The position numbers were made by a program, and so were the translations under genes. A DNA stretch of 64,000 bases, taken from the NCBI GenBank assembly GCA_035357855.1, contig DAOPOH010000001.1, positions 79,949-143,948 of the forward strand, written 5' to 3'. The stretch comes from Candidatus Cloacimonadota bacterium (lineage in GTDB: Bacteria; Cloacimonadota; Cloacimonadia; Cloacimonadales; Cloacimonadaceae). The notes beneath the pieces were generated by a model. The model was not told the DNA's origin and did not search any database. It worked only from the letters and a program-made list of their open reading frames with translations. Below, piece after piece: positions 1 to 64,000 of this stretch; position 1 is the first letter of the stretch, and each line of letters opens with the position of its first letter.

Positions 1-2
1 TT

Positions 3-1193
3 AATAAAGTGGCTGTATATAACATCGACCACATGGCTCAGCTTGTTTTCAAAGGGAAAGATGCAGCCAGTCTTTTGCACAGAACTCTTGGTGCCAATAT
101 TTTGGACATGAAGATTGGTCAGTGTAAGTATACTTTGCTCTTGAATGAGAAGGGGGGGGTGCAGGATGATATGATTGTGATGAAGTTGGATGAAGACAAA
201 TTTATCGCAGTCATTAATGCCGGACATGATTTAACGGACACTCCCGAAGAGGGTATGCAGCATCAATTAATAGCGGATATTGATCGCATTATGATGCACA
301 AAAAAGAGAATGAAGATGTTACTGCTTATGACGCTTCGGATAAAGTGGTTAAAATAGACGTTCAAGGGCCTCTTTCTTTCAAATTAATTAAAAAGCTTTA
401 CGGCGAAGCTTGTCTGAAAAATCGCTATCAGCCTGAAAAAAATATGAATTTTTTTACCTTTAACACTTTTGAATTTGAGGGACAAAAGTATTTATTCAGT
501 CGCACCGGTTATACCAATCGTTGGGGCTGGGAGATATATATTCCGGTTGAAGTTGCCGGCGAACAGTTTAAGCGGATAGTGACAGAGGTATTAGATTTGG
601 GGGGATTGCTTGTAGGATTAGGCGGACGTGATGAAAACAGAATTTCTGCAGGTGCAGCCGGTCTTCCTCTAATGGGTCAGGAATATGATTCACAGCATAC
701 ACCTGTTAATGCACCTTTATTTGAAGCTGCAATAGATATGTCAAAATCTGATTTTATTGGTAAATCTGCTTTGGAAGCAGAAATAAAAGCCGGCTCCACC
801 AAACGTATGGTGTTGTTTATTACAGAAGGAATAGTTACCGGAAGAGGTATTTATAAAGACGGAAAGCGGCTCGGAACCGTTACTTCCAGTATAAATTCAC
901 CCAATGTTCCGGAAGAAAAAAGAGCCTTTTTAAATTCCGCCCGCAAAAGCGTTCTCGGACCGGACGGCATTGCTGCTATAGGTCTGGGCTGGCTTTACAA
1001 ATCACTTTTCGCTTTAGACGAAGAAGGAAAAGATATAACCGAAATAAACGGACAGCCGGTTCGCATTCCCGCTGAATTTTATCGGGAAGAAAATAAACAA
1101 CCAATCGGGACGCCGATAAAAGGTTACATTACTCCTGATGGCGTAAATCCGGCTACAGCTCATAAAGCGCTTAAGAATATCGAAAACCTTTAA
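3..1193 (+). CDS. aminomethyltransferase (GcvT / glycine-cleavage T-protein) family folate-binding protein, 5'-partial
   Basis: The reading frame is open to the window edge: codons at 3-8 are sense and the track start at 9 is GTG. NIDHMAQLVFKG...YTLLLNEKGGVQDDMIV...VINAG matches the conserved GcvT-family core. That core normally lies about 40-100 aa into the protein, so the true N-terminus is upstream of the window. Confidence 0.6.
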   Translation, partial: NKVAVYNIDHMAQLVFKGKDAASLLHRTLGANILDMKIGQCKYTLLLNEKGGVQDDMIVMKLDEDKFIAVINAGHDLTDTPEEGMQHQLIADIDRIMMHKKENEDVTAYDASDKVVKIDVQGPLSFKLIKKLYGEACLKNRYQPEKNMNFFTFNTFEFEGQKYLFSRTGYTNRWGWEIYIPVEVAGEQFKRIVTEVLDLGGLLVGLGGRDENRISAGAAGLPLMGQEYDSQHTPVNAPLFEAAIDMSKSDFIGKSALEAEIKAGSTKRMVLFITEGIVTGRGIYKDGKRLGTVTSSINSPNVPEEKRAFLNSARKSVLGPDGIAAIGLGWLYKSLFALDEEGKDITEINGQPVRIPAEFYREENKQPIGTPIKGYITPDGVNPATAHKALKNIENL

Positions 1194-1440
1194 TCCGTGA
1201 TTGTTCCTCATCAGAGAGAAAGGCGACAGTGTCTTTCCCAAAAATTAGAGATATACAATAATTTCAACTATAAATGCCCTATATAGGTTATCGCTTAAAA
1301 GGTATATTCGAACTTTGGAACTGAACTAAACAAATACCAACGGTAAATTAAGCTGGAGACATTCCAGACACAAAACGAAATCAATTTTGCCACATAATCT
1401 CGTGGAATTGTTTTTATTTATGGAAGCATAAAGACTTCGA

Positions 1441-1592
1441 TTTCTTGTAGATATACGGTGAGTTATGAAGAAGAAAATTCCTTGCTTATCATAATTATTC
1501 CATAGATATATACGCTGTAGTTGGAGGGAGTCTCTGGGAAAAAATCCCAGAGACTCCGCCGCATCACTACCGTAACTAATAAAGCAAGAAAT
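1441..1592. repeat. palindromic intergenic repeat, copy A (core hairpin 1527-1557)
   Basis: Perfect 12-bp stem GGAGTCTCTGGG / CCCAGAGACTCC with loop AAAAAAT. The flanking arms are partly complementary (TTCCTTGCTTAT ... ATAAAGCAAGAAA; TACG..GTAGT ... ACTACCGTA). The 73 nt at 1520-1592 align without gaps to 59209-59281 with 65 identities by my count. Confidence 0.65.
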
Positions 1593-1704
1593 GACCGGAA
1601 ATACGAGAACGAGAGTAAGGGATATAGATATAAGGAAAACAAAAAGATTGTTATAATATTTGATAAAATAGCAGTTTATAAAAAGATAAACAGTGAAATT
1701 AAAA

Positions 1705-1794
1705 TGGCGGAGAGTCAGGGATTCGAACCCTGGGTACCCGTAAGGGCACAACGGTTTTCGAGACCGTCCCGTTCAACCGCTCTGGCAACTCTCC
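1705..1794 (-). tRNA. tRNA-Ser (anticodon CGA)
   Basis: The reverse complement reads GGAGAGT..ACGGT-CTCGAAA-ACCGT..long variable arm..CAGGG-TTCGAAT-CCCTG-ACTCTCC-G-CCA. It forms a full cloverleaf with a long variable arm and an encoded CCA. Confidence 0.92.
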
Positions 1795-1885
1795 TTCATG
1801 GAAAAATATAATAAGCAGAAAGCTTGTCCGTAAAAGAATTATACTTTCAGCCACTTGGCATTTATAAAGAGATAGGGAAAGATAT

Positions 1886-2356
1886 TTATGAGAAGATATT
1901 CCTTTTATTGCGGAAAAAATCTTTCAGCAAATTTCCCGCTTCTTCTGCCATAACCCCGCCGCAAATTTCCGGACTGTGATTAAACTGTTTGTCCTTTAGC
2001 ACATTATAGATAGAACCGACACAGCCTGCTTTGGGATCGTAAGCGGCAAAAACAAGGCGTCCCAACCTGCTCCAAATCATCATTCCGGAACACATTACGC
2101 AGGGTTCCAAAGTTACATATAAAGTATAATCATTCAAATACTTCGCATTTTGGGCAAGAATCTTGTCAAGAATAAGTTTTTCCGCATGTGCTAATGGATT
2201 ATTCATTTGACGGGTTTTGTTGTGTTCGGAAAAAACAATTTCATCCTGCTTGACTAAAACTGCTCCGATGGGGATTTCATCTTCGGAAAAAGCAATGCGC
2301 GCTTCCTCCAGAGCTTTACTCATAAAAAAAATATCTCGCTTTGAAATATCAGTCAT
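1886..2356 (-). CDS. tadA: tRNA-specific adenosine(34) deaminase
   Basis: 156 aa with the CDA-fold zinc motifs HAE (LAHAEKL) and PCxxC (EPCVMCSGM). The size is typical of TadA. Confidence 0.85.
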   Translation of the reverse strand: MTDISKRDIFFMSKALEEARIAFSEDEIPIGAVLVKQDEIVFSEHNKTRQMNNPLAHAEKLILDKILAQNAKYLNDYTLYVTLEPCVMCSGMMIWSRLGRLVFAAYDPKAGCVGSIYNVLKDKQFNHSPEICGGVMAEEAGNLLKDFFRNKRNIFS

Positions 2357-3269
2357 CGGTGTCTTTTTTGTTGTGCAGTTTGATTTCTTTTTCCGTTTTC
2401 AGGTTAAATATTTTAGCTTTGAGTAAAAGCAATATGGGATTGTTTTTATCTACATAGACGAGAGCACGATTAAGGGTTTTTTCCGCAGCCTCCAAATCTT
2501 CCTTTTGCAGATAAAGGCGGAGCAATTCTTCGTGTAAAATACTGATGTAAGGATTAACTGTAATGGCTTTTTCCAGAATTTGAATTCCTTGGTCAATTTT
2601 ACCTATATGATAACATGCTTGTGCATAATACTGTAAATGGTCCGGTTTGATAAGGGGGGAAAGTTCGTCTGCGGTCTTAAAAGCCATGTATGATTTAAGC
2701 CAATTTTTTTTGAAATTCCAAACTATGCCTTTGAGAATTTGCTCATACTGATGAATTCCGAGATGCTTTTCCATTTCATCCAATTGCTTTATGGCGTCTT
2801 CATACTTATGCAGACGCAGCATTTCTTCCACCAAAAAGTAATAGACATTCAGATTATCATTCACTTGGCGTAAAAGCAATTTCAAATAATGAATGCTGAG
2901 TTCGTGTTCATTGTCGTAAGCATAAGCCAAAGCTTTGTTATAATACATTTCGGGAGTATCAAAAGAGACCTGATCGTAATAGTAAAGCGCCATTTTGTAA
3001 TCATTGAGGGAGAGGTAGCAATTTCCCATAATAAATTTCAAATACTCATCTTTGGGATCGAGAATCAGTGCTTTTTGATATGAACCGATGGCTTGCTCAA
3101 AGTTTCTTTGGCGCATATAGATATCGCCCATGGTCAGATAAAGTGAACGCTCACGCGGATAATCTTCTGTGGCTTTTTTTAAGATATGAATGGCATGCAG
3201 CCAATTTGAGCTGACTAAAGCCTCTGCCTGCAGCAAAATATTGTTAATTTCCAGGTCACGTTTAGACAT
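2349..3269 (-). CDS. tetratricopeptide-repeat protein
   Basis: Repeated 34-aa TPR-like units (e.g. AIGSYQKALILDPKD, YYNKALAYAYDN, AIKQLDEM) run along the whole 306 aa. Confidence 0.6.
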   Translation of the reverse strand: MSKRDLEINNILLQAEALVSSNWLHAIHILKKATEDYPRERSLYLTMGDIYMRQRNFEQAIGSYQKALILDPKDEYLKFIMGNCYLSLNDYKMALYYYDQVSFDTPEMYYNKALAYAYDNEHELSIHYLKLLLRQVNDNLNVYYFLVEEMLRLHKYEDAIKQLDEMEKHLGIHQYEQILKGIVWNFKKNWLKSYMAFKTADELSPLIKPDHLQYYAQACYHIGKIDQGIQILEKAITVNPYISILHEELLRLYLQKEDLEAAEKTLNRALVYVDKNNPILLLLKAKIFNLKTEKEIKLHNKKDTDD

Positions 3270-3271
3270 TT

Positions 3272-6200
3272 TTACTTAATTTGCTCCCTTAGAATTGAAA
3301 CTGCTTGTTTCAATTGAAGGTCATTGTCTGCAACTAAATCGTTCAAACTAAGTTCTACTCTGATATCAGGTTGAACGCCGTTTCCTTCCATATTTGTTCC
3401 GTCTAGACAATACCATCCGGAGCCGGGCATCCGCATAGTGGAACCGTCAATCAATTTTACTTGCCAGGTTCCGATAACAGAACCGCTTGTCGGCATCCCG
3501 ATTATAGTGCCGAGTTTTGCTTCTTTAAATAAATGAGGGAAGATTTCAGCATCTGAAAAGGAGTTTTCATCAATTAGGAGAACGACCGGTTTATTCCATG
3601 TTCTTCCCGGTGTAAGTTGACGGACTGCACCGAATTTGCGACTGGAGGTCAAAGCGTTCGGTTTTCTGGTAAGGAAATCCAAAAGGTCGTTATGAATGTG
3701 GCCGCCTTCATTACCGCGGATGTCTATTATCAAAGCTTTTTTATCAGCATTGCGGGAAAATACATCACTGATGAAATTATTATATTCTTCACCATTCATA
3801 CGCGGAATATAGACATAGCCTACATTGCCCTCTGAAAGGACTTCAGTCGTTAATCTCTTGCGTTCCACTTTGTCATTAAACCATATTTCCCGATTTTGAC
3901 TCCAGCTTAAACCTTTCACAGATGCAAAAATAGCTTTATTTCCTCTTTTAAATACTAAATCCAATTTTTTGTTCACTTTATTCGTAAATAGGGAATCAAG
4001 AGGTGTTTGGGGAGTGAGGATATATCCGTTAACGGAATATAAGATATCTCCTTCTCGAATTCCGTAAAAATCATAAAGCGCGGAAGCAGAGTAAACTTTT
4101 GAGATTAACATTCCCCGGGGAAGAAGGTTGCGTTGGTCAAATTCCAAACCCAGATAAGCGATTTCCTTATTGGGTAAAGGATTGTCCCTGCGGGGATAAT
4201 AACCCGTGTGAGAAGCATTCACTTTCCCGATCATTTCATTAATCAAAGTTTCCAAAACGGCAGAATTATCCGCATATTGCAAATACGGTTCGAACTGCTT
4301 GTAAATCGCATTCCAATCAGTGTTGTGCATAGTCGGGTCATAAAAATTACGCCCGAAAATTCCCCACACCTGTTTAAACACATTCATATTAAGGGTTTTC
4401 AGGTTATAGTTATAGTTAAAACTATTATTGATTTCAGCTTTTGTTTTGGATGTCAGGTTAAAGGCTTTTAATTTGCTGCCTTCTTTGAAATAAAATCCAT
4501 TTTTATCCGTAAACTGAAAATCCGTATCGGCAGGGAAGGACCCTATTTCGGAAGAATAACGACCGTAAATATTAACTTGAGCTAAACTAAGTTTAGCGTC
4601 TTTACCGCGGACACTTTTCACATAATAAAAAGAGGTATCGTCAATAGCTTTGACAGGATAAAGAAAATCAGTATCAGTCAAGATAGTAATAATACGTTTA
4701 TCAATTCTGTCCCAATTGACTTGTGCGAAAGTAAGCTTCTCTTGTTTGACTTCAGATATGGCGGAAGTTTTACTTGTCTGCTTTGTGGTTTTAGTGCTGT
4801 CCTGTGCCACCCTTGTCGAAGATGGAGCAAGAATTTCTTTCCAGTTGTCCTTCTCCAATTCTAAAGAATTACGCGGAATTAAATCCAGTCTGCAAATTGA
4901 GCGCCCGCTTTTGTTACTTCCGAAAAGGATCGATTTTTGGTCAGGTGCCCAGGTAAAAGAATCAAGCCAAGCATCTGTATTAGTGATATTTCTTCTTTCT
5001 CCCGTGGAAAGGTCAAGCAGATAAAGTTCCCTAACATAAATGTCATTTCTGAGAGTGGCAAAAATAGCTATCTTACCGTCCGGACTGCAGGCAAAATTTG
5101 TGCAAATTACTTTATCGGTCAAAACGGGAATTATATTATTGAAAACTGAATCGGCAATTGCAATTTTGCCCCCGCCTTCATTATTCGTATATTCAATAAC
5201 CCAATGCCAATCAGAGGAAGAATAAAAATTATCAACATTACAGGAATCTTTGCCATACCAAGGAATCTCTTCTATGGTAAAGAGGGAATCAACTTTGGTT
5301 TTGAATAAGGCAGATAAACCGTTTTTATAGCGGCTGAAAACGATAGTTCTGTTATCCGGCAAAAAGGCTATGTTTTCAATTCCGAATTGGTCAAAAGTGA
5401 TTTGTTTTACTTCTCCTCCTTTGCGAGGCATAACAAACAAATCGTATTTGTAACTAAAAGCGACCAGTGCTTCATCATCAGAAACAGCAAATTTATCAAA
5501 ATTATCCGCTAATGTTTCTTCTTTTATCAAGTCCGGCCAATCGTCTTCCGCAATTTGAACGGTAAGTTTGAATGCTTTTGTGCCTTCTTCTCTGTCGGGA
5601 TCGTAACACCAAATTGCATCAAACAATTCATAAACAATGCGGTCATTTTGACGGGCAAGAGATATGTCGCGAACAGACCATATTGAGAAATCTGTTAATT
5701 GTTCACAATGCTCAAAACTTTGATTAACGGTGCGAAAGATTTGGTAGCGTGAGCCGTCCGAAGCGCAAAAATAGATTTCATTTGTTACATCAGAAACGCG
5801 AGGATAGCGTTCAGTGTAATCTGTTGAGGTTAAACGGGTATAGGTTTGTTTAGAAATGTCATAAGACCAGAGGTCTCCGTTTGCACTTCCTCTGTAAGCA
5901 GGCCTGTATGCATCGCCGTAGCGGTTGAAAATAATACTGTTGTTGTCTTTTGTCAGGCAGGAAAAATAATCTCCTATTTCGGAAATGAGGACAGGTGCGC
6001 TTCCGTCCAAAGGAACTTTATATAATGAAGTTCCCCAATTTAAATTGTTTTTTGAGCAAAGCAGAAATTTGCCGTCTTTAAACCAATCGCAAACTGTCAT
6101 TCTGCTTTTGTAAACAGGACGCGCAGTTCCTCCGGAAGAAGGAATAACATACACATAAGACGAGCCTTCACGATTGGAGGTAAAAGCGATGCTTTTGCCG

Positions 6201-6421
6201 TCAGGAGACCAACAGGGACCAAATTCAGAAGCAGATGTGGAAGTCAATCTGGAAGCAGTTCCACCCGTAAAAGGCACCAGCCAAAGGTCACCGTGATAGG
6301 AAAAGCAAACTGTTGTGCCGTCAGGAGAAAGGGCCGGGTCTGTGATAAAGTGCGGTGCATAAGCATTCAAAAAAACGCTTATACCGATAAATAAAAGAGT
6401 TAAAGCAAATTTTCCCCGCAT
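3272..6421 (-). CDS. tricorn protease homologue (beta-propellers + PDZ + S41 peptidase), secreted
   Basis: About 1050 aa. TolB-like propeller repeats (SPDG..F...GDLW) are followed by a PDZ-like segment and a C-terminal S41 core (RGNEGG, ENSFSDAEIF). The likely start is M13 at 6421, which removes the overlap with the upstream gene and gives the signal peptide MRGKFALTLLFIGISVFLNAYA. Confidence 0.7.
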   Translation of the reverse strand: MRGKFALTLLFIGISVFLNAYAPHFITDPALSPDGTTVCFSYHGDLWLVPFTGGTASRLTSTSASEFGPCWSPDGKSIAFTSNREGSSYVYVIPSSGGTARPVYKSRMTVCDWFKDGKFLLCSKNNLNWGTSLYKVPLDGSAPVLISEIGDYFSCLTKDNNSIIFNRYGDAYRPAYRGSANGDLWSYDISKQTYTRLTSTDYTERYPRVSDVTNEIYFCASDGSRYQIFRTVNQSFEHCEQLTDFSIWSVRDISLARQNDRIVYELFDAIWCYDPDREEGTKAFKLTVQIAEDDWPDLIKEETLADNFDKFAVSDDEALVAFSYKYDLFVMPRKGGEVKQITFDQFGIENIAFLPDNRTIVFSRYKNGLSALFKTKVDSLFTIEEIPWYGKDSCNVDNFYSSSDWHWVIEYTNNEGGGKIAIADSVFNNIIPVLTDKVICTNFACSPDGKIAIFATLRNDIYVRELYLLDLSTGERRNITNTDAWLDSFTWAPDQKSILFGSNKSGRSICRLDLIPRNSLELEKDNWKEILAPSSTRVAQDSTKTTKQTSKTSAISEVKQEKLTFAQVNWDRIDKRIITILTDTDFLYPVKAIDDTSFYYVKSVRGKDAKLSLAQVNIYGRYSSEIGSFPADTDFQFTDKNGFYFKEGSKLKAFNLTSKTKAEINNSFNYNYNLKTLNMNVFKQVWGIFGRNFYDPTMHNTDWNAIYKQFEPYLQYADNSAVLETLINEMIGKVNASHTGYYPRRDNPLPNKEIAYLGLEFDQRNLLPRGMLISKVYSASALYDFYGIREGDILYSVNGYILTPQTPLDSLFTNKVNKKLDLVFKRGNKAIFASVKGLSWSQNREIWFNDKVERKRLTTEVLSEGNVGYVYIPRMNGEEYNNFISDVFSRNADKKALIIDIRGNEGGHIHNDLLDFLTRKPNALTSSRKFGAVRQLTPGRTWNKPVVLLIDENSFSDAEIFPHLFKEAKLGTIIGMPTSGSVIGTWQVKLIDGSTMRMPGSGWYCLDGTNMEGNGVQPDIRVELSLNDLVADNDLQLKQAVSILREQIK

Positions 6422-6431
6422 AATTTTGTTC

Positions 6432-7718
6432 TTATTCTTCCTTAATTTCTTTACCAATTTGGTCGGTTTTTACTAACTCAGTCTTATTCAACACTCTCAA
6501 ATAGACATTCTTGAAAAGTTGATTTCTGATTTTAATGATTCTTTTCGTTTCTGAAGATTTTTCAAGATAAGCTTCAATTGCAATTGCCAAAATATTTTCC
6601 GCTTCTTGTAACTTTTCTTTTAGAAAATCTATTTCGTCGGCGTTTTTGACCGGGTCGTTGAGCAATTGTGCAAAATCTGTTCTCAACCGGATTATTTTTT
6701 CTTTCAGCAAGGGACTGATTGTCACTTCCAAATCAGTAGGATTGTTATTTTCGTCACCGGCATTTGCTATGTCAATTATACCGGCAGTCAATATTTGACT
6801 TTTTTTGACGACGCTTGCATCAGGAATTCCCCATACACCTTTTTCCGTTATTACTCTGGAAGATGAAATTTCCTGCTCAAAAGAAATCTCACCTTCGGAA
6901 AGAACAAGCGAATTAAATATACTTTTTACTTTGATATTCCCTTTGCAGTATACTCCGGTATTGTCGCAATCTGAAATTATGCTTTCAACCGTCAAATTAC
7001 CTTCTGTCCGGATTTCGGAAGCTATAATATCGCCTTGGACGATTAAATCGCCTTCCGTAGAAATAGAGGAATTGCGGATTGAGCCTTCAACGAATAAGGA
7101 ATATGGTAAATTCAGCGGTTGCGTGACAGAATTGATATCTCCCTTGAAAATAATTTTATCGGTTACATTGATTTTACCGTTATCGTCCGCATAGGGGAGA
7201 CCGGAAATATCGGCTAAAATGCGCTTGTTATCTTCATCCAATCTAACATTTTCGCCTATAAGGTCACTCGGAAAAGAAGAATCTGCCAGGTCCGGCGTCA
7301 ATTCTCCGAAGATATTATAGACAGAACTGTCGTCAGTAAAGAGATTGTAAGAAATTTCCGCCAAAATATCGTCTTTTTTTACCGAAGGTAAAGAAGATAA
7401 ATCTTCTGCTTTAATGTCAAGAGAAGGATTATATGCTTTTTCCTTATTGAAAAAAAGCTTCACTCGGTCAAGATGGATAGATGATTTACAAAGTGCTACC
7501 GGAAAAGGGTTTTCAAAATCTTTTGGGCAGTTGTTAGCCGCCATCCATTCCAACGCTTCTTCAAAGCCGTAACAGATGCCTGCGTCCTTGATTAAATCAA
7601 GGATTTCTTTTTCGTCAATAAATTTGCCGGAATTATGAATATAGAGCCAAGCCGACATTTTATCGGGATTGATGCGAAGAGACACATTTCCTGATTGACT
7701 ATATATGATATTTTCCAT
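6432..7718 (-). CDS. DUF342 / FapA-like protein
   Basis: The central region has repetitive beta-helix-like G-[DE]-[IL]-x-[IV] units (EGSIRNSSISTEGDLIVQGDIIASEIRTEGNLTV). The C-terminal segment looks coiled-coil. This architecture is typical of DUF342. Confidence 0.5.
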   Translation of the reverse strand: MENIIYSQSGNVSLRINPDKMSAWLYIHNSGKFIDEKEILDLIKDAGICYGFEEALEWMAANNCPKDFENPFPVALCKSSIHLDRVKLFFNKEKAYNPSLDIKAEDLSSLPSVKKDDILAEISYNLFTDDSSVYNIFGELTPDLADSSFPSDLIGENVRLDEDNKRILADISGLPYADDNGKINVTDKIIFKGDINSVTQPLNLPYSLFVEGSIRNSSISTEGDLIVQGDIIASEIRTEGNLTVESIISDCDNTGVYCKGNIKVKSIFNSLVLSEGEISFEQEISSSRVITEKGVWGIPDASVVKKSQILTAGIIDIANAGDENNNPTDLEVTISPLLKEKIIRLRTDFAQLLNDPVKNADEIDFLKEKLQEAENILAIAIEAYLEKSSETKRIIKIRNQLFKNVYLRVLNKTELVKTDQIGKEIKEE

Positions 7719-8403
7719 CGCTTATGCCTATCAAATTGATTTGCCGGTTACGAGTTTTGTCTCTCCGATAGGAAAAATAATTGTCCTTCTCGTAAGTGCA
7801 GGCAGGTATGGAAGTGACATTTTGCGGTAAAATAGCCGCCTGATATAATTGCTGTAATATTATGCCCTTCAAATCCAAATATGGAAAATCTTCTTTCGTT
7901 AAAGCGGGATTGTAATGTCTGCAACTTTGATAAAATTCTTCCCAAACAGAAGAGCTTACCGTGTAATGTCGCTTGCAAATTCCCGCTCCAACCCAAACTT
8001 TGATCTCGGAAGGTGAACATTGAAATGTATCGCACATCGCTTGAACCGTTTTACCTGTCACATTTTTGCGTGTGCCTTCCCTGCCGCTGTGCACTGCGCC
8101 GATTGCTTGAGTTTTTGTATCATACAACAAGATTGGGTAGCAATCTGCTGTCCTAATCAGCAAAAATTGATTTGGCTGGTCGGAAATCAATGCGTCACAG
8201 TCTTCAATCTGAGGATGGGAACCGAAACCCGCACCACAATCATCTTCAGAACAAACATGGACATTGTCGGAATGTGTTTGCTCGGCAATTATGACGCGTT
8301 CAGCAGGAATTTTCATGTTCTGCACAAAGAAATCTTTGTGTTCATCCATTATTTTTCTGTATGGAAGGCTCCTGTCACCTAAAAATACGATTAAATCATT
8401 CAT
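7699..8403 (-). CDS. pgeF: peptidoglycan editing factor PgeF / YfiH (DUF152, laccase-domain) family
   Basis: QTHSDNVHV, CDALISD, TADCYPILLYD and GAVHSGREGT match the conserved His/Cys/His pattern of the YfiH family. Confidence 0.8.
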   Translation of the reverse strand: MNDLIVFLGDRSLPYRKIMDEHKDFFVQNMKIPAERVIIAEQTHSDNVHVCSEDDCGAGFGSHPQIEDCDALISDQPNQFLLIRTADCYPILLYDTKTQAIGAVHSGREGTRKNVTGKTVQAMCDTFQCSPSEIKVWVGAGICKRHYTVSSSVWEEFYQSCRHYNPALTKEDFPYLDLKGIILQQLYQAAILPQNVTSIPACTYEKDNYFSYRRDKTRNRQINLIGISDGKYHI

Positions 8404-9706
8404 TTTGTTTATCCAGAGCTACATTAAAATCAGGCGGAGGATAAATTGCTTGGACGGTCGGTTCGTGTTTCAGCATCATAGATTTGATTGCCGGATTGAC
8501 CTTTTTCTGGATACTGATACTGTAACCTGACCAAAGTAAGCAAACAATAGCACAAATTGTCAATGTAAGAGGAGCTCCGATGCTTTTGGACAAAGCGCCC
8601 ACCATAAGACTTCCGAAAGGTGCTACGGACATACTTGCCATGGAATGCAGGCTCATTACTCTTCCGCGCATTTCATCCGTGACTACGCTTTGCAGAATTG
8701 TGTTGGCAGTTGACATCTGAAACATCATGCCTATCCCGATAAGAATCATGAGAAAGAGGCTGAAGGGATAATAGCGTGACCAGGAAAACATCAGTAAAGA
8801 AACTCCGAAAAGGGAGAGCGCATACACCATTCTGTAATTGAGTCCGCGAATTGATTTACGCGATGCCAGATATAATGCACCCAGCAAAGCACCCACTCCG
8901 GACATGGATAAAAGGAAGCCCTGGGTTTGGGCGTTACCGTGTAAAATATCTTTAGCAAAAATGGGAATCAAAACCGCATATGACATTCCGAAAAAGGTGG
9001 TGATTGCGTTATTTGAGATTAAGAATTTAATGGGCAGATTATGAAACGCATATTTCCAGCCTTGCTTAATTTCCGTGAACACCGATTGCTCGCGTTGGGG
9101 CGGTTCTTTGTAAGGAATGACAATCATAAACAGCGAAATCAGCACTGGAATAAAGCTGAAACCGTTGATTAAGAAGCAAATTCCCTCGTTGGAAAGAGCG
9201 ATTATGATTCCCGCTACGGAAGGACCTATCAATCTTGCTCCGTTAAACGAAGCGGAGTTTAGAGCGATAGCATTCGTCAGCAGCGATTTCTTTTGAACCA
9301 ATTCTATTACGAGAGCGTGCCTGGCAGGGGAATCGGCAGCTTCTATAATGCCGGAAAACAGACTCAAGATTATCAAGTGCCAGATTTGGATTGTGTTTGT
9401 TACTACCAAAATACCAAGCGTCATAGCTTGCACTAATGCCAAGGACTGCGTCACTTTCAAGATGCTCAAACGGTTAAATTTATCAGCCCAAACACCGGCA
9501 AAAGGACTGATAAAAACTGAAGGTATTTGACTTAAGAAACCGATGAGTCCCAGAAGTAAAGGTGAACCGGTCAGCCGGTAGACATACCAGCTCATAGTGG
9601 TTCTTTGCATCCAAGTCCCGATAAGCGAGATGCCTTGCCCGATAAAGTAAATGCGATAATTCTTTACGCTCAGGGACTGAAACAGGTCTTGGATTTTTGT
9701 TTTCAT
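8396..9706 (-). CDS. MFS transporter (EntS/MFS_3-like)
   Basis: About 12 predicted hydrophobic helices, with the motif GVWADKFNR in loop 2-3. The likely start is M13 at 9706, which avoids overlap with the hslU stop. Confidence 0.7.
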   Translation of the reverse strand: MKTKIQDLFQSLSVKNYRIYFIGQGISLIGTWMQRTTMSWYVYRLTGSPLLLGLIGFLSQIPSVFISPFAGVWADKFNRLSILKVTQSLALVQAMTLGILVVTNTIQIWHLIILSLFSGIIEAADSPARHALVIELVQKKSLLTNAIALNSASFNGARLIGPSVAGIIIALSNEGICFLINGFSFIPVLISLFMIVIPYKEPPQREQSVFTEIKQGWKYAFHNLPIKFLISNNAITTFFGMSYAVLIPIFAKDILHGNAQTQGFLLSMSGVGALLGALYLASRKSIRGLNYRMVYALSLFGVSLLMFSWSRYYPFSLFLMILIGIGMMFQMSTANTILQSVVTDEMRGRVMSLHSMASMSVAPFGSLMVGALSKSIGAPLTLTICAIVCLLWSGYSISIQKKVNPAIKSMMLKHEPTVQAIYPPPDFNVALDKQNE

Positions 9707-9707
9707 A

Positions 9708-11078
9708 TCACAAAATAAAGCGTGATAAATCTTCACTTTCAATGAGCGGCTTCAATCTGGAAGTGACCATATCCGCATCAATTGTGATTGTCTTGTATTT
9801 TTGATTTGGTAATTCAAACATATATTCGTCCAGCAGAGCGTTCAAAATAGTGTGCAATCTTCTGGCGCCGATGTCTTCCATTTTCTCATTTGCCAAAGCA
9901 GCATATTTAGCGATTTCGGAAATCGCTTTCGGGGTAAATATCAATTTACTTTTTTCTGCTTTGAACAGAGCGATGTATTGTTTGGTGAGGGCGTTTTCCG
10001 GTTCAGTTAGAATGCGCTCAAAATCGGCTTGACTAAGACTGTTCAATTCTACTCTTATGGGAAAGCGGCCTTGCAATTCGGGAATTAAGTCGGAGGGTTT
10101 TGCTGTATGGAAAGCGCCTGCGGCAATGAATAAAATATGAGAAGTGTCTATCATTCCGTATTTGGTGGGGACATTGCTTCCTTCCACAATGGGAAGAAGG
10201 TCGCGTTGTACGCCGGACCGGGAAACATCTATTCCGCTGTGTTTGTCCGAATTAGCAATTTTATCCAGCTCATCAATGAAGATAATGCCGTTGTTTTCCA
10301 CCAAATCAGTGGCTCTTTCCACAACTTTTTCCTGATTAACCAAACGGCTTGCTTCCGTTTCTTCCAGATATTTCAAAGCTTCCGAAACTTTCATGCGTCG
10401 GCTGCGTTCTTTGTTTTTTCCCGGAATGATATTGGCAAACATTTCTCCTATGTTCATGTCCAGCATTTCCAGACTTAAATTGGAAAGGACTTCAATGCCT
10501 GGACCGTGGCTTTCATCGTTTTTGATTTCCACTTCTCTGCCGTCCAATTTTCCATCCAGAAGAAGTTGTCTCATTTTATCTCTACTGCGCTGATATCTTT
10601 GTTCTTGAGTTAGTTCTTCTTCAATCGGCATCTTGTTTCTGCCGTTCGGTTTGGGCGGTAAAATTAAATCAAGCACGCGTTCTATGGCGTTAAGGTGAGC
10701 TTGTTCACGGACTTCATCCAGCATTTGATTGCGGACCTGATTGACCGAAACATTCATCAATTCTCTTACCATGGATTCTACATCTCGTCCCACATAACCC
10801 ACTTCCGTGAATTTGGAAGCTTCCACTTTGATGAAAGGAGCGTTTGCCAAGTGGGAAAGGCGTCTGGCAATTTCAGTCTTGCCCACGCCCGTAGGACCAA
10901 TGAGAATTATGTTGTTGGGAATGATTTCCTCTTGCAATTCACCTTCCACCTGCTGGCGACGCCATCTGTTGCGCAAAGCGATGGCTACAGCTCTTTTTGC
11001 ATTGTCTTGGCCGATAATGTATTTATCCAATTCCGCAACTATTTTACTGGGAGTTAGTTTTGCGATTTCTGTTTTCAT
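9708..11078 (-). CDS. hslU: ATP-dependent protease ATPase subunit HslU
   Basis: Walker [15 protein letters not shown] and Walker [11 protein letters not shown], with an I-domain insertion. The start ATG at 11078 overlaps the hslV stop (ATGA). Confidence 0.92.
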
Positions 11079-11611
11079 ATTTCCTCGATAACCAGATTTT
11101 GGTTTGTGTAAATGCAAATATCGGCGGCAATTTTTAAGGATTCGCCGATAATATCACGGTTGGAAAGCTGCGTATGTTTAGACAAAGCGCGGGCAGCTGC
11201 CAAAGCATATTGGCCGCCTGAACCTATGGCTATAATACCGTCATCAGGTTCCAAGACATCACCTTGCCCGCTTATTAAAAGCAGACCGGTCTGATTTCCG
11301 GTAATCATCATCGCTTCCAAACGACGTAATATCCTGTCTGACCTCCAGTCCTTAGCTAATTCTACAGCCGCTTTCTTCAGATTGCCTTTGTATTCTTTTA
11401 GCTTTGCCTCGAATTTTTCAAACAGGGCAAAAGCGTCTGCTGTAGCACCGGCAAAGCCTGTGATCACTTGATTGTCATAAAGCTTGCGGGTTTTTATCGC
11501 AGTTGCTTTCAATACTGTTTCACCTAATGTGACTTGACCGTCGCCGCCAATGCAGCAATGTCCGTCACGCAAGATGCCGATAATTGTTGTTCCATGCATT
11601 GTATCCGTCAT
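11075..11611 (-). CDS. hslV: ATP-dependent protease subunit HslV
   Basis: The motifs GTTIIGI...GGDGQVT...GSGG indicate an N-terminal Thr nucleophile protease. The start is uncertain: TTG at 11644, ATG at 11611 or ATG at 11599. Confidence 0.88.
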
Positions 11612-11840
11612 AATATTCTGTATTCCTTTTTGTTTTATTTTCAAAATACCTTGTGAATTTACTGCTTATATCGCTCTTTTGACCCTCTCTCTAAATACAC
11701 CATAGATGCCCTATAGATAAAGGCAGAAAAACGCTCATCTTCCAATAATCTATTGTGCCTGAATTCGTTATGCATTAAGCAAGATGAAAGATATCAGCCT
11801 GCTTATATTTTTTGTCGCTTACGGTAATGACGGGAATTCA

Positions 11841-13880
11841 TTAAACTTGTTCCGGCCGACTTGTCCCCTCATTATTAACAGGAGGAGCGGTATTATCAGG
11901 AGTTTGTTCAGATTCCTTATTTTCTGAACCAGCTTCCGTTTCCTGTTTAATTTCTTTCTGCTTGGGAGAGTATTCAAAACGCATTTCCAAAGCCTGCTGA
12001 TATTTCTTCTCAACTAAATTGCGATATTCATCAGTGACATATTCTCTGATAGTGTCAAATATTTCCTCTGTGCCGAGCGTTTCTTTTTCCAGTAATTTTT
12101 TAGCTAAAACATCCATCAATTCACTGTTGTGAGAAAGTATATCCAGAGCTTTTTGATGAGCGTTATTAACAAAATTCCTGATTTCGGAATCTACTATTTT
12201 GGCAGTTTCTTCGCTATAAATATCGCGAGAAAGGATTTCTTTACCCAAAAAGATTTCTCCTTGGTCCTTTCCGACAGTCATCGGTCCGAGTTTATCGCTC
12301 ATTCCCCAAGAGCAGACCATTTTTTTAGCGATGTCAGTGCAACGTTCTAAATCATTTCCCGCGCCGGTAGTCAAATCGTTAAAGACCAATTCCTCCGCTG
12401 CTCTGCCTCCGACTAAAGTAACCAAAAGTTGCTCCAGATAGGCTTTTGAGTAATTGCTTTTGTCGCTCAAAAGAAATTGAGTAGCACCTCCGGAAAAACC
12501 GCGAGGAATAATTGAAACTTTATGCACAGGTTCAGTTTTGTCCTGAAAGATGGAAGTTAGGACATGGCCGACTTCATGATAGGCTGTAAGGCGTTTTTCT
12601 TCTTCAGGAATAACTCGGCTCTTCTTTTCTTTACCGAGAATCAGTTTGTCTTTGGCTGCTTCAAAATCTTCCATTTCAATCTGCTTTTTGTTCTTACGGG
12701 CTGCAATCAAAGCGGCTTCGTTAACAAGGTTGGCAAGGTCTGCACCGCTAAAACCCGGTGTTCCTCGTGCGATTAATTCCAGATTTACATCTTTTGCCAA
12801 GGGGACTTTGGCGCTGTGGACTTTCAGGATTTCCGCTCTTCCTTTGATATCAGGCAGGTCAACAACCACTTGTCTGTCAAAACGTCCGGGACGCAAAAGT
12901 GCCGGGTCAAGAATATCAGGTCTGTTTGTGGCTGCGATGATAATTACGCTGTCATTGGGCTCAAAGCCGTCCATTTCCACCAAAAGCTGATTCAAAGTCT
13001 GTTCCCTTTCATCATGGCCGCCGCCTAAACCGCTTCCGCGATGACGTCCAACAGCGTCAATTTCATCAATGAAAGTGATGCAGGGCGCATTTTTCTTGGC
13101 TTGGTCAAAGAGGTCTCTGACCCGAGCTGCACCGACGCCGACAAACATTTCCACGAAATCGCTGCCGCTGATGGAAAAGAAAGGCACACCAGCTTCGCCG
13201 GAAACTGCTTTTGCCAAAAGTGTCTTTCCTGTTCCCGGTCTTCCGATTAACAAAACTCCGCGAGGAATTCTTCCGCCCAAGCGTTGGAATTTACGAGGGT
13301 CTTTTAAGAAATCCACGATTTCTTGCAGCTCTTCTTTGGCTTCATCTACACCGGCAACATCTTTGAAAGTAATCCTATATTTACTTCCTTCGTAAAGTTT
13401 GGCTCTGCTTTTTCCGAAGCTGAAAGCTTTATTTTGACCTTGATTCATACCTCTGAAGAGCAAAAACCAAAAGACAATAATCAGGATTGTGGGGAAGAGG
13501 TAGACTAAAACACTGCGCCAAGCCGAAGGCTTTTGCGTACCGACAGAGACGCCTTTGCTCAAAAGGAAGTCAACCAGTTTGGGGTCGTCAAAAGGCATCA
13601 AAGTGTGGCCTTTACGATTATCAAATTCAAACATGATGTCTCTGTCCATAAAGGTAGCTTTGGATACTCTGCCGCTGTCCGCTAAAGTAACGAAATTTCC
13701 GTAGGGAACTTCTTCCACCTGTTTTTTGCCGCCTGCCCAAACTTGATAGAGCAAAGCTGCCAAGAGCAGCATCATAATCCAAAAAGAAAGAGACTGATGA
13801 GGCTTACGCGGTTTAATGTTTACGATATAAGGTTTTTTATTCTTATCACCCGAATCAGGCGGGTCAGATTTTTTATTCAT
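11841..13880 (-). CDS. ftsH: ATP-dependent zinc metalloprotease FtsH
   Basis: N-terminal TM helices, Walker [14 protein letters not shown], an SRH region and the zinc motif HEVGH. Confidence 0.95.
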
Positions 13881-14434
13881 TTATAAATCTCCTTTTTCAG
13901 GATGCCGATATAAGGCAAGTTACGATACTTTTCATTATAATCCAAACCATAGCCGACGACAAATTCCTTTCCGATTTTGAAGCCGACATAATCAAAAGTA
14001 ACATCCAATTTATGAGCTTCCGGCTTGTCTAAAAATACGCACATGCGAATGGAAGCGGGGTTATGCTTTTTTATGTATTCTCCTATATATTGCAAGGAAA
14101 GTCCGGAATCCACAATATCTTCCGTAATAATGACATCCTTGCCGGCAATGTCTACATCAATGTCCTTTTTAATTTTTACTATACCGGAGCTGGAACTTCC
14201 GCTGCCGTAACTGGAGATTGCCAAGAAATCAAGTTCCACGGGTAAAGTGAGCTTCCTGACCAAATCCGCCGTAAAGACAAAAGCTCCTTTCAAAATGCTG
14301 ATAATTACGGGGCTTTTTCCTTTATAATCGCGTGAAATTTCTTCAGCCATTGCGCTGACACGGTTTTGAATGTCAGCTTCGCTAAAAAGAATTTTTTCTA
14401 TATCAGAAATTATAGATGTCATGTTTTTCCTCAT
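13877..14434 (-). CDS. hpt: hypoxanthine phosphoribosyltransferase
   Basis: PRPP-binding loop [14 protein letters not shown]. It sits in the conserved tilS-hpt-ftsH order, and its stop overlaps the ftsH start (ATGA). The start may instead be M5 at 14422. Confidence 0.88.
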
Positions 14435-15902
14435 TGATAAAGAAAGTTCTGTTGGCAGCTCTTTTACGACTTTGGTTGACTGGTTCGGCGCTAATCATCA
14501 GAATGCGATTGGTGTTGCCATTGCAGACAGCTCGCCTGTCCAAACGATAACCTACAATCCAAATAATTTTTTCGCTGTCAGTTAAAATGGGCACTTTGTC
14601 CCTTTCAAATTTTGGGACTTTTTCGTCAATAAAAAATTCTTTCAATTTCTTTTCATAATTTGTTCCTACAGGCTGAAAGCGGTCACCGGGTTGACGGCCT
14701 CGTAATTTCAAAGGCGGAACGACTTTGTTCATGTCGATCAAAGCATTGTATCCTGTGGTCAAATCAACGGGCTCTTCAGGAATGTGCCTAAAATATCGGA
14801 AAGTGAAGCGACAATTGAAAAACAGCAAATGAGAACGCTTTTCTTTAATGACCAATTCCTTTACTTCAGAAATTTCTTTAAGAGGGTTCTGCGTAGTCAA
14901 GATCAATTCGTTGTATTGTTTGACAGCCCAAACATTATGCGCCAAGCGGATTATTTTGCTTCCGGAAGATGTCAGGATTGCTTTGATCTCCTCATAACTG
15001 TATCGGAAAAATTCCTGTTCAGTCTTACTTAATTGACTGTAGCAATTTCGCAAAATGTAATATTGCTCAATTTCAGAAAGCTGACGCAAGAGCTCAATAT
15101 CCAAAAAGATTTGTTCCGGATTCTCTTCCAAGACGATTTTTTTTCTTAAGGGAGCGGTGTGAGCACGCAGAAAAGCATCTGCTTTTTGAAAAGTTTCCGC
15201 TTGCAGAAACAGACGGTCAACGACGTTTTTATTCACATTATTTTCCAGCCAAGGTATAAGTTCATACCGGATGAGGTTGCGAGTAAAGCGGAATGATAAA
15301 TTTGATTTATCTACGCGCCATTCCCAATTGTTGGCAATAAGCCACTCTTCCAGTTCCTGTTTGGAAAAACATAAAAGTGGTCTGATAAATGGATAGTTTT
15401 CAAGTTTAATGCCGCCCATTCCCGTAATGCCAGCTCCCCGAGCAAAATTCATTAAAACAGTTTCCGCTTGATCATTCTTCTGATGAGCCAAAGCTATGCG
15501 GTCAAAATTGTATGATTTCATGATTTGAAGCAGAGTTTTTCTTCGTCTGATGCGAGCCTGGTTCTCCAAATCTGCTTCTGTTTCAAAATGTATATGCTTT
15601 ACTATGCAGTTTATAAAGAGATCATTGCACAACCTTTTGACGAACTTTTCATCTTCGTCGGAAGCCTCTCCGCGTAAATGATGATTAATGTGCACAGCCA
15701 AAAGAGTGAGATTCATCTCCGCTTTCAATTGTTGCAACAAATGCAATAAAGCTACAGAATCCGCACCGCCGGAAACAGCAATGATCAGTTTCATACAGGG
15801 AGAGATTAAACCTGTGCTAACTACATGTGCAGCAAATCTTTGAGCCAGAGATTGCTTACCCGGCATATTCTCCTCTTTTGGACTTATTTTATTTTTATTC
15901 AT
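14403..15902 (-). CDS. tilS: tRNA(Ile)-lysidine synthase
   Basis: PP-loop motif SGGADS (IAVSGGADSVALLHLL) and a position upstream of hpt-ftsH. Confidence 0.88.
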   Translation of the reverse strand: MNKNKISPKEENMPGKQSLAQRFAAHVVSTGLISPCMKLIIAVSGGADSVALLHLLQQLKAEMNLTLLAVHINHHLRGEASDEDEKFVKRLCNDLFINCIVKHIHFETEADLENQARIRRRKTLLQIMKSYNFDRIALAHQKNDQAETVLMNFARGAGITGMGGIKLENYPFIRPLLCFSKQELEEWLIANNWEWRVDKSNLSFRFTRNLIRYELIPWLENNVNKNVVDRLFLQAETFQKADAFLRAHTAPLRKKIVLEENPEQIFLDIELLRQLSEIEQYYILRNCYSQLSKTEQEFFRYSYEEIKAILTSSGSKIIRLAHNVWAVKQYNELILTTQNPLKEISEVKELVIKEKRSHLLFFNCRFTFRYFRHIPEEPVDLTTGYNALIDMNKVVPPLKLRGRQPGDRFQPVGTNYEKKLKEFFIDEKVPKFERDKVPILTDSEKIIWIVGYRLDRRAVCNGNTNRILMISAEPVNQSRKRAANRTFFINEEKHDIYNF

Positions 15903-15926
15903 TTATTTAGAAAGTCTATCTGTTTG

Positions 15927-17696
15927 TCAATTATAAAATTTTCCCAGCAAATTGACTTTGTTTTCCTTTTTCAGTGCTTCCGCTATCAGCGGTTTGTTTT
16001 TCGGTATGTGCCATGTGATTAAAGCCTTTTGCAGACGGATTTCTCTGCCCTTGGGGACATAAATCGGTTTTCCGGTCTCAAAATCCAAACCGGTGTAATA
16101 CATACAAGTGCTGATAGTCATTGGTGTGGGAGTAAATTCCTGAACCTGCTCAGCTCTGATATTTCTTTGCTTTAGCCATAATCCTAAACGGATTGCAGCG
16201 TCAAGAGTGCAACCCGGGTGACCTGCAATAAGATAAGGAACAATGCTGCTTTTCTTACCTGCAGAGTAAGTGATTTTATGAAAAATCTTACAGAAATCGG
16301 TATACAGTTTTATTTCCGGTTTGCCCATAGCTTTCAGAACTTCCGGTTCTGTATGTTCGGGAGCCAGTTTTAATAAACCGCCCGTGTGATAAAGAGCTAT
16401 TTGTTTTATATAATCAGGATTCTGCAAAGCTAAATCAAAACGGATACCGGACGCCACATAGACGTGCTTAACTCCTTTCGTTTGTAAAGATTGTTTTAAT
16501 AATTCCGTAATCCTCTGCTGCGAAGTTTCCAAGTTTGAACAAATATTGGGATAGAGACAGGAATTTCTTTTACAGGAAAGAGGAAAATCTTGCTGACAAG
16601 TTAAGCCGTACATATTAGCGGAAGGACCGCCCAAATCAGAAACCGTGCCCTTGAAGAAAGGTTGTCGGGTAAGTTTATTAATTTCTTGTAAAATTGATGT
16701 TTCCGATCTGCTTTGAACAGCTTTTCCCTGATGATACCCAATAGAGCAAAAATTGCAACCTCCCACACAACCGCGATGAGTCGTTATTGAATCTTTAATC
16801 TGTACCCAAGCAGGAATAATGCTTTTGCCGTATTTGGGATGGGGAAGACGAGTATAGGGCAAAGAGTAAACTGCATCTAATTCCTTTTCTGTCAAAGGCT
16901 CGGGAGGCGGATTGTGCCTGATAAATCTTCCTGCAACCTGCTGGTAAATTATTTTCTCCCTGAAATTAGCGTGGAAAAGTTTTGTCATCGTATAAAAAGT
17001 CTGCTTATCAGAACATTCTTCTGAGGGAGGAAGTAATAGACAATTTTCTGTGGAAGCAGGCAAAGTATCGAATACGACAGTTCCTTTTATATTTTTCATT
17101 TCGGATAAGGGGATACCTTTTTTAAGTTTCAAAGCAATCTCATGGAGCGGTTTTTCCGCCATGCCATAAATCAGAATATCGGCTTTGGCGTCTGCTAAAA
17201 CAGGATTACGGACTTTATCCTGCCAAAAATCATAATGAGCAATGCGACGCAGAGAAGCTTCCAAGCCGCCAATAATAATGGGCACGCCTTTATAGAGTTG
17301 CCGCACTTTGTTAGAGTAAATTATTGTAGCGCGGTCCGGACGCAAACCGAATTTACCTTCCGGGGAATAAGCATCGTTATGGCGAAGTTTTTTTTGCGCT
17401 GTATAATGATTGACCATGCTGTCCAAATTTCCCGCAGTAATTCCGAAAGCGTATTTTGGTGCGCCAAGTTCCAGCCAATCGTTATCGCTTTTCCAATCCG
17501 GCTGAGCAATGATTCCTACTTTGAAGTCGGCTTTTTCCAATACTCTTGAAATGATGGCAGCACCAAAACTTGGATGGTCTATATAGGCATCACCCGTAAT
17601 GATGATAAAGTCGCATTGTTTCCAACCACTTTGTGCCATTTCAGAACTGCTTGTCGGAAGAAAAGATGCGGAGATTTTGTTTTTTGCAGTATTCAT
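15927..17696 (-). CDS. ygiQ: YgiQ-family (UPF0313) radical SAM protein
   Basis: FLPTSSSEMAQSGWKQCDFIIITGDAYIDHPSFG matches the conserved YgiQ N-terminus. A Cys cluster (CVGGCNFC) is present. Confidence 0.85.
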   Translation of the reverse strand: MNTAKNKISASFLPTSSSEMAQSGWKQCDFIIITGDAYIDHPSFGAAIISRVLEKADFKVGIIAQPDWKSDNDWLELGAPKYAFGITAGNLDSMVNHYTAQKKLRHNDAYSPEGKFGLRPDRATIIYSNKVRQLYKGVPIIIGGLEASLRRIAHYDFWQDKVRNPVLADAKADILIYGMAEKPLHEIALKLKKGIPLSEMKNIKGTVVFDTLPASTENCLLLPPSEECSDKQTFYTMTKLFHANFREKIIYQQVAGRFIRHNPPPEPLTEKELDAVYSLPYTRLPHPKYGKSIIPAWVQIKDSITTHRGCVGGCNFCSIGYHQGKAVQSRSETSILQEINKLTRQPFFKGTVSDLGGPSANMYGLTCQQDFPLSCKRNSCLYPNICSNLETSQQRITELLKQSLQTKGVKHVYVASGIRFDLALQNPDYIKQIALYHTGGLLKLAPEHTEPEVLKAMGKPEIKLYTDFCKIFHKITYSAGKKSSIVPYLIAGHPGCTLDAAIRLGLWLKQRNIRAEQVQEFTPTPMTISTCMYYTGLDFETGKPIYVPKGREIRLQKALITWHIPKNKPLIAEALKKENKVNLLGKFYN

Positions 17697-17698
17697 AT

Positions 17699-17730
17699 AA
17701 AAAAGGGTAAAAGCATTTTTGCCTTTACCC
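17699..17730 (-). terminator. rho-independent terminator downstream of csp
   Basis: On the minus strand, GGGTAAAGGC-aaaaat-GCTTTTACCC (one mismatch) is followed by TTTTTT. The T-run ends 2 nt before the ygiQ ATG. Confidence 0.65.
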
Positions 17731-17758
17731 GCTTAAACTCTTTCTAACCGTTTTCTTG

Positions 17759-17971
17759 TTATTTATTAACCCGAATTATGTTAATGGCTTGAATACCTTT
17801 ATCGGTTTCCATCAAATCAAAAGTTACTTCTTCGTCTTGTTCCAAAACTTTTAATTCACGGGGAGAATTAGTAACAATAGACTTCCAATGCACAAAATAT
17901 TCCTTGTTGTCGTCAGTAATAATAAATCCGAAGCCTTTATTTTTGTTAAACCATTTGACTTTACCTTTCAT
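17759..17971 (-). CDS. cold-shock protein (CspA family)
   Basis: 70 aa with KWFNKNKGFGFI (RNP1-like) and FVHW (RNP2-like). Confidence 0.92.
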   Translation of the reverse strand: MKGKVKWFNKNKGFGFIITDDNKEYFVHWKSIVTNSPRELKVLEQDEEVTFDLMETDKGIQAINIIRVNK

Positions 17972-18292
17972 GCGTTAACCTCGCTTAAATATTGTAATCC
18001 ATAAATAATATACTGAAAATTTCGTCAATAACAATCTAAAAATTTAAATCAGAAAGAAGTAGCAAAATATTCTCTTCTATTTTCATTCAGATTATTTTAT
18101 AACTGATAGGAATTTCTCGTTTCATACATAGTTTTGTTTTAAAAAGTTTACAAACATTTTAAAAGCTATCATATAAACATGCGAAAATTAGGGGAAAAAA
18201 CAGAATAGCGGTTGACAGAAAAAGGTGCTAAGACACAAAGGTATATCAAAAAAAGGAATATATGTGTAAGTGTATATAAAATAGGAGGATAA

Positions 18293-21022
18293 ATGGAATC
18301 CAAGAAACGCGTGTATCGATTCGGCAACGGAACTGCTGAAGGTAAAGCCGAGATGAAAAATCTTTTAGGAGGGAAAGGTGCTAACTTAGCGGAAATGAAT
18401 TTAATCGGTGTGCCAGTGCCGCCTGGTTTTACTATCACTACCGAAGTTTGTACCGAATATAATAAATTGGGTGCGGCAAAAGTCCGCGAAATACTCAAGC
18501 CAGATGTGGAAGCAGCTATGCTTGCTGTGGAAGAACAGACTAATACGAAATTCGGTTCAAAAGATAATCCTTTACTTGTATCTGTCCGTTCCGGAGCCAG
18601 GACTTCCATGCCGGGAATGATGGACACTATCCTTAATCTGGGATTAAATGAATCTACAGTAACCGGACTGATTAAAAAGACCGATAATCCGCGATTTGTA
18701 TGGGACAGTTACAGGCGCTTTGTTCAAATGTATGGAGATGTTGTTTTGGGACTTAAACCATTGAATAAAGAAGATATGGATCCGTTTGAGGCGATAATCG
18801 ATAAAGTTAAATCAGAAAAAGGTGTGAAACAGGATTTGGAATTAGAAACTCAAGATTTGCAAAAATTGGTTATACTTTTCAAGCAATTTGTCAAAGAAAG
18901 AACCGGACACGATTTTCCGGAAGACCCCTGGGAACAGCTTTGGGGTGCAATCTTTGCCGTTTTTGACAGCTGGAATAATGAACGCGCAAAATTATACAGA
19001 GCCCTAAACGGCATTCCTGAAGAATGGGGAACTGCAGTTAATGTTCAAGCTATGGTTTTCGGCAATATGGGTAACACTTCTGCAACGGGAGTAGCTTTTA
19101 CCAGAGATGCGGCAACGGGCGAAAATGTCTTTACGGGAGAGTATTTAATCAACGCTCAAGGGGAAGATGTGGTAGCCGGTATTCGAACTCCGCTCCAAAT
19201 TACTCTTGCAGGTTCCAGACGCTGGGCTGAGCTTGCGGGAATTTCAGAAGAACGGCGCAAGGCGGAATTTCCTTCTTTGGAAGAAGCAATGCCTGAAGTT
19301 TTCAAGCAGCTGATGGAGATTCAGAAAAAGCTGGAAGACCATTATAAGGATATGCAAGATATAGAGTTCACAATTCAGGAAGGCAAATTGTGGTTATTAC
19401 AAACCAGAAACGGAAAGCGCACCGGCGCGGCAATGGTCAAAATTGCCATGGATATGTTTCGCGAAGGGAAATTAGATGAAAAGACTGTCCTTTTGCGGAT
19501 GGAACCAAATAAATTGGATGAACTTCTTCACCCGGTCTTCAAACCTGAAGCTTTAGCCAAAGCCAAAGTAATCGCAAAAGGATTACCTGCTTCTCCGGGT
19601 GCGGCTACGGGTCAAATAGTCTTTTTTGCCGATGAAGCTGAAAGTTGGGCAGAACAGGGAAAGAAAGTAATCCTTTGCCGAATTGAAACATCTCCGGAAG
19701 ACTTACGCGGAATGAATGTGGCGCAAGGTATCCTTACAGCCAGAGGAGGGATGACATCCCACGCTGCAGTCGTAGCAAGAGGAATGGGAAAATGCTGCGT
19801 TTCCGGTGCAGGAACAATCATAATTGATTACAAAGCGCGCACTATGACTGTAGAAAGCAAGACTTACAAAGAAGGAGATTGGATTTCTCTTAACGGTTCC
19901 ACCGGTCAGGTTTTGGAAGGACAAATAGAAACGCAGGCTCCTGAATTGAGCGGCGATTTTGGTAACATACTTGATTTAGCGGAAAAATATTCTCAAATGA
20001 GTGTCCGCACTAATGCCGACACTCCTCACGATGCGCAAGTGGCAAGAAATTTCGGTGCCAAAGGCATCGGCCTGACAAGAACGGAACATATGTTTTTTGA
20101 AGGAGACAGAATCAAAGCAATGCGCGAAATGATTTTGGCTGATGATGAAGCCGGTAGACGCAAAGCATTAGAAAAGATTTTACCTCTCCAAAGAGCTGAT
20201 TTTGAAGGCATTTTTACTGCTATGGACGGATTCCCTGTCACCATAAGATTATTGGATCCGCCTTTGCATGAATTTGTCCCTCAAGAAGAATATAATCAAC
20301 TGGAAATGTCAAAAGACATGGGAATTGACATACAAAAAATTAAAGACAGGGTTGCAGCTTTGCATGAAATAAATCCGATGTTGGGTCACAGAGGTTGCCG
20401 TTTGGGAAATACTTATCCGGAAATTACTGAAATTCAAACCAGAGCTATTATTGAAGCTGCGCTGAATGTAAAAGCAAAAGGCATTAAAGCCATTCCCGAG
20501 ATTATGGTTCCGCTGGTTGGAACGGATACAGAATTTAATATGCAGGAACAAATTATAAGAGAAACCGCGGAAAAAGTATTTTTGGAAAGGGCTGACCAGA
20601 TTGATTATCTTGTCGGAACAATGATTGAAGTTCCCAGAGCGGCTTTAACCGCAGGGAAAATTGCCGAAAGAGCCGAATTTTTCTCCTTTGGTACGAATGA
20701 CCTGACACAAATGACCTACGGCTTTTCCAGAGACGATGTAGGCAAGTTTTTACCCATTTATCTGCAAAAAGGACTGCTTAAAAATGATCCTTTCCAGATT
20801 TTAGATCAGGAAGGAGTGGGTGAATTGGTAAAACGCGGCACGGAAAGAGGCAGAAAAACGAGACCTGAACTTAAAGTAGGAATCTGTGGAGAACATGGCG
20901 GAGAACCAAGTTCGGTGGAATTCTGTCATAGAGTGGGAATGAATTATGTCAGCTGCTCTCCTTTCCGCGTTCCCATTGCCAGAGTAGCAGCTGCACAAGC
21001 TGCGCTTAAAACTCCTCGGTAA
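18293..21022 (+). CDS. ppdK: pyruvate, phosphate dikinase
   Basis: 909 aa with the phospho-His loop GGMTSHAAVVARG and C-terminal PEP-utilizer motifs FFSFGTNDLTQ and ICGEHGGEP. A strong SD (AGGAGG) lies 7 nt upstream. Confidence 0.95.
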   Translation: MESKKRVYRFGNGTAEGKAEMKNLLGGKGANLAEMNLIGVPVPPGFTITTEVCTEYNKLGAAKVREILKPDVEAAMLAVEEQTNTKFGSKDNPLLVSVRSGARTSMPGMMDTILNLGLNESTVTGLIKKTDNPRFVWDSYRRFVQMYGDVVLGLKPLNKEDMDPFEAIIDKVKSEKGVKQDLELETQDLQKLVILFKQFVKERTGHDFPEDPWEQLWGAIFAVFDSWNNERAKLYRALNGIPEEWGTAVNVQAMVFGNMGNTSATGVAFTRDAATGENVFTGEYLINAQGEDVVAGIRTPLQITLAGSRRWAELAGISEERRKAEFPSLEEAMPEVFKQLMEIQKKLEDHYKDMQDIEFTIQEGKLWLLQTRNGKRTGAAMVKIAMDMFREGKLDEKTVLLRMEPNKLDELLHPVFKPEALAKAKVIAKGLPASPGAATGQIVFFADEAESWAEQGKKVILCRIETSPEDLRGMNVAQGILTARGGMTSHAAVVARGMGKCCVSGAGTIIIDYKARTMTVESKTYKEGDWISLNGSTGQVLEGQIETQAPELSGDFGNILDLAEKYSQMSVRTNADTPHDAQVARNFGAKGIGLTRTEHMFFEGDRIKAMREMILADDEAGRRKALEKILPLQRADFEGIFTAMDGFPVTIRLLDPPLHEFVPQEEYNQLEMSKDMGIDIQKIKDRVAALHEINPMLGHRGCRLGNTYPEITEIQTRAIIEAALNVKAKGIKAIPEIMVPLVGTDTEFNMQEQIIRETAEKVFLERADQIDYLVGTMIEVPRAALTAGKIAERAEFFSFGTNDLTQMTYGFSRDDVGKFLPIYLQKGLLKNDPFQILDQEGVGELVKRGTERGRKTRPELKVGICGEHGGEPSSVEFCHRVGMNYVSCSPFRVPIARVAAAQAALKTPR

Positions 21023-21098
21023 ATACAATATTAAAACAGCAAGTATTCAGGACTTTGAAATAGCTGGAGAACATTAGATTATTATAAATGAATTTTTA

Positions 21099-21120
21099 GG
21101 GCAGACCTGCGTGTCTGCCC
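21099..21120 (+). terminator. hairpin downstream of ppdK (possible terminator)
   Basis: GGGCAGAC-ctgcgt-GTCTGCCC lies 77 nt after the ppdK stop. It is followed by an AT-rich stretch rather than a clean T-run. Confidence 0.45.
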
Positions 21121-21219
21121 TAATTATTATGTTTGACATATAGGTTCGTTCATACAAATAAAAACCGCTGAATAATTTTCGGAGGTCTTTTTGCACCCGT
21201 AACCATTCCTTTGAATAAC

Positions 21220-21278
21220 GGGGGGTTAACGTGGGCTAACCCTCCGTTAACCCCCCGTTAACCCCCCGTTAACCCCCC
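21220..21278. repeat. 11-bp tandem repeat GTTAACCCCCC (3 perfect + 1 degenerate unit) preceded by one inverted unit
   Basis: Perfect units lie at 21246-21256, 21257-21267 and 21268-21278. The degenerate unit GCTAACCCTCC lies at 21235-21245. The inverted unit GGGGGGTTAAC lies at 21220-21230. Confidence 0.9.
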
Positions 21279-21480
21279 GCTTCATACAAGGAAGACATAA
21301 AGAGGCGAAAAATATCAAAATGGCAAAATAGCACGGAAAGGACACGTAAAAAAGTTGGGGTTTGGATTATTTGTGGGGTTGTCTACGGTGTTATTTTGTT
21401 ATTTTTATATTTTTATGACAGAAAGATATATTAGATTAAATTCTGATGATTAACGAGAGGAAAATAAAATATTAAAAGAA

Positions 21481-21575
21481 CTTGCTTATATATATGCCTT
21501 GGCGTCGCAGCGTGCCTCTGAGATGAAATCGCAGAGAGACCTCCGTATCACTACCATTGGTATTAATGGATGAAC
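21481..21575. repeat. palindromic intergenic repeat, diverged copy C
   Basis: It keeps the order CTTGCTTAT-ATATAT-...-CCTCTGAGATGAAATCGCAGAGAGACCTCCG-TATCACTACC. In the central ~30 nt about 24 positions match copy A, and a 9/10 match to CATCACTACC follows. The hairpin is only 5 bp (CTCTG/CAGAG). Confidence 0.45.
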
Positions 21576-21618
21576 ACAGGAAAAAACGGGACTATAAAAT
21601 TTTGTGATGTATTATCAA

Positions 21619-22074
21619 TTATGGCAGCCAGTTATCATTAATATATTTCGACGAAGTTACATCATTATCGTCTTTACCGACCCGAAATTGTTTATTAGTT
21701 AAACTGTAAACTAAATAAGCGCCTTTTTTCCCGAAAGCCGGTTTAGTTTCAGCAATAACCAGACTGTCATCCGGAGAAATTGAATAAGTAAAATAATCTG
21801 ATTCAATCTTTTGGCCGAGATTCAATTGCGAAATATCGGGATAGTAACCATTATCGGGATTATTCTTAAATTCTTCCGCTTTATCGCCAATCATTTTAAG
21901 AGTAGCAATGGCATCAGTAATATGAGTTCTGCTGACTTTTGCTTGATGAACAGGGACAATAAAAATAAACAGCAAACCGACAAGGAGCAAAATAGAGAGT
22001 AATTCTATAAGGTTAAAATCGGATTTTAATGTGTTGGAAACCGGTTTCTTTTCTGTTTTTGTTTCGGTCATCAC
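21619..22074 (-). CDS. type IV pilin / pseudopilin-like protein with atypical leader
   Basis: The N-terminus reads ...TLKSD-FNLIELLSILLLVGLLFIFIV. The hydrophobic helix and Glu at +5 resemble the prepilin methylation motif, but Asp replaces the usual Gly at -1. An SD (GAGGA) lies upstream. Confidence 0.55.
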   Translation of the reverse strand: MMTETKTEKKPVSNTLKSDFNLIELLSILLLVGLLFIFIVPVHQAKVSRTHITDAIATLKMIGDKAEEFKNNPDNGYYPDISQLNLGQKIESDYFTYSISPDDSLVIAETKPAFGKKGAYLVYSLTNKQFRVGKDDNDVTSSKYINDNWLP

Positions 22075-22137
22075 ATCCTCCTGTACATATCAATAATAAC
22101 CTTAAAAATAAAGAAAGTAATTTTGTCAAAGGAATTT

Positions 22138-25100
22138 CTAAAAGCGGAAGCTTCTTTTCACCATAACTTCATGAGCGTTTTCTTCATGTTTGGGGCGCAG
22201 ACTGAACGTATAAATAAATTTGAAGTTCCACGGTAAATTAAATCGGACTGAGGCATTGTGATACATATCCAATTTTGTTTGCTTAGCCAAGTCCGTTGTT
22301 TCCTGCAGATAAATTTCGTAGTCAAGATAAACACTGTGCCCCAAATATTTTCCCATAGAAACGGAAAGATTATTAAGAAAGACTGAGGAACTGAATTGCA
22401 AAATTTCAGTGTTTAGATTTGATATGTTTGCATCATTAAACTGATTTCCGGAAGTAAATTCCACGAACAGGTTTTGGACAAAGCCGGTGGTGATGGAAAA
22501 ACTGTCCAATCCCAAAAAACGGCGAATTTTATTTTCAATCGGACTGAGAAATTGAGAAACATAAGTGGTGCTGACACTCGTGCTTATCAGTTGCATGGCT
22601 TCGTCTTGTAAAAGCGCTTGCCTCTGGTCCGGATTAAGTTCGTCCAGATTTCTGTTGTAACGCAGACGAGAAAGAATTTGCGTGATTGTTTTGTCTTCAG
22701 GATTGTCACTGGTGAGACTGAATTCTAATTGGTTAAGGACATTGCCTCCTTTTTGGGGATTAGTGAGAACCTGCAAAGTGATTAATGTGCCGTCTGCAGC
22801 CTTTTTTGTGAAAACTCCGTTTATAGAGAAAACATTACTTTTTGAATTAATGACCAGAACGGCGTTTTTCACTTCAAAGATAGTTCCGTAAAAATCAACA
22901 GTCCCCTTCTCGGAAGCGAAATTAGCCTCTTCAGCATACCAGTTATTTCCGTCATAAGTAATGCGCAGAAAACCTCCGGGTTGGCATGTTAAATCTGCAG
23001 GATAAGTTACATAACGAATATTGTCACCAACATCTATAAGAAGGTCAAGCGTGAAAGGAAGAGGTAAAGCTTCCGTTTGCTCTTTCTTGCCGAAAAGATT
23101 AATCAGTTGAAGCAAGTTCTTCGTATTTGCGGGATAAACAACACTGCCGTTGGATGCAATAATTTCCGCTTTAATTTTCATATCGTCAAAAGGACCTTTG
23201 ATATAAGCTTCACGAGTGCCTTGCCCTTTAATGATACCGGTTGCGACTGTATTGTCAGGAAGGTATCCAGGAATATATATTTTTAAGCCGTTGTCATTGG
23301 TATGAATTAAAAAGTAACCAAGATTTATGGGTCCTAAAAAGAAATTATCCTCATTGGGATCAATATCATTACGAATATACAGCTTCCCTGCACCCTCTTC
23401 ACAAGTGAATTTTTCCAAATGTAGAACATTATCTCTTATCACTGCGTTGATCTCGAGATTGCTAAAAACATCATCCTGACTTTTCAACTTGAAAGTTCCG
23501 TCCGACAAATTAATTGTTCCCCTTTTGACGATTATGCCTTCTTCGCCGGTTCTGATAGTCATATCGGCAACAAGATTGCTTTTTGTCGCTTGGACAAAAG
23601 GAACGAAATGATGTAAAATGCGTAACGGGTCTCCGGTTAAAGTTAAATTTAGAGAATCTGTTCCTTCATAGCTGTTGCCGGAGAAAAAATTGTAATCAAG
23701 ACCACCCTGAGCGGAAAGAGTTGCTAATTTTTTATTGCTTATGTATAAAGAATCAACTTGCAAGACCTCGTCTAATTGTGCCGCCTTGATGATAACAGCA
23801 TCAAGCGGAATTTCAAAAAGAGAAGTTCTTTCACCGCTTATATTACAACCTAATTCTGTATGCGGTTTACCCTGACGCGGCAAAGTAAAATTCAAATTTA
23901 CATCACCGCTGATCCAGCCTTTTAGCATTTCCTTTGGAACTATTTCTGCCAAATTGAAACGCTTTAAAACGGCATTTGCTTTCAAATTGAGTTCAGGTTG
24001 ACGAACGAGTAAACCTTGTATATTAATATTATTATTAGAATATGAAATACCGGTATTAATTAAAGTGGAATCGCTCGTTCCGGAAAAATTCAAGTTCAGA
24101 TTCATAGGGTGCAATTGAGCTAATTGGACGGGATTTATTGTCAGAAAGCCGGTCACTTGTTTATCCCGATTAAGATTATAATCCAAATCAGCGGAAAGTT
24201 CGGCATTCAGAGGAAGTTTATTTTTACCGGGAACAAACATTGTCCAATATTTTGCGAAATCAAGGCTGTCCGTATAGAGAGAAAATCCGCTGTCAAAGTA
24301 GTCTGAAATATTAGTCCATCCGCTTACGACTAATTTATCGTCTAAATTGAAATTATTAACATGGATATATTTACCGTCATAATCGGCTTTCAAACTAAGC
24401 TCGAAAGGCATTCCCGCAGCTTGAGAATTTTCTGTCATCAGAGAAAGTTCTGCATTTTTTTGAGCAGGGTCATAACTAAAAGCGGATATGAAATCACCTT
24501 TTATCGAATTAGGAGAAATCAGATTTATTTTTAATTCGGCTGAACCCGAAAGTTTATCATTGCTATACAGAGCATTTACCTTTCCGCTTGTTATTAAGTC
24601 GATGCCGTTTTCTTCAGCTTTCAGCCAATATTCTTGTAAATTAAAATCAGTTAAGGTGGCAGCAGTTACCAAGTTACTGTTTTTGAGCCCGCCTTGAGAA
24701 CGCACAGCAAATCCCTTACCGTCACTCAAATCTATATCTAAGTTTAAATTTTCGATTGAAAAGTTCGGCAGATTAATAATGGCGTAACCATGCAATCCGG
24801 AAAGATTTATTTCGGCAGATGCTGCATCCAAAGTCCGGAGGTTAACTGTCGCTTTGAGTCCTTGAACAAAATTCAGGTTTGCCGATAAATCGGATTTTAC
24901 TCTTAACTCCGCTTTTTCAGAGGTTGGAGCCGTAGCCAAAGAAATGTCCATTTGACGGTTGTCCAAATCATAGACACCTGCTAATGATGATGTCTGTTGC
25001 CGCCAGGAAAATGGTTGAGTTGTAAAATTGACTTCTTTTCCGTTATATTCTGCAGTTACTTTTATGTCTGTAATTCTTTCTTGTTTTACATTAAGTTCGG

Positions 25101-26166
25101 GAACAGTGATATGACCGGAAGCGGTTAAGGAGGAAACTTTTCCGTTTAGATTGACAATTCCTTCAGCAGTGCCATTTAGTTCGGGAGAAATATCTGAAAG
25201 CGATAATTGCGATAAAATAATCTGACTGTTGATTGCAGGTTCTTTCAGAATATCGGATAAAGAGCCTGTTGCCCTAAACCTGTTATCATTCAATAAACTT
25301 TCGCTGATGTTAAAGTTAGTAATATTTTGATTTCCTTCTATTTGCATATAAGGGAGTTGCAACTTATATTTGTCTTTCTGGATAGAAGTATTCCACAAAA
25401 TAGAATTAAAACTTATAGTCGGTTGGGCAGAAGGTTCTTTTTTCCTGTATTTCAACAAAACAGAAATTTCAGAATCCAAATTTTGACAGCCGGATAAATA
25501 TATTGAGCGCGGTCTATATTGCTCCAGCATAATGTCTATTAAGCTGATATTTCCCTTATTCATTGTAACTTTTAGTTTAACATTACCGTGATTAGAAGTT
25601 TCTGTTTGGAGCATAGCATTTGTTTTATTTTTATTTACGGCGGAAAGAGTTATGTTATTAAACTGTTCATTGTATTTAAGACTGTCTGCAAAAGAGCTGC
25701 CTAATTGAGTTGCAAAAGTGAAATCTGCTTTGCCGTTCTTAACTGTGAGAGTGCGAAAATATGGTGTCAAATCCGGAATTTTGAATGCTTTCTTTTCTTT
25801 TTGCGGCTTATAGATATAAACTATTTTTGCCGCAGGCTCATAGACTATGATTTCCCGAATAACGCTGTTCAGCTTAAAGCCGGAAGTTATGATTTTAAAT
25901 AAATTATAATTGATTTGAACCTGAGCCGCTTTAACATATACAGTATTTTTATCATCGCGGAAGGATATATTGTTTGCGGTAATGTGGCGTTCATTGACTG
26001 CTAATTTTTCTATGGTCAAACTGCCGTGAAGTTGTTGACTGAGATATTGTTCCAGTTTACTTTTTACTTTTTCCTGACCATCTAAAGTATACCATAAAAT
26101 GAAGAAGGTTACATTAATTATCAATAATATAAAAACTATAATTAAGAACCATTTAGGATGTTTCAT
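22138..26166 (-). CDS. TamB / AsmA-like translocation and assembly module protein
   Basis: 1342 aa with a single N-terminal TM anchor (WFLIIVFILLIINVTFFILWY). The body is long, repetitive and beta-rich, and the C-terminus is aromatic (KRSFRF). Size and architecture are typical of TamB (DUF490). Confidence 0.6.
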   Translation of the reverse strand: MKHPKWFLIIVFILLIINVTFFILWYTLDGQEKVKSKLEQYLSQQLHGSLTIEKLAVNERHITANNISFRDDKNTVYVKAAQVQINYNLFKIITSGFKLNSVIREIIVYEPAAKIVYIYKPQKEKKAFKIPDLTPYFRTLTVKNGKADFTFATQLGSSFADSLKYNEQFNNITLSAVNKNKTNAMLQTETSNHGNVKLKVTMNKGNISLIDIMLEQYRPRSIYLSGCQNLDSEISVLLKYRKKEPSAQPTISFNSILWNTSIQKDKYKLQLPYMQIEGNQNITNFNISESLLNDNRFRATGSLSDILKEPAINSQIILSQLSLSDISPELNGTAEGIVNLNGKVSSLTASGHITVPELNVKQERITDIKVTAEYNGKEVNFTTQPFSWRQQTSSLAGVYDLDNRQMDISLATAPTSEKAELRVKSDLSANLNFVQGLKATVNLRTLDAASAEINLSGLHGYAIINLPNFSIENLNLDIDLSDGKGFAVRSQGGLKNSNLVTAATLTDFNLQEYWLKAEENGIDLITSGKVNALYSNDKLSGSAELKINLISPNSIKGDFISAFSYDPAQKNAELSLMTENSQAAGMPFELSLKADYDGKYIHVNNFNLDDKLVVSGWTNISDYFDSGFSLYTDSLDFAKYWTMFVPGKNKLPLNAELSADLDYNLNRDKQVTGFLTINPVQLAQLHPMNLNLNFSGTSDSTLINTGISYSNNNINIQGLLVRQPELNLKANAVLKRFNLAEIVPKEMLKGWISGDVNLNFTLPRQGKPHTELGCNISGERTSLFEIPLDAVIIKAAQLDEVLQVDSLYISNKKLATLSAQGGLDYNFFSGNSYEGTDSLNLTLTGDPLRILHHFVPFVQATKSNLVADMTIRTGEEGIIVKRGTINLSDGTFKLKSQDDVFSNLEINAVIRDNVLHLEKFTCEEGAGKLYIRNDIDPNEDNFFLGPINLGYFLIHTNDNGLKIYIPGYLPDNTVATGIIKGQGTREAYIKGPFDDMKIKAEIIASNGSVVYPANTKNLLQLINLFGKKEQTEALPLPFTLDLLIDVGDNIRYVTYPADLTCQPGGFLRITYDGNNWYAEEANFASEKGTVDFYGTIFEVKNAVLVINSKSNVFSINGVFTKKAADGTLITLQVLTNPQKGGNVLNQLEFSLTSDNPEDKTITQILSRLRYNRNLDELNPDQRQALLQDEAMQLISTSVSTTYVSQFLSPIENKIRRFLGLDSFSITTGFVQNLFVEFTSGNQFNDANISNLNTEILQFSSSVFLNNLSVSMGKYLGHSVYLDYEIYLQETTDLAKQTKLDMYHNASVRFNLPWNFKFIYTFSLRPKHEENAHEVMVKRSFRF

Positions 26167-26184
26167 AAGATATAATACTTTAAT

Positions 26185-26862
26185 TCATTCCGAGTTTCTG
26201 CTCAATACTCCGTTAATTAATTTATAATTTTTACTAAATTGCTTCGCAATATTAGGGTCGTGTGTTACGAGCAAAAAAGCTGTGTCTAATTTAGCGTTGA
26301 ATTTGAAGAAAAGTTCAAGCACGGCAGAACAATGAGCCGGGTCTAAGTTTCCTGTGGGTTCGTCAGCCAATACTAAAGCCGGTTGATTGATTAAGGCTCT
26401 GCCCAAAGCAACTCTTTGTTGTTCACCTCCGCTCAGTCGGTTCGGATAGAAGTTTTGACGGGGCAGCATATCCAATTCTGCCAACATTTCTTTTGCCTGA
26501 TTCAAACTGTATTTTCGGCTGTGTCCCGCAACCATTAAAGGTAAAGCTACATTTTCCAAAGCTGTAAGTTCTTCCATTAGATAATGAAATTGAAATACGA
26601 AACCTATATATTTATTTCTGATTTGGTGCGCATTCGGTGCTTCCGGAGAAACAACTTCTCCGTTTAGAGTGATTTTGCCGCTGTTCGGTTTATCCAAAAG
26701 ACCCAATAAATGCAGTAAAGTACTTTTCCCGCAACCCGATTGACCGCTGATGCAGGCAAATTCACCTTTCTCCAATGTCAGGTTTATGTCTTCCAAAATT
26801 CTAAGTTCCAGATTGCTGTCCCGGAATGACTTTGCTAAATGTTCAACAATTAAAACAGCCAT
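26185..26862 (-). CDS. lolD: ABC transporter ATP-binding protein (LolD/MacB-type)
   Basis: Walker A GQSGCGKST, signature LSGGEQQR and Walker B LVLADEPT. It lies next to an FtsX-type permease. Confidence 0.8.
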   Translation of the reverse strand: MAVLIVEHLAKSFRDSNLELRILEDINLTLEKGEFACISGQSGCGKSTLLHLLGLLDKPNSGKITLNGEVVSPEAPNAHQIRNKYIGFVFQFHYLMEELTALENVALPLMVAGHSRKYSLNQAKEMLAELDMLPRQNFYPNRLSGGEQQRVALGRALINQPALVLADEPTGNLDPAHCSAVLELFFKFNAKLDTAFLLVTHDPNIAKQFSKNYKLINGVLSRNSE

Positions 26863-26872
26863 TTATCGTCCT

Positions 26873-28099
26873 TTATACAGTGCCTCTTAAAATATCAATT
26901 ATTTGTAAAAGCTTTATCCTTCTTAGGGGGATTGCAATGCAAATCATAATCATAAGCAGGGAAACAAGAAAAATCAGACCATAATTATAAAATGTAAGAT
27001 AGGTTGTAAGTTTGTCAATAAAATATATGTCACCTTTTAAGGAATAGAGGTTTTGTTGCGTTATTAGCCAAGCGCAGCCTGTGCCTAATCCCATTCCGAT
27101 TAAAACGGATAACGTGCATAAAAACAGGACTCTTATGTATACTATTTGTTTCAAAGATTTTATGTCTGCGCCCAGAGCTTGAAGCAATGCTAACTCCTTT
27201 TGTCTGTCAACAATAGCAGTGGAAACGGAGCTGATGCAATTGAGAGCGGCAATTAATATTAAGAGGCTGAAGACAAGGAAAATCAGCCATTTTTCAACTG
27301 TTATAAGGGAAAAAAGATTGCCGTTAAAATCTATCCAATCCCTGATTATAACTTGCTTTTCCAATTCAATGTTTAATTTTTGAGATACAGACTTGACTTT
27401 GTCTACCCACTGCTCTGTTAAATTGATTTCCAGAAATGAATATTGCGGAGGAATACCGTAAAAACGAAAAGCGGATGAATCAGACATTACAATCAAAGTG
27501 TTATCCAATTCGTAATAGCCGACTTTTACAATATCTTTTATGAGGAAGGAAGCGGACTTCGGAATAATTCCGGTAAATGAGATACTATTCGTTTGAGGAA
27601 ATTGCAAAGAGAGGCTGTCTCCTATTTGCAGTCCCAATTCAGATGCTAAGTTCGTTCCTATCAGAATTTGTCCGTCATTTAAATACTCTGTTTTTGATTT
27701 AGTATATTTTGTATACCAATAATTTTTGGCCGCCTTTTGAGGATACGCTTGAACATAAGCATTTTTTATCTTATTATTATGCAAAGCGATAGCAGCTTTA
27801 TTATAAACCGGAAAAGTAGAATTGATTTCCTGATGAGCGTCTGTTTTTTCTTTAATGGCTCTTGCTTCTTCAGATGTAAAATAACCTTCTTCCGAAGGGA
27901 AAATCATAATATGAGCCGTGCTGTCCAAAAGCAAAGTTTTAAGAGTATGCTGATAACCTTCAAATAAATTTAAAGCAGCGGTCACAACTGCTACGGAAAT
28001 GATAATCCCCGCAATCATAACCTTAAAATCAAATCTGAGCTTTTGCCCCGGCTTCTTTTTAAGAGAATTCCATGCAAGGTAAGTCACAAGTTCTTTCAT
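26873..28099 (-). CDS. ABC transporter permease, FtsX/LolC-LolE family
   Basis: 408 aa. TM1 is followed by a large extracytoplasmic loop and three C-terminal TM helices, the MacB/LolCE topology. Confidence 0.7.
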   Translation of the reverse strand: MKELVTYLAWNSLKKKPGQKLRFDFKVMIAGIIISVAVVTAALNLFEGYQHTLKTLLLDSTAHIMIFPSEEGYFTSEEARAIKEKTDAHQEINSTFPVYNKAAIALHNNKIKNAYVQAYPQKAAKNYWYTKYTKSKTEYLNDGQILIGTNLASELGLQIGDSLSLQFPQTNSISFTGIIPKSASFLIKDIVKVGYYELDNTLIVMSDSSAFRFYGIPPQYSFLEINLTEQWVDKVKSVSQKLNIELEKQVIIRDWIDFNGNLFSLITVEKWLIFLVFSLLILIAALNCISSVSTAIVDRQKELALLQALGADIKSLKQIVYIRVLFLCTLSVLIGMGLGTGCAWLITQQNLYSLKGDIYFIDKLTTYLTFYNYGLIFLVSLLMIMICIAIPLRRIKLLQIIDILRGTV

Positions 28100-29064
28100 A
28101 CTTGGTCCGGATAAAAACTGCTTATTTTTTCCGGAGGAATATTTTTGACTTCTTTGATGGAAATTCTGATTTCGCGTGACAAGCTGCGGTTGATGATTAA
28201 TTCACTGATTAAGCCCATGGAAAACAATTGCACGCCTGTCAGGATTAAAAGAATGCCCAAAAACAGTAAAGGACGGTTTGACAGCGGATAATTGTAAAAA
28301 ATCTTTCTGATTGCAAGATAGCCTGCTATTAAAACGCCAATCACGCCGGAAATTACTCCTATTCTGCCAAACAAATACAATGGACTTTTTACATATTGGG
28401 TCACCATTTTTACTGTCAGCAGGTCAAAAAATCCTCTTAGATATCTTTCTATTCCGTATTTGGATTTTCCGTATTTTCTATAACGATGATTTACCGGAAT
28501 TTCTGTTACACTAAAACCTAAGGCATTTGCCAAAACAGGAATATAGCGATGCATTTCTCCGTAAATATATAATTCTTTTACCACAGATTTACGATAAAGT
28601 TTAAAACCGCAATTAAAATCCTTGATGTGCAGTTTAAAGGTTCGTGCCGTTACGAAGTTGAAAAATTTTGAGGGCAAAGTTTTAGTTATCGGGTCGTGCC
28701 TTTTCTTTTTCCAACCGGAGACTAAATCGTATCCCTCATTGATTTTAGCGATAAAATTAGGAATTTCCGCCGGGTCATCTTGCAGGTCTGCATCAAGTGT
28801 AAAAATGAGGTCTCCTTCAGCTAAATGAAAACCGGCTTGCAGTGCCGCAGCTTTGCCGAAGTTTCGTCGGAAACGAATGACTTTCACTTTTTCATCTTTG
28901 TCCGCTATTTCACATAAAAGTTCATAGCTTTGGTCTCGGCTTCCGTCATCAATAAATATTATCTCATAATCGGGTTCGGGATTGTTTTGCCTTATTTCTT
29001 GATAGAGTTGAAAAAGGGAATCCTCTTCATTGAGGACCGGAATAATATACGATATTTTCATCAT
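28096..29064 (-). CDS. family-2 glycosyltransferase (polyprenol-phosphate glycosyltransferase-like)
   Basis: IIPVLNEE, DDGSRD and DADLQD (DxD) motifs with two C-terminal TM helices, as in ArnC/DPM1-like enzymes. Confidence 0.75.
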   Translation of the reverse strand: MMKISYIIPVLNEEDSLFQLYQEIRQNNPEPDYEIIFIDDGSRDQSYELLCEIADKDEKVKVIRFRRNFGKAAALQAGFHLAEGDLIFTLDADLQDDPAEIPNFIAKINEGYDLVSGWKKKRHDPITKTLPSKFFNFVTARTFKLHIKDFNCGFKLYRKSVVKELYIYGEMHRYIPVLANALGFSVTEIPVNHRYRKYGKSKYGIERYLRGFFDLLTVKMVTQYVKSPLYLFGRIGVISGVIGVLIAGYLAIRKIFYNYPLSNRPLLFLGILLILTGVQLFSMGLISELIINRSLSREIRISIKEVKNIPPEKISSFYPDQV

Positions 29065-29071
29065 TACCTGC

Positions 29072-29671
29072 TTATACGAAGATATTGAACAAGGACATTG
29101 CTATTCCTGCGCTGATGGGAATTTTGATATTATCATCCACCGGAATATTCCAAATTTCCGCTAAGGTTGCCATAAGGCATCCTACCACGTATATTAAAGG
29201 ATTTATGCGATTTCCGAATATAAGGGAAAAGATAAGAATACCGACAAAACATGCCAAACTTCCTTCCAGGGTCTTGTTTTGTCTTAAATATTTACGCTTG
29301 CCTTTGGTCATGCCGACTGTAGCAGCCAAGGTATCTCCAACCGCCAAATAACTCATTGACAGAAATGCGATTTCCGGTTTGAAAAAGGCAGTGCAAAGCA
29401 TAGCGGATAAAATAACAAATGTTGCTCCGGTAAAATCTCGTCTTTCATGCCTGCGCAAAAGAGGGCCGAAAAGCTTGTGGAAAAGTTTTCTGAAAGTCGG
29501 CTGTTCCAATCTTGCCATTTCAATCGCAAAATCCAAAATAAGCGCTCCTAAAAGTATCAGAAACATAAGCAGCCGATTGTAATTGAAAATATATCTATAA
29601 GAAAAAGGAATAATCAGAGAGCAGACATGAATGGACTTACGGATAACCTCATTTGCTTGCTTCTTTTTCAT
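29072..29671 (-). CDS. polyprenol (dolichol/phytol) kinase / CTP-transferase-1 family membrane protein
   Basis: A 199-aa polytopic membrane protein with an N-terminal RKSIH motif and a C-terminal GD..A loop, as in the SEC59/DGK1/VTE5 family. Confidence 0.5.
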   Translation of the reverse strand: MKKKQANEVIRKSIHVCSLIIPFSYRYIFNYNRLLMFLILLGALILDFAIEMARLEQPTFRKLFHKLFGPLLRRHERRDFTGATFVILSAMLCTAFFKPEIAFLSMSYLAVGDTLAATVGMTKGKRKYLRQNKTLEGSLACFVGILIFSLIFGNRINPLIYVVGCLMATLAEIWNIPVDDNIKIPISAGIAMSLFNIFV

Positions 29672-29725
29672 TTTTACGCACTGTCTTACGTCTCGAAGAA
29701 ACGTTTTATTTCAGTTAGCCGAATC

Positions 29726-31285
29726 CTAAGCGCTTTCCGGCTCATAATCCAATATTTTGATTAAATTAGGGCCTTTTAACTGAATTGCAATTTTGCCTTT
29801 GAACTGAGGGTCAAAACTCATACCCCCGTTATCCAAACTGAAGAGAGCAGTGATTTTTTTAATTGTGCAATCCGTAATTACCAAAACCGGTTCGGGATTT
29901 TCTTGTCCGTAAGGCAGCAAAAGTTCCAATTCCTGCCATAAATTATTATTCAACTCTACGGAAGAAAGAACAGCATCCACTTGTAATATAAGAGCTTGCT
30001 TTATTGCTTCGGAACGCGGTTGCAGATAAGCGTGAAATTGTTCTATGAATTTGTCGTAATTTTCAGGCTGCATTGTAAATCCTGCCGCTTTAGCATGACC
30101 GCCAAACTGGAGCAAACTGTCTTTGCAGGCAGTAAAGGCTTCCACCATATTGAACCCCGTATCGCACCTGCCTTCGCAAGCAAGAGTGTGGTCTTTTTTC
30201 TTGAGCATAAGCGCCGGTATTTTTAGATTATTGACTACATAAGTGGCAGCGGTCCCCAAAAGAGAATAGGGGATTAGGTCATCATCGTCAAGATAAATGA
30301 AAGCGTCTCCGTTGAAGTTTTCCATCATTGTATCCATTAACTTGAAAATCCTATTCATTTCCATTTCCCACTTATTTTTTTCTTCTTCCAGAATTTGAAA
30401 AGAGTGAGCTTTTTCATCACTTACTTGGAGCATGAAACGAAGGGCAAGATGCTGACCGTTTTCTTCTCTGCCGTTAGCCAAAAGTCTGCTGCAGAATTGA
30501 ATAAAATTCATTTTATCGGTTGTGGAGGAAATCCGATTAAAATTCCTCAGCAAAAAATCTATAGTATTATCTTTTGCCGTTTGCCAATTGTCTAAAACGA
30601 AGCGAATAAGAATGCGATTAAGATCGGTCATCGGAACTTTGTCTGCAATGGACCCGACTGCTGTCCAAAAATACAATGCAGGGTCTATCGGATGGTTCAA
30701 TATCTTTCCTAAATATCGAATCAGCATAAGCGTTACACCCACTCCTGCCAACATCTTAAAAGGATATATGTCATCCGGTAACTGCGGATTAACAATCGCA
30801 TAGGCATTCGGCATTTGGTCCGGCTGAACTAAATGATGGTCGGTTACAATAACATCACAGCCCATCTTATTTAATTCTTCCACTCCTTCGTATGCGCTGA
30901 TACCGTTATCCACTGTTATGACCAAAGGGTAGTTTCCGCTTTGGGCAAAATTCAGGAATGAAGGCTGAATGCCGTGCGGTTCCAAATTGCGGTTCGGAAT
31001 GTAATACTGATGCTTTTGATAGCCGCAGGCTTCCAAAAAACAGTATAAAATGTAAGCGGAAGTAATGCCGTCCGGATCATCATGCCCAAAAATTACCAAA
31101 GGTTCGTTACGATAAAGAGCTAATCTGATTCGCTGTGCTGCTTTGTCTATATTGCTTAGTAAACTTTCATCCGGCAAATCATCCAAGGTCTTATGCAGCG
31201 CATCATCAGTTAAACCTCTTGCTTGTAAAACCTGCTGCCAAACAGGCTGACCGGGTTGCGTCTTAATCTGCCAACGCATCTTCAT
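29726..31285 (-). CDS. recJ: single-stranded-DNA-specific exonuclease RecJ (DHH family)
   Basis: DHH-family motifs IFGHDDPDGITS, TVDNGIS and VTDHH, with a DHHA1-like GGHAKAAG. Confidence 0.8.
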   Translation of the reverse strand: MKMRWQIKTQPGQPVWQQVLQARGLTDDALHKTLDDLPDESLLSNIDKAAQRIRLALYRNEPLVIFGHDDPDGITSAYILYCFLEACGYQKHQYYIPNRNLEPHGIQPSFLNFAQSGNYPLVITVDNGISAYEGVEELNKMGCDVIVTDHHLVQPDQMPNAYAIVNPQLPDDIYPFKMLAGVGVTLMLIRYLGKILNHPIDPALYFWTAVGSIADKVPMTDLNRILIRFVLDNWQTAKDNTIDFLLRNFNRISSTTDKMNFIQFCSRLLANGREENGQHLALRFMLQVSDEKAHSFQILEEEKNKWEMEMNRIFKLMDTMMENFNGDAFIYLDDDDLIPYSLLGTAATYVVNNLKIPALMLKKKDHTLACEGRCDTGFNMVEAFTACKDSLLQFGGHAKAAGFTMQPENYDKFIEQFHAYLQPRSEAIKQALILQVDAVLSSVELNNNLWQELELLLPYGQENPEPVLVITDCTIKKITALFSLDNGGMSFDPQFKGKIAIQLKGPNLIKILDYEPESA

Positions 31286-32517
31286 TCGGTAATTTCCTCC
31301 GCTTTAGGAATTTCGCGAGGAGCAGAACGGTCGTATGCTTTGGTCAAGATATCAAATCCGGTCATTCCTATCATAAACATCAGGGCTCTGTCTTGCAGAT
31401 TGTTATCATCTAAATTTCCGCGCCAGGAGTATTGCACACCGAAATCCAATCGCGTTTCAACTCTCTTTAGCGGTATAGCAAAACCACCGGTAACAGCAGT
31501 TTCACGAACGGTATTTCCATTTGCTAAAAATGGCAATTCCCTGAAGGTTACTCCGCAACGCTTATTCATTTGCCCAACGAATGTCTTGTGTGAGTGTTCT
31601 TTGGGCTCATGTGCGAAGCCTATACCCATTTTCCAACTGTTATGATTCATTCTTGTATTATTTGTTTTGTCCCAAAAACTATATACATAATCTCCGGAAA
31701 TCTTGTATTCATCTGCAAATTTAGCAGTAAGTCCTGTTCCTAATTCATCCGGAACATCAAATTTTGCATCTCCGGCGTTTTCAGTTTCAAAAATTGAAGA
31801 AAGTGTCCTGCTGCCTTCCAAAGTCCGTCCCAAAGAGTAATATAGTCCCAAGGCAATATTATTCCAATCGCCCGTAAAGCCGAAAGTGGCAGAAGGATTT
31901 TTGAAAGTATATGCATCTTTATACACTGCGTTAAACGGCTCAAAATCAATGTCCTGAGCTACTCTTCTGATATCGTGGCCAAAATAATAATTCAAAGCCG
32001 CACCCCAATTCATGTGCTGATAGTGAATGGCATAAATCAAGTCTGCGCGATAGATATATCCGTCAATCGATTGCAGTTCTAAAGCTGAAAGTGTGTCACC
32101 GGTTTCAGTATATGCTGTAAATCTTTTCCTGCTTTGAACTGACCCGGAAGAATAGGAATTGAATTGGAAGCCGAAATGATGATTTTTTAGCGGAACTGCC
32201 ACACTGAAATAAGGAAAATCAAGAGAGTTATCCCTATATGATTTTTCTTCTTCATCTCTTGATTTATAATTTGTCCAGCCGCAAAGAATACCGGTTGAAA
32301 ATTGAGTTGCAGTGATTGAACCCAAGATTGCGGGATTGCCGTAACCAAAATTGCGCCGGAAAATATCTGAAATTCCAGTATCTCCCATGCTCATCCCGTA
32401 AATATCGTTGCCGTAATTTTTGCAAGCCATTCCGTCTGCAGAAAAGATGGAATTACCGGCACTCAGACCGGTGCTCAAAATAATCATCAAGAATATTAGT
32501 AAATAATGCAATTTCAT
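31282..32517 (-). CDS. hypothetical outer-membrane beta-barrel protein
   Basis: It has a signal peptide (MKLHYLLIFLMIILSTGLSAG) and alternating aromatic/hydrophilic beta-strand patterns. I recognised no family. Confidence 0.4.
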   Translation of the reverse strand: MKLHYLLIFLMIILSTGLSAGNSIFSADGMACKNYGNDIYGMSMGDTGISDIFRRNFGYGNPAILGSITATQFSTGILCGWTNYKSRDEEEKSYRDNSLDFPYFSVAVPLKNHHFGFQFNSYSSGSVQSRKRFTAYTETGDTLSALELQSIDGYIYRADLIYAIHYQHMNWGAALNYYFGHDIRRVAQDIDFEPFNAVYKDAYTFKNPSATFGFTGDWNNIALGLYYSLGRTLEGSRTLSSIFETENAGDAKFDVPDELGTGLTAKFADEYKISGDYVYSFWDKTNNTRMNHNSWKMGIGFAHEPKEHSHKTFVGQMNKRCGVTFRELPFLANGNTVRETAVTGGFAIPLKRVETRLDFGVQYSWRGNLDDNNLQDRALMFMIGMTGFDILTKAYDRSAPREIPKAEEITE

Positions 32518-33312
32518 TTAAGATTTCCTTTTTCTATGTCTAATCGGAGTTACTGGATCGGGGGGAATGCGAAAGAACTTATAGGCATTTTCGAATGTCT
32601 GTTCCGCGACTTCGTTTGGAGTAATGCCCTTAATTTCAGCTATTTTTTCCACGACTAGATTCAAATAAAGAGGAGTGTTTCTTTCGCCTCTGTGCGGTTG
32701 AGGGCAAAGGTAAGGACTGTCCGTTTCCACCATAAATTGGTTCATCGGAACAATTCTTATCACATCATCCAGATTGGTATTATGATAAGTGACATTGCCC
32801 GTAAAACTTAGAAACCATCCTTCATCCAAAATTTGCTGAGCAAAAATCAAATCACCTGAAAAGCAATGAAATACCGCCTGTTTTATCTTTTCCTTTTTCA
32901 AGGTGTTAAAACATTCCTGGTCAGCGTTGCGATTGTGGATTATCAAAGGCAAATCGTATTCCAAAGCCAGTCGGACCTGAGTGGCAAAAACCTCTCTTTG
33001 AACCTGGTAGGGTGAAAGATTGCGGAAAAAATCCAGTCCTGTTTCTCCGATAGCCAAAACTTTCTTTTCTCGCGCTAATTTCTTTACAATTTCTGCATCA
33101 AAATCCATGGCATCGTGCGGATGATAACCCACGGTGGCAAAAATGTGCAAATGCTCTTTCGCCAATTCTAAAGAGCCCAAAGATGTTTCTTTATTGAACC
33201 CTACGTTTATTATGTATTCAATGCCGCTCTGAAAACACTTGTTAATAAGATTTTCCCGGTCATGATTAAACTCAGGCAAATCCAGATGCGCATGTGTCTC
33301 AAATAGTTTCAT
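32518..33312 (-). CDS. tatD: TatD-family metal-dependent hydrolase
   Basis: ETHAHLDL, HPHD, GETGLD, IHNR and ETDSPYL motifs. Confidence 0.88.
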   Translation of the reverse strand: MKLFETHAHLDLPEFNHDRENLINKCFQSGIEYIINVGFNKETSLGSLELAKEHLHIFATVGYHPHDAMDFDAEIVKKLAREKKVLAIGETGLDFFRNLSPYQVQREVFATQVRLALEYDLPLIIHNRNADQECFNTLKKEKIKQAVFHCFSGDLIFAQQILDEGWFLSFTGNVTYHNTNLDDVIRIVPMNQFMVETDSPYLCPQPHRGERNTPLYLNLVVEKIAEIKGITPNEVAEQTFENAYKFFRIPPDPVTPIRHRKRKS

Positions 33313-33341
33313 ATTTTTTTAATCCTTTTTCACCTTGTAAT

Positions 33342-33566
33342 TCAATCAAAAATAATTATAATAATCTTGTCAAAGGATTTTCTCAGACATACATTTTGCC
33401 TTGATGAATGAAAAGTGACAAACCAAAATGCAAAATAATAAATCTCCGAAAAATTCAAGTCAAGACATTCTTTTCTGAACTCGCCATTTAGGTTTTCTAC
33501 AAAGGGGTTCTGCTGAGGTTTACCGTGAACAATGAAGCTGAGATCAACCTTATTATCCTGAGACAT
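33342..33566 (-). pseudogene. IS3-family (IS2/IS407-type) transposase C-terminal relic
   Basis: Residues DLSFIVHGKPQQNPFVENLNGEFRKECLDLN (about 33456-33545) match the conserved rve-domain end PGKPxQNxFIExFNGxxRxECL, which contains the catalytic Glu. Nothing else of the roughly 280-aa OrfB is present. Confidence 0.6.
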
Positions 33567-34309
33567 TAATAAGATATATCGTCAAAAGGAACTGGCTTGA
33601 TATGACCAAGAATCTCACCTGTGACAGCATCTATATATAAAATATGGGCTTCTCCACTTGGCCCGACTGAGTATGGCATTCTCCAGCAAACCTTATAATG
33701 CTCAGGTCTTCTTATATGTTGAAACTCAGGGGAATAATTCCGAGAAATTAACAATTCATCTTTAAATCTTTGCTTATAATCATTACCAATTTTTTTATCA
33801 AATATTCTAAGCGCTTCCTCGTAAGTCAGATACTTTGACTTAACAAAGTGTAAATCCGGTATAAGAGAACTAATAATATTAACTTCTATAAAGTTCTTTG
33901 TCCTAAACACTACCGTAATACCTGAATGCGGTTCCATTTTCAGATTATCGATTTTCTGATTAAAAGACACCTTGATTCCCATATCATCAGTTCTCATACT
34001 TTTTAGAGATAGTTGATTTATATCTACTCTGATATACGGCAGCAAATTACTGATGAGTAACAAGGCTTGGGATTGGGCCTCAACGGTATCTCTAACTTCA
34101 CAATTTGGAAATGTTCCCCACATTTCCTCGATAACACTTGCGTCCAAGTCAAAGTTTATGGTTCCACGAAATCCAGTCTCTGCTTTAATTCTATCTACCA
34201 ACTGACGTTCTTTTGCTTGCCTTTCAGCCTCTTCAGCCGGCATACTATCTGCATAAATACACGATATGAAAAGTAATAAAATAATGAATGCCAATGAAAT
34301 GCGTACCAT
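33566..34309 (-). CDS. secreted FTP/PepSY (protease-propeptide-like) family protein, paralog 1
   Basis: It has the signal peptide MVRISLAFIILLLFISCIYA, the conserved helix EEAERQAKERQL..IKAETGFRG and a C-terminal PepSY-like ILYIDAVTGEILG. An SD (GAGGGAGAG) lies upstream. It is the most diverged member. Confidence 0.6.
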   Translation of the reverse strand: MVRISLAFIILLLFISCIYADSMPAEEAERQAKERQLVDRIKAETGFRGTINFDLDASVIEEMWGTFPNCEVRDTVEAQSQALLLISNLLPYIRVDINQLSLKSMRTDDMGIKVSFNQKIDNLKMEPHSGITVVFRTKNFIEVNIISSLIPDLHFVKSKYLTYEEALRIFDKKIGNDYKQRFKDELLISRNYSPEFQHIRRPEHYKVCWRMPYSVGPSGEAHILYIDAVTGEILGHIKPVPFDDISY

Positions 34310-34415
34310 TTAACTCTCCCTCATATCTTTTTTTATCTGACAATTCTGTTTATTATAGCTTATAGCTTGTAGGTTTGTATATTTATAATGTGAAATTTTC
34401 GATACTATGTTTCTT

Positions 34416-35156
34416 TTATTTATCATCCATAGTCATATCAACTATCTTGTAAACTTGTCCGGTTTGTGCATCAACATATATAGTCCTTGTGTATCCACCA
34501 GTCCAGCAGAGACGATACTCTGTTCTGGTGTCCCCTTCCCATTCATTATAAATGTTGCAAAAGCGCAAACCCAGAAATGGTCTTCTTTCACGTATGTTCT
34601 TTATGGTTTCATCATCTTTGACATTATCATCATATATTATAACTGCATCTTCGTAGGTAAGGATTGGAGTAATAGTTTGACTCGGCAATTCCACAGTTCC
34701 ATTACTGATAGAGAATCTGTATCTTCCCGCATCGTAAGCTATTAATATTAAACCACCATTTTCAACTCTATATCCATTCACTGTTTGGCAGTACTCTGTT
34801 TCGGTTCTCCCCAAATTATTACTTATTCTGCTCATTGATAATTGACTGCGCGTAGCTAAGGTGTAGGGTAAGAGTTTGTCTATAATCCTATTACATGCTT
34901 GCCTGAAGGAAGTAGTATCTTCATCAGCAGAGAATGGAATATCGGTAAAGTTACCTTCTAACTTTCCGATTCCCATAGTTATGTCGTTAAATTTAATTTC
35001 CCCTCTAAAACCAGTCTCTGCTTTAAATCTATCTGCTACCTGACCCAACTGGTGTTCTTTGGCTTGCCTTTCAGCTTCTTCAGACGGTAAACCATCTGCA
35101 TAACCATAAGATATGGCTAGTAGCAAAATGATGAATACTAATGAAATTCGTGCCAT
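34416..35156 (-). CDS. secreted FTP/PepSY (protease-propeptide-like) family protein, paralog 2
   Basis: Signal peptide MARISLVFIILLLAISYGYA. An FTP-like stretch (TEYCQTVNGYRVENGGLILIAYDAGRYRFSISNG) is followed by a PepSY-like stretch (LTYEDAV...EYRLCWTGGYTRTIYVDAQTGQVYKIVD). An SD (GGGAGGA) lies upstream. Confidence 0.65.
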   Translation of the reverse strand: MARISLVFIILLLAISYGYADGLPSEEAERQAKEHQLGQVADRFKAETGFRGEIKFNDITMGIGKLEGNFTDIPFSADEDTTSFRQACNRIIDKLLPYTLATRSQLSMSRISNNLGRTETEYCQTVNGYRVENGGLILIAYDAGRYRFSISNGTVELPSQTITPILTYEDAVIIYDDNVKDDETIKNIRERRPFLGLRFCNIYNEWEGDTRTEYRLCWTGGYTRTIYVDAQTGQVYKIVDMTMDDK

Positions 35157-35222
35157 TTTATTGTCCTCCCATTAGATATTATTGTATCTTCTATTTATTA
35201 TTTATTTAAAAATATGATTTGA

Positions 35223-35954
35223 TTAGTTATTATTTAGAATATCTTTCTTATCAATGTTCCTAATTACAGAATTAGATACATCTATGTAAATTGAATAACC
35301 GTAAAAGGATAGTACATAGCACAGATAATACCGGTTTCCGTTCTTATCATCTCCCTTTACGTAAGCTATCCTTGGGTTATTTGGTTTATCGTTATCTCCG
35401 ATAAGCTTATTATCCTGTGCTATTTTTACTGCTTGTTCCAAAGATATATTTATTGTGATATTTTCAGGCAATTCCACGCTACCGTTACTGATTCTAAAAC
35501 CATTGCGTCCGACTTCATAGACAATTGTAAGTTTGCCGGCTCCTTCCACCCGATAACCATTGATCTGTTGAAAATACACGGCTCTAATATACCCCGTTTG
35601 CTTTGAAATTTTTGATCTACTCAGGTGTTCACGTTTGGCAAAGGTATAGGGCAGGACTTTATCTAGTATCTGCTCGAACACCACTCTGAAAGAAGCTGTG
35701 TCGGCATTTGCAGTTATCTGAATGTCAGCAAATTTACCTTCTAAAAAGCCCAAGCACATCCTATTTGTATCATAGTTTATCTCCCCTCTAAAACCAGTCT
35801 CTGCTTTAAATCTATCTGCTACCTGATCAAACTGACATTCTTTGGCTTGCCTCTCATCTTCTTCAGACGGAAAACCATCTGCATAACCATACGATATGCC
35901 TAGTAGAATAATAATGAATGCCAATACTATGCGAACCATGTTATCTTCTTTCAT
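35223..35954 (-). CDS. secreted FTP/PepSY (protease-propeptide-like) family protein, paralog 3
   Basis: It shares the N-terminal module: 44 nt are identical to paralog 2 over QVADRFKAETGFRGE. It has an FTP-like QQINGYRVEGAGKLTIVYEVGRNGFRISNG and a different C-terminal module (YYLCYVLSFYGYSIYIDVSNSVIRNID). The start may be M6 at 35939. Confidence 0.6.
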   Translation of the reverse strand: MKEDNMVRIVLAFIIILLGISYGYADGFPSEEDERQAKECQFDQVADRFKAETGFRGEINYDTNRMCLGFLEGKFADIQITANADTASFRVVFEQILDKVLPYTFAKREHLSRSKISKQTGYIRAVYFQQINGYRVEGAGKLTIVYEVGRNGFRISNGSVELPENITINISLEQAVKIAQDNKLIGDNDKPNNPRIAYVKGDDKNGNRYYLCYVLSFYGYSIYIDVSNSVIRNIDKKDILNNN

Positions 35955-36052
35955 TATTTTTGTTTTATCTTACCTGTCTATATATTTTTTTTATCGTTTA
36001 TGAGTTTATGATCATATAATGTAAATATTCCCGATATTATGGTTTGCCTCTA

Positions 36053-36790
36053 TCAATCCATAGTCATATCAACTATTTTGTAAACTTGTCCGGTTTGTGC
36101 ATCGATATATATAGTCTTTGTATAGCCACCTACCCAACATAGACGATATTCTGATCTGGTGTCCCCTTCCCATTCATTATAAATGTTGCAAAAGCGCAAA
36201 CCCAGAAATGGTCTTATCTTTCGTATGTTCTTTATAGTTTCATCGTCCTTGACATTATCATCATAGATTCTAACGGCATCATCGTAGGTAAGAGCCGAAG
36301 TAACATTTCCCTCCGTTAACTCTACAGAATTATCTCCTATATCGAATCTATTCCTACCGGCATCATAAGTGATAACAATAAACCCGCTATTTTCTACTTT
36401 GTATCCATTAACCCATTGCTCATATTCAGTACTGGTATAATTTCCTTGTCTTTTTGTCCGATTCATAGACAATTGGTTGCGTTTAGCTAATGAATAAGGC
36501 AGTATTTTGTCCAATATGGCATTACATACTTGCCTAAATGCAGTAGTATCGGAATCAGCCAAGTAAGGGATATCAGCAAAGTTACCTTCGAATGACTGAA
36601 GTTTCATTCGATTATAATCATAATTTACTTCACCTCTAAAACCAGTCTCTGCTTTAAATCTTTCTGCTACCTGATCCAACTGACGTTCTTTCTCTCTACG
36701 TCCAGCTTCTTCAGCAGAATAATCATCTGCAAAAATACACGATATAAAAAGCAATATAATAATGAATACCAATGAAATTCGTGCCATCAT
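36053..36790 (-). CDS. secreted FTP/PepSY (protease-propeptide-like) family protein, paralog 4
   Basis: The start is taken at ATG-ATG (36790), which is preceded by GGAGGAG and aligns with the M-A-R-I-S-L start of the other paralogs. Of the C-terminal 79 aa, 71 are identical to paralog 2. Confidence 0.65.
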   Translation of the reverse strand: MMARISLVFIIILLFISCIFADDYSAEEAGRREKERQLDQVAERFKAETGFRGEVNYDYNRMKLQSFEGNFADIPYLADSDTTAFRQVCNAILDKILPYSLAKRNQLSMNRTKRQGNYTSTEYEQWVNGYKVENSGFIVITYDAGRNRFDIGDNSVELTEGNVTSALTYDDAVRIYDDNVKDDETIKNIRKIRPFLGLRFCNIYNEWEGDTRSEYRLCWVGGYTKTIYIDAQTGQVYKIVDMTMD

Positions 36791-36964
36791 AGTCTCCTCC
36801 AACTTTCCATATGATTTAACTTTTAACTGTTGATTCACCAATGTTAGTGTAAATTCCAACTCATTGTTTCTCAGGTTGTTTTAGGGCATCTGATATCTCT
36901 CGTTACTCACAATCTATGTAATGCCAAACGACAACTTTCATTATTTTCATCTTATAAATTCAAG

Positions 36965-37261
36965 TCAAGTTTTTTTAAAATAAGCTAACTTATTTCTAAT
37001 GGCATCGGCTTTTTCAGGTTTTCTCTGATTTTTTCCATAGTTTCTGATAGGCACATATCCGGTCTTCTGAATAGCCTTGCAAGAGCGCAACGGATCTTTT
37101 ATCAACGGCAGCAACCCCAGCAGATCAGTTTTGGACATTTTGCTCCGGGCATTGCACATCAGGTGGACAATACAGTGTTGCTTTAGCTGACCGTAAACCA
37201 TTTTGCGAAATAACTTGACCAATTCCGCTCTTTCATCTTTCTTTTTCATTGGTTGAGTCAT
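36965..37261 (-). CDS. hypothetical small basic protein (98 aa)
   Basis: The start is taken at MTQPM (37261), which has a strong SD (AAGGAG) 6 nt upstream. The protein is Lys/Arg-rich and contains an HCxxHxxC cluster. I recognised no family. Confidence 0.4.
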   Translation of the reverse strand: MTQPMKKKDERAELVKLFRKMVYGQLKQHCIVHLMCNARSKMSKTDLLGLLPLIKDPLRSCKAIQKTGYVPIRNYGKNQRKPEKADAIRNKLAYFKKT

Positions 37262-37706
37262 GATCTTCTCCTTGTCTTTTAGTTTTATTAAAACCATCAA
37301 AACAAAGAGACAGATCCGGCTCAACCTTTTTCTTCATTAGGTTCACCTAATTTACACCAACCTTTGAGACACTACCGGAATTCCATTTAGTTTATGTTTA
37401 ACACCGTTTGTCTGTGGAAGAATTCAGAACTACGAAACGGATTCGAGTGCATTGAAGTCCTTTTTAACTCCCAAAAAACACCAGAAAAGAGCGTAATAAA
37501 GAAGTTATTACATTTCATGCTTCATAAAATTATGCTAACCGAAATTTATACTGAAATTTATTTGGAATAGGTAACACCCTTGCATATAAACAGTATTCTA
37601 AGGCTGACGAAAGAAAAAAGAAACGCAAAAAAGCAATTTGGTCTTGACAAAAAAGAGAGAAAAATTGGATTGAACCGTAATTGCATTAAGAACGGAGATA
37701 ACAAGC

Positions 37707-37783
37707 GGGGGCGTAGTTCAGTTGGTTAGAACGTCTGCCTGTCACGCAGAAGGCCGCGAGTTCGAGTCTCGTCGCTCCCGCCA
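37707..37783 (+). tRNA. tRNA-Asp (anticodon GTC)
   Basis: GGGGGCG acceptor stem, TAGTTCAGTTGGTTAGAA D-arm, anticodon loop CT-GTC-AC, GAGTTCGAGTCTC T-arm, CGCTCCC, discriminator G and an encoded CCA. Confidence 0.93.
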
Positions 37784-37792
37784 TCTTTTAAA

Positions 37793-37818
37793 CGCTGTCT
37801 GCGGGCAGCGTTTTTTTT
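37793..37818 (+). terminator. rho-independent terminator after tRNA-Asp
   Basis: CGCTGTC-tgcg-GGCAGCG forms a 7-bp stem with one G-T pair. It is followed by TTTTTTTT. Confidence 0.8.
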
Positions 37819-37845
37819 GTTTTAGAGATAAAGGAGAAAGAAAGG

Positions 37846-39072
37846 ATGGACGCGGCATTTTTATTTTATACTTTGGTTAGTGAGACGCTATACTTCCTTT
37901 TTTCGCCTATTATTTTTGCAATTTGGGGACACAAAACCAACGCCGAAAGATTGGCTATAAATTACCCGCGGACACATTACCAAATCATCGTCCATGCTGC
38001 TTCCGTGGGTGAAATCAACGGTATAAAACAACTGCTCATTGACATTTTGGAAACGCATCCGAATTTACGAATTCTGCTTACGACTAATACCAAAACTGGA
38101 AGGCATAACGCTCAAAACATTCATCCGCGATTGGATGTCATGCTTTCACCTTTGGATTTGATGCATTTGAGGCTTAAACAATTCAGGTTTAGTCAGCCTC
38201 AATTGATTTTGATAGCGGAAACGGAAATTTGGCCCTCGCTTTTGTTTGCTGCAAAAAAGATACGAATTCCGGTTGTCTATATCAATGCGCGCCTCACGGA
38301 AAAGTCTCTGCGTCGTTATCTGAAAATGCGCAAGTTCTGGCAAAATTTGGGACGAAGCGTCAAAACAGTATGCGCACAAACGGACTCTGACCGCAAACGC
38401 TTTGCTATGTTATTCGGCACTGAATGCATAGCAGCAAGCAACTTAAAATTCAGTGTTCGGCAGCCAAATTATGATGAATCCGAACTGCGAAAAGAAATGG
38501 GTTACTCTTCCGATGCTCAAGTCCTTGTTTTGGGAAGTTCTCGTCCCAAAGAAGAACAGTTACTGCTGCAAAGTTACGATAGTTTGAAACCGAAATATCC
38601 AAATCTGAAACTGATTATCGTTCCCCGTCATCTCAAACGCTTGGTGGAAATTGTAACTTTATTGGCAGGAAGGGATTTTTCTCGATTCAGCCAAACGAAA
38701 CAGACAAAAGATATTCACTTGATTGATGAAATGGGACAATTGCTTGCCGCGTATGCGGTTTGCGACATTGCTATAATCGGCGGAAGTTTTTTCCCTTACG
38801 GAGGTCACAATCCTTTGGAAGCTGCATATTACCGCAAAGCAATTGTAATGGGTCCGCATTTCGATTCCTGCCGTGGTTCTGTTCACAGTTTGCAGGCGGC
38901 TAACGCAATTTTAATCAGTTCTAAAGAAAATTTGACTGTAGACCTTGACCGATTGCTTTCCGCATCTGAAGAACGAAAAAAGATGGGGGAGAGGGCAAAA
39001 CAAGTTTTGGACAAAAATGCAAACTCTCTTGACAAACATTTAGCAGTAATAAATCAATATCTGGGGGAATAA
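37846..39072 (+). CDS. waaA: 3-deoxy-D-manno-octulosonic acid (Kdo) transferase
   Basis: The HAASVGE motif, the roughly 408-aa GT30 size and the N-terminal membrane anchor all fit WaaA. An SD (AAGGAG) lies upstream. Confidence 0.8.
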   Translation: MDAAFLFYTLVSETLYFLFSPIIFAIWGHKTNAERLAINYPRTHYQIIVHAASVGEINGIKQLLIDILETHPNLRILLTTNTKTGRHNAQNIHPRLDVMLSPLDLMHLRLKQFRFSQPQLILIAETEIWPSLLFAAKKIRIPVVYINARLTEKSLRRYLKMRKFWQNLGRSVKTVCAQTDSDRKRFAMLFGTECIAASNLKFSVRQPNYDESELRKEMGYSSDAQVLVLGSSRPKEEQLLLQSYDSLKPKYPNLKLIIVPRHLKRLVEIVTLLAGRDFSRFSQTKQTKDIHLIDEMGQLLAAYAVCDIAIIGGSFFPYGGHNPLEAAYYRKAIVMGPHFDSCRGSVHSLQAANAILISSKENLTVDLDRLLSASEERKKMGERAKQVLDKNANSLDKHLAVINQYLGE

Positions 39073-40055
39073 TGAAAGAGGCACTTTACTGGGAAAAATT
39101 AGATAACAATAAAGTTAAATGTAATTTATGTCCGAATTATTGCGTGCTTTCAGATGGACAAGTAAGCACTTGCAACAGCAGAAAAAATGTCTCCGGTGTC
39201 TTAATAGCGTTCAATTATGCACGCACTGTTTCATTAAATATGGATCCGATAGAAAAGAAACCGCTTTATCATTACTATCCGGGTACCCGGATTTTTTCTT
39301 TGGGACCGAATTCCTGCAATTTGCACTGCCAATTCTGCCAAAATTATGAAATCAGCCAAGAAGAGTGTCCAACAAAAGTAATAAGTCCGGAAGACCTTCT
39401 GGATTTAACTCTGCGCCAGAATTTGGATCAGGTTGCTTTCACCTACACCGAACCTTTTACTTGGTATGAATATATTTACGATTGCGCAATACTGCTATCG
39501 GAGCACAAGAAAAAAACTGTCCTCGTTACAAACGGATACATCAATCCTGAACCGCTCAAAGTTCTTCTTCCTTACATAGACGCCATGAATATAGACCTGA
39601 AGAGTATCAGACCTGATTTCTACCGTAAAATATGCAAAGGGAAACTTGAACCGGTTTTAGAAACTATACGATTAAGCGCTGAAGCGTGCCATGTGGAATT
39701 GACCAATTTGTTAATTCCCGATTTGAACGATACAGAAGACGAAATTGAGGAACTGGTAAATTTCGTTGCTGATGTAAATCCGTCTATTCCCTTACATTTT
39801 TCCCGCTATTATCCCCAATGGAAATGCTCGCAACCGCCTACTCCAGAAAAAACTTTGCTCAAAGCCTACGAAATAGCCTCAAGCAAGCTAAAATATGTGT
39901 ATTTGGGAAATATTCAACCCGGCAAATATTCCGACACTTATTGCCCTTCTTGCAGCAAACTTCTTATCTCAAGAGGCATTTTCAGCGCCAGTAAAGAAGG
40001 TATGAAAGGAAACAAATGTTCCGGTTGCGGTTATACGATTTACGGCAGGTTTTAA
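39072..40055 (+). CDS. AmmeMemoRadiSam-system-type radical SAM enzyme (PflA-like activase fold)
   Basis: N-terminal Cys-rich CNLCPNYC....C segment, radical-SAM CNLHCQFCQN motif and C-terminal CPSC...CSGCG. The roughly 327-aa size is typical. Confidence 0.7.
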   Translation: MKEALYWEKLDNNKVKCNLCPNYCVLSDGQVSTCNSRKNVSGVLIAFNYARTVSLNMDPIEKKPLYHYYPGTRIFSLGPNSCNLHCQFCQNYEISQEECPTKVISPEDLLDLTLRQNLDQVAFTYTEPFTWYEYIYDCAILLSEHKKKTVLVTNGYINPEPLKVLLPYIDAMNIDLKSIRPDFYRKICKGKLEPVLETIRLSAEACHVELTNLLIPDLNDTEDEIEELVNFVADVNPSIPLHFSRYYPQWKCSQPPTPEKTLLKAYEIASSKLKYVYLGNIQPGKYSDTYCPSCSKLLISRGIFSASKEGMKGNKCSGCGYTIYGRF

Positions 40056-40421
40056 ATGCTTAAATCCGGTCTGAAATTGTTAAATGCAGCAGATATAGTT
40101 TTAATTATTATAATAATCTTGACGGCAGCAGGCAGTTATGTGATTATACACAAATCAGGGAAAAATCAGAATGCCTACATTTATTATCGTTCAAATTTGA
40201 TAGGCGTTTTTCCGTTAAATAAAAATAGGAAGATAAAAATCAAGGAAGGTTGCATTGCTGAAATCAAAAACGGCAAAATCAGAATGATTCAGGCAAATTG
40301 CCCGGATAAAATTTGCGTGCGCCAAGGCTGGAGTGATATGATGCCGATCATCTGCCTTCCCAATCAAATAGTAATTGAAATTAAAAGTGACAACAGACAA
40401 GAAATCCATATCTTGCATTAA
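40056..40421 (+). CDS. NusG domain II-containing small membrane-anchored protein
   Basis: An N-terminal TM helix is followed by CPDKICVRQGW....IICLPNQIVIEI, which is characteristic of the NusG_II family. Confidence 0.6.
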   Translation: MLKSGLKLLNAADIVLIIIIILTAAGSYVIIHKSGKNQNAYIYYRSNLIGVFPLNKNRKIKIKEGCIAEIKNGKIRMIQANCPDKICVRQGWSDMMPIICLPNQIVIEIKSDNRQEIHILH

Positions 40422-40478
40422 GTTCACCGGTTGATAACAGAGATGATAATTCTTTCATAGTAAAGCAAAAAAAGAAGT

Positions 40479-41765
40479 ATGAAATTTTACCTTGAAACTT
40501 ACGGTTGCCAAATGAATGAGGCAGATAGCGAATTAGTCATGGCCTTACTAAAAAACGCGGGTCATGAACCAGTCGTTGATATTGACCAAGCTGATGTAAT
40601 TATTTTCAATACTTGCTCTGTTCGTCAGCATGCAGAAAACAGAGTTCTGGGAAGAATCAGTTGTGAATTAAAGCGCAAATTGGACAAACCTGAATTGAAA
40701 ATTGGAATTATCGGTTGTATGGCTCAAAGAATAGGGGAGGAGCTGGTCAGAGAAAACATAGGCTTGGATTTTGCCGTAGGCGTTGACCAATACGAAAATC
40801 TTCCGCAATTGATAGCTAAGAGAGAAAACATTGCCTTAACATCATGTAAGGAAGCAGAACTTTATGAAAATTTAAATCCGGACTTTACCGGCAATTTTTG
40901 TGATTATGTAACTATCATGAAGGGCTGCAACAATTTCTGTTCATATTGTATAGTTCCTTATGTCAGAGGCAGAGAACGCAGCAGAGCCGTTAAAGATATA
41001 GAAAATGATATTAAACTTGCCTCTTTAAAAGGTATCAAAGATATCACTCTTTTGGGACAAAACGTAAATTCCTATCATTGGCAAGATTATAACTTTCCTA
41101 AATTACTAAAGCATTTGAATAAATGTGAAGGCTTTTCCCGTTTGCGCTTTCTAACTTCTCATCCCAAAGATTTATCAGATGAGCTAATAGAAGTTATGGC
41201 AGAAGGCGGAAAAATATGCGAGCATATCCATTTACCGTTACAAAGCGGCGATAATGATGTTCTTGCACAAATGAACAGGCATTACACAATAGAAGATTAT
41301 TTAATCTTAATTGATAAATTAAGAAAGAATATTCCGAACTTGGCAATTACTACAGATTTAATTGTCGGTTTTCCGGGCGAAACTGATAAGCAGTTTGAAA
41401 ATACTATTATGGCTGTTCAAACAATCGGTTTTGATTACGCTTTCTGTTTTAAATATTCGAACAGGTCAGGAACTAAAGCTTCTGAAATGACAAATCAAAT
41501 AGATGAACAAACGCGTCTTTTAAGGTTGCAACAATTAATAGAAGTTCAAAGAGAACAAACTAAAAAGAAGTTTCAAGCGCAAATCGGCAAAACCGTTGAA
41601 ATATTAGTGGAAGGCAAAAGTAAAAAAGGCGGTAATCAAGTTTCCGGTAAAACAAGAGATTTCAAAATTTGTGCTTTTGAAGGCGGAGAAAATATTATAG
41701 GTCAAATTGTTCGAGTTAGAGTAACAGGTGCGACAGCGGGGACACTGATAGGAGTCATGATATGA
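40479..41765 (+). CDS. miaB: tRNA-2-methylthio-N6-dimethylallyladenosine synthase
   Basis: MTTase N-domain cysteines (YGCQMNE, NTCSVR, GCMAQ), radical-SAM CNNFCSYCIVP and a C-terminal TRAM domain. Confidence 0.9.
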   Translation: MKFYLETYGCQMNEADSELVMALLKNAGHEPVVDIDQADVIIFNTCSVRQHAENRVLGRISCELKRKLDKPELKIGIIGCMAQRIGEELVRENIGLDFAVGVDQYENLPQLIAKRENIALTSCKEAELYENLNPDFTGNFCDYVTIMKGCNNFCSYCIVPYVRGRERSRAVKDIENDIKLASLKGIKDITLLGQNVNSYHWQDYNFPKLLKHLNKCEGFSRLRFLTSHPKDLSDELIEVMAEGGKICEHIHLPLQSGDNDVLAQMNRHYTIEDYLILIDKLRKNIPNLAITTDLIVGFPGETDKQFENTIMAVQTIGFDYAFCFKYSNRSGTKASEMTNQIDEQTRLLRLQQLIEVQREQTKKKFQAQIGKTVEILVEGKSKKGGNQVSGKTRDFKICAFEGGENIIGQIVRVRVTGATAGTLIGVMI

Positions 41766-41886
41766 AATTTTACAATATATACATTAAGATATGTTATGTA
41801 AACTTCCTCATACGTCACTATCTTTCTGACATGCTATGATTTACTCTCCCTCATTCTTTTTAATAATTTTAGTTTAGGAGACTATT

Positions 41887-42765
41887 ATGATCAGTATGAC
41901 CGGCTACGGTAAAGCTTCAATTTCTAAAAATGAATATGAAATTGAAATTGAAATAAAATCAGTAAACGGCAAATTCCTGGATTTGAAATTGCATCTGCCC
42001 AAAGAAATGAGCGTTTTAGAATTACCTATACGTTCTTTAATCAGCCAATACTATAAAAGAGGAACTATTGAATTAAAGCTTCGCTATACTGATAATTCAG
42101 AACCTGATATAAAATTTAACGAACAAAAGCTGATTGCTTTAAGTAAAACCTTACATAAGGTAGCTAATATATTGAGTGTAAAAATGATACCTATAGAATA
42201 TATTTTAAACCAATATGAGATTATAGATTTGGAAAGTTCCTTATTCGAACGGGAAGAATTTAAACAAGATGTTTTAGAGACAATAAAACAAGCAATAGAA
42301 AATGAGCAGAATATGGCTCGCGAAGAAGGGCAAGGCATATTAGAAGTGATAAATCACTCTTTACAAGTTATTTTGACTGCAGTAAAAGAAATAGAAGGAA
42401 CCATACCTTCTTTTCGCCTAGAATTATTTGAAAAGATGAAAGAAAGGGTTTACGAAGTTTTGCCCGAAGCCTCAAAGCAGAATTTGGAACAGCGCTTGAT
42501 GCAGGAATTGGCACTCTATCTTGACAAATATGATATAGGCGAAGAATTGAATCGCTTAAAAGAACATATTGATACGGTGCATCGTCAAGTAATTGCCAAG
42601 GAAGAAAATGATTTAGGAAAGACGCTAAATTTCATTTTTCAGGAAATGCAGAGAGAAGCCAATACGCTTGGTTCTAAGTATTCTAATTATCATTCCTTCG
42701 GTAATATACTTTTGATAAAGGAAGAGATAGAAAAGTGCAGGGAGATTGTGCAAAATGTCATGTGA
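41887..42765 (+). CDS. yicC: YicC-family endoribonuclease
   Basis: The N-terminus is MTGYG and the C-terminus carries NFIFQEMQREANTLGSK plus a terminal helix. At 292 aa the size fits. Confidence 0.85.
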   Translation: MISMTGYGKASISKNEYEIEIEIKSVNGKFLDLKLHLPKEMSVLELPIRSLISQYYKRGTIELKLRYTDNSEPDIKFNEQKLIALSKTLHKVANILSVKMIPIEYILNQYEIIDLESSLFEREEFKQDVLETIKQAIENEQNMAREEGQGILEVINHSLQVILTAVKEIEGTIPSFRLELFEKMKERVYEVLPEASKQNLEQRLMQELALYLDKYDIGEELNRLKEHIDTVHRQVIAKEENDLGKTLNFIFQEMQREANTLGSKYSNYHSFGNILLIKEEIEKCREIVQNVM

Positions 42766-43192
42766 ACCCTTATTGGAATGGGATTCTTTCCCTTTTGCTG
42801 AGCGTCCGCTGACTTCCTTTATTCTGGTCATATTTTTAATACTGCTCTCTTATTTATTGTGGAAAGTGGCAATTGAGGCTTGGGGTTCTCCGATTTTCTA
42901 TTACGGCGGCATGCTTTTAGTAATAGGCAGCCTTCTTCCCTATTTCATCAGCACCCACTACGCACTTTATGATGACCGCATAGTTATTCGCTACTGGTTT
43001 ATTAAGATAGAACGTAATTATTCCGATTTTGGTTGTTTTTATCAGGATAAACGCGGTGTGATGCTCAGTACTTTTAAAACTCCTCGAAGATTGGACCCCT
43101 TCAGAGGTCAGTCTTTACGCTTCTCCGGCAAGCAAACGGAAAAAGAAAGATTAATCTCCATTTTGAAAGAAAAGATAGGAAAACAATATTAA
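42746..43192 (+). CDS. hypothetical membrane protein
   Basis: Two predicted TM helices are followed by a basic soluble tail. It is wedged between yicC and rnr with overlapping boundaries. I recognised no family. Confidence 0.4.
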   Translation: MCKMSCEPLLEWDSFPFAERPLTSFILVIFLILLSYLLWKVAIEAWGSPIFYYGGMLLVIGSLLPYFISTHYALYDDRIVIRYWFIKIERNYSDFGCFYQDKRGVMLSTFKTPRRLDPFRGQSLRFSGKQTEKERLISILKEKIGKQY

Positions 43193-45447
43193 TGAGAAGG
43201 AATAAATTAAATCTTACTACATTGGAAGCAGATATACGTAATCTTTTTATTCAAAATTCTTCGCAAAGCTTTAGCATTAAAGATATTATAGATGCTTTAC
43301 ATCTTACAGTGAAGAGTTATAAAGAAGTCGGGGATGTGGTCTTTGCTTTGCTTGAGAATGGATTTATTAGGAAAGAGAATAAAAAATACATTCTCAATGC
43401 GCAAAAAATATCCTCCCTAAAAGTAAATCAACCCTCTCCCCAACTTCTTCAGGGGACTTTTGACGCCACACCTATGGCTCGGAATTGTTCATATGCTTTT
43501 GTCAGAACTGAACAAGGCGATTTTTATGTTTCCGCGGAAGATACTTTAAACGCATTTCACGGAGATACAGTAGCAATTGAACCTCATTATAAAAACAACA
43601 AACCGGACTTTTGTTATATTAGAAAAGTCATCAAACGTGCAGCTGAAATTTTAGCCGGTGATTTACAGCAGAGCAACGGCAAGTATTATTTTTTATGCAG
43701 TAATCCCAAAATCTATCAGTGGTTCGAAGTTAATGACATAGGAAATGCAGAACCCGGTATGAAAGTTATGTTGCAAGTCACAAATTGGGGAAACAGATCT
43801 TTGAGTAAACCGCCTTTAGGTAAAGTTATTGAAGTTCTCGGTCCTGCGGGAAATCCGGATACCGAATTATTAGCTGTAATCCGGCAAAATAATCTGCCTT
43901 TAGAATTCCCCGAAAAGGTCATTGATGAACTTAGTTCCCTTCCTGAAACTATTTCAAACGATGAATTATTAGGGCGAAAGGATCTTCGTAATTTGACTAC
44001 CTTTACAATTGACCCGGCCTCTGCTAAAGATTATGATGATGCAATTTCCCTTGAAGACATTGAAACCGGCTGGCGACTTTACGTGCATATAGCGGATGTC
44101 TCTCATTATGTAAAAACTGATTCTATGTTGTTTGAAGAATGCGTTACTCGCGGAAACAGTTATTACTTTCCGCGTAAAGTCATTCCTATGCTTCCGGAAA
44201 AACTTTCTAATCGCCTTTGCAGCCTCAGGCAAAATGAAGATAAATTGACACTTTCAGTAATAACAGATTTTGACCGAAAATGTAATATCCTCAAGCAAAC
44301 ACTTTGGGAAAGCGTTATCAATTCAGACGCCCGCCTAACTTATGAGCAAGTTGACGCTTTATATGAAGACAAAGAAAGCAATTTAGCAGAGGAAATAAAA
44401 AAAGCCTTAAATTCCGGCAGGGAACTTTCACGCATACTTTCTGCCAAAAGGGATAAAGATGGCTGCCTTTTTTTTGATTTGCCGGAAACTGAATATATAT
44501 ATGATGAAGAAGGTTTCGTTAGTCGCATGGAGCAAAGTGCAGAGACTGAATCCCATAAGTTGATTGAAAATTTCATGCTTGTTGCCAATCAATTTATCGC
44601 TGAACAATTGACACTTCTGGCACCTTTTACTATCTACAGGGTGCATGAATTTCCTGATATGGAAAAATTGAAGAGGTTGTCTGTCTTACTTGCCAATTAC
44701 GGTTTAACGCTAAATTTTAAGGTAGACCTGAATCACAGTCTTCAAAGACTGATGCAATCCTTTCCTGATGCAATCTATCACAAAGTTTTCGATAAACAAG
44801 TGCTGCGCAGTCTTAAAAAAGCAAAATATTCACCTCAGCATCTTCCCCACTTCGGCTTGGCTATGGAAACTTATACCCATTTTACTTCACCTATCAGAAG
44901 GTTGTGCGATTTGGTTATTCACCATCTCTGCAAGCAATATATTCTTCACTCCGAACAGCCTTGTTTTAACAGAAAACAGATTACTCAATATGCAAATCAG
45001 GCTTCAGACAAAGAACTCGTAGCAGATGAATCTGAACGTTCAATTGAGCGGGTAATGAATGTTATCTATATGAAAAATCGCGTAGGTGAAATTTACGACG
45101 GGATAATCACAGGTATGAATTCCACCTCTTTATTTGTCCAACCAACCACTCTCCCTATTACCGGTGTTTTAAGTGCAGATTTATTACCTAAAGGCAAGTG
45201 GATCTACAATGAACAGGCACAGCGTTACCAAAACGAAAGAACAGCTGATTATTACCAATTGATGGATACGGTACGCGTTCAGGTTATGCAAGTCACGGAT
45301 GATATATATTTTGAGCTTTTAAACGAAGCAGGTTCTCATCTTCATCATGTTTCCGGCTTGACACGGAAAGTTACAATGCAAAAAAGGAATTTCAGGCACC
45401 AATATAAACCCGGCAGGAAAAAACGGAATGGGAGGAGACACAGATGA
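43192..45447 (+). CDS. rnr: ribonuclease R
   Basis: RNB-domain motifs FTIDPASAKDYDDAISLE and HFGLA..YTHFTSPIRR, a C-terminal S1-like domain and a basic tail. Confidence 0.9.
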   Translation: MRRNKLNLTTLEADIRNLFIQNSSQSFSIKDIIDALHLTVKSYKEVGDVVFALLENGFIRKENKKYILNAQKISSLKVNQPSPQLLQGTFDATPMARNCSYAFVRTEQGDFYVSAEDTLNAFHGDTVAIEPHYKNNKPDFCYIRKVIKRAAEILAGDLQQSNGKYYFLCSNPKIYQWFEVNDIGNAEPGMKVMLQVTNWGNRSLSKPPLGKVIEVLGPAGNPDTELLAVIRQNNLPLEFPEKVIDELSSLPETISNDELLGRKDLRNLTTFTIDPASAKDYDDAISLEDIETGWRLYVHIADVSHYVKTDSMLFEECVTRGNSYYFPRKVIPMLPEKLSNRLCSLRQNEDKLTLSVITDFDRKCNILKQTLWESVINSDARLTYEQVDALYEDKESNLAEEIKKALNSGRELSRILSAKRDKDGCLFFDLPETEYIYDEEGFVSRMEQSAETESHKLIENFMLVANQFIAEQLTLLAPFTIYRVHEFPDMEKLKRLSVLLANYGLTLNFKVDLNHSLQRLMQSFPDAIYHKVFDKQVLRSLKKAKYSPQHLPHFGLAMETYTHFTSPIRRLCDLVIHHLCKQYILHSEQPCFNRKQITQYANQASDKELVADESERSIERVMNVIYMKNRVGEIYDGIITGMNSTSLFVQPTTLPITGVLSADLLPKGKWIYNEQAQRYQNERTADYYQLMDTVRVQVMQVTDDIYFELLNEAGSHLHHVSGLTRKVTMQKRNFRHQYKPGRKKRNGRRHR

Positions 45448-46259
45448 AAAAGCCAATCGGTATTTTTGATTCAGGAATCGGAGGTTTGACGGTTTATAAA
45501 GCTGTCCGTTCTGCTTTTCCGGAAGAAGATTTAATTTATTTCGGAGATACTGCTCGTGTTCCTTATGGTCCCAAAAGTCCGAATACAATAATTGAATATT
45601 CTCTACAAAATGCTCGCTTCCTTTTACAGCACCAGATTAAAATTTTGATTGTAGCCTGCAACACTTCTTCCGCCGTAGCTTTATCCGAATTACACAAAAT
45701 TACACACATTCCCATTTTGGATGTTATACAACCCGGTGCGGAACAAGCAATATTAAAAACAAAAAACGGACGCGTCGGTGTTATCGGAACTGAAGGCACA
45801 ATCAAAAGTCAAGCTTATACAAAAGCCATAAAATACTTAAATCCGGAAATAGAAGTTTTTTCGCAAGCCTGTCCCCTCTTCGTTCCTTTAGCTGAAGAAG
45901 GCTGGAATGCTAAACAAGCAGCTTATGAAATAGCTCAGGAATATCTTCAAAGTTTATTGACAAAAGACATTGACACTCTTGTTTTAGGCTGCACTCATTA
46001 CCCTTTACTCAAATCGGTTATTCGTCAAGTCACGGGCGATTACATTACTTTAGTTGACAGTGCGGATGCAATAGCTTCTTTTTTGCGAAGAATGCTTCCG
46101 GAAGAAATTGATGGCACAAAAGGGAAAGATGAATTTTATGTAAGTGACAATGAGCAAAAATTTGCTGAACTTGCGGCTCGGATACTTGGCAGCGATACCT
46201 TTAATTTGCAAAGAGTGCGTTTAATAGAAAGCTGGTTTGTAGACGAAATCATAATATAA
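45444..46259 (+). CDS. murI: glutamate racemase
   Basis: FDSGIGGLTV, ACNTSS and GCTHYPLL (the two catalytic Cys motifs). Confidence 0.92.
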   Translation: MKKPIGIFDSGIGGLTVYKAVRSAFPEEDLIYFGDTARVPYGPKSPNTIIEYSLQNARFLLQHQIKILIVACNTSSAVALSELHKITHIPILDVIQPGAEQAILKTKNGRVGVIGTEGTIKSQAYTKAIKYLNPEIEVFSQACPLFVPLAEEGWNAKQAAYEIAQEYLQSLLTKDIDTLVLGCTHYPLLKSVIRQVTGDYITLVDSADAIASFLRRMLPEEIDGTKGKDEFYVSDNEQKFAELAARILGSDTFNLQRVRLIESWFVDEIII

Positions 46260-46296
46260 AGTAATACTTTTATTATCTATAGGTATATTATAATAG

Positions 46297-47175
<879 letters not shown>

Positions 47176-47180
47176 CGAAT

Positions 47181-49433
47181 TTGCAACTTTCGGAAAATGC
47201 GCTAACAGTTTTGGAAAAAAGATATTTCAAAAAGGATGATAATGGTAATTCCATAGAAGATTGGAAAGGCATGCTTACACGAGTGGCAAAAAACATTAGT
47301 GCCGGTGACAAAGAAAAATTTAAGCGATATTACAAATTAATGGATTCAGGAAGATTTTTGCCGAACTCCCCCACTTTGATGAATGCAGGCAGTGACTTAC
47401 AGCAGCTTTCCGCCTGTTTTGTTCTTCCTATTGAAGACAGTATGGAAAGCATTTTTGAAACGATAAAAGATGCAGCGCTCATTCATAAAAGCGGAGGAGG
47501 AACAGGTTTCAGTTTCAGTCGTTTGAGAGAAGCCAATGCCAGAGTGCGTTCCACGAATGGCGTATCCAGCGGTCCTATTTCTTTTCTGAGAGTTTTCAAT
47601 GCTGCCACAGATGCGGTCAAGCAAGGCGGAACCAGACGCGGTGCCAATATGGCTATTCTCAAAGTCAATCATCCTCAAATTTTTGATTTCATAACTTGCA
47701 AAGAAGATCCCTCGCAGTTGACGAATTTTAACATTTCCGTCGGCATTACTGAAGAATTTATGCAAGCAGTTTTTCAGGATGAGGAATACGAATTAATTTC
47801 TCCTCATACAGGGGAAGTAAAAAAGAAAGTTAAGGCTCGCGATGTATTTGACTTAATAGTGGAAATGGCATATAAGAACGGTGAGCCGGGTATAATTTTT
47901 TTAGACCGCATTAATCGCTTCAATCCAACCCCCGCTATAGGTGAAATTGAATCCACCAATCCCTGCGGAGAGCAACCGCTTTTGCCTTATGAAGCTTGCA
48001 ATCTCGGTTCAATCAATTTAGCAGCTTTTGTTAAAGAAGGCAAGATTGACATGGAAGCGCTTAAGCAAACTATTTATGACAGCGTAGATTTTTTGGATGA
48101 CGTGATTTCTGCATCTCGCTTTCCTTTACCACAAATAGAAACTTTGGCAAAAAACAACCGCAAAATAGGTTTGGGTGTGATGGGCTGGTCAGATTTACTC
48201 TATGAGTTAAAACTTCCCTATGCAAGTGAGGAAGCAGTTCAACTGGCGGAAGACATAATGGAATTTATAGATTTTCACGCAAAAACCAGATCAGTGCATT
48301 TAGCACAAGAATTGGGTGTTTTCCCCAATTTCAATCAGAGTATTTACAAAACCGGTAAACTTATCAGGGAAAAGAACAAACTCAATTGGGCTCCTCTCAT
48401 AAAAGACATCAAGACTAAAGGAATACGAAATGCCACAGTGACTACTATCGCACCTACCGGCACTATTTCCATGATACTTGATGCCTCCAGCGGAATTGAA
48501 CCTCAATTTTCTTTGGTTTACACCAAAAATGTCTTAGACGGGGAAAAGCTTTTATATGCCAATAAACGATTTGAACAAGCTTTACGGGAAGCTGGTCTTT
48601 ACAACAATCAAATTTTAGAGAAAGTTGCCGCCTTCGGAAGTATTCAACAGTTGGATGAAATTCCCGCTGAGATGAAAAGGATTTTTCAAACGGCATTAGA
48701 CATTTCACCTGAGTGGCATATTAAAATGCAAGCTGCTTTTCAAAAATACACTGATAATGCCGTAAGTAAAACTATCAATTTTACTCAGAACTCAAGCAGG
48801 AATGATATTCGCATGGCTTTTGAATATGCTTATCAACTTGGTTGCAAAGGGTTAACCGTCTACCGTGACGGAAGCAGAGAAAATCAAGTTCTTCAAAACG
48901 CAGCTCAATCCTTTGGCAAAAACTTTTCTGCTGGGAAAGTAACTCCTCGCGACAGGCCCGAAATCACGCAAGGCTTCACTCAAAAGCTTGAAACCGGCTG
49001 CGGACATATGTATGTGACAATTAATTCGGATGAATACGGTGCTTGCGAAGTGTTTATACAAATGGGGAAAGTGGGCGGCTGCGCTTCTGCACAGTTGGAA
49101 GCGATAGCTCGTCTTGCGTCTTTGGCTTTGCGCTCCAATCTTAAACCGGAATCTCTAATCCGCCAACTAAAAGGCATTCGTTGTCAGTCTCCGATGTGGA
49201 ATAAAGGGAAAATGATTACTTCTTGTGCGGATGCAGTAGCTCTGGCTTTGGAACAATTTCTCTCATTAAATGTGAATTCTGAAACGAAACTTACAGATAT
49301 TAAAATTCAAGCTGTTGAAAAAGAAGAAACTGGCTCTCAAAGAACGATTGTAAACTGTCCGGAATGCGGCAGTTCAATTGAACATGTAGAGGGTTGTTTG
49401 AAATGCCCTGTTTGCGGTTGGTCCAAATGTTAG
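47181..49433 (+). CDS. nrdJ: adenosylcobalamin-dependent ribonucleotide reductase (class II)
   Basis: The active-site loop is TNPCGEQPLLPYEACNLGSINL, and a C-terminal zinc ribbon reads CPECG...CPVCG. The TTG start is supported by an AAGGAG SD 7 nt upstream. Confidence 0.88.
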   Translation: MQLSENALTVLEKRYFKKDDNGNSIEDWKGMLTRVAKNISAGDKEKFKRYYKLMDSGRFLPNSPTLMNAGSDLQQLSACFVLPIEDSMESIFETIKDAALIHKSGGGTGFSFSRLREANARVRSTNGVSSGPISFLRVFNAATDAVKQGGTRRGANMAILKVNHPQIFDFITCKEDPSQLTNFNISVGITEEFMQAVFQDEEYELISPHTGEVKKKVKARDVFDLIVEMAYKNGEPGIIFLDRINRFNPTPAIGEIESTNPCGEQPLLPYEACNLGSINLAAFVKEGKIDMEALKQTIYDSVDFLDDVISASRFPLPQIETLAKNNRKIGLGVMGWSDLLYELKLPYASEEAVQLAEDIMEFIDFHAKTRSVHLAQELGVFPNFNQSIYKTGKLIREKNKLNWAPLIKDIKTKGIRNATVTTIAPTGTISMILDASSGIEPQFSLVYTKNVLDGEKLLYANKRFEQALREAGLYNNQILEKVAAFGSIQQLDEIPAEMKRIFQTALDISPEWHIKMQAAFQKYTDNAVSKTINFTQNSSRNDIRMAFEYAYQLGCKGLTVYRDGSRENQVLQNAAQSFGKNFSAGKVTPRDRPEITQGFTQKLETGCGHMYVTINSDEYGACEVFIQMGKVGGCASAQLEAIARLASLALRSNLKPESLIRQLKGIRCQSPMWNKGKMITSCADAVALALEQFLSLNVNSETKLTDIKIQAVEKEETGSQRTIVNCPECGSSIEHVEGCLKCPVCGWSKC

Positions 49434-49492
49434 CATTTGACAAAAACAGGCATTTGTTTTTTTTGATAAGAAAATTATGAGAGGGAGTATAG

Positions 49493-50254
49493 ATGCGCTG
49501 TTCACACTGCAATGAAAAATTGGCGGTTCATGATCTTTGGTGCGCTAAATGCGGCAGAAGAACAGAAGTTTACAGCAAAGATTTATCTGCCGTAAAAAGT
49601 CTTAAAGAGACTTGGAATAAGTATAAGCCAATTATGGGACAGAACTTTCCTGTCGGTATTTGGGCTGCCTTAACGGGAATTTTACCGCTGATTGCTATGA
49701 TTATTATTTTCAATTATTTCTTTCCTGCTATACCGAAGTGGTATGCAATGTTAATCCGAAATGTAGTCTTTTTATTTTTCCTGCCCGTATTATTTGTTCC
49801 TTTTCATGCTGCTTGTGCTCAAGATGATAATAAAATTAAAGTTAAGGATTTCTTTCATTCTTTTACGCACTATGACAATTACTGGATCTTTAGTCTGATT
49901 TCGGTGCTTTATTATTTAGTTATCTATTTTGTTTGCAAGGGAGACCCGATTCTTAATTTAGTATGGCTTGTTTTAGTTATGTATTGGGTAGCGATTGTCA
50001 TTCCCGTTCCGATTTTAATGGAGCATTACAGATTAAATGCCTGGCAAGCAATAAAATTGGCTTACAAAAAAGCGGGTGATGTGCGCTGGCATATTTTTGC
50101 GTTAGGATTAATTTTGATGCTTATTAATCTTTTGGCTGCCGTTTTTCTGGTAATCGGACTATGTGTTACTGTTCCTTTTACTTGGTTTGCCATTCGCGAT
50201 TATACGGACAAACTTATAGAATATGAACTTTTTTATGAGAAGACATCCGAATGA
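49493..50254 (+). CDS. membrane protein with N-terminal zinc-ribbon
   Basis: CSHCNEKL...CAKCG is followed by about six hydrophobic helices. I recognised no family. Confidence 0.45.
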   Translation: MRCSHCNEKLAVHDLWCAKCGRRTEVYSKDLSAVKSLKETWNKYKPIMGQNFPVGIWAALTGILPLIAMIIIFNYFFPAIPKWYAMLIRNVVFLFFLPVLFVPFHAACAQDDNKIKVKDFFHSFTHYDNYWIFSLISVLYYLVIYFVCKGDPILNLVWLVLVMYWVAIVIPVPILMEHYRLNAWQAIKLAYKKAGDVRWHIFALGLILMLINLLAAVFLVIGLCVTVPFTWFAIRDYTDKLIEYELFYEKTSE

Positions 50255-51258
50255 AGCGTAAAGAAATAATCTCTTTAATAATTCTCATAGCCGTCCTTGC
50301 TTATGGATTTTATCGTTATGCAACGCGGAGTTACACAGCGGAGAAATCGCAATATCTGATGGATACTATTGTAAAGATATCTGCCACTTCAAAAGATAAA
50401 AATGTAGGTCAAAAAATAGATAAGGTTTTTGATTATATTCGTAATCTTCAGGATGATTTGGACGAATATAAGGAAGGCGGTTGGCTTTGGGAAGTTAATA
50501 ATACAGATAAATATCACTATACCATGCATCCTGACGCCTACAAAATTTTGCTTTTGGCTGATAGTTTATATCGCTTTTCTAACGGCAATTTTGATATCAC
50601 GATTAAGCCTGTTTTTGATTTGTGGCAGTTCAATTCCGCCAATCCTCAACTTCCCGATTCCCTTTTAATTAAGAAGAAATTGAAATTAGTCGGATTTGAT
50701 AAGATAAAATTCAATGAAAATCATCTCTATAAGCCGCAAGGAATGCAATTTACTTTCGGTGCTTTGGCAAAAGGCTACATTATTGACCGTGCCAGAGATT
50801 ATATGTTAACGCAAGATCTTTATAAAGGGTATATTGATTGCCAGAGCAGCATGACCTTTTTTGGAAATTCGAGACTGCCGGAAATCGTGGGCATTCAGCA
50901 CCCCAGAAAAATGAATGATGTGATAGCCACTTTGAAAGTTAAGAATATCTCTCTTTCCACTTCGGGCGATTATCAGCAGTTTTTTGATCTTAACGGTGTT
51001 CGTTATCATCATATTTTGAATGCGCATACCGGTTATCCCGGGCGTAATGTCTATTCCGTCACAGTCTTAAATCCTTCCGCTTTTTACTCGGACGGGCTTT
51101 CTACCTGCCTTTTTATTATGAATCCCGAAGCGGCGATGGATGCAATAAAGCGCATTCCTGATACGGAAGCGATTATTTATTACCAGAAAAACAATACCAT
51201 TACTTCCCTTAAGTCCAGAGGGATAAAAGACCTGTTACAAAGTGAAAGCACTCAGTAA
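50251..51258 (+). CDS. apbE: FAD:protein FMN transferase ApbE
   Basis: It has an N-terminal membrane or lipoprotein anchor. The MDT..I, FDITI, GALAKGY and TSGDYQ motifs are typical of ApbE. Confidence 0.8.
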   Translation: MKRKEIISLIILIAVLAYGFYRYATRSYTAEKSQYLMDTIVKISATSKDKNVGQKIDKVFDYIRNLQDDLDEYKEGGWLWEVNNTDKYHYTMHPDAYKILLLADSLYRFSNGNFDITIKPVFDLWQFNSANPQLPDSLLIKKKLKLVGFDKIKFNENHLYKPQGMQFTFGALAKGYIIDRARDYMLTQDLYKGYIDCQSSMTFFGNSRLPEIVGIQHPRKMNDVIATLKVKNISLSTSGDYQQFFDLNGVRYHHILNAHTGYPGRNVYSVTVLNPSAFYSDGLSTCLFIMNPEAAMDAIKRIPDTEAIIYYQKNNTITSLKSRGIKDLLQSESTQ

Positions 51259-52033
51259 GAAAAAAGCTTTAATGGCCGATTTACAAAACGGAAAAGACAA
51301 GCGGAAAATCACTATCGATAAAGTCGGTGTCAAAGGAATAAAATATCCGGTTGTCGTTTCCGATCGCTCAAACAAGACACAAGCCACGATTGCCGATATT
51401 AATCTCTATGTTGAGTTGCCTCATTATCATCGCGGAACTCATATGTCACGCTTTGTGGAAGTGTTGAACCGTTACCATCAGGAAGAAATTGTCTTTCATT
51501 TGCAAAATTTGCTGGATGACCTTAGGCAGTCCTTGAATGCAAATGCTGCTTACATAGAAATGAACTTTCCTTATTTTATCAGTAAAGCCGCTCCTGTTTC
51601 TGGCATTGAATCTTTTTTAAACTACGAATGCATGTTCAAAGCTGCATTGAAAGATGAATACGAATTTTGGATCGGAGTAAAAGTGCCGGTTACAACTCTT
51701 TGCCCCTGCTCAAAAGAAATCAGTGATTACGGCGCTCACAATCAGCGGTCAGAAGTATCTTTAACCGTGCAATATTCCGAATTTATGTGGCTTGAAGAGT
51801 TGATTGACCTGATTGAAAACACCTGCAGTTGCGACATCTATCCACTTTTGAAACGTGTTGATGAAAAATATGTAACGGAAAAAGCATATGACCATCCGAT
51901 GTTTGTTGAGGACATCGTGCGAGAATTAACTCTTTCTTTACAAAAGGATAAACGCGTCCTTCACTTTGAAATAGAATCCGAAAACTTTGAATCTATCCAC
52001 AACCACAGCGCTTATGCTTATATGAAAAGATAA
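51242..52033 (+). CDS. folE2: GTP cyclohydrolase FolE2/MptA (type IB)
   Basis: IDKVGVKGIKYPV, RGTHMSRF, TLCPCSKEIS, HNQRS and ESIHNHSA motifs. The start may be M11 at 51272. Confidence 0.85.
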   Translation: MKALSKKKALMADLQNGKDKRKITIDKVGVKGIKYPVVVSDRSNKTQATIADINLYVELPHYHRGTHMSRFVEVLNRYHQEEIVFHLQNLLDDLRQSLNANAAYIEMNFPYFISKAAPVSGIESFLNYECMFKAALKDEYEFWIGVKVPVTTLCPCSKEISDYGAHNQRSEVSLTVQYSEFMWLEELIDLIENTCSCDIYPLLKRVDEKYVTEKAYDHPMFVEDIVRELTLSLQKDKRVLHFEIESENFESIHNHSAYAYMKR

Positions 52034-52047
52034 CACGGAGAACATTT

Positions 52048-54666
52048 CTGCAGCTTATTCACGCTTCTGATTTCACTTTAGTAAACGGCTTCAAAGTCAT
52101 CTTTGCTCGTGATAATTCCAATTCGCTTGTTAACTTGCAATTGTATATCAGAGTAGGTTCTGTTTACGAAAATAAACAAACCTCAGGATTTGCTCATTTA
52201 ACTGAGCACATGACCTTTAAAGCAACTCAAAATTATCCAGATAATTTTATTTCTTATTTTATTTCCGATTTGGGCGGTGTGATAAACGCTTATACGGAAT
52301 ATGATACCACCTGTTATTACGTTATGATGCCCTCCGAGCATTTGGAGAAAGGCATTTCTGCTCTTTCCGATTTGGCGTTCAGAGCCCTTATGCGAGAAAA
52401 TGATTTGGAAATAGAAAAAGATATTGTCTGCGAAGAAATTAAGCAAAACGCCAATGACCCTGATACCGGCTTTCTGGATTGGATTCAATCTACATATTTT
52501 ACTTCATCGCCTTTAAAAAATTCCGTTTTAGGCACTGCAGAAACAGTTCGAAATGCTACTTCCGCTCAATTGAAAAATTTCTACAAAAAGTATTATTTGC
52601 CTCAAAACTCTTTTTTTGTTGTTACCGGCTGTTTTGAGCCTGCACATTTAAGGAAACTTACTAAAAAGTATTTTGCTGATTGGCGTGGGGAAAAATCCCT
52701 CTCTCGCTGTAAAAAGATTTATTTACCTGAAGCAAACGGTTTTGGATATAATGATAAAAAGAAATCTGCCAACGGAGATTACATAGCTTTCGTAATTCCC
52801 GAATTGGAAGCAACAAATTGTCTTAGTGATGCCAATCTTTTTCTAACCAGAGCTTTTGCTTCAGGAAAGCAGAGCCGCCTTTACAAACGCCTGATTGAAA
52901 AAGATAAAACTGCTCTTGATATCCGTCTTTATTCTGTCGGAGGCTTACTTCCCGGCATAACTGTAATTCAAATATTACCTTATAATTCCGAAACAGTGCC
53001 TGATGTTATTTATGCTTTTTATGACGAATGGCTCAAGGTCGGGCAAAATTGTTTTTCTGTTTCGGAGCTTGAACTTTTGCAAAAGGAAATGTTTTATTCT
53101 TGGATGTATGACTTTGAATATCTTGAAGCTTTGGGCGGCAGTCTTGCAGATGAGGAATTGACGAAAGATTACAAGGAGCATTACAAATTTCCGGAAAGAA
53201 TTGCAGCAGTCACTTACAAAGAATTGAAAGAATGTCTTGATTTATTGTGGCAATCTCATTACTTAAGTATTTATTATCAAGGTAAAGAGCTTCTGCCCCA
53301 TCTCATAGTCAATAATATTCGCAAACTTTTTTCTTCTTTACCTGCACCCGCCTTTAAAGTTCCTGAAGCAAAAATCCATAAAGACTTTATTGCCCAAAAA
53401 TTACTTTCCCAATCAAAAAAAATATCAGACAGCAGTCTTAAGGAAGTCGAAATCACGAAATTACCAAACGGACTTAGGCTTATCCTGCGCAAAGTAAAAA
53501 ATAAGCCAGTATTCGGAGTTGCGTTATCCTCCTCAGTTTCCCAATTAATGGAACGAGAAAATGAGAGAGGTGTCAATTTTCTTACCTCCGATATGCTTTT
53601 ATTCGGCACTGAAAAGCATAATTACGACGAAATTCAGAAGCTGTGCCTCAATGAAGGTTTTCCCGTAAAGATAAGCCGAACTTTGGAAACGACCACTTTG
53701 TCGGGAAAATGCCTTGAATTTAATTTGGATACATTATTATCTTTGTTAGCGGAAATTTGGCAGCATCCCATTTTTCCGTCCAAATATTTGCGTCAAGCCA
53801 AAGCCACTGTTTGTGAAAATACCAGAAGAGAAAAAAGCAATCCCTTTTCCAATGCATTTAACCGTTGGTCAAAATTGCTCTTGGGCGCAGAAACTAATCT
53901 GAACAAACCATATTCCACTGTTACTAAAACATTAGCCATTACCGAAAGTCAAATCCGGCAATGGTATAATACGCATTACGGGCTTGAAAATTGTGCTTTG
54001 ACAGTTGTAGGTGACTTTGATTTCCGACAAGTGAAAGAGCTTTGCGCCAAGTATTTCAATATTAGAAAGCCTTCGCCCGTTAAACAAAAGCCTGCCCCAT
54101 ATTTTCATTCTTCCTTATCCCGAATTAAATATGCTAAAGCCGCTTCCGATCAATCAAATGTGATTATGGGTTCTTGGTGTTGTCCTACTTCGGATTTGAC
54201 TTCTCTTACTGCTCTATATATTTTGGCTCAAGCATTGGGCGGCGATTTAGGCTCACGTTTTTTTTACTTGTTAAGAGAAAAATATGGTTATGCATATCAA
54301 ACGGGTTTGGATTTTGCCGCCATTCGTTCGCTTGGTTATTGGTATGGTTACGCTATTTGCGATAGAAATGACTTTAGCGAAGTGCGGCAATTGATGCAGG
54401 ATATCATTGCCGATGTCTATCAACACGGTTTAACGGAAGAGGAAATAACCTCTGCCAAAAATTACCTGAAAGGTGTCCAAAGAATGGATTTGGAGAGTTT
54501 GCGTTGGCAAGCGACAAGCCTTTCAGGAATGTCAGTTTCCGGATATAATTGCGATTATTTCTTCAATTGGGAAGATTGGGTGGAAAAGGTAACTTTAGAA
54601 GACATCAAACAATTGACCCAAAAGTGGTTTAATCCGGACAATCTATACCTCTATTTGGAGAGATGA
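52048..54666 (+). CDS. M16 (pitrilysin/insulinase) family zinc peptidase, fused two-module form
   Basis: It carries the HxxEH motif (FAHLTEHM) and the Glu of the EKDIVCEEI region. The conserved N-terminal strand FTLVNGFKVIFARD lies upstream of the first canonical start (TTG at 52135). I therefore call a CTG start at 52048, with GGAG 7 nt upstream; see the finding. Confidence 0.7.
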   Translation: MQLIHASDFTLVNGFKVIFARDNSNSLVNLQLYIRVGSVYENKQTSGFAHLTEHMTFKATQNYPDNFISYFISDLGGVINAYTEYDTTCYYVMMPSEHLEKGISALSDLAFRALMRENDLEIEKDIVCEEIKQNANDPDTGFLDWIQSTYFTSSPLKNSVLGTAETVRNATSAQLKNFYKKYYLPQNSFFVVTGCFEPAHLRKLTKKYFADWRGEKSLSRCKKIYLPEANGFGYNDKKKSANGDYIAFVIPELEATNCLSDANLFLTRAFASGKQSRLYKRLIEKDKTALDIRLYSVGGLLPGITVIQILPYNSETVPDVIYAFYDEWLKVGQNCFSVSELELLQKEMFYSWMYDFEYLEALGGSLADEELTKDYKEHYKFPERIAAVTYKELKECLDLLWQSHYLSIYYQGKELLPHLIVNNIRKLFSSLPAPAFKVPEAKIHKDFIAQKLLSQSKKISDSSLKEVEITKLPNGLRLILRKVKNKPVFGVALSSSVSQLMERENERGVNFLTSDMLLFGTEKHNYDEIQKLCLNEGFPVKISRTLETTTLSGKCLEFNLDTLLSLLAEIWQHPIFPSKYLRQAKATVCENTRREKSNPFSNAFNRWSKLLLGAETNLNKPYSTVTKTLAITESQIRQWYNTHYGLENCALTVVGDFDFRQVKELCAKYFNIRKPSPVKQKPAPYFHSSLSRIKYAKAASDQSNVIMGSWCCPTSDLTSLTALYILAQALGGDLGSRFFYLLREKYGYAYQTGLDFAAIRSLGYWYGYAICDRNDFSEVRQLMQDIIADVYQHGLTEEEITSAKNYLKGVQRMDLESLRWQATSLSGMSVSGYNCDYFFNWEDWVEKVTLEDIKQLTQKWFNPDNLYLYLER

Positions 54667-55448
54667 CTGTGTCTTTTATTTTAGGTGTGGATTTGGGCTC
54701 ACGCAATGTAAAACTGATCTTATTAAAAGAGCAGGGAAAAAATGTGTGTTTCAGCGCTTGTCAGGATACGGGTGTGAATCCTGTTCAAACTTATGAACAT
54801 CTTTTGCGACTTTGTATTAATCATACCGGGATTTCAGCTTCAGACATAAGGCTTATATATACCACGGGTTATGGCAGAAAATTGATAAAAGCGGATAAAG
54901 CTGTATCCGAAATTACTTGTCATGCTGCCGGAGTTTTATCGTTAATTCCGCAAGCGAGAACAATTATTGACATAGGTGGTCAGGATTGCAAGGTCATAAC
55001 TTTACAGGGAAACGGAAAAGTAGCGGATTTTGCCATGAATGATAAGTGCGCTGCCGGAACCGGTCGCTTTCTGGAAATGGTTGCTTTGAGGCTTGGTGTC
55101 CCTTGTTCAGAATTAGGACAATTGGGTTTGTCCGCAGATAAAAATCTGCATTTGGCAAGCACTTGTGTCGTCTTTGCCGAATCGGAAATTATCAATCTCA
55201 TGGCGCAAAATCACTCAGCAGCAGAAATAGCCCACGCGGTTCACTTATCGGTTGCGGATAGAATTTCGTCTCAGATCAATCAATTAGCATGGCATCCGCC
55301 TGTTGTTTTTACCGGAGGAGTGGCTCTTAATGCAGATTTACAAGTAATTTTTTCCCGTTTATTACAAACCGAAATTCAAATACCAGTGGAGCCTGAACTT
55401 ACTGGTGCATTAGGAGCGGCACTTTTGGCAACTGTAGAAAAAGAATGA
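54663..55448 (+). CDS. BcrAD/BadFG-type ATPase: 2-hydroxyacyl-CoA dehydratase activator (HgdC-like)
   Basis: An ASKHA-fold GVDLGSRNVKL motif, the cluster-ligand region NDKCAAGTGRFLE and STCVVFAESE. The 261-aa size fits. Confidence 0.8.
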   Translation: MTVSFILGVDLGSRNVKLILLKEQGKNVCFSACQDTGVNPVQTYEHLLRLCINHTGISASDIRLIYTTGYGRKLIKADKAVSEITCHAAGVLSLIPQARTIIDIGGQDCKVITLQGNGKVADFAMNDKCAAGTGRFLEMVALRLGVPCSELGQLGLSADKNLHLASTCVVFAESEIINLMAQNHSAAEIAHAVHLSVADRISSQINQLAWHPPVVFTGGVALNADLQVIFSRLLQTEIQIPVEPELTGALGAALLATVEKE

Positions 55449-56197
55449 AAAAAGATTTTCATTTACATGCGGATTTCAGTCCGGACAGTTCAATCAAGTT
55501 AGCAGAACTTGTTCCTCGAGCCGCAGAATTAGGCTATTCAGAATTGGCAATTACGGAACATCTGGATTTGATGCCGCAAGAAATTGCAGTTTCAGGTCTC
55601 CCCTCTTTGCAGAAATATCAAAAAATGGTCGCCGAAATCCAAGCTTTATATCCACATCTGAAACTTCATTGCGGTATTGAAGTAGGTGATTTTACCGAAG
55701 TTCGCTCGCAAGCAATTCCACTGTTGAACGAATTTCATTTCAGACCAGTGCTCGGCTCCATCCATATCATTCTGCAAAACCTCAATGTTGCTATTCCGTT
55801 GAAGAAAAAACTTCGCCCTACAGAAATCAAAGCTTACTATGAAACAAATTTACGAATGGTAGAAACCTGCCCCATTGATATCTTGGCGCATTTAGGCGTT
55901 TATAAACGCTACTACTCCGAAAAACCTGTTGAGATGCACTGCCAAAGCCTCATTAGCCGTATCTTTGAAGTCATGATTTATAGGGGGATCGCTCTGGAAA
56001 TCAATTATTCCGGTTTGCGTCGTCCTTACAAATCTTTGCTTCCCGAACCGGAATACTTGGCTTTATATAAAAAACTCGGAGGCAAACTTGTGACTATTGG
56101 GTCTGATGCCCATAAACTTCAGTTCTTTGACGATTTCTATCATATAGCCTATCAAGCTGTTACAGAATTCGGCTTTGAAATTCTGTCCCTTAACTAA
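55445..56197 (+). CDS. PHP-domain phosphatase (HisJ-type histidinol-phosphatase family)
   Basis: DFHLHADFSPDS at the N-terminus, EHLD, and GSDAH near the C-terminus. Confidence 0.7.
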   Translation: MKKDFHLHADFSPDSSIKLAELVPRAAELGYSELAITEHLDLMPQEIAVSGLPSLQKYQKMVAEIQALYPHLKLHCGIEVGDFTEVRSQAIPLLNEFHFRPVLGSIHIILQNLNVAIPLKKKLRPTEIKAYYETNLRMVETCPIDILAHLGVYKRYYSEKPVEMHCQSLISRIFEVMIYRGIALEINYSGLRRPYKSLLPEPEYLALYKKLGGKLVTIGSDAHKLQFFDDFYHIAYQAVTEFGFEILSLN

Positions 56198-56369
56198 TCC
56201 CGTAAATCTTCTCTTCTGCTCTATCATAGTTCTTGCTTCATAAATGAAGGATAGATGATGGTTTGATAAAGATTGTTTGACAATTATGTTAAGGTCATTT
56301 ATAGTTAAAACAGAAGCGAAACTCAAGCACAAAAAATGCTGCGAGATTACTGATTTCAGATAAAGGAAA

Positions 56370-58031
56370 TCAATATTGAAAAATACTTCCGTTGGTAAAT
56401 TCTCGAATGATGGAATTATATGGCACCAAAGAATCCGGAATGTCTCTGATGAAGCTCAAAAGCAGTTCTAACCTTTGCGCTTCCGTAAAAACTGTTGATT
56501 TGGGAGAAATCTTTTGCAGCATCTTCCATGCGTATTTGCGAAACACGCCCAGTTCATAAGTCAGGCTGCTGTTGAACATAAAATCAGCGTTTTCCTGATA
56601 AGGAAAAATATTCTTCTCTTCTCCTTCGCGGACATCAGGCCAACGCATCAAAGTTTCCTCAGCAGAATAACCCCTATAGCGATAATCGCGAACCATGCGT
56701 CTAATTAGGCGACAATCGGTTGTTGCAATGCGGTTATGATTATCTATATTTAATTGGTTAAGTGCACTCACATAAATCTTTACTTTACTTTTCGCATCCA
56801 CACCGGATGTTAATAAATCATTTAATCCGTGAATACCTTCCATCAAGATAATGGAATCTTTATTCATTTTAACGGGAACATGAGAGCGTTGGCTCATCCC
56901 GCGGGAAAAATTGAATTTTGGTAATTCTACGCTTTCACCTCTGAGCAGTTGATTTAATTGCGTATTCAGTAAATCCAAATCAAGTGCGTAAATGCTTTCA
57001 AAATCGTATGAACCGTTTTCTTTCTTAGGCGTTTTTTCCCTGTTCAGAAAATAATCGTCCAGACTGATCACCAAAGGAGTTGCTTTACAAGCTTGCAATT
57101 GCACTGAAAGCCTTTTGGCAAAAGTAGTTTTTCCGGAAGAGGAAGGACCGGCTATTAAAACGATTTTCCATTCCGGATTGGCTACAATTTGAGCTGCAAT
57201 TTCAGCAATTTTCTTCTCGTGTAGAGCCTCTTCCACCAAAATAAACTGCGAAATGTCATAATTATCAATCAATTTATTCAAATCTATGATGTTGTGCACT
57301 TTCAAAATGTTCAACCATTTGTCTTGCTCTTGATGCAGGTTGAAAAGTTTAGCTGATAAAGTAAAAGGATGGGTAAGTATTCCCCCTTTTCCCGAAGGAA
57401 GACGCAAAACGAAGCCCGGGGCGTTGTAGACAAGCTCAAATTCGACGATATATTTGGTGTTGTCAACCAAAGGACGAATGTAATAATCATAAAATTTTCC
57501 GCAGCGATATATGATCAGATTACGCATTGTGAAATATTGCAGGTTCTTCAGCAAATCATTGCGCCCCATAGTACTGAAAATATCCTCTGCTTCGTCGAAG
57601 CGGACATCCAATTTCTCTATGGGAAGCGCATTATTGACTATTTTGCGCATTTCTTCTTCTACATAAGCGCAATCTTCTTCAGTAAAAGCTTCCACTTTAA
57701 ACACTTCACAATAAATGCCGTCGTTGATTGAGTGCTCTGCTACCAATGAATGTTCGCTGCCAAAAATGTTATACATGGCTTTGGCAAGAACAAATAATGC
57801 GGAATCTTGATAAATGCGATACCCTTCCGGATGACGGATAGTAATTCCTTCTACTTGAGTATCACGGTCCAGCAGATAATCCTCATTGACATAAAGATTA
57901 TGATTAATTTTGTAGGCAAGAATGGGATTGGTAATTCCGCTTACGGATGACATCAGCTCCTTAATCTTCAAGGGGTTGTCTATCTCAAAATCCTGCATGG
58001 GATTACCGTCAATTTTTAGTTCTATCTTCAT
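56370..58031 (-). CDS. uridine-kinase-like P-loop kinase fused to an N-terminal TGS/ThrRS-SAD-like region
   Basis: Walker A GPSSSGKTTFAKRL and a Udk-like ILMEGIHGLN motif. The N-terminal ~270 aa resemble the second additional domain found in ThrRS/AlaRS. Confidence 0.6.
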   Translation of the reverse strand: MKIELKIDGNPMQDFEIDNPLKIKELMSSVSGITNPILAYKINHNLYVNEDYLLDRDTQVEGITIRHPEGYRIYQDSALFVLAKAMYNIFGSEHSLVAEHSINDGIYCEVFKVEAFTEEDCAYVEEEMRKIVNNALPIEKLDVRFDEAEDIFSTMGRNDLLKNLQYFTMRNLIIYRCGKFYDYYIRPLVDNTKYIVEFELVYNAPGFVLRLPSGKGGILTHPFTLSAKLFNLHQEQDKWLNILKVHNIIDLNKLIDNYDISQFILVEEALHEKKIAEIAAQIVANPEWKIVLIAGPSSSGKTTFAKRLSVQLQACKATPLVISLDDYFLNREKTPKKENGSYDFESIYALDLDLLNTQLNQLLRGESVELPKFNFSRGMSQRSHVPVKMNKDSIILMEGIHGLNDLLTSGVDAKSKVKIYVSALNQLNIDNHNRIATTDCRLIRRMVRDYRYRGYSAEETLMRWPDVREGEEKNIFPYQENADFMFNSSLTYELGVFRKYAWKMLQKISPKSTVFTEAQRLELLLSFIRDIPDSLVPYNSIIREFTNGSIFQY

Positions 58032-58089
58032 AGCGGGAGACTAATCAAGCTATACGGCATTTTCGTCAAGCAAAACAAAGGAGAGAACA

Positions 58090-59043
58090 ATGAACAAAAG
58101 AAAAATCAAATTAGGTAGAGAAATTGAACAATATTTCGGTATTCTTATCGGAGCAGTTCTTTTCGGAATGGGCTACGCCTGGTTTCTAATTCCTTACAAT
58201 ATTGCTCCGGGCGGAGTTGGCGGTATTGCACAAATCTTCCATTACTTTTTTGGTTTTCCTGTTGGCATTACAATGATTTGCATCAATATTCCTTTGTTTG
58301 TTATCAGCTTTATCTATATCGGGAAATCCTTCGGAGCAAAATCAATCTACGGAATGCTTGTCAGTTCTTTTATGACGGACTTACTCAGCCTGCCTTCTCT
58401 CTTCAAAATTGGTATGATTTCCAATCTGGAAAAATATACCTTCATAGTTAAAGGACATTTGATTTACGCAATGCTCGCTCCTTCTGATATTTACTTGAGC
58501 GCAATTGCGGGAAGTGTGCTTTTAGGTTTAGGTTTGGGTATAATTTTCAGGTTCAGAGGCTCAACCGGTGGAACTGATATTCCTGTTGCAATGATTAAAC
58601 AAAAAGCGGGAATTAGTATCGGCACAGGTTATTGGTTAGTAGAAACATTTATCATCCTCATAGTGGGTATCAGTTTGAAGGATTTGAAGTTAGTTATATG
58701 GGGCTTTCTCAATTTGTTTATAACAACCAAAATTACCGATCTTGCAAGTGAAGGGCTTCCCTATATTAAAGGTGTGTATGTCATTTCTCCGGCAGTTAAT
58801 GACATCAAGCAGGAAATATTTGATAAATTAGACAGAGGTGTCACTTTTTTCAAAGGCATCAGCGGTTACACTCAAAAGGAAATCAATATCCTTTTTTGCG
58901 TTGTAAACAGAAGGCAGGTTTCAGAACTTTCCGATATCGTAAAAGACATTGATAAAGACGCTTTTATGATTGTTACAGAAGTGCACGATGTTATGGGATA
59001 CGGTTTCAGGTCCAGACAATTAAACCTTAAAGACAACGGCTGA
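58090..59043 (+). CDS. YitT-family membrane protein (DUF2179 C-terminal domain)
   Basis: About five TM helices with GGxGG (IAPGGVGGIAQI) and a C-terminal soluble domain ending VTEVHDVMGYGF. Confidence 0.75.
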   Translation: MNKRKIKLGREIEQYFGILIGAVLFGMGYAWFLIPYNIAPGGVGGIAQIFHYFFGFPVGITMICINIPLFVISFIYIGKSFGAKSIYGMLVSSFMTDLLSLPSLFKIGMISNLEKYTFIVKGHLIYAMLAPSDIYLSAIAGSVLLGLGLGIIFRFRGSTGGTDIPVAMIKQKAGISIGTGYWLVETFIILIVGISLKDLKLVIWGFLNLFITTKITDLASEGLPYIKGVYVISPAVNDIKQEIFDKLDRGVTFFKGISGYTQKEINILFCVVNRRQVSELSDIVKDIDKDAFMIVTEVHDVMGYGFRSRQLNLKDNG

Positions 59044-59183
59044 AATATACATTTCCGGTTCATATTTTCGCAGTAACTTATTATTAAAATCTAATATATA
59101 AATAATATTATGATATTTTATTAATCTTTTTTATTATGCCGTTTGTCATCAATATAATACTCCAACATTCTGATTACATAGTA

Positions 59184-59281
59184 ATTCTTGTAGGACATAT
59201 ATCGTGGTGTTGAGGGGAGTCTCTGGGAAAAAATCACAGAGACTCCGCGGCATCACTACCGTAGATATTAAAGGAAGAAAT
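59184..59281. repeat. palindromic intergenic repeat, copy B (core hairpin 59216-59246)
   Basis: GGAGTCTCTGgG-AAAAAAT-CaCAGAGACTCC forms the core hairpin. The 73 nt at 59209-59281 align without gaps to 1520-1592 with 65 identities. Confidence 0.65.
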
Positions 59282-59438
59282 ATATTGTTCTCCTGTTTTG
59301 AATTTCTTAATTAAGTAAATTAATAATATGCCTGTCAAAACCTATCTTAAAAGATTGGGATAGAGTAAATATAAATTACAATGTTTAAATATTAAATTCA
59401 TAAATATAATAAATAAAGGCAATAAGTTCTTTAGTTCA

Positions 59439-60191
59439 CTATTTAAGATTGATGGGGATAGAGAGTAAATCACGAATTACATAAGATGCCGCAAAAAGTC
59501 CCATAACGGCAGGTAAGTAACTGATTGAACCTATTAACTTGCGTTTTCTTCCTCGTTCACAAATAATTTCATCGGCTTCTTCATCTTCATCAAGGTCTGT
59601 CTGAAGAGGCTTTTCAAACGAAAAAACAATGGGTAAATCTTGATAATAACCATGATGATGAAGAGTTTTACGAACGCGTCTTGCCAGAGGACAATTCCAA
59701 GTTTTGGATAGTCCTCCCAATTCCACTTTTTGTGGGTCAAGTCGATTTCCCGCACCCATAACGGAAAGGACAGGTATATTTTGATCAAGGCAATATTCCA
59801 ATAAACCGATTTTCGGACCCAAAGCATCAATGGCATCAATTACATAATCTAAATTATTAAGATAGTCGGAGCGATTATTCTTATCCAAGAAATCAGTTAT
59901 ACATTCTACTTCGGCTTTAGGATTGATAGATTTGATGCGGGCACTCATAACTTCTGTTTTTTGCATTCCAATAGTTTCGTGTAAAGCAATAAGCTGACGA
60001 TTCAGATTAGATAAATTTACTTTATCAAAATCAATCAGCAGAAAATGACTTATACCTGCTCTGGCTAAAGCTTCGGTTGCATAGGAGCCCACTCCTCCCA
60101 ATCCGATTACTGCCACTCTTTTCTGTTGTAAAATTTTTATATTATCTTTCCCTAAGAGCAATTCCGTTCGTTGAAATTGATTATATTTCAT
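59439..60191 (-). CDS. tcdA: tRNA threonylcarbamoyladenosine dehydratase (ThiF/E1-like)
   Basis: The nucleotide-binding loop is VIGLGGVGSYA. It has a ThiF-family core of about 250 aa with a C-terminal membrane-proximal helix, as in TcdA/CsdL. Confidence 0.7.
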   Translation of the reverse strand: MKYNQFQRTELLLGKDNIKILQQKRVAVIGLGGVGSYATEALARAGISHFLLIDFDKVNLSNLNRQLIALHETIGMQKTEVMSARIKSINPKAEVECITDFLDKNNRSDYLNNLDYVIDAIDALGPKIGLLEYCLDQNIPVLSVMGAGNRLDPQKVELGGLSKTWNCPLARRVRKTLHHHGYYQDLPIVFSFEKPLQTDLDEDEEADEIICERGRKRKLIGSISYLPAVMGLFAASYVIRDLLSIPINLK

Positions 60192-60206
60192 ATATGATAG
60201 CAGAGT

Positions 60207-60947
60207 TTATATAAAGTATTGTTTAACATTATTCATTATATCATATTGCAGCGCTTTAGGTTGCAAACCGCTCATTCTACTTACAGACATAGCGTAATAG
60301 CACAAATCCAAAAGAGGATTTTTAACTTTCTCTTTTGAATTCTCACTTTGTTTCAGATTATAGGGTGCATCTGTCTCAATAAGGTAATTGCCGTAATTAA
60401 CTACTGCCCTGACAGTTTCATGTTTCAAACTATCAATCATGACTTTTCCCAAAGAATAAGTTAAGCCGAATTTACCGAACTGAGTCACAATTTCGGATGA
60501 TGATGTAAAACCGTGCCAGATGCCGATAACCGGTTGATCGGTAAGGATTTTGTAAAATACATCCAAATGCCCTACTACATGAAAAACACATGGCAGGTTG
60601 AAACTTCGTGCTATTGCCAATTGTTCTTTTAACAAAGTTATTTGTTGCTCAAGCTTGCTGTTGCGTTTATCCAGTCCGATTTCACCTATGGCAAAAATCC
60701 GTTTTTCTTCAGCTAATCTGTTCAAGTCATCCAAGGTTAGAGTGGTACCTTCTTGGGTAAGGGGATGGATGCCTGCGGAAAATTTTATCAGAGGTGAGTG
60801 ATTAATTTTATGCCAATGCACTTCTTCCCTGCTTAATGCGCAAGACAACCAGCCTTTGATGTCTCGCTTGGAAGCTTCTTCCATAACTGTATTAAGGTCA
60901 ATTAGTTCGCTTAAGCGACTTAAGTGGCAATGTGCGTCAATTAACAT
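60207..60947 (-). CDS. TatD-family hydrolase (second copy)
   Basis: IDAHCHL, GIHP, GEIGLD, FHVV and IETDAPY motifs. Confidence 0.75.
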   Translation of the reverse strand: MLIDAHCHLSRLSELIDLNTVMEEASKRDIKGWLSCALSREEVHWHKINHSPLIKFSAGIHPLTQEGTTLTLDDLNRLAEEKRIFAIGEIGLDKRNSKLEQQITLLKEQLAIARSFNLPCVFHVVGHLDVFYKILTDQPVIGIWHGFTSSSEIVTQFGKFGLTYSLGKVMIDSLKHETVRAVVNYGNYLIETDAPYNLKQSENSKEKVKNPLLDLCYYAMSVSRMSGLQPKALQYDIMNNVKQYFI

Positions 60948-60949
60948 TT

Positions 60950-61999
60950 TTAATTTACTTCCTTGGAAATGAGAGCTTTGATTTCATTGGATGCTCTAAA
61001 ACTGGCTTTCCCGTCCAATTCATCAAAGAAAATAGCATTAGCTACCGTTCTGTATGGTCTTAATTCATCTTTATGCGATAAGGCATAATTCATTTTTTCT
61101 TCCAAATCGGCAAAGCTTTTAACTTTGTAACTGATGGCGTCAATAAGATCTCTAATTTCTTTCAAAGACCGTTTGGCTTGCCCCAGATATAAAGTGATAA
61201 TGGGTTTATCCAAAGCGCAACATTCAGCTAAAATGGAACTGGTGTCTCCGACTGTTATATCTGCCAGCATTATGTAAGGCAATGTGTCATAATCCTTAAT
61301 AAGATAAACATCAGGTGTATTGTTAATCTTATCTTTATATGCTGGTTTTATCCACGAATGTAAAGTGACCATAACATTCCATTTTTCGGTCAGACGATGC
61401 AAATTATTACACCAAAAGCTGATAGCAGACATTCCGGATGAATCATAAGTAGCGGAAAATAAAACTATCGGTTTGCCATTATTAAATCCTAATCTGCTCC
61501 TTAACTCAGCTAAAGCAGCAGCCGTTATTTCTCCATTAAAAGCAGGGTCTAATTTGGGAAAACCTACAGCTTTTGCAGAAATTATACCCATTTCTTTTGC
61601 GGCATTAACATCCATTTTACTTGTCATCAGATAAAGATTAAATTGGTTATAATTTTCGGGAGATGTCATACGCTTGAAATGGTAAGCTCCATGCCTCATT
61701 CCTATCCGGCAGATTTTAGAATAGGGAAATTTGTGCGTAGAGTGCCGAGCCATAATTACGCAACGAGGATAAACGGGCAGAGATTTACATTTTATTCCTT
61801 TTTGCGCAAGATAAGTTTTTACTTTCGGCTTATCGGTTACATAAACAATTTCATCAAGATACTTCGCAACAGGCAAAAAAACATGATAATCAACAGGATC
61901 TCCACAATAAAAAACAACCGGTATCAGCTTTCCGAACAGTTTATAAAGATGCCAGACTAGACTGTAAGGAATTTTGAGCAGATAATTACTAAAAACCAT
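60950..61999 (-). CDS. CDP-glycerol glycerophosphotransferase (TagB/TagF)-like protein
   Basis: IVLFSATYD (analogue of the LYAPTF motif) and ADITVGDTSSILAECCALDKPIITLY (analogue of TDYSS...KP). Confidence 0.55.
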   Translation of the reverse strand: MVFSNYLLKIPYSLVWHLYKLFGKLIPVVFYCGDPVDYHVFLPVAKYLDEIVYVTDKPKVKTYLAQKGIKCKSLPVYPRCVIMARHSTHKFPYSKICRIGMRHGAYHFKRMTSPENYNQFNLYLMTSKMDVNAAKEMGIISAKAVGFPKLDPAFNGEITAAALAELRSRLGFNNGKPIVLFSATYDSSGMSAISFWCNNLHRLTEKWNVMVTLHSWIKPAYKDKINNTPDVYLIKDYDTLPYIMLADITVGDTSSILAECCALDKPIITLYLGQAKRSLKEIRDLIDAISYKVKSFADLEEKMNYALSHKDELRPYRTVANAIFFDELDGKASFRASNEIKALISKEVN

Positions 62000-62046
62000 A
62001 TAAGAAATCTCTTTTCCCGATAAACAGGGAAAAATGAAGACAAGAA

Positions 62047-62820
62047 TTAATTGATAAAAGCTGCTGCATTTTCATATTTTCTTACGAGGAGTTTGCGAGC
62101 TAACTCTAAATCATCTTGAGTGTCAATTTCACACCAGTCACGATTATCTGCAATCAAACCCTGAAAGACATACCCGTGTATCAAAGCTTCTTGAATGACG
62201 ACTTCGTAAAAGGAACGGACATCAGATTTGTGGATATGGTATGCAAGACGCGGCAAAAAAAAGTTGTTTACGAAAGCCGGAGCAAAATTGTAAAAATTAA
62301 CGGTCTTATATGCCTTACTATAGTTGAATTTTTCCGTTTGTTGACTCTTGAGAAATAGCTTCACAACATAATTATTTTTATCCAGAGTAACAACCGACCC
62401 GTTCATAAAATCCTCATAAGGAGCTACTAACATTGCATTCTCATTTTGGCAAGATGAAAGTGCTTCAATTATACTTTCTCGGCAGAAAACATCCGCTTCA
62501 AAAAGAGAAAACCCTTGTTGCATAAAGGACTTTGCCAACCATAAGGAATAAATATTATTTGTAGTCTGATATAATTTATTCTCTACAAAGATAAAGTTAA
62601 TTTCCGGGAATTGCTCATTCAGATGAGCTTTTAGCTTTTCCGCTTTATAACCGACAACAATTACAATTCGGTCATATTGATGAGTAAGTAATAAATGCAC
62701 AAGATTGGAAATGATAGTGCTGTCTTTTATAATTACCATCGGTTTTGGATGTTCCAAACTCATTTCCTTGAGGCGACTTCCTCTTCCTGCTGCAAGAATT
62801 ATAGCTGTGTTATGTTTCAT
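62047..62820 (-). CDS. nucleotidyltransferase, LicC-like (phosphocholine/phosphonate cytidylyltransferase family)
   Basis: AIILAAGRGSRL P-loop, TTNNIYSLWLA and LFEADV motifs as in LicC-type enzymes. Confidence 0.65.
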   Translation of the reverse strand: MKHNTAIILAAGRGSRLKEMSLEHPKPMVIIKDSTIISNLVHLLLTHQYDRIVIVVGYKAEKLKAHLNEQFPEINFIFVENKLYQTTNNIYSLWLAKSFMQQGFSLFEADVFCRESIIEALSSCQNENAMLVAPYEDFMNGSVVTLDKNNYVVKLFLKSQQTEKFNYSKAYKTVNFYNFAPAFVNNFFLPRLAYHIHKSDVRSFYEVVIQEALIHGYVFQGLIADNRDWCEIDTQDDLELARKLLVRKYENAAAFIN

Positions 62821-62826
62821 CAGAAA

Positions 62827-63426
62827 TTAAAGTTCCACTTTTTTGCAGTTGTCATCAGTTCGGAAGTTCCATTCTTTTTTTACGACTTGCCAATCACCGT
62901 AATGATAAGTCAAATATCCTTTGTAATCAGCAGGAACGGAATAAAGCTTACCCATAAATTCATATTGCGTAAGCTGTTCGTAATATTGACGCGGGCATGA
63001 TTTTAAGACGGGATGTTTATCGTCAACAGTCCAATAGTATTCATCATCAATAAGAGTTTTAAGGAAAATATCCATTAAACTGACCCCTTTGAAGAAGAGA
63101 AATTTTCTGGTTTGAATGCGCAGGATTTTCACAGTTCCCTTCTTAAACGGTCCGGTATCTTTTTTGTATCTGTGAATACGAGTGCGATAACCTGCCAGCC
63201 ACATTTTTTTTCTTGCGGAAAGCAGTTTTTTTTCGTAAGGTTGCAGAACCGTAATATCCATATCCGAATCCCACGGAAGTAGACGATTTTCTCTGATAAT
63301 TCCCAATAAAGTTCCCGCTTCCAAAAGATAAGGGATATTTTCTTTTTCTAATATGGAAATTATATCCGCCAACATTTTCAGTGCTTGATCTGCATATTTT
63401 CCAGTAAGCTTAACTTTTCCGCCCAT
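62827..63426 (-). CDS. licD: LicD-family phosphotransferase
   Basis: LEAGTLLGIIRENRLLPWDSDMDI carries the LicD DxD signature. The 199-aa size fits. Confidence 0.7.
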   Translation of the reverse strand: MGGKVKLTGKYADQALKMLADIISILEKENIPYLLEAGTLLGIIRENRLLPWDSDMDITVLQPYEKKLLSARKKMWLAGYRTRIHRYKKDTGPFKKGTVKILRIQTRKFLFFKGVSLMDIFLKTLIDDEYYWTVDDKHPVLKSCPRQYYEQLTQYEFMGKLYSVPADYKGYLTYHYGDWQVVKKEWNFRTDDNCKKVEL

Positions 63427-64000
63427 TATCTTAGGTATCCTTTTCTAAATATGCTGTGATAAATGACTTGAGCTTTTCTAAAGTAATTTTTCGGCTTATG
63501 CGGTTTGGGATAGAGTTTTGGGTCCAAAACCTCCAAGGCGGTTACGATGCGCTCGGAGGTTTTGCCGTCCAAATACGGATTGACTTCTGCCATAATTTTA
63601 TCTCTTCTTTGTTTGAGCCAAAGTGAATATGACAAACACTCATTGATAGCGGGTCTTAACTGCTCCGGCGATGTTATGTTAAAAGCTTTTTCTGCATTCG
63701 CAATCGCTTTGTAAGTAATAACAGGTTTATCCAAAACCATAAATTCATACACTACAGACGAAGTATCTGAAACCAATAGATCTGCTAAATGCAGATAAGG
63801 AGTAATATCTTCTTTTTTCAAGATGCGTATGTTTGGCAAATTGAGTTGCTCATAAGGGCGAATAAGTTCTTGGGGCATCAATTCATGAAATTTCAGCAGC
63901 CAGAATTCGTTGTCCGAAATATATTTTGGCAAGTAAGGAAGTAATTCGGAAGCAGATTCCATGCTTTTACTGAAAGTAGGAGCATAAAGAATAACTGTTT
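63426..64000 (-). CDS. CDP-glycerol glycerophosphotransferase (TagB/TagF)-like protein, N-terminus outside window
   Basis: The frame stays open upstream of the track Met to the window edge and reads ..TVILYAPTFSKS, containing the LYAPTF motif. It also has LVSDTSSVVYEFMVLDKPVITY. Confidence 0.65.
   Translation of the reverse strand, partial: TVILYAPTFSKSMESASELLPYLPKYISDNEFWLLKFHELMPQELIRPYEQLNLPNIRILKKEDITPYLHLADLLVSDTSSVVYEFMVLDKPVITYKAIANAEKAFNITSPEQLRPAINECLSYSLWLKQRRDKIMAEVNPYLDGKTSERIVTALEVLDPKLYPKPHKPKNYFRKAQVIYHSIFRKGYLR

Follow-up and report, generated by a model that had tools for sequence, protein, structure and literature searches.

Why would a bacterium carry four tandem genes for small, apparently exported proteins that resemble protease propeptides, in a stretch of genome that holds no matching protease? 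We addressed this question in a Candidatus Cloacimonadota bacterium, in a stretch of 64,000 nucleotides (contig DAOPOH010000001.1, positions 79,949 to 143,948) that we call the window. A preliminary description had read the array as an accessory islet, possibly of secreted protease inhibitors or decoys, related to the propeptides of M4 and M36 proteases.

A four-gene array beside tRNA-Asp

The ORF check and alignment confirmed four tandem minus-strand paralogs of secreted type, of 243–247 aa, at the coordinates and with the motifs first described (Table 1). Each copy opens with a signal peptide (as read from the sequence) and a charged helix, followed by FTP-like and then PepSY-like domains, with nothing catalytic; the motifs present are M-[AV]-R-I..FII.LL.IS..A|D, the charged helix, RFKAETGFRGE, Q.VNGY[RK]VE and IY[VI]DAQTGQVY. 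A family HMM (PRO) matches all four at E values from 5e-66 to 7e-112 (A, 5e-66, covering HMM positions 1–238; B, 5e-110; C, 4e-97; D, 7e-112). Identity to copy A, which the tree places in a deep clade of prodomain-only members exclusively, is 30–36%, and B and D are ~69% identical. Shine-Dalgarno sequences precede A (GAGGGAGAG), B (GGGAGGA) and D (GGAGGAG, ahead of ATGATG). The N-terminus of A fits the PROSITE lipobox pattern (LFIS-C17), making A a possible lipoprotein; that of D likewise fits.

Table 1 Features of the array and its flanks, in window positions
Feature	Position	Strand	Remarks
IS3-family transposase relic, C-terminal integrase-core fragment	33342..33566	-	74 aa; adjoins stop codon of paralog A
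Paralog A, prodomain-only protein	33566..34309	-	247 aa; most divergent copy
Paralog B, prodomain-only protein	34416..35156	-	246 aa; copy used for structure prediction
Paralog C, prodomain-only protein	35223..35954	-	243 aa, or 238 aa from second ATG, 35939
Paralog D, prodomain-only protein	36053..36790	-	245 aa; ORF open back to TTG at 36859
Repeat family D1, 5' gene segment (signal peptide and charged helix), copy in A	34146..34314	-	Repeat search
Repeat family D1, remaining copies	34993-35161, 35776-35944, 36624-36792	-	Repeat search
Small basic ORF	36965..37261	-	98 aa, pI 10.2; likelier start ATG 37261, AAGGAG Shine-Dalgarno; upstream of array
tRNA-Asp (GTC)	37707..37783	+	ARAGORN; Rfam tRNA 71.3 bits; conserved landmark

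Similarity among the paralogs is unevenly distributed, with an identity in windows along the genes of 70–90% at the 5' end versus 27–69% mid-gene. The repeat search recovered the 5' segment as four copies of 169 nt, 62–86% identical to the reference copy and spaced 783–848 nt apart. Over its 3' 200 nt, D is 84–92% identical to B in a mosaic pattern (sliding-window identity) that is consistent with gene conversion. The G+C content of the array is 0.33–0.38, against ~0.39–0.43 in the flanks.

The flanking features first described are likewise present, the start of the basic ORF being the one revision. The IS3 relic matches Pfam rve_3 (E 7e-7) and NCBIfam IS3 (E 1.3e-4) over 31–36 residues at the end of the core (rve_3 positions 2–32 of 67, IS3 positions 297–333 of 369); Pfam and NCBIfam profiles found no complete transposase with a DDE integrase core there. 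Because the relic is shared with L012, the corresponding locus of a near relative (window 34141–33001 versus L012 11838–12981, 89%), it must be old. The small basic ORF belongs to no family in Pfam or NCBIfam and, by tblastn against all loci, was found only in this species and the L012-type strain, where it occurs twice, both times upstream of a prodomain-gene block. As the preliminary description held, none of the copies has a catalytic domain and the window has no M4 or M36 gene: hmmsearch and tblastn across all 64 kb found neither a Peptidase_M4 or M36 catalytic domain, in the four proteins or elsewhere, nor any catalytic domain or remnant of the family itself. Those peptidases that the window does encode are of other kinds: S41/tricorn-like, FtsH and M16.

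Remote homology to metalloprotease prodomains

Profile searches related two of the four proteins to PepSY, below the Pfam threshold. Against the PepSY cut-off of 24 bits (PF03413), A scored 20.3 bits (E 6.8e-4) and B 12.3 bits, and C and D gave no match; across the family, 15 of 41 members matched weakly, with a best E of 2.9e-5. A syntenic full-length protein at locus L033 exceeded the cut-off with 29.1 bits, and another family protein (P0038) carries a precomputed PF03413 match. Pfam FTP (PF07504) matched none of the four window proteins and gave E values of 0.049 and 0.14 on relatives.

Structure and profile comparisons pointed the same way. The AF2 model of paralog B (pLDDT 87, pTM 0.77) has a signal helix at residues 2–20, a helix at 24–48, an alpha/beta domain at 50–152 and, at 168–240, a helix-helix-four-strand PepSY-like domain. 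Its best Foldseek match was to the PepSY domains of YpeB (5boi; E 4.2e-6, probability 1.0, TM-score 0.33), the sole significant one; no M4 pro-enzyme was among the significant matches. Positions 160–240 of the family profile, the C-terminal half, retrieved bona fide multi-PepSY proteins (E 1e-11 to 1e-5), many of them, in other phyla, attached to anti-sigma or S-layer modules. Over positions 59–236 the profile also retrieved P0172 (E 7e-6), a protein with FTP at E 5e-11. By hhalign, the family is co-linear with the LasB propeptide over the FTP and PepSY region (probability 67%, with an approximate LasB sequence), family residues 115–150 falling on the LasB FTP segment, and the Q.VNGYRVE of the window family resembles the published M4 FTP motif ...YxQTYNGIPV... 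(PMC7851659). Taken together, the YpeB match, the profile retrieval, PepSY in a full-length homolog and the co-linearity with LasB support reading the module as a metalloprotease-prodomain homolog with an FTP-like middle and a PepSY-like C-terminal half. Since Pfam thresholds are not reached, the original FTP-plus-PepSY assignment stands as remote homology only.

Full-length relatives and the origin of the array

An exhaustive profile search found 180 relatives, many of 610–1578 aa with the module at residues 1–240. All members with the module at the N-terminus that exceed ~410 aa have HExxH at about residue 405–420 followed by AMDEAFAxY, the full motif reading (I/V)RHE(L/M)SH...AMDEAFAxY. The full-length order is prodomain, small beta-sandwich, catalytic domain with HExxH...AMDEAFAxY and C-terminal beta domain, and the longest forms have, in addition, a VWA-like region and a sorting domain for the T9SS; Por_Secre_tail/TIGR04183 lies at the C-terminal end of the ~1500-aa relatives at L046, L055 and L023. 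The catalytic region aligns over ~260 columns with H78, E79, H82 and E106 invariant (alignment A3). The gluzincin-type pair of HExxH and a downstream Glu, the putative third zinc ligand, is thus conserved in the relatives' catalytic domain, not in the window genes.

The preliminary description had likened the module to the propeptides of M4 and M36 proteases, but no profile places the cognate protease in either family. The relatives' catalytic domain matches neither the Peptidase_M4 nor the M36 profile and has no match in Pfam, NCBIfam or PDB sequences; aligned with thermolysin by hhalign, only the HExxH..xEAxx segment is covered, at a probability of 34%. The relatives' motif does resemble the published M4 motif HELTH...NEAFSD (PMC7851659). 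Judged by its motifs only, the domain appears to be a zinc metallopeptidase of an unannotated HExxH family, and the best reading of the parent enzymes is as a hitherto undescribed, apparently Cloacimonadota-specific family of exported zinc metallopeptidases.

Comparison of loci speaks against the view of the array as an accessory islet. At L020 and L033, in distant Cloacimonadota, the order RNase R...kdtA, tRNA-Asp is followed by full-length genes with both prodomain and catalytic domain. Since kdtA and tRNA-Asp are followed by the family at the same position in these distant relatives, the array is neither a foreign nor an acquired islet; the genes there being full-length, it represents a degenerate or derived form of what was ancestrally a protease locus. 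L012 is far closer: its flanks differ from those of the window by a dS of 0.01–0.045, and window 38000–35235 matches L012 4752–7514 at 97.4% identity, similarity breaking beyond. In L012 a catalytic remnant (P0048), which aligns with the whole catalytic region, directly follows copy C, and the junction translation shows window copy C ending exactly at the breakpoint before this remnant. L012 copy C has a nonsense codon inside its PepSY domain, and the remnant locus also has a G7 frameshift. It is therefore well supported that the window array arose by duplication, recombination and loss of the catalytic part at an ancestral protease locus. Array copy number varies between strains and near relatives (L012 and other loci), as had been anticipated.

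Candidate functions and known systems

Free-standing prodomains are frequent across the phylum. Among 171 distinct prodomains, 121 are stand-alone, defined as ending no more than 25 aa from the end of the domain; tails of intermediate length occur in only 8. Many species have complete prodomain-only ORFs in tandem; deep prodomain-only clades with intact ORFs span species, and in the tree free forms are interspersed with fused ones. Cross-species dN/dS is 0.12–0.24 for prodomain-only genes versus 0.56 for the prodomain compared between two full-length orthologs, and column conservation is alike in fused and free prodomains (Spearman 0.86). Prodomain-only genes that are so common and conserved are probably separate protease regulators. 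Some lie beside full-length genes (L046, L042), and others are the first part of a split gene, with a TAG at codon 237 interrupting an 888-codon frame that is otherwise intact (L038) or a TAA at codon 251 interrupting one of 686 codons (L057).

On balance, we favour the explanation that the four window genes are free-standing family prodomains acting in trans as inhibitors or chaperones of family proteases. All four proteins end shortly past the PepSY-like domain and have no T9SS sorting domain (Por_Secre_tail/TIGR04183), unlike the full-length enzymes, so a periplasmic location is likelier than release. In outline, each product would be exported by Sec, lose its signal peptide and, having no sorting domain, remain in the periplasm or cell envelope. 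There it might act in trans by binding the catalytic domain of family enzymes, by analogy with M4/M36 prodomains in cis and with YpeB and SleB, and so keep the enzyme latent, help it to fold before T9SS export, or both; divergent paralogs may cover different enzyme variants. Several observations run counter to regulation in trans: the window has no target protease of the family, the L012-type genome has a further, solitary prodomain-only gene with no protease nearby, and copies D and C show a recent excess of non-synonymous change (2 synonymous and 12 non-synonymous between window and L012, against 40 and 32 in flanking genes; Fisher p = 0.007), alongside the nonsense codon in the PepSY domain of L012 copy C. 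Relaxed constraint fits the excess in D and C as well as diversification does. A bolder version, which we offer speculatively and consider rather doubtful, takes prodomain-only genes to be a selected, repeatedly re-invented class of trans-acting periplasmic 'safety catches' for a new family of T9SS-secreted zinc peptidases. Enzymes would be converted to regulators by a stop at the prodomain/catalytic boundary, as in L038 and L057, where read-through may give much free prodomain and little enzyme, and the four divergent window copies would form a specificity panel for several enzymes.

The four ORFs might instead be decaying, non-functional leftovers of tandem protease genes, open because they are short and the losses recent. 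The locus is visibly degrading, given the IS3 relic and an L012 catalytic part that is a mere remnant accompanied by a nonsense codon and a frameshift; some relatives have odd truncated tails (P0035, 313 aa; P0032, 389 aa; L027, 369 aa), and the non-synonymous excess in D and C and the low G+C of the array lean the same way. Decay is nevertheless unlikely, as truncation points are non-random (121 at the domain boundary against 8 elsewhere), the deep prodomain-only clades keep intact ORFs across species at a dN/dS below that of the prodomain of full-length orthologs, the residues conserved are those of fused prodomains, an identical four-gene array with every ORF intact recurs in six independent assemblies, and A, B and D have good Shine-Dalgarno sequences.

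The same pattern of conservation bears on whether these proteins have kept the fold and taken on a non-protease envelope partner or other envelope role, since residues conserved as in fused prodomains argue for the same binding partner. Such neo-functionalisation would suit the sole significant structural match being to YpeB and not to an M4 pro-enzyme, the frequent attachment of PepSY proteins elsewhere to anti-sigma or S-layer modules, the solitary copies far from any protease gene and a window without a protease of the family. No conserved non-protease neighbour was found across the loci examined, however, and the interleaving of free and fused forms, together with recent conversions, would have given those lineages little opportunity to change partner; we regard this alternative as quite improbable. 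The inhibitor half of the role first proposed for the array agrees with our favoured reading, in which a trans-acting inhibitor or chaperone would be the most plausible function, whereas the secreted decoy is weakened. Released, diversifying inhibitors or decoys directed at foreign proteases (M4/M36-like, of competitors) in a proteolytic community would account for paralogs that share their 5' ends and diverge strongly mid-gene, for copy number that varies between strains and for the non-synonymous excess. Yet it is with the lineage's own family of enzymes that the prodomain shares homology, its M4/M36 homology being undetectable at Pfam thresholds; and since the four proteins carry neither a T9SS sorting domain nor another signal for export across the outer membrane, they are not expected to be released by a diderm cell. 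We think this reading very unlikely.

Propeptide-like inhibitors include the MEROPS I9 and I29 types, and Yeats, Rawlings and Bateman reportedly proposed in 2004 that stand-alone and multi-PepSY proteins are peptidase regulators in the envelope or environment. The prodomains of M4 (thermolysin, LasB) and M36 (fungalysin) proteases share the element order of the window family, FTP-like Q.VNGY.VE...G and then PepSY-like, ending (Y/F)(I/V)DA.TG.V, and the position N-terminal to an HExxH...(D/N)EAF domain seen in full-length relatives; their role as intramolecular chaperone and inhibitor is the one predicted for the family. In contrast to them, the window module stands alone and lies below the Pfam FTP and PepSY thresholds, has an extra charged helix and beta-beta-alpha unit before the FTP-like part, and has relatives whose catalytic domain matches no M4/M36 profile, with 25–40 residues between HExxH and the Glu motif versus ~19 in M4/M36.

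FTP and PepSY prodomains are chaperone-inhibitors, and the PepSY domains of YpeB act in trans (PMC13556211). YpeB of Bacillus resembles the window proteins as a stand-alone protein of tandem PepSY-type domains; it is a chaperone-inhibitor in trans of an exported hydrolase, SleB (PMC13556211), the kind of role predicted for them. It differs in being membrane-anchored, in having three PepSY domains and a helical bundle, in coming from a different phylum and in having as its partner a peptidoglycan lytic enzyme encoded in the same operon. Spi of Streptococcus pyogenes, whose gene adjoins speB, is an inhibitor of propeptide type (PMC2873492, citing Kagawa 2005). Spi is, like the window genes that match a prodomain without a catalytic part, a separate small gene homologous to a protease propeptide; it differs as a single gene adjoining speB, of a cysteine-protease system (C10), with a product that is not exported. 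The window has four tandem copies of a putative inhibitor gene, relates to a metallopeptidase class and has no adjacent protease; adjacency to the cognate protease, as for Spi, is found at L046 and L042 (and at L038 and L057 as split genes), not in the window. Generic multi-PepSY proteins consist of PepSY repeats only, often with SLH or RsgI modules, and lack the conserved RFKAETGF helix, the FTP-like half and a demonstrable parent protease.

Four prodomain-only genes and their surroundings

The array consists, as the preliminary description had it, of four consecutive minus-strand ORFs of one plan (A–D; table), which align over their full length, with A 30–36% identical to the other copies and B ~69% identical to D, and each of which matches the family HMM (E 5e-66 to 7e-112). 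All four begin M-[AV]-R-I-x-L-x-F-I-I-x-L-L-x-I-S-x-x-x-A-D, and the signal peptide proposed for each copy held up as a prediction: a hydrophobic core follows a basic residue, and position −1 is taken by a small one. We rejected lipoprotein character as a family feature, as the PROSITE lipobox pattern occurs in A and D but Tyr replaces Cys in B and C, and took antisense ORFs within the genes (e.g. 34407-34745) as chance. Clear Shine-Dalgarno sequences precede A, B and D; scans for promoters and terminators yielded 21 sites against 18.8 expected, which is uninformative, and no terminator-like site inside the array. G+C is 0.33–0.38 in the array versus about 0.39–0.43 in the flanks. The 5′ 170 nt are kept similar across the four genes (62–86% identical; family D1), mid-gene identity between paralogs is just 27–69%, and B and D are again 84–92% identical over their last 200 nt, a mosaic that suggests gene conversion or recombination inside the array.

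Both reported flanks were recovered: an IS3-type transposase relic, which is an integrase-core fragment, and on the other side an orphan basic ORF with tRNA-Asp, one of two tRNAs that make up all Rfam matches in the window. The basic ORF matched no family and is limited to this species group. It is doubled in L012, the corresponding locus of a close relative (5490-5783 and 8680-8976), with one block of prodomain genes behind each copy, and the window and L012 versions are separated by four non-synonymous and no synonymous changes. Its role may be that of a lineage-specific regulator, or it may belong to the duplicated unit. No protease of the family lies within the 64-kb window, where the only peptidases among ten large ORFs scanned were a tricorn-like S41 enzyme, FtsH and an M16 pair. 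Three large, conserved ORFs (1342, 411 and 199 aa) had no Pfam match at E 1e-4 and are syntenic in L012; the two shorter ones start with a signal-peptide-like N-terminus.

Features of the window and examples of the full-length family
Feature	Coordinates or identifier	Strand	Remarks
A	33566-34309	minus	ORF, within 243-247 aa size range
B	34416-35156	minus	ORF, within 243-247 aa size range
C	35223-35954	minus	ORF, within 243-247 aa size range
D	36053-36790	minus	ORF, within 243-247 aa size range
Family D1, 5′ 170 nt (signal peptide and charged helix)	34146-34314, 34993-35161, 35776-35944, 36624-36792		repeat in all four genes
Similar 3′ ends of B and D	34425-34724 vs 36056-36355		82–92% identical
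IS3 integrase-core fragment, 74 aa	33342-33566		Pfam and NCBIfam profiles
Basic ORF, 98 aa, pI 10.2	36965-37261	minus	best start ATG 37261, good Shine-Dalgarno sequence
tRNA-Asp	37707-37783		ARAGORN and Rfam
Tricorn-like S41 peptidase with PD40 repeats, 1061 aa	3272-6457	minus	
FtsH	11841-13880		
M16 pair	52135-54666		
ORF, 1342 aa	22138-26166	minus	
ORF, 199 aa	29072-29671	minus	
ORF, 411 aa	31282-32517	minus	
Full-length family, proteins	P0053, P0055, P0058, P0068, P0070, P0076, P0081		
Full-length family, loci of relatives	L020:9848-12193; L033:10001-12442; L055:9941-14506		

Domain identity and the parent enzyme family

The reading of each copy as FTP plus PepSY is supported by remote homology, for PepSY on fold and reciprocal profile evidence and for FTP tentatively, and falls short of Pfam thresholds: with the PepSY cut-off at 24 bits, A scored 20.3 and B 12.3 bits while C and D gave no match, and neither Pfam FTP nor NCBIfam gave a match in A–D, which on a strict reading by profile significance counts half against the call. 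A confident AF2 model of B (pLDDT 87, pTM 0.77), built on a 41-sequence alignment, comprised a signal helix, a long charged helix (24–48), an alpha/beta domain (50–152) and a helix-helix-4-strand domain (168–240). Among the 50 Foldseek matches listed for this model, the sole significant one was the triple-PepSY C-terminal part of YpeB (E 4.2e-6), and no M4 pro-enzyme was present. In an exhaustive family-profile search of 1.84 billion representatives, the C-terminal third of the profile retrieved genuine multi-PepSY proteins and positions 59–236 retrieved one genuine FTP protein, P0172 (Pfam FTP 5e-11); a full-length homolog passes the Pfam PepSY cut-off at 29.1 bits. With hhalign, family residues 115–242 were co-linear with the FTP and PepSY segments (probability 67%) of what we take to be the LasB pre-pro sequence. 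Two family motifs match M4 consensus sequences in the literature, Q.VNGYRVE that of FTP (...YxQTYNGIPV...) and Y[IV]DAQTGQV that of PepSY (...FIDAETGKV...) (PMC7851659). A–D count as PepSY proteins by fold and reciprocal profiles, and not at the Pfam threshold, and as candidate FTP proteins; neither M4/M36 membership nor the features of T9SS cargo were found in them. Searched by profile, PDB sequences gave nothing meaningful for the prodomain family (alignment A2), the catalytic family (alignment A3) or P0048, a 342-aa ORF of L012.

Many top matches of the exhaustive search were proteins of 610–1578 aa with the module at residues 1–240, and every member longer than ~410 aa with an N-terminal module has HExxH at about residue 405–420, followed 25–40 residues later by AMDEAFAxY. 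The HExxH block reads (I/V)RHE(L/M)SH; NE..YS.Y, IASAWW.LR, RYKPRYFYNILM and AY..RG.HF.P.V are further conserved blocks of the catalytic region, and H78, E79, H82 and E106 are invariant in A3. At the level of sequence, this invariant HExxH with a downstream Glu is a gluzincin signature, with close similarity to HELTH...NEAFSD of M4 enzymes (PMC7851659). In members of ~1500 aa a VWA-like region is present as well, and a T9SS sorting domain forms the C-terminus. N-terminal placement in these proteins marks the module as a prodomain, that of a Cloacimonadota family of putative zinc peptidases, predicted as such from their motifs, which are exported and depend on T9SS. The catalytic domain was not recognised by any Pfam or NCBIfam model or PDB sequence, all named members are labelled 'hypothetical protein', and the HExxH parent family is apparently undescribed. 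A word-indexed homolog search retrieved only P0048 itself with P0048 as query and, with A3, at least ten entries, all short, unnamed or 'hypothetical protein'; a single-sequence AF2 model of P0048 was unusable (pLDDT 34).

One family example occurs in Ca. Syntrophosphaera thermopropionivorans W5, and P0049 (471 aa), L039:10768-12183, P0061 and P0062 are made of two complete modules, one after the other, without a catalytic domain. Members on 1.7–1.8 kb contigs of MAGs labelled Gammaproteobacteria and Eubacteriales (L059, L032) probably reflect mis-binning rather than true occurrence beyond Cloacimonadota.

In two unrelated Cloacimonadota genomes a full prodomain-plus-catalytic frame is broken by one in-frame stop that falls precisely where the prodomain meets the catalytic part, a TAG at codon 237 of 888 (L038:2532-5195) and a TAA at codon 251 of 686 (L057:7788-9845), and in both the sequence downstream is intact, including HExxH...AMDE(A/T)FAEYW. 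These stops could be recent nonsense mutations tolerated solely there, or could serve regulated read-through.

Origin and maintenance of the stand-alone form

The preliminary description regarded the array as an accessory islet. Two distant relatives (L020, L033), whose flanking proteins are 36–63% identical to those of the window, share its gene order (RNase R, yicC, miaB-like, NusG_II, radical SAM, kdtA, tRNA-Asp) and have one or two full-length prodomain-plus-catalytic genes at the array position; the locus is therefore ancestral for the family, and the idea of an imported islet was abandoned. Integration of an island at tRNA-Asp was likewise rejected: tRNA and family adjoin in distant relatives too, the array has no flanking inverted repeats or attachment-site-like direct repeats, and the IS3 fragment, which L012 shares, is a relic of some age. 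Homology and position together show A–D, on sequence evidence, to be protease-prodomain homologs without catalytic and sorting domains at an ancestral locus.

The close-relative group (L012 with L010, L011 and L013) captures the locus in another state. L012, whose flanking genes differ from the window's by a dS of 0.01–0.045, contains D, C, P0048, a second 98-aa ORF, two B-like copies and an A-like copy. P0048 aligns over the whole catalytic region, including HELSH...AMDEACAEY. Because the L012 C-like gene has a TAT-to-TAG nonsense codon inside its PepSY part and a G7 homopolymer run then shifts the frame into P0048 (junction L012:7433-7530), we read the pair as a disrupted pro-enzyme gene, and the junction is in the same state in four independent assemblies (L010–L013). 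Identity between window 38000-35235 and L012 is 97.4% as far as the C/P0048 junction, where the similarity breaks off. At this point the window's copy C terminates with ...NIDKKDILNNN*, and L012 7515-9140 is wholly missing from the window. Compared with L012, A is recombinant, B matches one of the two L012 copies, and the window's exact four-gene arrangement is found in six independent assemblies.

Are such genes relics of truncated enzymes or a maintained form? Among 171 distinct prodomains from loci and protein matches, 121 are stand-alone (stop ≤25 aa from the domain end) and 36 fused to a catalytic domain, the others coming from double-prodomain proteins (4), being cut by contig ends (2) or having other tails (8), a tally open to bias, as stand-alone members seeded the profile and short contigs cut long genes more often. 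Truncating 750-aa genes at random would not produce this distribution. Many species (L001, L002, L022, L024, L046, L048 and others) have complete ORFs for the prodomain alone, frequently as tandem sets, and a rough NJ tree interleaves free and fused forms and also has deep free-only clades, one with A and another with B and D. Cross-species dN/dS of free forms is 0.12–0.24, with dS saturated, below the 0.56 of the prodomain in a full-length ortholog pair. Column conservation is nearly equal in free and fused forms (Spearman 0.86), with F44, K45, E47, T48, G49, F50, G52, G68, F70, D80, P97, L106, Q124, G128, A171, L216 and D229 (window-B numbering) near-invariant in both. Over the short term, D and C together differ from L012 by 2 synonymous versus 12 non-synonymous changes, against 40 versus 32 in six flanking genes (Fisher p = 0.007), a recent excess that fits relaxation or diversification. 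The stand-alone form shows long-term constraint, and we conclude that it is a maintained gene class in which single copies, above all C, may be in flux.

A proposed role in trans and comparison with known systems

Cloacimonadota are abundant, mostly uncultured fermenters of protein and amino acids in anaerobic digesters. In the mechanism we propose, A–D would be exported via Sec and, since they lack the T9SS sorting domain, would stay in the periplasm or envelope, where they may associate in trans with the family's catalytic domains, presumably as inhibitors and/or folding aids. Both forms occur within one genome (CAYVXJ01, with L024, L046, L048 and L056; JAJBAW01, with L020 and L058) and on the one contig shared by P0042 and P0053; a solitary free prodomain copy lies far from any protease. 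There is precedent: FTP plus PepSY prodomains chaperone and inhibit M4/M36 enzymes and YpeB PepSY domains embrace SleB in trans (PMC13556211), and Spi is a propeptide-like inhibitor whose gene adjoins speB (PMC2873492).

The locus points to a family of exported, putative HExxH peptidases found across the phylum, with an M4/M36-style prodomain and a catalytic domain outside Pfam, NCBIfam and PDB sequences, together with a larger set of prodomain-only genes, both annotated only as 'hypothetical protein' in the sources consulted. Should the free forms work in trans, they would parallel, for bacterial metallopeptidases, Spi and the I9/I29 propeptide-like inhibitors, and would offer a natural case of enzyme genes becoming regulator genes; the profiles PRO (from A2) and CAT (from A3) make this reading directly testable.

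Three known systems come nearest by function: the prodomains of M4/M36 enzymes, YpeB, and propeptide-like inhibitors of the Spi type. Stand-alone PepSY proteins were proposed as putative peptidase regulators in 2004 (Yeats et al., as cited in PMC13556211 and PMC7851659), so the kind was already known. New here are a demonstrable parent enzyme family, unannotated by any library searched here; visible enzyme-to-prodomain conversions, including the boundary stops in L038 and L057; and a free form that, within a single phylum, predominates in number and is amplified in tandem.
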